From Narcine bancroftii (lineage: Eukaryota): 64,000 bases of DNA. The stretch covers positions 97,402,001 through 97,466,000 of the forward strand of contig NC_091478.1 of assembly GCF_036971445.1 (NCBI RefSeq), in the 5' to 3' direction. The number at the start of each line of letters is the position of its first letter. Within the stretch, counting starts at the first letter, position 1. The position numbers and the translations under genes were made by a program. The notes under the pieces are model-generated. The model made no database searches. It was not told the origin of the DNA and saw only the letters and a list, made by a program, of their open reading frames with translations. Shown piece by piece: positions 1 to 64,000 of this stretch.

Positions 1-12154: not shown

Positions 12155-12540
12155 CATGGATTTCAAATCTAGAACCTTTGTCAGGTATAAGAAAAATGTA
12201 GGCAGATGCCTTAAAAGTTGGGAGAAGGGGAGGAGGAGAGGAGAGGACAGAGGAAGGGCAGGGAGAGGAGCATGGGCCAACAGGTCATGGGTGGATAGAG
12301 GTGGGAGGGTAGAAAACTGAGAAGTGATGGGGGAGAGGGGAGCTCTCTGATAGGAGAAGGAAGGGAAGGGGTGTGCAGCTGGAGGACAGGCAGAGGGTTA
12401 GGTGAAGAGAGAGAATCGGGAGAGACGTTTAATGGAAGTTGGGAAAGGATGCTAATGCCACCTGGTTGGAGAGTGCCCAAGCAGAATATAAGATGTTGTT
12501 CCTCCAATTTGCAGATAGCCTCAGTTTTGATAATGGCCAG
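12155..12540 (-). mobile_element. Penelope-like element 3' fragment (GIY-YIG C-terminus plus terminal repeat)
   Basis: KLEEQHLIFCLGTLQPGGI motif in ORF 12211..12630(-), followed by pyrimidine-rich UTR and cctgacaaagg. Confidence 0.8.
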
Positions 12541-13759
12541 ATTTTTTGTTTTTAAATAATGTTGATGAAAAGATGAATATTGACGGAGTAACAGAGGTAA
12601 CTCGTTTACTCTTTCTTCGTTGGATTCCAATCATTTGCATGCAGCAGAAAGAAAAGAAAACCTTGGTTTGATATCCTGTAGGAAAGGCATCAGCTCTGGA
12701 TTTGCACCCTCACTTGAAACCACCATGAGGTGCCACCATTCAGTTCTTGGGAGATGCCTTTGAAAATAACCTTAAGATGTCAGAGACAATGAGTGTGAGC
12801 AGTAGCTGGCAATTAAATTTGGAGTCAGCATGTCATTGGGAAAGCAAACAAAATACCTCCATTCTTCTATTCTTCTGGCAGATTAAGAAAATAGATTGCA
12901 CAAGAGAGATAGCAAGAAAAGGAATCAAAAATAACTCAGACTGAGTGAAATTTGTTCTGGCATTTCATGACTGACCAAAGATAGGCAATATACAATGACA
13001 AATCAAGCTACTCAGTTTAGCTGAGAGGCTTTTAACATCTTCAAAGCATCAGGGACAAAGCCATACAGTCATTAGGTTTGCTGGAAACTCTATGGTTTCC
13101 TCTTCCTTCCTTCTGCCTTTTTTCATTAAGATTAAATCCTGTTAAAATGTCTTGAAGCTTCCTCGCTGCTCCTCTCCTTCTGAATGTCAGGCCATCTCTT
13201 GTTTGGCAAGACTTTCATTCCATTTAGAGTGAACGTCGTGCATTTTGTGATGAATGGAATCTTATCCGCAGCCTGTTTTGCTGATCATTGCTGCACTGCC
13301 GTCTCTCTCTTCTGAAAAGTTCAATGATATTCATGCAAAGTCATCTATCATATAAATTAATGTGTTTCAATCGCTAATTAAGGCTGCCAATTCAAATTAA
13401 ACAGGTTAGTGTTCAAGAGAAGAGGAGAACAAGCATGTAAAACAGGGGATATGCTAACTCCTCTCTGAGATAATGGAAAAATGTAACTCCCTCCTAAACC
13501 AATAATATGGATATGATAAAGTTTTTAAAAAATGTTATCCAATTGCCTAATTAGACATGAGTGACAGGCAGTAGTTAAATTATTAAATTGCAAATGTGGT
13601 ATTGTGTAGCATTTTCAATCTGGCCGATTCCATTGAATGAATAATTGGGAGAATCGTGGGACATTGTCCATTTCATCTCACCACATCAGTGGACAGAAAC
13701 CTTCAATGTCTCGAAACTTTACAGCTCCTGTTGTTTTAATTCACAGCCATCATGGCAGT

Positions 13760-13895
13760 TACTGACAAAGGGCTCAGGCCCAAAACACTGACCCCCTTTT
13801 GCTTCCTATACTGTAAATGCTGCGTGACCTGCTGAGTTCCTCCAGTACTTTTGTGTACTGCATTAGAGCCCAGCGCCTGCAAACTTCGTTTACCT
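13760..13895 (+). mobile_element. Penelope-like terminal repeat fragment
   Basis: ctgacaaagggctcaggcccaaaac...tgacctgctgagttcctccag. Confidence 0.7.
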
Positions 13896-14547
13896 CCATG
13901 GCATATACAAAATTTAAGTTAATTATTAATCAACGGGAATGAGTATCAACAGTTTCTGTGTAGGTGTCTACATCAGACGAGGCAGCTTGATCCTTTGTAC
14001 TCATTTTCCTTCATTCTATTTTTTCTTCCTTTTTTTTAAAGAGTGGTGTTGGAGTGTAGCAGTTTTTAAGGGCATGCCTTTGAAATGCACGCAAAAGAAA
14101 ACTTTTCAATTTATCTCAGTACTAATGACAATGATAAATAATTCAAATCCAATTAAATGTCAGGCTTGAAAACATAATCTATTCATTAGTAAACAATAAC
14201 AGCAAAATGATTGCCCTGTCATTAAAAAAATCTATTTTACGAATATCCTTCAGGGGAGCAAATATTCAGGTAGTCCCCAACATACGTCCATGTTCCGTTC
14301 TGGATGACCAGATGCATCTTGGAATGGATGTATGTCAGAATTGACAGTACCTGCGATACTGAAGAGTAAAACAATCAATTTCCTTCCATTCTCTATCTCC
14401 GAATCCTTCTCATTCTTGCTGTTACTGAAGACCCTGAACACCCTGCGGACTCTACTGGACTCTAAAATCTGTCTGACCGTCAGAACATTGAGCAACAGAA
14501 TCAGAAAAAAAACAGGACTCAAGGAGTTCAAATGCAATGAAATGTCT

Positions 14548-14662
14548 CAACATGGCAGCCACCAAGGCCAGTACTCGTGAGAGGTTGACACCAGCCAACA
14601 TGGCAGCCACCAAGGCCAGCTCTCACAAGAGGTTGGACATCAGCCAACATAGCGGCCACCAT
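14548..14662. repeat. 48-49-bp tandem repeat, about 2.4 copies
   Basis: caacatggcagccaccaaggccag at 14548 and 14596; caacatagcggccacc at 14645. Confidence 0.85.
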
Positions 14663-15044
14663 AGAGAGGCCCTAATCTCACCATAATAATGTAATTTTAA
14701 TATTTTTTATTTATTTTTAAAATTTTTTGGTTGTATGTCAGATAGACATGTCACAGGTCGCAAATCAGGGAGTACCAGTATTGTCTTTACCTGGTCTGCC
14801 AGCACACACACAAAAACTGCAATGGTGAAATTAGTAATCAATTCCATGATGATTAGGAGTAAACAATAAATGATGATGTAGTCCTTTAAAATAATTTTTT
14901 TTCCCCCAAGTTCATTTAAGAAAGGAAAAGGAGCAAAGTGTCAGAGGTCCTATCATCAGTGGAACTTTCAGGAAATGTTAATGTCCTAAAGTTTCAGTTT
15001 GGGTTGCAATATATCATCTAGGTAAATGGTAACACATATCAGGA

Positions 15045-16190
15045 GAAGTTGCAGAAGGTGCTGAATGTAGCTTATAACATTACTCAAACCTCCTTCCCCT
15101 CCATCGGCTCCATCTATACCTCCCGCTTCCTAGCAAAGGCAGCCTACATACTGAAGGACCCATCCCACCTCTGGCACACTCTTTTCCCTCCTTTCATTGG
15201 GAAGAAGGTTCAAGAGCACGAAACAAGAAGATTCAAAGACAGTTTCTTCTCCGCAGCCATCAGACACCTTTACATTTACTTTTTATGTTGTCTGAGAGTC
15301 AACAAAATGGGAGACAGTGGAAGCCTCAAATAAAAATATAAAATACTAGAAACACTCAATAGGTCAGGCAGTATCTGATGAGATGGAAATATACAGTGGA
15401 TGCCTGATCATTGATTTTTAGTTTTCATTTAATATCTCCTAATGTGGCTCAGTGTCATATTTTACTTATTAATACTCCTGGTGACATTTTACTAGGTTAA
15501 AACATTTCATAAATATACACTATTGTTGTACCATTCATTCATTCTATCAAGTGTAAAAAATTAGAGTTTTTAATTATTCTGCAAACCATATTTTGTACAG
15601 ACACTAGGCCGAAGAGCCTGTTCTTGTCTGCACTGTTCTATCTTCTGTCCTGTATCATGAATAAATGGCATCAGAATAAATATTTTGCTTAAAGTAATGG
15701 GGAATCTTTAAAAAAAAACAAATAAAATTCTGATATGTCCCTATCACATAGTTGCAAAACAGCATTGCCACTTTGTTCAAACAAAGGGAAGCTTGAGGAA
15801 CTCACTGGCTTGGGTTATTGTCTCAGGTAGGCAACAAACAACATAAAGGACCCCCAATGCCCTGGGTACAACATCTTCGCACTGCTCCCATTAGGCAGAA
15901 GCCTAAAGTCCAACACCTCTAGGTTCAAGAACAGTTATTTTAACAACAACCCCGTACTACCCTAACCCTAACCATAAACCACCTCGGGACCACCAAAAGA
16001 TATACCTGCATGATTGAAAAATTGCTACAGTATTTATATATTTATCTTTTTACATTCATGATCTCTTTTTCTGTCGAGACATATTGTGGTCTATTGTAGC
16101 TGGTGTATCTTGAGTACCTGTGTGGCTGCAGCAAGTAAAGAGTTCAGGGCATCTGTAGATTGTTCTTGTATATATGACAATAAAATCTTA
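15045..16190 (+). mobile_element. Two Rex1/Babar 3' fragments (about 15045-15270 and 15770-16190)
   Basis: LQKVLNVAYNI..KAAYILKDPSH..RFKDSFFSAAIR; second copy ends atgacaataaaatcttatcttg. Confidence 0.75.
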
Positions 16191-16934
16191 TCTTGACGAG
16201 ACGCCAGAAAGGGACATGATCTGAAACGTTAACTGATCATTTTCATGTACAGATGTTCCCTGACCTGCTGAGTCCCGTCGGTATTCTTCGCTCAAGATTC
16301 CCACGCCTGCAGTGTTCTGTGTTTCTCTGTTGCCACCTTGTTGTGCCGTGCTCTCCGCATTCCCAGTTGCTGTGCACACATACACAGAACATAGTTGTTT
16401 TTCTCTTTTATCCTCATTGGTGGATAATCAGAAAAAACCTGGTAATACAAGATGAGGGTGCTGCATTATGTCAGAGATAAGGTAGGTTTCATGACAAATA
16501 TTTTTCCATTTACAGCAGGCTGACATTTAGAAGGCTCACAAATGAGGTTAGCAGCTTTCTGCTTGCAGAAGTCCTGTAGCTCACACATGTCAATGAACAC
16601 AGTGCCACAATGAAAGTCAACACAGGACAGCTGTTTAATGGAAGAATTTGTGTGTTCAAAGCAATATCTATTTATTTTCAGGTGAAGAATGAAATGAGCT
16701 TTCTGTATGCAGCCAACTATTTAGGTATCTTCCTCTTCTAAATTAGCATTCGCCTCACACAGAAATGTTGGGTGAGGTTTAATTATTTTCAGTCATATTA
16801 CTGTATATCCTGATATTATCTTTAAATATACAAACATATTTAGGTTTAGAAACTAATATTACCCAGAATGGACATTCCATCAACCCGGTGCACCAAGAAT
16901 GTAATGTGCAGTGTTGACAAAATATCCTGTCGAT

Positions 16935-17480
16935 CAGGTTTATTATCATCTGACTGTAAATACACAACCAGACTAAACAACAGTTCTCTCGAACATGGTG
17001 CACACACAGTACACGGCACCCAATAATCACATGAATAAAGAAATTACATAAAACAAATAAATAAATAAATAGATGGATATTTTGGAATGATTGTATCAGT
17101 CACAAGATACCATTCATCAATCTCACAGCCTGGGGGAAGAAGCTCATCCCCAGCCTGGTAGTCCTGACATTGATGCTTCTGTACCTCCTCCTTGATGGTA
17201 ATGGGTCAAAGGTACTGTGTGCTGGATGGAAAGGGTCCTCGATAATTCTTTGAGCCCTATTTAAGCAACGATCCCAGTGAAATCCATCAATAGAGAAAAG
17301 GGACACCCCCAGTGATCTTCTCGGCTCTTTTAATGATCTTCTGTATTGACTTCCGGCCAATGCTTTGCAGCTACTGTCCCACACAATGATGCAGTCAGAC
17401 AGGACCCTCTCAATTGTGTTCTTGCAAAATCTTGTCATGATAGGGGCCAGTAGCATTGTCCTACTCAATCTCCCCAACAG
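16935..17480 (-). mobile_element. Rex1/Babar 3' fragment
   Basis: FCKNTIERVLSDCIIVW..RAQRIIEDPFHPAHSTFDPLPSRRRYRSI..SFFPQAVRLMN. Confidence 0.85.
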
Positions 17481-17594
17481 AGCCCCCCTAAGCTTGGTAT
17501 ATTGTGTACCGTAGTTTTTTTTTAGTGCTGCCTGCTCTCTCCCGCGGCCCACTGTCTCACTCTGTCCCACTCTGCCTCCCCTTAGTTGCTTAGG

Positions 17595-17652
17595 CCTAAC
17601 CCTAACACTAATCCAAACACTAACGTGAATCCTAACCTTAACCCTAACCCTA
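17595..17652. repeat. Degenerate (CCCTAA)n telomere-like stretch
   Basis: cctaaccctaacactaatccaaacactaacgtgaatcctaaccttaaccctaacccta. Confidence 0.6.
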
Positions 17653-18424
17653 GGTCTGTCAGATTGTGAGGGCAATGCCGTGAACGCAATCTGAGATATC
17701 CTAGCACCAGGGTATCATTCAGGATATTCAATCTCTTCCACGGAGCTTCTTATCAGTCATCCTAACTATGGAACCCCTATCACTCCAGGTCGCCTCTTCT
17801 CCCTTTTTTAGCCACAGACTCTATGCCAGAGACCTGATCGCTATGGCCTGTCCCTGGAAGGTCATCCCCTGCAACAGTATCCAAAATATACCCAAAATAA
17901 GTTTTCCAATCTCAGCCAAGAGCCTTTCCAACTGACAGAAATTTCACTTTATGGATAAGTCTCGGAATCCTCAACTTTTGCTTCTCCCAACTGTCCCATG
18001 ATTCTGAAAGTGAAAGTGAATCATTCTCCTGGTCAGAGGGTGTGGGTCTGGATTGGAGTTAAACAAGAATGTTTAGCAGATGCCGGGGTCCAGTGCAATA
18101 CACAAATGAGATGGTAAAACTCAGCAGATCACGCAGTGTCTATAGGAAGTAAACGATAAGTAAGGTATCAGGCCTGGGTCCTTTGAAAGGTTGATGTGTC
18201 TGGTTATCTGTGGAACAGCAGACTTCAGGTCCCAATAGGTCCCAAACTAGAGATTTTCAACCTGTGCTAAAACTCTAATGGTTCCATCCTCTCGTGATTT
18301 TACCTAATACCAGCATCTATCTCCATCCTATCCCAGAACTTACGCCTTTATTCATTCCACCTACCCCCCTTCTTTTAGCTTTATTGACTTCTAACCTCAT
18401 CTTAAATCCCTGACTTTAATTGTT

Positions 18425-18918
18425 CACTTTTAAACCATTCATTCAATAACGTATTTTCAGAAGTTATGCATGTGGTATAAAAAAATCCCCCCTCCCTCCT
18501 TCCCACTCCTCCCCCGCAAAACCCCCCAAAAACTAAAAATAAAAAAAACCTAAAGGACTGGAAAATATCAAGAAAATAAATTGTATAAAGATTTTAATAA
18601 TATAGTGGTTCCGGGAGTTACCAAGAGAGGGAGTTAACTGAGAGCTTATTAAGCATTCATACCTACATCAGTAAATAGGGGCACCAAATCTTCCAAAATA
18701 CCTGATATCTATTTCATAAATTATAAGTAATCTTTTCAAGTGGTATACAGCTGTGTAGCTCTGTATTCCACCTCTCCATTCCTGAATCTATATCTGATTT
18801 CCAAGTAACAGCTATACACTTCGTAGAAACTGCTAAAGCAATTCATGCAAATTCATTTTGATACATAGTTAATTTCAATTTAGCTCTTATAATCTTAATA
18901 TTACCCAACAAAAACAGG
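18425..18918 (-). mobile_element. L1/Tx1-clade LINE 3' end
   Basis: Minus strand reads ALAVSTKCIAVTWKSDIDSGMERWNTELHSCIPLEKITYNL, then a G/T-rich 3' UTR. Confidence 0.8.
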
Positions 18919-19685
18919 TAGTAGTGTCTCCACATACACATGCACACTCTATACCAGGGGTGTCAAACTCAAATTCACAGAGGGCCAAAATTAAAAACTT
19001 GGACTAAGTCGAGGGCCGAACTAAATATTTATTGAAAATTTTCAACAACATCTGCATGTTTTCTCTTCTTTCAACATATGTAATGTTAAACTTTTTCTTA
19101 TTAAAATAAATGTTTAATAATAGTTTTGGATAAACTCTTTCCAGAAGCATTAACAAATGAGAAATAAAATATTCAATAAATAATATTTCTCTATAGAGGA
19201 TTTGTCAAAAGTTACTAGTGTGCTGTCGAATAGTAAAATCTGAGGGCTATTGAGAATGTGGGAGAATAACATGATTCCTGAAACAATCAAATGGGTGACT
19301 GATTGTGGGCATGAACTCTTGCAGGGTTATTTGCCATGCCCTTTTTCCATTGGTACAGATATCCTTTGATTTACACACTTTTCAAGTTTATGCCTAATGA
19401 GCTTGTATCCAGATGCAGGACCATTTTTAACCAGGAATATATTTATCACTGTGACATGAAACTATTGGAAGATTGTTTTATTCTGAGATTAAAGTTCATA
19501 ATACTTACTCAGGCCTGTGTGCGGGAGGGCGGGGTTTGCGGGCGATCGGGTTGGACAACGACAGTGCGGGGGCATCGGCTCTCGCTGCAGGGCGGCATCT
19601 CGGCGGATCAGCGGCCCCGTCACCATAAGTCGTGGGTCGGCCTGCGGCAGGGAGGGGGAGTGGGCAATGGTCCTGGCGAGGTCAG

Positions 19686-20070
19686 GCCCCCCCTGAGTTT
19701 CTGCCGGACCCCCCTTGACCTGCTGAGTTTCTCCTGGACCCCCTTTGACCTGCTGAGTTTCTGCCCGACCCCCCTTGACCTGCTGAGTTTCTCCCAGACC
19801 CCCCTTGACCTGCTGAGTTTCTCCCGGACCCCCCTTGACCTGCTGAGTTTCTCCCGGACCTCCCTTGACCTGCTGAGTTTCTCCCGGACCCCCCTTGACC
19901 TGCTGAGTTTCTCCTGAACCCCCCTTGACCTGCTGAGTTTCTCCCGGACCCCTCCCCCTTGACCTGCTGAGTTTCTCTCGGACCCCCCTTTGACCTGCTG
20001 AGTTTCTCCCGGACCTCCCTTGACCTGCTGAGTTTCTCCCGGACCCCCTTTGACCTGCTGAGTTTCTCCC
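19686..20070. repeat. 30-bp minisatellite, 13 copies
   Basis: Unit ccccttgacctgctgagtttctcccggacc; ctgagtttct occurs 13 times. Confidence 0.97.
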
Positions 20071-20295
20071 TTCTGGTGTTTTTACGAGAACCACAGACTT
20101 TCGCTCATACATTGATGAGGGGGATCAAGGGCCAAACATTGTCAGGTACCTCTCTGCTGGATAAAGGATACGGTTTAACCCGCCGAGTTTCTCCAGTGTT
20201 GGGTTTTCACGAGGTAGAGTCAAAGGGCCGAAGGGCCTGTTTCTGATCTGTAATGTTCTACGGACCCTGCTCTTCTTTCCATGCCGGTGTCCCAG

Positions 20296-20361
20296 GACCT
20301 TTCCTGGGCAGTCTCCGCGCTCAGGACCGCGCTGGGATCCCGGTCAGTGGTGGAGGAGCAG
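20296..20361 (+). other. Exon-like 66-nt segment inside the hAT cargo (DLSWAVSALRTALGSRSVVEEQ)
   Basis: Pyrimidine-rich acceptor ctgctcttctttccatgccggtgtcccag, donor cag/gtgagt, phase 0-0 and open frame. Confidence 0.35.
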
Positions 20362-22344
20362 GTGAGTGCAGCTAATCCTGATCCAGCCCACACCACTCCT
20401 GAGATTGGCGGGGGGGGGTTCCACCCTACCTGCCCGACCAGCCTCGCTCTCCACGTGTACTCCGGGCACCCGCCGTTGGTCCGGTGGGAAGACGCAGGGT
20501 GGCCGGCGCCCCCATCGCCTGGCGGGGAACCCCAATCTTCCCTCTGGCGTCCCGACTCCATCTGCAGCTCCAAGAAACGCTGTGCCACTGGGGTTCCGGG
20601 CGCTGGGAAGCGGCCTTGGCTTCCCCTGACACCGGCCAGGCCGTGCTGCGGTGGGGGGGTGGGCGGGGGGACTTGACAGCGTGTTTATAAAACCACCCAC
20701 CACTACTTTTCAAGGACCAGGATTTTTCTCTCTCTCTCTCTCACCCTGGGAAACAACGGTTACTGTGCATGCGCTATACTGGCACGGCGGCCAGCGGGCC
20801 ACCTCTAATACATTTTTGATTTGATCTTGCGGGCCAAATATAATTATATCTGGCCCGCGGGCCAGAGTTTGACATGTGTGCTCTATACACAGCACCTAGT
20901 AAACACACGTACTGTATATACATACAGGTGGATTTTAAAAATAACATGTATATAAACATGTTGGAATTTACACAGATACTTCATATCTTGCAGTTTATTT
21001 TGCAGTGTCTTTTGACTTATACATCAAAAGAGGAAGGTATAATTTAAAATTTTGCATATGGTCTGTTGAATTTGTAATGGAGATATACAGAATCAGAATG
21101 ATTTTGTTAAGTATTGTTTATCTTGCAAGTAATTCTTCCATTGTTATCAGCAAAACAGATTTCATTTCTACAGTGTCTTTCAAGTTGTTCCAAATCATCT
21201 CCAAACTAATAAAGTGCATTTCACTCAAAATGACTTGTGTAATATAAGAAATGGAATAGTTAGTCTCAGTCATGGTTAATCTGTGCAGAAGTGTTACAAA
21301 ATTCAAGATTCTTTATTGTCATCTACTAATGCATAATATGTAGTAATCCACAAAGAATCACAGTGCCAATCGGATGTAGATCAAAGGGGGTAGCTCAGTA
21401 TTGTGCATGACAACTCAACACCTTGTTGGCCTGAACTACATTTTGCCTTTTCAACAAGAAGCAGCTCTGTGTTGGCTGGTTGGGATCCATGATGATCTAT
21501 TTGGCTTTGAACTCCATGGATCTCAGTCATGGAGTGGTGTTGGCTGAGGCAGTAAAGAACTGAGTGAGGTCTGCACTCTGGCCAATGACTCAGGTTTATG
21601 CCCCATTCTGAACACTGAAGCAAGCTGACTCAAAGGAGTCAGCCAAAGATAATAGCCCAAATATGGAAATTCCCTCAGAACAGCCCTGGCAGAGTTAAAT
21701 TAGTTTACTCTCTCATGGTCCAAGATGCAGTGGAAAGCTTAGTTCAGGTATGGCAAAACAATAAACAATGACCACTCTTTGGCACCATTTTGGATTCAAA
21801 AATTCCCAGAAAACCAGATGGTAAAGTAGAGTAATGTGGTTAATCTTGAGAAACCAAAAACTTGAGCAAACAGCAAGGAGCTGGTGCAAGACTCAGTGGG
21901 TCTGGCAGCGTCTGTGGGGCTAAATGGCCAATTAAGTTTCAGGTCGGGACCTTTTATGGTGATTAAACCTGACAAGGGTCAAACTGAGATTCGAGCATTG
22001 TGACATAAGGGAACAATCAGATTCAGTTCCTGTGGCCACCTGCTATTCCAGGAGCTACTTGGTCCTCAGAATATGGATGGGAATCAGGCACAAAGAGTCA
22101 TTCCGTGCCGTCAGCCACTGTCTTGGGATGAATAATGTCTGTGTCCACCATTATTGTCGTGGATCTGGGAACTACGAGAGTAGCAATCACACTCTCCCTG
22201 GATATGCCACAATGACAGAGTGAGTTGGATTTATAAGCTCAAATCATTAGTGCTTGGCTTGAATCTGAGATTGTCTTGCTCAGACTAAGCTCTTGTACTG
22301 CAGATCAGGATTATGCAGAGTTTGCAGATGTCACTGCTGTCAGA

Positions 22345-23345
22345 TTTGTGTTAATCTTTAAATTAATGTTAAACTCTATTTTATAAAAAATGTCTGAGTA
22401 AAGTAAATTATAGTTAAAATATTGTATCTGTATTCTTAGTAAGTTAGCTGTAGGTTGGTATAGGGTCGCACACAGGCCACAGCACATTTATAGGGAACCA
22501 TTGTTTTCTAAGAAGAATATTCATTCTTGGAATCGATGCATCTTGGACAGCCAAATGGATCTTAATTATTCAAGGAAGCCATTTGTTTTTAATAAAAACA
22601 ACTTAAGTCTCTTAAATAGAGATGAGGTCAGAGGTTGTTATGGATATGGAATAATTTTGAAAAAGGAACAGAATTTTGTTAGAAATAAAACTGATGGTCA
22701 TGTGGTTTCCAAGAATTGGGACTCACTTTGGTGATGATATACAGTCACATGATTTGGAGAACTATATCCCCGAATTCAGACATTTTGAGTTCCGTTTTGG
22801 AAGAGTTCAGTTTGGAGAGCACTGAAGTCAAAACCCCTGTGACACAGGAGTTGAAAACTTGTTAAAGGCAGGGTTAAGTTACAGTAACCAGAATTGGTGG
22901 TGTTTGTCCTGAGACAAGGGGAAGACTGAATCAGTGGCTTTTTAAATAAGGAAATCTACTTCACTATCTGTTTGGAAAAGAGGAAAGATTTATATCGGGT
23001 CTATTTTTGTACATCTACTTCATTTAACCCTTGTCTGGGTTTGTGAATTCATTATGGAAGGAAATAGCCACATTGTGAGTAAAGAAGCCTGAAAATATGA
23101 TGTTTAAAAACGCTTTATAATTATTTTGGAACTGAGAATTTAAGACCTTCAAGCAAGACTAAAATGATGCTGAACATTTAAAGATTGATTTATCAGAGTG
23201 AGACTTTAATTATACACACACACACATTTGTGCATAGTGGGGTAAGTTTAGAGATAAGTAAGAAATGTAATGTTGTTAATAGTTTAATTAAAAAACTATT
23301 ATTTTGAATTGACCATTGTCTGGTGAATTTTCCATTGCTATTTTT
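22345..23345 (+). mobile_element. Solo LTR-like repeat (related to 50674-51645)
   Basis: 3' part taattaaaaaactattattttgaattgaccattgtctggtgaattttccattgct aligns with the reverse complement of 50700-50765. Confidence 0.6.
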
Positions 23346-23859
23346 GCTTTAGTCTCTTTAGTCCCAAAAATGAGGGTTGTTAATTTGTAATACTGCAGGC
23401 TCATATTTTCCAAACTCTAGTTGCTATTAATGGCTTTCAACATTATTTCAGGTGCATTTAAGAACAACCTTTTGAAAACTGAGTCATTTTTCGGCTTGAA
23501 TTACTATTCCTCTCCCTCAAGTACCAGCAAACCTGGACGTTTCATGATTATCATTACCGGTACTATTTTGTTCTCAAATTCAAAATGTACTTAATAATTT
23601 GAATTTAAACAGCTCGTGCCTCTGGGGAGTTTCAAGTGTATATTTTTGGATCAATAATGCTTCCTCTGGGCACTAGTTTGAGAAGTTAACCAGTCCACCA
23701 CAATGCCATGCAGTGCTAAGTTATTGATCCCCGCTGGGTCACGAGCAAGAAGGAAAAGTAAAGCGATCCAGGATTCTCGCTACTGAATCCTATTTTTGGA
23801 AGATGGACACTGAGTGAAACTAGAAGTAGAATTTAACTAATGGCTCCCCAGCATCAAAC

Positions 23860-36909: not shown

Positions 36910-37170
36910 GCCGGTGCACTATGGAATGTATACTGGCTGTTTGCGTCATGGCTTGGTTTTGGAACTTGAGTGCCCAGTGACACAAAAGGCTACAGAACGC
37001 AGCAAACCATGCCAAGTCCATCAAAGGCACTGACCTTCGTCCATTGAAGATATCAATGTGAGGTGGTGCCTCAAGAGGTCAGCCAACATCATTCTCTTCT
37101 CTCTGCTACCTGCAGGCAGAGAATACAAAAACCGAAGGTCTGGCACCTTGAAATTCGAGAGAAATTATTT
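36910..37170 (+). mobile_element. Rex1/Babar 3' fragment
   Basis: ggtgcactatggaatgtatactggctg..ccattgaagatatc..ctgctacctgcaggcagag. Confidence 0.65.
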
Positions 37171-38194
37171 CCTGAAACATCGACCTAATCGAACAATAAC
37201 ACTATCCCAGGATTACCGTACATCTGCCTGTTTTATAAGACAAACAAACAGGATTAGTTCATTCAGTCTTTCAAGTCTGCTCTGCCATTCAAATTATGGC
37301 TGATGCATTTCTCTTTTCAACACCATTCTCCTGCCTTCTTCCCATTACCTCTGAGTCCTTCGCAATCAAGAACCTGTCAACCTCTAAATACGATTTGGGT
37401 CTCCACGGTGAATTCCACAGATTCACCACCCTTTAGCTGAAGAAACTTCTCATCTTCATCGAAAAGGGCTGTCCCTTTATTTTGAGGCTGTTGGGGGGGC
37501 AGGAGTGTGAGGAAGGGGAGGGGTAGAATGAAGTGGCTTGGAAGAAGAAAAATGCAGCACAACACTTCAGCTGAATCTGAAGCCACCTATAGACCAGAAA
37601 GCCAATTTCCTTCCCTGTATGACAATTGTGAACCAGTTGGTTTTTTTTTTAAAACATACATTGGTGAAAGCTTTCTAAAACTTTAGGTTTGTTTAATCAC
37701 TGGAATTTAAATTTCCCCAGGTGAGATTTGAACACTTATTTCCAAAATCATTTCTCTTCTTTCTGGAGATTGATAATGCACTCTGGCATTGTACCCTTAC
37801 CATTGCACCTGTAGCAATGGCAAGTAAAACCTGGCTAACTAAATACCTTCCTCCTAATAACCATAGGTTACTCACGTATCTTCATCCTCTCAATTGCCGT
37901 TGTTAGGGCCTATCCACTGTAGCCCAGCTGCCTGCCTTCAAATGCTAATGAGAGAAATGCCAACTTCAATATAAAATCCATTTAAAATTTCTCAGGTTAG
38001 GTTTTTCCTTCCTTTCCTAAATCCCTCTTTGCAACAGAGGCTGTCAGTTGAGATTATTTAAGGAAGTATTAATCGTAGAAGGCTTTTATTAAAGTTAAAA
38101 TTTATTTTTGGAAAATCTCCGGATGGCCAATTGCCCTCTTTAGAATGGTTGCGGCTCACAAGACAGTTAAAATAGAGCCTGCGGGGACGATCCT

Positions 38195-39010
38195 GTGCAT
38201 GACTGATGGTGAGGGAGGAGGTGTGGGCATAAGCCTAGTGTTTCCTGTGATCACAGGAGTAGGCACCAAGTGGATGATTAGTGGGAAGAGAAGAATGGGA
38301 GGGAGTCACAAAGGGCGCGATCCTGACGGAAAGCATCTAGGGCGGTCTGATCAAGTTTTAGATGGCAGAAAATTGCGAAGGGTAAATATGTCAGATGCAG
38401 AGGCTGGTGGGGTGGTAGGTAAGGACAAAGGGAATCCTGTCCTTGTTGCATTGAGTGATGGAGGGAGGCCAGGGCAGATGTGCAGGAAATAGAGTGCAAG
38501 GGCTGAGTTAATGGCAAAAGGGGGGGAAGAAGGAGGACACATCAGTTGTTTGGGAAAGGGAGCAGATGTGACAGAGACAGAGGAATCAAGAGGATGACTC
38601 CTCCGAGGGGACTACGCTTGCACCCTTGCCTTCTCCCTCACCTCCAACCTTGGTCCCAAACAATCCTTCCAAGTGAATCAACGTTTCACTTGTGAATCTG
38701 CCAGGTTCATCTAGTGAATCTAGTGTTCTCGTTGTGGTTTCCTTTACTTCGGAGAGAATGGACAGACTAAGAACACTACCACTCTGGGTGCGGCCAACCA
38801 TTTCAATTCTGCACCCTATTCCCACACTGACATGTGTCACTTCTCAGCTTCCTCCACTTCTTCCCCCCCAACCCATACCCACCTATAACTTGTTGACCTG
38901 TGCTCCTTTCCCTGCCCCTTCTCTCTCACTCCCCCCCCACCACCCCCACCCCTGCTGAATTCAGACACCTGCCTGCTTTCTGCTCATATCTCGATGAAGG
39001 GCCCAGAAAA
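38195..39010. mobile_element. Penelope-like element in two inverted pieces (38195-38590 minus; 38600-39010 plus)
   Basis: Minus piece: RIPLSL/TYHP region, LRNF, DRALCDSL; plus piece: GPKQSFQVNQRFTCES..CSRCGFLYFGE (GIY-YIG). Confidence 0.75.
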
Positions 39011-40149
39011 AACGTTCTGCTGAAACTCAGCAGGACATACAGCATCTACAGTAAGTAAAAAGCAACCAATGTTTGGGGCCTGAGCCCTCGAGGCCTGAAT
39101 AAATAGGTGGGGGTGGCAAGGATGAGAGGAGAGGGGGGAAGGGGAAGAGCATGGGCTAACAGGTAAGAGACAAACAGGAAAGTCTGCAGATGCTGTGAAA
39201 AGTCAGCATGTTTAGACACCACTTTCCAAACACATGATTCCTACCAGTTTTTGGGACAAGGGAGTTAAAAAGCATGGAGACACCACCAACTGGAAGCTGT
39301 CCTCTAAGCCACACACCACACTGACTTGGAAATAAATTGCCATTCTTTCACCGTTGCTGGGTAAATGTTCTGGAACTCACTCCCCAACAACACCTACACC
39401 TCAAGAATTGCAGTGGTTCAAGAAGGAAGCTCCCCACTACCTTCTCAAGGGCAGAAAGGTATGGGCAAACCTAACATTCCTTGGATGGTCAAGGAAAAGG
39501 AGGGCCATGAAGGGAACTGCACGACTGGTGGGAATGACTAGACTCACCTCCGGAGCAATCAAGCATTGCACAACTCCTACACCATCAGGAAGGCCAAGTA
39601 CATTGAACATATTCCCTCATCCTCCACATGTTACTCTGCATCACCTCAGTTATTTAGACTCTCCAGAGAAAATTTCTGCAAATCAAGCCTCCCTAAACCC
39701 TATAGCTGATCAGACAGAAGCTCTGAAAACCTTTCCTTTCTCATTTCTATGCCACACACCAGATGACATCTCCTTGGTCGACACAAGGAATTGACTTCTC
39801 ATTGTCACCGACTTCCCCACTCACCTTTGCCCTCATTCCCAATTGGATGGTTATCTCATTTAATGCATCATTTACTGGTGGGGAATATTCTCTAGTCAAT
39901 GAGAAGGAGGGCTATGAAGAGGACTGCACAACTGGTGGAAAAGACCAGCAGTCTTTGGGAAAGCAGCACTGACATTCAGATTTAATTTGATGATCAAGGT
40001 GACTGTACAATCTTTCACGTAAAGGAGATTTGGGAAAACTCAGACCAAGCCCCATTTACCCACAGTCTTCTACACCTCTCAGTTAAACAAAAACCTTAAC
40101 TTTAAAAAGCTCATTTGTTTTCAAATTTCCTACCCCTCTAAGAAAATCT

Positions 40150-41005
40150 GCAAAGATTGGGGACAAGTGCAAGATGCAAATGTGCTTAGAAAAGCTCAGC
40201 AGAGTCCAGAAGAGGTAAAAGTAACCAAAGTTTTGAGCAAAACAGGTTGGTGCCTGAATATAAATTTGGGGGGAGGGGGAGAGGAGGGAAGAAGTGGCAG
40301 GGAGAAGCACAGGCCAATGGGTAAGAGGTCATCAGTAGATATAGGTGTGAGGGTAGGAAAAAAAATCTGAGAAGTGAAGGGGTGGTGTGAGGATACCTCC
40401 TCCAAGGAGCTAAACAAATTTTCCAGGTGAGATTCGCATCACTCCTTAAATGTGGTTCTTTGCATTTAATGCTCTTGATGTAGCATCCTACTCAGCCTGG
40501 ACAAAGCAACCAATTTGCAGAGTACCGTGCCTCTGTCTGTAGCAACCATCCTAGCTCCATTATGGCTCCACCTTCCATTTCTACACTGACCTGTTCATTC
40601 TTGGCTTTCTCCACTAATTCAGTGGGCCTAAACACAAGCTGGAAGAGCCACACGTCATATGCCGCTTGGGTAACCAACAGCCCAATGGTATGAGTGTTGA
40701 AGTTTCCATTTTCAGGTAGCCCACACCTCCGGTGCTCCTTTTCCACTTCTACCATTCTGCCTCAGAATTTTATTCAACTTTCCATCCCTCTCCCATCTGC
40801 CCTCCCCCCTCATTTGTCCATCATTCCTTCCTCATCCCGTTCCATCCTCTTGTCCCAACACGCCCTTACACTTCTATCCTTTGGTCATCTCTCCACTTCT
40901 GTCCCACTCTCCAGTCTTGATGCAGGGGCTCAAGAAGAAAAATCAAAATGTTCCTTTTCCCTTCACAGATGCTGCTCGACCTGCAGAGTTATTCCGGCAG
41001 TTTAA
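40150..41005. mobile_element. Penelope-like fragments (terminal repeat minus 40150-40385; GIY-YIG and 3' UTR plus 40410-41005)
   Basis: cacaagctggaagagccacacgtcatatgccgcttgggtaaccaacagcccaatggtatg (KLEE.HV..RLG..QPNGM). Confidence 0.7.
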
Positions 41006-41104
41006 GTTTCACTCACCTCTTCCACTCTCTACGATTGTCACCAGCACTAATATACACAGAGATATTTCCTCCTCTCAGTGCTAATCTGTTGATGATCCCA
41101 TATT

Positions 41105-41440
41105 TATTAGAGACAGCATGGAAACAGGCATTTCTGTCCAACTCGTCAATGCTAATAACCTCATTTACCTGTATTAGGTTAATAGCCCTCTAAGCCTTTC
41201 CTAACCACAAAATATCTTTGAAACATTGTACTCTGGCACCTGTTTCCATGTATCCACAACTTTCTGTGTGGAAAACTTGGGCCTCGAATCCCCTTTAAAT
41301 CTTTTTCCTCTCACTTAAAACCTAGGCCCTCTGGGTTTTAGACTCTCTGACCTGTGATCATCCACATTCCTCTCAATTTTGCAGATGTTGGAGTCACCCC
41401 CCCCCCTCCCCCACCCTCTCAAGGGAAACTGCCCCAGCAT
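41105..41440 (-). mobile_element. CR1 3' end
   Basis: acagcatggaaacaggc..cccctttaaatctttttcctctcacttaaa antisense CR1 tail. Confidence 0.65.
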
Positions 41441-43069
41441 AAAGGGTCCCAAATGTTGACTGGCTGTGTTTCTCCCCATGGATTCTGGCTAACCTGCTGA
41501 CACGCCCCAGTGCCTTATAGCTTGTTCATGGGTCTGCATCATTCTGAATTGCCTGTCTTGTGCTTTCAAAGGGTTATTTTGCCTTGGCAGCCACTTTGGT
41601 TTTAACATTACATTCTTATTAATTTGTCCTTATCTGTAAGTGGTGGAATCATGAGAGTGGGAGAAAGGGAAGGGGGAACTCAGCAGTGCGATAAAGTCAG
41701 TGGGTTTGGCCTGCATCCTGAAGCTGTGATTTAAGAGGACTGTGTCGCCTCTTTTCCCATCGGTTAATCTTCAACTGATGAATATTCAACGACTTCACAG
41801 GCTCCGGATGAATGAACCAATTGATTTCAGGAATTTGTGGCCGCACTTGCATTGGCCACAAATACGGCGCTGCTGCCGAAACTAATTAATTAAATGAGTA
41901 AGACACCATCCTCCCCCCCCCCCACCCCCCCCACCCCCCCCTCCTCAAATGCAGCTACAAATTGCAGGAATAAAAGCATTTGTTTGAAAGCTTTCCTTAT
42001 CCTGCAGAGCAGCGACAGAATTACTGATGTCTTCCTGACATTTAAATGCCCATAACTCACTTTGGCTTTAGCTAAACATCATTGCTAGTCCTTAATTCTA
42101 ATTTCACTCCCCCCCCCACCCCACTCCACCCCCCTCTTTGGATGCAGATAAATGCATTGAGAGACACTTAAAAGGATTAAAATGGAGTGAGCATGACAAC
42201 AAAACCTACAATAAAAGATTAGCGCTCAATTGCATCTTGGGTTGCTTGGCAAAATGTGTCACTGTCTGATTTTTACTGCTGTGTACTTTGCCAAGATAGG
42301 AATCTGAAGAGGCAAACTGCTTGTTTCACAGACAAAAAATGTCTGCACTGACACCTCAGCAGCTCTGCAGAGCTTATTAAGGGTATGACATTTAATTTGG
42401 AGTCTCAATTGATAATGTTGACAGTATCGTTGCTGGGTGCTGCTGCGGATGTTTAACTGTTCCTCTGACATTGTGCTCCTTGCGCTATTGAAGACTTCTG
42501 GAGAGCGAAGGAAGCAATGAGATGCTGCGGTGATCCAGCAGGCCAGGTGCATCCATGGTCATTTTGAAGAAAAATAGAGATTTATGGGTGTGAAGGAGGG
42601 GAAAAAAATAGATTTGCCGTGGAGTAGGTTTACGTAGGTTACATATAAAATTTTACAGCACAGTACTGGCCCTTCGGCCCACAATGGTGTGCTGACCTGT
42701 ATATATCTACCAAAATAAACACTAAACTTTCCCGTGAAATAACCCTCTTTTTCCTTCAACCACGTGCACCTATTTTCCAGCCTCCACCACCAAGACTTTC
42801 CAGGCACCTCCCTGCCACAGAAAAAGTAATTACCACACATCTTTAAACTCTTCTCCTCTCACCAGTTTAAAGTCACGTTTAATTTACTGTCACATATAGT
42901 GAGATACAGTGGAAAGCTTAGTTCTGCATACTATCCAGATGTCGAAAAAAGTCTCTGGTGTGCTTAATGATATAAAAACTCTCAGAAAATGTGGTGAAAA
43001 GCCACAACGTCTCAAGATTGATCATGTCAATGACCAAAATGGATTTCCAGCATTTAAACAACAGGCCAG

Positions 43070-44570
43070 TCAGAATCAGGTTTGTTCCAAACACGTGTCA
43101 CAAATTTTGTTGCATTGTGATAGCAGTATTGTGCAGAAAAAGATGCAAAATTACTATAAATTACAATTCCTTAAATGCAAGATTTTAAAAAATAGTGCAA
43201 GAACAGAAAGAGTGAGGTAATGTTCATAGGTTCATTGCCCTTTCAGAAATCTGAAGGCGGAGGGAAAGAAGCTGTTTTTGTAACATTACATTTAGTTACA
43301 TTACATTTAGTTGCCCATTCAGAGCCACCTCTTCAGCGCTTGATGTCCTGTTTTGCGGAAACTGCCAAAATGTTTGGCCTGGAAGTCAGCCTGAAGAAAA
43401 CTGAGGTCCTCCATCAGCCAGCTCCCCACCATGACTACCAGCTCCCCCACATCTCCATCGGGCACACAAAACTCAAAACGGTCAACCAGTTTACCTATCT
43501 TGGCTGCACCATTTCATCGGATGCAAGGATCGACAACGAGATAGCGCCTTTGGAAGAGTCTGGAAAAACAACCAATTGAAAAACCTCACAAAGATTAGCG
43601 TATACAGAGCCGTTGTCATACCCACACTCCTGTTCGGCTCCGAATCATGGGTCCTCTACCGGCATCACCTACGGCTCCTAGAACGCTTCCACCAGCGTTG
43701 TCTCCGCTCCATCCTCAACATTCATTGGAGCGACTTCATCCCCAACATCGAAGTACTCGAGATGGCAGAGGCCGACAGCATCGAATCCAGCTGCTGAAGA
43801 TCCAACTGCGCTGGGTAGGTCACGTCTCCAGAATGGAGGACCATCGCCTCCCCAAGATCGTGTTCTATGGCGAGCTCACCACTGGCTACCGTGACAGAGG
43901 TGCACCAAAGAAGAGGTACAAGGACTGCCTGAAGAAATCTCTTGGTGCCTGCCCCATTGACCGCCACCAGTGGGCTGATCTCGCCTCAAACCGTGCATCT
44001 TGGTGCCTCACAGTTCGGCGGGCAGCAACCTCCTTTGAAGAAGACCACAGAGGCCACCTCACTGACAAAAGACAAAGGAGGAAAAACCCAACACCCAACC
44101 CCAACCCACCAATTTTCTGCTGCAACCGTGTCTGCCTGTCCCACATCGGACTTGTCAGCCACAAACGAGCCTGCAGCTGACGTGGACATTACCCCTCCAT
44201 AAATCTTCGTCCGCGAAGCCAAGCCAAAGAGAGAGACCTGTGCATCTTCAGGCCCCCCTAACCTCCTTCCTGATGGTAGCAGTGAGGAAAGAGCAGGATC
44301 TGGGTGGAGAAGTCCCTTGATTATAGAAACTGCTTTCTTAAGGCACTGCCTGTTAAAGCTTTTAATGGAATGAAAACTGGTGCCCATGATGACCCTGGTT
44401 GTGTTTACAACTCTCTGTAGCCTGTTCCGGATCCTTTGCATTGGCACCTCCATACCCAACAGTGATGCAACCAGTCAGAATGCTCTCCACCTATAGAAAT
44501 TTGCAAGAGTCTTCGGTGATCTATCAAATCTCTTCAAACTCCTAATGAAATATAGCTGCTGCTGAGCCTT
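43070..44570 (-). mobile_element. Rex1/Babar 3' fragment interrupted by an RTE insertion
   Basis: RLQRVVNTTRVI..KKAVSIIKGLLHPDPALSSLLPSGRR at 44240-44460; tail gtcagaatcaggtttgtt at 43070. Confidence 0.8.
43306..44236 (+). mobile_element. RTE (BovB-like) LINE 3' fragment, well preserved
   Basis: LQRLMSCFAETAKMFGLEVSLKKTEVL..FTYLGCTIS; QLRWVGHVSRMEDHRLPKIVFYGEL; CNRVCLSHIGLVSHKRAC; tail gaagccaagccaaagagagaga. Confidence 0.93.
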
Positions 44571-44924
44571 CGTTATTAAATTGATTGCCCCAGGATAGGT
44601 CTTCAGATACTTTCCTAGCAGCTTGCTAACATTCCAGGAGCTCAGCCCTCCGCAGGTGGAACAAAATTGATGAAGGGACAAGAACTGCTGTAACTGCTGG
44701 GCAGATATCACCTCTTTGTAGGGACTGAAGGCAGCAGTGAAAAATAAGGATAACATTTCATTCCTCAGGATTGACGAGAACCTGCTTCCACTCGAGGTTT
44801 ATGGTGGATGCTTCGGCCACAGTGGCTTTTCCATGTGCATTCGAAGTGAGAGTGAGAGAGTGAAAAGGAAATGTGTGGGGCAAGATTTTTCTTCCCCCCC
44901 ACCCCACACAGAGGGAGGAACAAA

Positions 44925-45310
44925 CAGCCAGGATAATGGTGGAAGCAGATACTATTGAAGCATTTGACGGGCTTTTGGATGGACACATGAATATGAATGG
45001 GTTGGAGGAATATGAATCATCATTAGGGGTAACAACTTTGCACAGAGAATGGAAAGAGTGTGGAACAAGCTACCAGCTGAAGTTGTGAATGTGGGGTCCA
45101 TTTTGACATGAGAGAAAAATGTGGGCAGGTTCATGGATGGGTGAGGTATGGAGGACTATGGTCTGGGTCAGGTCAGTGGGATGAGGCAGGATGGGTGAAA
45201 GGTCCCATTTCTATGCTGCAGCATTCTATGGTTCCATGTCTAGGCAGTAGAGCTTTAATTTGGTATCATGTTGGGCTGAAGGACTTGTACCTGTGCTGTT
45301 CCATGTTCTG
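44925..45310 (+). mobile_element. Stacked CR1 3' ends
   Basis: gtggaacaagctaccagctgaagttgtgaatg..ggtcccatttctatgctg; gggctgaaggacttgtacctgtgctgttccatgttct. Confidence 0.7.
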
Positions 45311-46626
45311 TATAACCTTCTGGATCAGATGCAAGAGTGATAGTCACCGAGACTCAGCCATTGGAGTAGGAACAGAACAAGCTAGAATTACTGAGCTAAT
45401 TAGGAAATCAAGTATCACAGCTCCAGATATCCGGGTTGAATCCTGACCTTGTGCTTTTTGTGGGAAGTTCTCCCTGAAACTATGTGCGTTTCCCCTGACT
45501 GCTCTCCATCAACCTCTCAAAGGCATGCGCTTTGGGAGATGAAATGGTTATTTTAAAATGCCTGAGTGTAGAGGATGGTAGAATCTGGGGCTGTGGGGAG
45601 GGAGGATGATGGGAATAAAATGGGGTAAGTGTAGATTGATGAAAAGGAGTGTTTGACAGTCAACTTGGGGATGTGGACCAAAGGGTCTCATCCTGTACTT
45701 CATGACTCCACAACTCCATTTGTAAATATTAAATGCTTCAATTTCCATTTTAGTGGGAGAATCGCTTTAAGAGCCAACAAATCAAGCTTGGAGAGGACTG
45801 TAGCTGACAGCAGACTAGAACAGTATGTACTGATTTCACTACCTCTGAAGTGAGAGGAAGTGTTCCAGGGAGACAGGTGCAGAGTCATGTGACCAGGGCC
45901 ATTTAAAGAAGCAGCACTGTGCTGGATGGCTCGTGTGGTAATAGACAATTAATTTGTTTTCTTCCTGTTAGGAGAATTAGTGTATTACATTGTGACGGTC
46001 ATTTCAGCTAACCTACAAAAGGGTTCTGGAAGCAGAGAAACTACTGCATTTGGATCATGGCCATTGTGACGTTCATTTAGGATGACCCATGAAAGGGCCA
46101 CTTGCTTCGTTTCCCCTACGCAAAGAAAAGAATTTTGACTACCACTCGTCATCTGAAAGGACATTTTCTCTGGAAGCAACTTGACAAGGATTTTGAATTT
46201 ACAGCATCTGTCACCCAGTCTCTCCCACCATCTTCATGATCAATTATTTGCATCGATTTAAAGCCTGCGTGTCAACACTGGATTTCTGAGACTGATGTTC
46301 CAGAATTTGGCCTAAGCTGTAATGGCTTGGGGTATGCCACACACCTATGTGTGCACATTCATGCATCGTTGGGGATTAAGTTTAGATAAATTACACATGA
46401 TGTTATATTATTAGTAATTAATGATAAAAATACTATTTTAAATATAACACTATTTTGGAGAATTTCTATTGCTGCTATTTGAGTACGTAACATAAAAAGA
46501 TAAAGGCTGAGTATCTAAAATGGAAACAAAAGATTGTGAGCGATGACAGATAAACTGATCCATGGATTATAATCCATTCCAAGCATTTGGAAAGTGAATT
46601 GAGAAGGGCAGCAAAGTTTAAATTCT

Positions 46627-47110
46627 AAATTTAGACATACAGCACGGTAACAGGCCCTTTTGGTCTACGAGCCTGCGCTGCCCAAATAACCTACAAGCCC
46701 TGGTACGTTTTGAAGGGTGGGAGGAAACCAGAGCCCCTAGGGAAAACCCACGTAGACATGGGGAGGACGTACAAACTCCCTACAGCAGCATGGGATTCGA
46801 ACCCCAGTCCTGATCGCTGGTGCTGTAACCGTGTTGTGCCAACTGCTATACTAACCATCCCACCCCATCATCGCCATTAGAGCGATCTGGGTTCCAAAAT
46901 GGCACTGTCTGTAAGAGTTTGTACTTTCTCTCCGTGACCTGTGTGAGTTTTCTCTGGGTGCTCTGGTTACCTCCCAGATTCCAAAGACGCATGGGTTGGT
47001 GGGGGGGTTGGAAGATTAATGTCTCACCTGGGTGTTTTTAGGAGACATGAACTCGTGGGCTGGAAGGGCCTGTTACTGCGCCGCATCTCCGAATTAAAAT
47101 TAAATTTAAA
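46627..47110. mobile_element. Head-to-head pair of same-family SINEs (46627-46866 minus; about 46875-47110 plus)
   Basis: aaatttagacatacagcacggtaacaggccctt is the inverse of aagggcctgttactgcgccgcatctccgaatt; B box gggattcgaacccc in antisense. Confidence 0.85.
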
Positions 47111-47564
47111 AACCTGGAAGTGTTCACTCGCAGAATTAAATTACAAAATTTCCAATTAGCTTCTGTTCACCTGAGTTTAAAGACCAGAGGGGTGGTCTCT
47201 TCAACATCCTTAAAGCAATTAAATGATTCAGCAGGGTCCAAGTGGAGAAGTTAGCTCATCAGTTGGGAGAGGCCAGATTAAAGAAACACAATATTTTTAG
47301 AGATACAACAGAATAACAGGTCCATGAGCCTTCACTGCCCAAAGACCTCCAGACCCCATGTGTTTTTGGAGGGTGGAGAGGAATCCCACACAGACCACAG
47401 GAGAATGTAAAAACTCCTTTAAGACAGCAGACTCACAGAATTCTGGTCACTGACATGTAATAGCATCGTGCTAACAGCTACTCCAACCCGTGCCACTCTT
47501 CGTTAGTACGAGACTGCTCATCAGTGAGATCCCAAATATGGGGAGCGAGCTCAGAAGTTCAACA

Positions 47565-47750
47565 AGTTAGTCCAGAGCTCAATGCAAAATACTTGGCTGA
47601 TGAGTGCCACACTGAAGGAGTGTTACACATCTGTTGAAGCTGCTTAGTGGATGAAATGTCATACCAAGGCTCCATCTGCAGACTATGAAAGGAGAAATTA
47701 ATACAATGAAGATCTCTTCAGAGTCCCCAGCCAATATATATATTCCTTAA
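47565..47750 (+). mobile_element. Decayed Deu-domain SINE
   Basis: ggatgaaatgtcataccaaggctccatctgc..gtccccagccaatatatattcc resembles the Deu domain. Confidence 0.5.
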
Positions 47751-48059
47751 TTTAGTTGAATCAAGCTAGTTTCCAGCTCTCCTCATCCGGTTTTTTGATT
47801 AAAAAGCAGAAGTCCTGAGGCTACATTGAATATTGGAGCAGTTGTGTCCTCCATCTCTGGACTTGCCACCAAATGGATTCCCAACATCTTAAGAGTTTTA
47901 TTATTTTCATTGCTTCTACAGTACATTTTTGAAAAATGTTTACCAGAGAGTTTGTTACCCCCATGTTCTGAAATGGAAACTCTTGTTGGACAAGGAACAG
48001 CACAGAAATTTACTTCTGTAATTAACTTTTATTGCAAAGAGCAACTTGTAAACCAGGAC

Positions 48060-48880
48060 TTTATAAATCTGAACAGAAGTGGGAACAGGATTTGAGCATT
48101 ATCGTTGATGAACAAACATGATTGGATTTGTGTGGAGACTGTATGTCTAACACAATTAATATGTGATATAACAATTTTTTTTGCATCATTTATATATTAC
48201 ACAGTAGAAGTTGCATCAGATTTATCAAATAAGTGTTTTAGATGAGATATAAAAGTTACCTTTTTGGAATTCCATATGGGCATGTCTAAAAGTCAGACCT
48301 TTTGGGGTGAAAGTAGGGGAATTGCTAGAACAAATTCCCGATATTTCATACCCACAAAATCCTAATCTATTTTTATCAGGGAACGTGGAAGGGGCAAACC
48401 CTAAACTGGAACTTTTGTCACATCAAAGGAAGATTGTTAGCATTTGTGGTAGCAAGAAAGTGCATTGTGGTCACTTGGAAGTCGGACTCATGTCTGGGTG
48501 TCGACAGAAGTCTAGTCTGTTGGAAAAATTGCAATGCACATGTACAAATATGGAGCCCAAGATAGGTATATTATGGGCTCATTTTTTTTCTCACCAGATG
48601 ATGTAGGTAACTACTTGATGGTTAAGTCCTTGGTGTTCCATGGCCTATCCTCATCCAATCCAGTAGTCTTTCTTTCTTTTTTAAAAAAATGTTATTAAAT
48701 ATTATCATGTATAAATAATGACTGCTTTATATTTTGGGTTGAGGTTAGGGAGGGTTTTAGTTTTAAGGGAAGTGGGTGCAACCTTTTTGTATTCAGCATC
48801 AATTTGTACTAAAATGATGGATGTAAATGAATGTTTATCTACTACATGTATGAAAACTCTAAAATAAATGTTTAAAAATA
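48060..48880 (+). mobile_element. L1/Tx1-clade LINE 3' end
   Basis: WLDLCGDCMSNTIN..YNF..HHLYIT; gtagcaagaaagtgcattgtggtcacttggaagtc (VARKCIVVTWKS); aataaa plus A tail. Confidence 0.8.
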
Positions 48881-50480
48881 TAATCGTACAAAGAAGAAAC
48901 AATACCCGCTGTGCGCCACTCCTGTATCCCTGAACCTACATGGTAAAAACAAGGCTTGAAGGAAAGCTCAAGTTCATTATCATCATCTGTTCACACAAGT
49001 CCAACCCGATGAAACAGCCTTCTCTGCAGCCCTTGAAAGCACACCTCCATCTGCTGAACCTGATGTTGGGATGTTTAAGTAATGGTCATGTCACGTGCTC
49101 AAATACATACCCTGGCACCTAATGTTGTGCCTTGTTGAGGCTCTTGCATGGGAGAGACTGGGATGCTTCTCAGAGGAATGAAGGCAAAGGCAGGATTTTA
49201 AAGAGATGCATCAAAGTATGAAGGGGTGCGATGGAATGAATAAAGAGCATTCTCTTCCTTGCTAACAGAAGGGCCAGTAGCCAAATGACCAAGGTTGGAT
49301 ATCATTAACATAAGAGACAGAGGGAGGATAAATTTATTTTGTTCAGTGAGCTGTAATGTTGAACGTGTTGCCTGAGAGTGCAGTGAAAGCAGGCATAATT
49401 GTAGCTTTGAAAGGGGAGTCTAAGAAAGGTAAAACTTTGCAAGGCTGTGGGGGAGAAGGGCATGGGAATAGGGAGGGGGAGTGGTAGTGGAAGGTGGGCA
49501 TGAGATGCAAAAGCTGCAGGAAATGAGCCAACAAGAGCTGGCAGTCTTCAATGGAAGCTGATCTTGCGAATGTGGGAAAGAGGAAGGAATTGCATTCTTG
49601 TGTGCACTTCCCCATGTGCACACACTCATTGCGCCAAATACATCATTGGGGTGGATGGGCAGGATTTCTTCCATGGGATTTCAGGAAAATTCTCCTTTAC
49701 TTCTCCAGATGCCTGGAAAAGAAACGAGGTTGGAAACACAGAAATTCATGCTCAGTGGAGTAACAGGTGCAGAACATATTCCGAAATGCTGATGTTTACT
49801 TCCCTTACCTTTACTAGAATTTTGTTTGAAACACCTCTTGCTATTGTGCATTCTCCACACATGATCAAGGACATGTTTTTAACCCACACAATTGACTTTC
49901 GGGTGAAGACCTTCATACCAGCAGTACAATTCTCATTCATGTTATTAGTGTAATTAAAGGAGCCTAATTGTACAACAATTCAAAACCCCAGGCGCTACTA
50001 ATAGGACCAAGGGAGCTCTAAATAAAATGTTTGCTCAGTAGCCACTCACATTGGTTTGTCAGGAAATATTAAAAAAACAATTTTATGTCTTTGAATATCT
50101 CAAGGTTTCAAGTAGATGTATCATTCTCTCACACTCTCTCTCACTGTCTCACACATTCATTATTGTACACTCACATAGACTCTTGCTCTCTTTCACACAC
50201 ACTCACACTCCCTCACTCTTGTTCTCACTCACCTTCTTTCACTCTCCTCCCCCTCCCTGTTTCTCTTTCTCACACAGGTACACCTTCGCGCACACATACC
50301 TATATAGACAAGTATATACATAGAATGTCAGTTTTCCGTTAGTCTGTAATTCATAGAGGTAATTTCATTATGCTTGCCCTCAATGTAATAGAGCTCAACC
50401 ATCTGATTCCGTGCACTCTAAAATGAACCAATAGAGCCATTCACGAGGAACCAATTGAAATAAAGATTAAAACTCCATAG

Positions 50481-50564
50481 CTGGAGGCAAGAGAGCCTAT
50501 GGGGAAGGGCCATGCTTCCTTACACAACTTGATTACCGAATTGTGTGGGAAGAGATCAAAAAAG
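50481..50564 (+). other. Candidate 84-nt internal exon of an unidentified host transcript
   Basis: ccatag acceptor (weak pyrimidine tract), strong donor aag/gtgagt, length divisible by 3, two open frames, unique sequence. Confidence 0.2.
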
Positions 50565-50673
50565 GTGAGTTCAATTTGCAAGACAAGTGTGTTTTACACA
50601 ACACCTTGAATTATTTACTGACATGGAAACTGCATCATTTTAAAACTTTTATCACCAGCTTTATTAGTTGGCA

Positions 50674-51645
50674 TGTTACGAGCCCAGAGGACCCCAAAAC
50701 CCAGCAGCAATAGATATTCACCAAGACAAATGGTTACTTAAACAAAAGTTGCTTTTAATTATCTTTAAACATGAAAACAGGATCAAATTTTAACTTATCA
50801 CTATTTACTTACTTAACCTAACAACCCTCTTCTAATTCTAAGTCCACATGTGTGAGTTTAGAAAAGTTTTTTAATTCAGTCCAGTCTCACTTCTCATTCC
50901 TCCAAGTTTACTGGTTGCAGGCAATTCTTATACTGTGCACAGTATTTAACATTTATAAAGTTCACCAGGCTTTGGTGCTTGAAAAGTAAGGTTCTTGTTG
51001 GTTTTCTGAGAGCAATTTGTTGTTCGCTGGACACAAACGGATCACTTTAATCAGCCACGTCGGTGTCTTTCCGAAGAAACTTGCCCCATCAGGGTTTTCT
51101 AGATGATTACCTCCTTCTTTCAGGTCACCACAGAGTTCCTTTTTGTTTCTCTTCTTTCAAGAGAAATATTAGGCAGCCAGTCCTCTCCTCTTGTATGGAC
51201 CACAAGGATTTTCACCAGGCTGAACTAAGCACTCAGGCTGTCTCCAAAATGTTTTTTCCCCCCCAGATTTGTCAGCTTGTCCTATTCCAGACCCAGCTGC
51301 TGCTACTGAACTGTAAAACAGCAGAATTCACACACAGTTTTTCTCTCTGCTTGCAAAACCATATGATCCTCTTAGAAGAGCAACCTCCACTCATTCAGAC
51401 TGTGACTCCAAACCTACTCCTGAGTTCTGTCATCTGATGCTTTTCACAACAACAATCTATTAGTGAAGTCCCTTGGGCACTCCCCCAAAAGTTTTTGCAA
51501 AAGTATTCAGAGCTGGGCCTGTCTGGCTTGAGCAGACCTCCAGTATTTTAAATGAGATCAGTTTTGAAGTACACTAAAACCTGCCACACTTTATCTCCTA
51601 AGAACAACAGCAAATACAATATAAAACACAACATATTCTGTCACA
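50674..51645 (-). mobile_element. Solo LTR-like element (about 970 bp)
   Basis: Inverted termini tgttacgag...ctgtcaca (TG..CA); related pieces at 22345-23345 and 46340-46492; no clear TSD. Confidence 0.7.
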
Positions 51646-52084
51646 ACTTCAAGAGCAGTGACACCAGCCATATCCCTGACTGAAGGCCCAATGCAGACCA
51701 ACAGGTTTTTGGAGAGTTACAATAAGTTATGGACAGAGTAAGGGTCTTCACCGAAAACCTTGACAATCCCTTTGCCTCGTCAGCAGAATTTCAACAACAG
51801 CTCCTTTCTTGCTCCAAATTCCAGCACTTGTAGTCTGCTGTGTTTCCACTCTGGTGAGCCATTCTTTGGAAGGCTTTGTGCTCTGTATTCCCCTCCTCCA
51901 TTCATGCCTTTGTTGCTTTAATGTGAATGTCAATACTCCCCATCCAACTGTTCCTTGTGATACCTCATTCCCCATCCCCTCCAGGCCCTTCAGAAATATG
52001 TTTCCTGTATTTGCTTTGAAAGTTTTCAGCCTTTATTTGTATTGATGACCTTAACATGTGGACCTCAATTATATAAATTGAGAA

Positions 52085-53160
52085 AAATGAGAGGGTATCT
52101 CATGGAGATGTATAAAAGTCTAACAGGATGAGATGGGGTAGATGCAGGAAGAATGTTCCTCATGTTGGGGAAGTCCAGAAATAGAAGTCACAGTCTAAAG
52201 AACAGGGGGAAGCCATTTAGGACTGAGATGAGGAGAAATTTCTTCACTCAGAGTGTTGAGAACCTTTGAACTCCTTTGCACAGTAACTGCTGAGCCCAGT
52301 TCAATAATTGTCTTCGAAAGGGAGTTGACTAAAGGGATCAAGGGGTGTGGAGAGAAAACAGGGAAATTCATGTTCAATCCAGATGTGTGAAGTGATGCAG
52401 TTTGGAAAGTTGAGCTTGAAGGCAGACTACATGGTTAATGGCAAGATTCTTAACAGAGTGAAGGGACAAAGGGATCTTGGGGTCCAAGTCCACAAGGTTG
52501 CTGTGCAATTTGACTGGGTGGTTAAGAAAGTTTATGGTGTGCTAGCCTTCATTAGTCAGGGGATTGAGGTCAAGAGGAATGAGGTGATGTTGCAGCTCTA
52601 TAAAACTAATTAGAATACAGATATTGTGTTTAGTTCTCATCATCTCATTACAGGAAGGATGTATAAGCTTTAGTAAGGGTGCAGAGCAGATTTACCAGGA
52701 TGTTGACTGGATTGGAGAACATGTCCTCATCAAGCAAGGTTGACCGAGCAGAGGCTTTACATCTTGGAGCATCAGAGGATGATAGGTGACTTCAAATAGG
52801 TATACAAGATTATGAGAGGCAGACATAGGGTGGATAGCAAGCTCTTCCCACCCCCCCCCCCCCAAGGGTGACAACAGCAAATACCAGAGTATAGCTGCTT
52901 AAGGTGAGTGGATGAAAATTTAGGGGACACCAGAGCTAGGTTTTTTTTATATAGAGAGAGCAGTGGGTGCCTGCAATGCATTGCTCAGGGTGGTGTTTAA
53001 GGTTGGTATCAGAGGGACATTTAAAAGACTTTGCTGGGTATATAGATTTAAGAAAAAATAGAGGGTTACGGGCTGTGAATCTGGGAAGGATTACAATGTG
53101 TGGGTTTATACAAGATCAGCACAACCTTGTGGAACAATGGGCCCATTCTGTGTTGTACAA
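52085..53160 (+). mobile_element. CR1 fragments
   Basis: CEVMQFGK..YMVNGKILN..QRDLGVQVH..KKVYGVLAFISQGIE..EVMLQLYKT. Confidence 0.85.
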
Positions 53161-53164
53161 TGCG

Positions 53165-54790
53165 CAAAGGTGCTGAAGAAACTCAGCAAGTCACACACAT
53201 CCTAAAGACGTAAAGGGAGACTAATATTTGGGGCATGAGCCCTTTTTCAAGGCGTGAGCATAAAGCAGGCAGGCACCTGAATACAAAGGTTGGGGGTGGG
53301 AGGGAGGGAAGTGAATGGAGGAAAGGCTAGGGGGAAGAGTACAGACTATCAGATAAGTGGTCATATGCGGATAGGGGTGATAAGGTAAACAAGAAAATGC
53401 TGATAAGTGGAGGGGGTAGCTCTGAATGGAGAGGAAAAGGAAGGAGGTGGAGAGCTGGAGAAAAGGAGAGATAGGGAGAGAGAGACTTGGGGAGGGGTTT
53501 AATGGAAACTGGAAACATCGCCATTAATGCTATCTGGTTGGAGGGTGCCTGTTGGAATATTAAGTGTTATTCCTCCAATTTGCCGGGAGTTTCAGTTTGG
53601 CAGTGAATGAGGCCATGGATAGACATGTCAGTGTGGGTATGGAGTGTAGATTTAAAATGGATGGCCACTGGGAGCTCCCTCTTATTGCAAATGCACTCAA
53701 CAAAAGGATCTCAATCTGCATGTAGTCTCTCTGAGAAAGAGGGAATAATGGGAGAACCAGATGCTGATTCACAAATGAAGCATTTCTTGTGGTCACAGGC
53801 GTAGGAACCAAGGGAGCAATTAATGGGAAGGGATGAGTAGATAAGCGAGCCCCAGAGAGAGTGATCCAAGTGGAAAGTAGAGAGGGGGAGGTGGGGTAGA
53901 TGAGTGTGGTGGTGGGATCAGGTTATAGGTGATAGATATTGCAGGGACTGGTGGGGTGATCGGTGAGGATAAAAGGAATTTTGTCCTTGTGTCACAGGGT
54001 GCAGTGGGCCTGGGATGATGTGTGGAAAATAAAAGGAGATGCAGGCAAGGGCTGAGGTTTTGTTTAATGTTTTATTTATAGATTTTAAACCACAATATCA
54101 AATATATTAAATTCCAAAAATTATTCAAAAATTTATACATGTGATAATACATTAAATGGAAAAACCCTACTCACCCTCCCCTGAAAACCCTTAAAAAGAG
54201 ATAGAAGAAAGAACCAGAGAATGTCAAGGGAATAAAGAATTTATAGCATAAATTTGAATATTGGAGGTTACCAAGAAGTGAGATTTTCAGAGAATTTATC
54301 AAACATTTTGTAAATATGGGTGCCATATTTTCTAAAACAAGTGACATTTATTTTGTAAACTACACATAATCTTCTCTAATGCTAAACAACTCCAAAATTC
54401 TGCATACCATCTTTCCATACCTAAATCTATATCTGATTTCCATGATATTGCTATATATTTCCTAGAAACTGATGAAGCAATTTGCACAAATTCAGAAAGA
54501 TGCATCGTTCATTTTAATTTAGGTATCATAACCTCAATATTGTGGGTAAGGGCCAAGTTGATCGCAGTAGAGAGGAAGCCATATTTTTTTGAAGATGAGG
54601 GACATCTTGGAAGTTCTGGAATGGAAGACCTCATCACAGGAGGATGCTTTGAGAGAAAGGAATAGAATCATAACAGTGGAAAAATGTGAAGAGGTGTAGT
54701 CGTGGTAACTTTAGGAGTTGGTGGGTCCATAGAAAATGCTTATGGACAGTTTATCTCCCAAAATGGAGACACAGGATCAAGAAATGCTTT
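53165..54790 (-). mobile_element. Penelope-like element fragment interrupted by L1
   Basis: Minus strand KLEE.HLIFQQAPSNQIAL region and terminal repeat gaaactcagcaagtcac; resumes after 54541. Confidence 0.75.
54057..54540 (-). mobile_element. L1/Tx1 3' fragment inserted in Penelope
   Basis: T-rich tail at 54057; IASSVSRKYIAISWKSDIDLGMERW motif; degenerate 17-bp TSD 54040-54056 / 54541-54557. Confidence 0.8.
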
Positions 54791-55214
54791 GCTGTCAAGT
54801 TCCATGTTCTATGAATGGTGGAATTGACTGGAAGGGCCGAATAGCGTTTCTCTGTACCAGTTCTTCTACGTTTTTGTATCATCTTTTCACCTGTGCATCT
54901 ACATATTTTTCTAATTTTAGTTTCCATGACAGATAACCTTGCGCATAAGGAAGCCCCAAGCCGTGCCATAATCACTCTGCTAATCTCAGCTGCGAAAGAG
55001 ATGACTGGATAATAGTCCTGTCAATCAAGCCTAGTTATCCATTATCCTAAATGACAGAAATGATCTTGCCAGAATAATTTGAGCAATCCTCCACTCCCTG
55101 TATTTTTCTGTCTCAGTTAGCTTGCTTTTATCAGGAGAATTTGCTGTAGTTTGGTTTATATTCTCTTTCCAGATATTCTACTTTGAATAATTTAATATTC
55201 TATTTTGAATCAGT

Positions 55215-56300
55215 CAAGACCTGGGGTTCAACACCCCACTGTGTAATTGGATCCTGGATTTTCTCACTTCCAGACCACGATTAGGGGAGTTTGGCAAGAA
55301 CATCTCCTCCACAATCTCCATCAGAAGCAGAGCACCACAGGGCTGAATTCTTAGCCCCCAGCTCTACTTGCTATACACCGATGACTGTGTGGCTCAGTAC
55401 GACAACACCACTACCTAGAATTTCACTGATGATACAATGGTAGTGGGTTGTATAAAAAGAGATACTGGGTCAGCATGCAGGAGGGAGATTGAAAACATGG
55501 CAACAACAACCTCACACTCAACATCACCAAAATCAAGGAATTGATTGTTGACTTCAGGAAGGGAAAAACCAGAGGTGTACAATCCAGATCACTGGCGGAT
55601 CAGAGGGTGAGCAAATTTAAGTTCTTGGGGGGGAGGGTCACTATCTTGAAGGATCTTTCCTGACCCAAACACATTAATGGCATCATGAAGAAAGCACGCC
55701 AGTGCCTTTACTTCAGGAGTTTGCAGAGGTTTGGTATGACACGGAAACCCTGGCAAATTTATTCAGATGTATGGTAAATTGTGCTGACTGGCTGCATCAT
55801 GGTCTGATTTGGGGACACCAATAGCCATGAATGGAAAACCCTACAAAAGGAGGTGGACACAGCCCGAGACATCATAGGAAAAGTACTCTACACCAAGAGC
55901 ATCTACAGGGGACGCTGCCATCGGAGAGCAGCAGCAATCATCAAGGATCCACACCTCCCAGCACCCATTCTGTTCTCGCTGCTGCCATCAGGAAAGAGGT
56001 GTAGGTGCCACAAGATACACATCATCAGGTCCTGGTACAGCTGCTGCCCCTCCACCAACAGATTCCTCAACGACAAACTCAATCAGGGACTCATTTAAGG
56101 ATTCTTACTTCCGCACAATTGATTTTTTTCTCTGCATTGCACAGTTTATTTATATTTCTTTATTTGTTTACGTCAGTTCAATGAGTGCTTTTTTTTGCAC
56201 TATCAATAAGTGGTAATTCTTCCTCACCCACAGGGAAAAAAATCTCAGGGTTGTATGTGAGGTCATGTATGTACTCTGACAATAAATCTGAGATCTGATC
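55215..56300 (+). mobile_element. Rex1/Babar RT and 3' fragment
   Basis: LCNWILDFL..GAPQG..LSP..LYT.DC..FTDDT; IIKDPHLPAPILFSLLPSGKR; tail ctgacaataaatctgag. Confidence 0.9.
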
Positions 56301-57679
56301 TTTGGACTAGCCTTAATCTAGCAGGAGTTGGGAATGAAAGTCTTCCTTCATTTCTGAAACAATCCTTGTGATGTTTCTTGGTGAGACACATGCATACATT
56401 AAAAAAAGCAGTGAAGCTGCAGATACTGGGATCTGGAGCAAGCAACAGAGGAACTCAATGGGTCAGACTCTGGGTAGAAATGGTCAGTCAACATTTTGAG
56501 TTGGGACCCTCTATCAAGAGTCTCTTGGTGAACCCAATGTCGACTAAGGAGGGAGTGGGGAATAACCTGGAATGATCAACGGGCCACACAGTGATTCCCT
56601 CTTGCACAGTGCCACGGTTGTCAATCAGGCTAGGACTTCTCCAGAAGCTGCCAGTTTGTGGGTCACATGTTGAATGATGCCAGGGGTCCTGCTGAATAAA
56701 ACAGCTCCAAAGGCTGGCCATAATTTTATTTTAAGATGACTGTACCTGTTGGGCAATATAACATTAAAGGGTTGCAGACTGCAGGGGAGTAATTGACCAG
56801 TGCAGGCCACCAGAAATTGGGAGAACACTCTCCTCCCCAACACTTTTGGTTGAGAGTGAGAAGCATGGGAGTTGACACGACAGGACAGCGACCACTGCAG
56901 CTGACCAGTGAGGGGTTCGAGGGCTGAAGGACTGTGGGCTGCTGGTAATTTCCAGTTGAAGGATTCACACAGACTTGTGACTTGCAGTCAAAGGGCCCAC
57001 ACAGGTTGCTGGAGTCTGGCTCATGGAAACCAGGGATGGGAATTGCCTTCTCCTACTGTTATGGGCAACAGGCAATGCTTATGTGGTGACTTTTTATTTG
57101 CTTACAGCAAGAAAAATGTTAGTAATATCATGTGCAATTAAATGACAATAAAAGGAACATTAAAAATAACCTTGGTTAGAAAAGAGATCTTCAAAATCAT
57201 ATGGACAGAATCACCCATCTGATCTTCAGACAAGACCATATGAGATAGGAGCAGAATTAGACCATTTGGCCCATTGAGAATGCCCTACCATTTGAATCAT
57301 GGTTGTTGTATTTTTCCTTTCACCCCGTTCTCCTGCCTTCTCTTCACAATCTTTGACATTCTGACTAATTAGAAAGCCATCAACCTCTTATTTAAATACA
57401 CCCAATGACTTGGGCTTCACACCTGCCTGTGGCAAATCAATTGGTTCTGAGGACATATAGGATCATCTGCTTCTGATGTCCCCGATTGATTACACTCAGG
57501 CAAACAACCCTTTTTTCCCTGAACAAAATGTTAACTGTCTGACTGGTCTAGTAGGGGTAGAATGTTGGTTTGTATTGCCGCTACAAGCCATCTCTATGAC
57601 ACTTGGACACTGTTATCCAACAACATCATCATCTTTGCATAGCAGTGGCAAGAATTCAATTCAGCACTAACCAAGATCA

Positions 57680-58192
57680 AACCTTAGAAAGGATATAGCA
57701 AGATTGGAGAGGGTACAGAGGAGGTTTTCCAGAATGATTCCAGGAATGAGAAGGGCAACATATGAGGAACACTTAGTAGCTCTTGGACTCTATTCATTAG
57801 AATATAGAAGAACGAGAGGAGATCTCAAAAATATTTCAAATAATGAATGGATTGGACAGAGTGGATGTAAATGAGATGTTTCCCCGGTCGTGTGATTCCA
57901 AGATAAGAGGGCACAGTTTTAGAATTAAAAAGTACCAATTTACAACAGAGGTGAGGAGAAACTCCTTTAGCAAGAGGGTCGTGGTTTTGTGGAATTTGTT
58001 GCCACGTGCAACTGTGGAGGCCAGATCATTGGGGGAGTTTAAAGGGGAAATTGATAGGTATCTAATTAGTCAGGAGATCAAGGGATATGGGGACAAGGCT
58101 GGAACTTGGAACTAGATGTGAGAACAGTTTCATGGAACAGACTCAATGGACCAAATGGCCTACTTCTGTTCCTTTTTCTTGTGTTCTTGTGA
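57680..58192 (+). mobile_element. CR1 3' end
   Basis: MNGLDRVDVNEMFP..RGHSFRIK..FTTEVRRNSFSKRVVVLWNLLP. Confidence 0.85.
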
Positions 58193-59104
58193 TCTGCAGC
58201 TGAATTCACTGCAAGAAGGAATCTGCGCACAGAAGCCACTGTGCCGACAAAAAATATATATACCCTGACACTGGAAGCTTGTAACACAACTCCAGCAGTG
58301 CTTTGAAATGCACATATATTACGGTACCCTGCATTCGTATCTGGCAGAGGAATGGCTGGTTAGATCACTGTGTTTCAATTCACCCATTTATAATGAATCT
58401 AATTAGTATTTTCTTCTTTGTTGGCTAACACATCATGCCTTTGTGCAATTATTGAAGGAAAGTGCTCATTCAGGAGTCTAGAGCAACTCCCAGCATGAGA
58501 AGAAAATAAGGCTGGATCTGTTTGGTTTTCATCTGAACTGCCACCAATGAAGGAAAATGCTCCTTCTGCTAAATGAGACCCATGAACATGAAGGGGATGC
58601 AAAGATGTCATACTGATAAAGATAGCATTTATTGTCATACACATTGTACCGTGAAGACATGCACCAAAAGTCTTACTTGCTGCAGCCAAACAGGAACTTG
58701 AAAAGAAAAACTGTAAAGTAATTGAATTAAATTCAAAAAGACAATAAATGCTTAATATTAATGGATAATAAATTTTGGTGCAAAACAGTGACATGCAATA
58801 TCACAGACGATTCTTTTGTGATGTCGGTGCAGTTCCTGTTTAATGGAATGAGGGGAGGTTGGAGTCCTTGATAGCTGTTGGAAAGAAACTGTTCTTGAAC
58901 ATGCTTTATTGGGCAAGCATTCATTCATTTGACATTTTTACTTGGGTAAAAAGATTCTAACTTTGAATTGGAGCTTGAACTGTATCCCACCACATTCCAC
59001 TTGATTTCACCTAAATTTTACTGCTTACCCGCTCACAAATGGCAATATACAGTCATCGATTAACCCACCACCATGGAAATTGACTCCGCTTCTCTTTAAG
59101 CGCC

Positions 59105-59325
59105 ACGGTTAGCACGCGAGGCTTTTATTACAGTGCCAGTAACCTGGTGCTGTCTGTAAGGAATTTGAACATTCTCCCCGTGACCTGTGTGGGTTTTCTC
59201 CAGATGCTCCAGTTTCTTCTCACTCTTTAATAATGTATGGGGTTGTGTGTCATTGAATGGCACAAGATTCATGGGCCGGAAGTGTTTCTACTGTATTACA
59301 TCATAAAAATAAAAATTTAAATTAA
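59105..59325 (+). mobile_element. tRNA-derived SINE
   Basis: ctgtctgtaaggaatttgaacattctccccgtgacctgtgtgggttttctcc body; A-rich tail. Confidence 0.7.
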
Positions 59326-59449
59326 ACACAGCTTTGCTTTTTAGCCTAACTGCTTCAAGTCGACACACGTTCAATCTTCTCACTGTTGCTTGGGTGACAG
59401 AGTTTCTCCTGAATCCCTGCAGTGGCACTTTTCATTCCTCTGACTGCAG

Positions 59450-60345
59450 ATTGTAGAGAGCAGTGAATGCAGATCAGACCATCACGCAATCTGCTATCCC
59501 CTCCATTGACCCCATCTACACTTCTCATGGACTCAGAAGAGCCGCCCAACATATCAAAGGACACACCCCACCCTGGCCACATCTACTCCTCTTCATTTGG
59601 GCAAGAGTGAGATCACGTACCACCACATTCAAGGACAGTTTCTTTCTGCTGTTATCAGACACCTGCACAACCCTCATACTAGTGAAAAAATACTGCCTTT
59701 ATTCCAACCAAACTCTCTCTCTCTAACTCTGCACTTTGCTATGTTCAAGTTTATTTTCATTTGGCTGTACATAAACAACTAGACAAAACAGATTTTCTCA
59801 TGGTGCACCCACATACACATGCAGTACACAGAACATAATAATCACATATATACATAAAAGTATAATTTAAACTAAATATATGTAAATATTTTGGGATTAT
59901 TTACTCAGTTCCATGATACTATTCATCAATTTCACAGCCTGCGGGAAGAAGCTGTATCCCTGACCTGCAATCTTGATTTTGATTGTTTTGTCAAAGATAC
60001 TGTGCACTGGACGAAAAGGGACCTCAATAATTCTTTAAGTGCTACTTAAGTTAACATATTCCCAGTGAATGTTGTCGGTGGAGGAAAGGGAGATTCCAGT
60101 GATGTTTTTGATGGTCCTTTGTGTTGACTTCTGGTCCGATGCTTGGCAGCTACTATGCCATGCAATGGCACAACCAGACAGAGAGTTACCTCAATTTTAA
60201 AATGTTATTGTGATGGAGCCTTGCCCTCCTCAAGCTCCTTTGGAAGTGTAGGCACTGTTGAACCTTCCCGATTAGTAAGGAGGTGTTGTGTGTCCAGGAT
60301 AAGTCGTCCTTTTTATGCACACCTAGGAACATCATGCTCTTCGCA
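59450..60345. mobile_element. Rex1/Babar fragments (59450-59680 plus; 59780-60345 minus)
   Basis: IPSIDPIYTSH..RAAQHIK..TFKDSFF; antisense ttcatcaatttcacagcctgcgggaagaagctg. Confidence 0.75.
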
Positions 60346-60503
60346 CTCTCCATTGATGTGTACTGGTATTAACTGCTCTGCTAATGTGTGGGCTGACATG
60401 CTGGGCTGTTGGCAAAACAAACTTTCTCTCGGCATCATGACAATAAACTTGAACTAAAACTTAATTTGAAACCAGCAGCAAATTAATCAAATATAACATC
60501 GTC

Positions 60504-61560
60504 GGGGGCGTGGCAAGATGGCGTAGAAGAAAGACGTATGTTCCACCTTTCCCCAGCTGGATTATTAAATGCCCGATTTTAAAAAGTATAAAAGTGGTTA
60601 AAATAATATTTATAGTTTTTTGAATAACAGTGATTCACCATGGCTACCAATGTGAAGAAATCTAAAACTCAACTTCAGAAGAAATTACCATACAAAAGTA
60701 TAGATGATCTGAGGCCTACCTGTACAGCTGAATGCACAAAGTCATTGTTGGGAGCCTCCAAGCCTCAGAGGACTTTCTGCTGTTGAACCTTGACCTCGGC
60801 GCTGATCCTGGAGTCGCAAGATGGCGCCAGCACTCTGGTGAGTTCGGTTGCAGCCGACTCACGTGCACGTGAAGCCGTGCGTGCGGGCAGCCCGACCGAT
60901 AAAGGGGCCCGTGAGCCTGCGACATTGCTGGGTGGCCTGGGAACATGCAGTGTAGCGTCCGGTGGCTCTGCCGGGCATGCGCGGGGCAGTCCATGAACTT
61001 TTGGAGAAAGTGTGGGCCGTCGGGGAGCCCAAGCACCGGTGTCGGGTGTCCAAACCCGCAGCTGCACAGTCAAAGGACTTATGGTAACTACAGAAGAAGA
61101 GGAACTTACCTTATTGGAATTCAAATTGCTTTTGTACGTTTGGTGTTATTAGTAGCACGTAAATGTGTTGCGAGTACTTGGAAAGACAATACAGACAATA
61201 CGTTGGCACAATGAATTGAAAACTTATATTGTTATGGAAAAAATTACCTATAATTTATGATAATTATTCCTTTGTTAGCAAATGGTCTCTGTATTTGGAA
61301 TATATGCATTTAGATAGACTTTGAATTGTTCTTAACATTTATAATTTATTAATATATAATTTATATTTTTGGCTCCCCTTAAGGGAGCTGGCTGAAGGGG
61401 TGGGAGAGTGGGTTTGGGATTTTAAAATGTTTTAAATTTTATTTCTATTTTTTTTCTTGTTTTTTTAGATATATATATATATCTTTGTAAAATCAATTTT
61501 TGATGATTACTAGACTGTATGTTATGTTTTTTCTATCTTTAAATAAAGTTTGAAAAAAAA
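60504..61560 (+). mobile_element. Bipartite non-autonomous L1/Tx1 derivative (5' UTR and ORF1 start fused to ORF2 C-terminus, 3' UTR and poly-A)
   Basis: TSD ataacatcgtc (60493-60503) / ataacatcgcc (61561-61571); start gggggcgtggcaagatggcg; ATG at 60640 (caccATGG) MATNVKKSKTQLQKK; then IQIAFVRLVLLVARKCVASTWK; aataaa plus A tail. Confidence 0.85.
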
Positions 61561-62034
61561 ATAACATCGCCAAATTGATTTGCCAACCTTGTTTTTCTCC
61601 CCGAACACCAGCACAAACAGTTATATTTTATTTACTTTAAGGAATTGATTTGTAAAGTCAATTCTAACTAATTGAGAAAACTCTTCAAGTTATCAGTTAC
61701 TCTTTCTCATGACATTTGATTTCTTTCAACTTTGAAGAGTCAATTTTTGTTGATGAATTTAACCTTCGTAACAATTCGGAGAGGAAATGTAAAACAGAAA
61801 GCATAATTCCAGCAATGAGTAGAGCAGAGCGATTGGATGGATGTGAGCACAGCAAATTAAAAGCAGCAAGGCAGATTGTGTAAGTGTTTGTAAAAGCACT
61901 TATAATATCCTGACTTTAACTTTTAAGAGAAATTTGTATAAGTACATGAATAGAAACAGTATGAAGGTTATGGTCCAAGTCGATGGGATAAGGCGGAATG
62001 ATAGTTTGGCACAGGACATATACTGAGGTGGTAA

Positions 62035-62740
62035 AACAGAGGAATCTGGGAACACAGATTCATAATTCTTGAAAGTGGCATCTCAGGTAGAAAGGATTAT
62101 AAATAAAGGTTTTTGGTATGTTGGCCTTCTTAAATCAAAGAATTGAGTATGGGAGTTGGCATACATGTTGAAGATGTACATGAGGCCAAAATTTGGAGTA
62201 TTGTGTGCAATTTTGGTCACCTACCTACAAGAAAGATATCAATATGATTGAAAGAGTGCAGAGACGATTTATAAGGATGTTGCTAAGAATTGAGGAACTG
62301 AGTTACAGGGAAAGGTTAAACAGGTTAGGACTTTATTCCCTGGACTGCAGAAGAATGAGGGGTAGATTTGATAGAAGTATACAAAATTATTATGGGTATA
62401 GATAAAATAAATGGAAATACTGGCAGCTATTTCCACTGAGGTTAAGTGAGATACAAACTAGAGGACATGGGTTAAGGTTGAAAGGGGAGAAGTTTAGGGG
62501 GAAGATTAAGGGGAACTTCTTCACAAAGAGCTTGCTGGGTGTATGGAATGAGCTGCCAGCTGAAGTGGTGAATGCAGGCTCAATTTTAACATTTTAGAAA
62601 AATTTGGAGAGGTGCATGAATGGGAGAGTTATGGAGGGTAATGGAATGGGTGCAGCTCAGTGGGAGTAGGCAGAATAATAATTCAGCACAGACTAGAAGG
62701 GCCGAAGGGCCTGTTGTCTGTGCTGTAATGTTATATGGCT
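62035..62740 (+). mobile_element. CR1 3' fragment
   Basis: LEYCVQFWSPTYKKDINMIERVQRRFIRML..SYRERLNRLGLYSL..RRMRG; tail gggccgaagggcctgttgtctgtgctgtaatgtt. Confidence 0.9.
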
Positions 62741-62825
62741 CATAAAGTGATAAAGTGTGCAGAGTTGCACAGAGAGATCAGTTAGAACAGAGTGAAATGC
62801 CGCTTAAGTGTCTGAAGTCATTTCA

Positions 62826-62861
62826 ATTGAACTGAGTTGAATTGAGTTGAATTGAATTGAA
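62826..62861. repeat. (AATTG/AGTTG)n pentanucleotide microsatellite
   Basis: attgaactgagttgaattgagttgaattgaattgaa. Confidence 0.8.
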
Positions 62862-63689
62862 TGGAATTCCATCAATTGCTTATTTTCATTTTTGCCGAGA
62901 TGTAGTGCAATACTTTGTTTTTCATACTATACATGCAAGTCAGCCTCTGTATAATTGCCACAGGCATTGCAAGAAAAAATCCAAGTGTTAACAGAAACAG
63001 AACTTTTCTGCAAGACTGTTTTACAGTTGATGTTGGATGGATAAGATTTAGTTGGGGAAGGAATTAAGGTCTCTAGGCTAGTAAGTGGATGAGTTTAAGA
63101 GATAGATTTGTCCTTAGCCAATCGATTTGGAGCAAGGATCCAAAGCAATGAATAACTTCTTCCCGTTCTTAGGGTTCTCTCTTCATCTCCCTCAGAAACA
63201 CACCAGTGTTAAAATGAATGAAAACTAAAACACTGATTGAAATAAAAATAAACTGCAGATGCTGGAAGTCTGAAATAAAAACAGAAAATATAAGAAACAC
63301 TTAACAAGTCAGCTGGCATCTCAGTTTCAAGTCAATACATCAGCTCCATAATCATTAATCATATTCCACTGAAGGGTCACAGACCTGGTAGCTTTTCTGG
63401 AGACACGTGAGGGCCAAAAAAAAAACATCCAGCTGTCTTCAAATCCACCCCATATGACTCATCATCCTTTGTGTGACTGGCCCTCCTCAGCTCTCTCTCG
63501 CTTTGTCTGGTACCTTCTAATTCAATGCCTCCACCTCCCCTGCTGTCTGTTATCCTCACCTTACCCTGGCTCACCAATTCCTCTACTGGCCGCTATCCAA
63601 CCCTTCCCATCCTCATACTGGCTGATTGCCCTCTGCACTCTCAGGTTCCAATCTGAAACGTTAATCTTTCTTTTTCTGACATTTTCTAC

Positions 63690-64000
63690 CTGTCCTATTC
63701 GTTGCACACCCATAACGGCATGGCCTGGCGCTATTCCAATGCTATCTACAAATTTGCCAATGACACCACAGTTGTCGGCAGAATTACAAATGGCAATGAG
63801 GAAGTGTACTGGAGGGTGACAGATCAGCTCTTTGAGTGGGGTCACAACAACAACCTTGCACTCAACATTAGCAAAACCAAGGAGATAGTCGTGGACTTCA
63901 GGAAGAAGTCAGGGGAGCATGACCCTGTCCTCATTGAGGGCTCAGTAGTGGAGAGAGTCAAGAACCTCAAATTCCTGGGTGTCAGCATTTCCGAGGATCT
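63690..64000 (+). mobile_element. Rex1/Babar RT fragment running off the window
   Basis: IYKFANDTTVVGRI..NNLALNISKTKEIVVDFRK..FLGVSISEDL. Confidence 0.88.

Follow-up and report, generated by a model that had tools for sequence, protein, structure and literature searches.

The hAT-type element and its coding partner

The window, a 64,000-nucleotide stretch of the Narcine bancroftii genome (contig NC_091478.1, positions 97,402,001 to 97,466,000), carries an element of 1,926 bp at 18955–20880, bounded by two identical 8-bp target site duplications (TSDs) at 18947–18954 and 20881–20888. The two ends of the element agree at 12 of their first 16 bases. No match to the partner transposase described below is found in the whole window at E ≤ 1 (tblastn). 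The perfect TSD, the hAT terminal inverted repeats (TIRs) and the missing transposase, all reported in the initial annotation, are borne out. The same is true of the composition it described, AT-rich and then GC- and CpG-rich within CpG-depleted surroundings: GC content is 28% at 18955–19200, 36% with one CpG at 19200–19510, 72% at 19510–19692 (CpG o/e 0.81) and 66% at 20270–20720 (CpG o/e 0.61), the shift from 36% to 72% near 19510 is sharp, and CpG o/e elsewhere in the window is 0.26–0.31. A candidate empty paralogous site is represented by a match across the junction of 71%, too weak to serve as evidence.

A search with the Spin-doc zinc finger recovered 14 longer copies that code for transposase and have both ends of the element; they measure 2.4–3.6 kb, and nine have a perfect TSD. 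One has a stop-to-stop frame of 641 residues with a Spin-doc zinc finger (PF18658) and a DUF4371 domain. Of 7,985 scored candidates, 1,016 are relatives at E ≤ 1e-30; the best full-length ones are 72–79% identical and named GTF2IRD2-like. Proteins of that name are described as Charlie-like hAT transposases, likewise with an 8-bp TA-centred TSD (PMC10641963). A hAT search based on PF05699 (50 loci) did not reach the partner but turned up two further hAT families.

Homology to the partner is limited to consensus positions 1–242 and 1752–1881, corresponding to 18955–19196 and 20760–20880 in the window. The left segment is the 3' arm of a Charlie-type hAT with its TIR, 242 bp in length, 93–95% identical to the 3' end of the coding copies; the match stops at position 242. 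The right segment is the 5' arm, a GGGCC-rich subterminal array with its TIR, 92–95% identical to the 5' end of most coding copies. Since the left arm is the partner's 3' end and the right arm its 5' end, the element lies on the minus strand. Both arms proposed initially are real, with the left one ending at 19196 and the right one starting at 20760, not at about 20710; positions 20680–20759 are cargo and lie outside the right arm. Consensus positions 243–1751 give only short dispersed-repeat matches in the 14 coding copies and the 50 searched loci. Because the partner shares the arms only, the inner 1,563 bp (19197–20759) are cargo.

The element could be a plain internal-deletion derivative, its inside being the non-coding interior of an autonomous hAT. 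This is improbable. One partner form does have a GC-rich insert of its own, 750 bp in length, at the same 5'-arm position (11 of the 14 coding copies), and as the coding copies examined are 14, an unseen partner form could hold cargo blocks S1 or Y, described below. Against this stand the lack of anything beyond short dispersed-repeat matches for the consensus positions just mentioned, the host donor of block X, and the plain deletion derivatives of about 740 bp, which coexist with the partner and look different from the cargo form. The cargo thus does not match the interior of the autonomous hAT, an outcome that had been named as fatal to the idea of capture. Part of the 750-bp insert resembles a LINE; a shorter derivative with part of the insert is also repeated.

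The arms of cargo elements diverge by 3–7% from both partner consensuses. In the arms, the cargo forms agree in derived letters that occur in neither form of the partner; they therefore descend from one progenitor. The partner transposase likely moves the element, judging from the shared ends and similarly low divergence.

Copies, forms and the sister family

The element is one copy of a young non-autonomous Charlie-type hAT family. The junction pattern of block X, specific to the long form, occurs genome-wide in about 945 copies, and that of the arm with S1 at 2,885 places; reversed controls gave 0 matches for both. With the left 556 bases as query there were 258 first-look candidates, and with the GC block 1,217; 40 were scored for each, all near-full matches. 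The GC block lay inside the same element at all 30 loci fetched. A complete-copy set of 77 was obtained from 90 loci after removal of four duplicates and of loci without an end in the fetched flank. A perfect TSD is present in 56 of the 77 and one with at most one mismatch in 66, with 65 distinct TSDs. These are TA-centred: of the 66, 65 have T as their fourth letter and 63 have A as their fifth. Copies diverge from the consensus by 1.3–1.5% (first 730 columns); divergence in the long form is 8.2% at CpG positions and 1.6% at others. The family may already carry a consensus name in repeat collections. One copy (L256) holds a later L1-like insert.

Hundreds of family copies carry TSDs of their own, which excludes a chance origin. 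The genome-wide comparison proposed initially thus gives many copies with the same cargo and differing TSDs, and the cargo is not confined to this locus. The notion of an ordinary MITE in which cargo piled up at one locus by secondary insertions is scarcely credible: single copies do gain inserts, as in L256 and in a truncated sister-family copy with fillers, but the 30 fetched loci have the GC block in the same element and about 945 copies share one junction.

Three forms are present among the 77 complete copies. The long form (45 copies) is 1.4–2.0 kb in length, the short form (29 copies) about 1.0 kb and the third (3 copies) 1,240 bp. Block S1 is AT-rich at 19197–19508, a part absent from the coding partner and ending in a predicted consensus splice donor on the minus strand (19503–19508). 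It continues as a GC-rich unit, the first part of which (19509–19689) is common to all forms; the remainder (20592–20679) is split off by block X. In the short and 1,240-bp forms the two parts are contiguous via a 9-bp stretch, and the latter carries a tandem duplication of the unit. In the long form the 902-bp block X replaces 9 bp within the unit. Block Y (20680–20759; 80 bp, CT repeat) is found in the long form only and joins the unit to the 5' arm. The long form keeps an ancestral letter lost in the others, and some variants cut across forms, so the order of the three can be read from their sequences in part.

Searches for a donor of S1 and Y, each of a design by which a donor can be missed, returned element copies: 22 matches for the left junction of S1, all copies; 55 in a second search of that junction, with 12 fetched and 0 donors; 4 for its right junction, all copies; and 2 and 5 for Y, all copies. 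Host origin of S1 and Y is proposed solely from their absence in the partner. The traced share of the internal sequence is 902 of 1,563 bp, namely block X. The AT-rich part of S1 contains in most copies a near-open frame of 108 codons behind an acceptor-like site. The longest S1 frame has no match in Pfam, in solved structures, in a set of 1.84 billion proteins or in a set of 5.8 billion (190–2000 residues only). A captured coding exon in S1 was rejected: no protein matches, and three stops in 108 codons are within chance over six frames.

A sister family of 1,172 bp has arms identical to those of the short form and keeps 24 bp of the S1 unit. Its cargo is about 910 bp of other sequence with a GC-rich exon-like unit of its own. 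First-look candidates number 2,425, of which 40 were scored at 90–100%. Among 12 loci, 10 complete copies have 10 distinct TSDs, nine of them perfect. No donor was seen among the best 100 of 133 matches in a search that can miss donors by design; the one odd row is a truncated copy. Fillers are present inside one truncated copy of this family.

Block X and its donor

Block X (19690–20591, plus strand) is one captured stretch with a traced donor. It contains a 30-bp minisatellite at 19693–20070 (period 30, 12.4 copies; 3–19 unit cores per copy in the 45 long copies), one or more repeat ends at 20049–20213, taken to be Penelope-type, a LINE 3' tail at 20217–20262, taken to be CR1-type, and an exon-like unit, all on the plus strand. 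The Penelope-type end has 23, and the CR1-type tail 24, dispersed matches outside element copies in 1.35 Mb of sequence; several of the CR1-type matches come directly after frames similar to the terminal part of a LINE reverse transcriptase. Rfam detects no ribozyme in the window copy, and no family comes near its gathering score.

The donor was sought as the end of X followed by anything except the element. Two places were found, a truncated copy (L213) and a locus on C5 (L214; G000:C5:192,434,872), where the captured stretch ends at 192,434,896. The order of components at this locus is that of the element, from minisatellite through Penelope-type end and CR1-type tail to exon-like unit, and the locus extends beyond the junction. 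The unique part matches the long consensus at 507 positions with 9 mismatches (98.3%) and the window copy at 95.4%. The locus forms the right-hand end of a minisatellite array that extends for 46,112 bp with 1,338 unit cores, and its last units are those carried in the element. The array comprises 380 unit types, most of them missing from element copies. The 435 bases beyond the junction match the genome once, in a GC-rich, unique flank. Among all matches of the short form and both partners and those listed for the long form, no arm or S1 is present in the array and the 21 kb to its right, nor in the 86 kb to the left of the donor (the array and 40 kb beyond). The donor has no parent element next to it, and the closest related sequence, a copy of the sister family, is 21 kb distant. 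A single-copy, TIR-less donor running past the end of the cargo is thus at hand, as the capture proposal had anticipated.

The four components were initially listed as separate blocks. All are present, but as the donor has them in the same order they represent one capture, and the retroelement scraps, being present at the donor, predate it. The presumed origin in a GC-rich genic locus holds for composition, its genic character being no more than putative: the donor lies where a giant minisatellite ends in CpG-rich sequence. Homeobox exons lie about 35 kb to the left of the array, and a distinct CpG island of promoter-like character, followed by exons, starts 12 kb to the right of the donor. 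Exons 34–44 kb to the right, unnamed by PDB, Pfam and Atlas, resemble those of a PA-domain RING ligase.

All 39 consensus CpGs are kept at the donor, whereas the 45 long copies keep 84% on average and 95% at most. The contrast would fit an unmethylated donor and methylated copies. The suggested spreading of CpG-rich sequence is likely transient, because the copies lose their CpGs.

These observations bear on the direction of transfer. In the reverse direction, the C5 locus would be a decayed copy that lost its arms and expanded its minisatellite to 46 kb, X having come from elsewhere. Truncated copies such as L213 do exist, and minisatellite length varies among copies. The reverse direction is nevertheless very improbable, given the lack of arm or S1 on either side of the locus among the matches listed, the unique GC-rich sequence past the junction, the array unit types missing from copies and the complete set of CpGs, which no copy approaches beyond 95%. 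Transfer from C5 into the element is the reading retained.

The right junction of block X is blunt and the left one lies within a C run, so that microhomology singles out no one uptake mechanism. Inspection of the junctions reveals neither TSD nor poly(A) around the block. Intron-like sequence is kept on both flanks of the exon-like unit. Copying at the DNA level would fit these features. Uptake through RNA, with X a donor transcript reverse-transcribed by LINE or Penelope machinery, is by comparison distinctly improbable. Block X holds retroelement ends and begins inside a tandem array, as such an origin might have it, but the scraps are internal to X and already present at the donor, poly(A) and TSD are lacking, 9 bp of the recipient are replaced, and the flanks of the exon-like unit are retained.

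The exon-like unit (20296–20361, plus strand) is 66 nt in length with an acceptor and a donor, both intact in 37 of the 45 long copies. Its 22 codons are below the length searchable for proteins. Contigs from four runs, three presumed RNA and one DNA, were aligned to the C5 donor locus. No splice joint is seen there in contigs of the three likely-RNA runs, which give little cover past the junction. In one of the runs whose RNA nature is guessed (X6), at least two contigs have 25 foreign letters directly before the carried acceptor. These letters match the genome once, at the end of an exon followed by a canonical donor site. A long-form copy with a perfect TSD and an intact acceptor lies 32,067 bp downstream of this exon on the same strand (C5:70.22 Mb), and a G-protein gamma-2-like (GNG2-like) gene has its first coding exon 26 kb beyond that copy (E 9.5e-13). 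The simplest reading of these alignments is that the carried unit is included in the 5' UTR of the GNG2-like gene. The joint comes from one run and from the acceptor side only, and the short contig does not identify the copy that supplied the exon. Of the splice competence ascribed to the cargo initially, acceptor use thus has support from one likely-RNA run, and use of the donor side is not seen among the contig ends listed.

Origin and relation to known Pack elements

The following course of events is proposed. A hAT of 2.4–3.6 kb with the same two ends and an open frame of 641 residues, present in the genome, would be the source. A derivative would have lost the coding region and acquired block S1. 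A member of this lineage then probably copied a stretch of some 0.9 kb where the C5 minisatellite ends on the right, the copied sequence itself being at hand; a single DNA-level copy would have replaced 9 bp in the GC-rich unit, and minisatellite units, two old retroelement scraps and the exon-like unit would have arrived together. Uptake may have occurred by template switching, in gap repair or at a stalled fork, which are indistinguishable from present data; stalling at the array edge is plausible, given its long G run. The long form then spread to about 945 sites, where new TSDs arose, presumably moved in trans by the partner transposase. Element copies would have become methylated and lost CpGs, and the donor would not. 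A sense-oriented intronic copy could lend its acceptor to a host transcript, as in the one case observed. The cargo is most likely a passenger, because only the arms are needed for movement.

That a young hAT derivative captured chromosomal sequence and moved it as a unit, as first proposed, is concluded with high confidence from the donor and the 945 copies with new TSDs. The whole account, which also takes in uptake at the DNA level and a host source for S1 and Y, is held with good but lesser confidence. A wider reading is tentative and rather doubtful: a serial capture-and-amplify hAT lineage, in which successive masters swapped in GC-rich, exon-bearing cargo from several host loci, GC-rich cargo favours spread, and exons are spliced into many genes, of which the GNG2-like 5' UTR would be the one case seen. 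Such a lineage would work as Pack-MULEs or bat Helitrons do; its cargo families would number three or more, with copies in the thousands and cargo in one transposase-coding form as well.

The element is well supported as a multicopy hAT-type Pack-TIR, a known kind. Pack-TIRs have been delimited by an internal sequence of 100–5,000 bp between TIR ends and by an unlinked parent locus with an identity of 90% or more (Tan et al. 2021, PMC8277862). Here the internal sequence measures 1,563 bp, the parent of block X is 98.3% identical with no nearby arms among the matches listed, and the same chimeric structure recurs with distinct TSDs. Assignment to Charlie-like hATs agrees with the 8-bp TSD, the TIRs common to the coding element and the GTF2IRD2-like partner protein. 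The inside does not match the autonomous element, as that of an internal-deletion derivative or MITE does.

The one animal survey, which spans 100 genomes, counts 370 Pack-TIRs (208 hAT) and describes capture by TIR elements as mostly single-copy repair scars, multicopy cases being rare and tiny: four are given, with an example of three copies (PMC8277862). The closest likeness is Pack-hAT-N8_XT of the western clawed frog, which has the same arrangement of hAT ends around a host stretch with a TIR-less parent on another chromosome, and also distinct TSDs, GC-rich cargo and chimeric transcripts with host genes (PMC8277862). The present family stands apart from the Pack-TIRs of that survey: it numbers about 945 copies, its cargo is a mosaic built up in two or more rounds of uptake, and its genome also houses a coding partner and a sister family whose cargo is different (PMC8277862). 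Animal Pack-TIRs are known; scale and serial capture are new. Amplification is hundreds of times that of the published vertebrate example of three copies. In the literature searched, which covered few subscription papers, no vertebrate Pack-hAT on a comparable scale was found. The survey filter called for a unique top match and an annotated flanking TE; high-copy families are likely missed by it, so the apparent rarity may partly reflect detection (PMC8277862).

Plant Pack-MULE, Pack-CACTA and Pack-hAT are alike in being non-autonomous TIR elements with stepwise chromosomal uptake and lending of exons, whereas the plant Pack-TYPE is defined by captured coding DNA and the cargo here is without detected coding homology (S1 frame) (Gisby and Catoni 2022, PMC8903248). 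Bat Helitrons are alike in sequential capture of host 5'-type sequence amplified to thousands of copies, but are rolling-circle elements without TIRs or 8-bp TSDs, and their captured pieces are promoters and first exons of named genes (Thomas et al. 2014, PMC4224331).

The one likely-RNA exon joint, taken with about 945 copies, implies that the elements likely scatter ready-made exons, to an extent seldom described for such elements in animals. Since the donor, the coding partner, the intermediate forms and about 945 young copies occur in one genome, the order of capture is directly measurable, and so are CpG decay and the rate of exon uptake into host transcripts. The finding suggests that high-copy animal Pack elements hide in ordinary non-autonomous hAT consensuses, the insides of which are rarely traced.

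Donor array and its neighbours

The GC-rich minisatellite array on contig C5 whose right edge is the source of the element's cargo block X spans 46 kb (G000:C5:192,388,218-192,434,330; loci L219-L223). The array's units, roughly 1,340 in number and 28-35 bp long, fall into 380 types, and higher-order repeats are present. The unit core matches a repeat end that is presumably of Penelope type, and ends of this type border the array on both sides, in mutually opposite orientation. At least two homeobox genes lie on the minus strand 35-42 kb to the left (L243:6726-8741 and L242:7994-8095).

Relatives of the element and insertions into its arm

A sister Pack family, 1,172 bp in length, carries cargo different from that of the studied element (L226:620-1720 and L264-L274). 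About 2,400 first-look candidates occur in the genome; no donor of the sister cargo was found among the matches listed in the genome search. A transposase-coding form of the hAT bears a 750-bp GC-rich insert in the 5' arm (L171:1745-4925 and ten similar loci). The insert contains a 22-bp minisatellite and a piece taken to be LINE-like. A derivative of this insert-bearing form, 850-950 bp, is itself repeated (L324-L327). The final 8 bases of the studied element's 3' arm (window 19189-19196) fit the target preference of its own family. Three fetched loci (L206, L248, L249) carry a further insertion at this site, two of them a same-family copy.

Surroundings of the GNG2-like exon, and features of the window

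The GNG2-like exon, which contigs of one probable RNA run show joined to the acceptor in the cargo, has an interstitial telomere-type repeat within 1 kb on its upstream side (L229:2388-3025; G000:C5 near 70,254,300). Within the GNG2-like intron, L234:7105-9447 holds reading frames with an apparent resemblance to a retroviral-type element. The window contains a 74-bp GT-rich minisatellite (34316-34839) and, on the minus strand, a candidate exon of 22 codons with strong splice sites (39825-39890).

Other hAT and zinc-finger loci

Another family of Charlie-type hATs, related to the studied one and with elements of roughly 2.65 kb (L121-L129), has different terminal repeats; its target site duplications are TA-centred. 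Dozens of hAT zinc-finger matches have identical scores and are clustered on several small contigs and between 26 and 55 Mb on contig C23, which suggests that a hAT copy is embedded in a larger repeat, either segmental or tandem. On contig C17 near 75.48 Mb, a cluster of five strong matches to the Spin-doc zinc finger (L141-L145) likely represents a single domesticated multi-finger gene.
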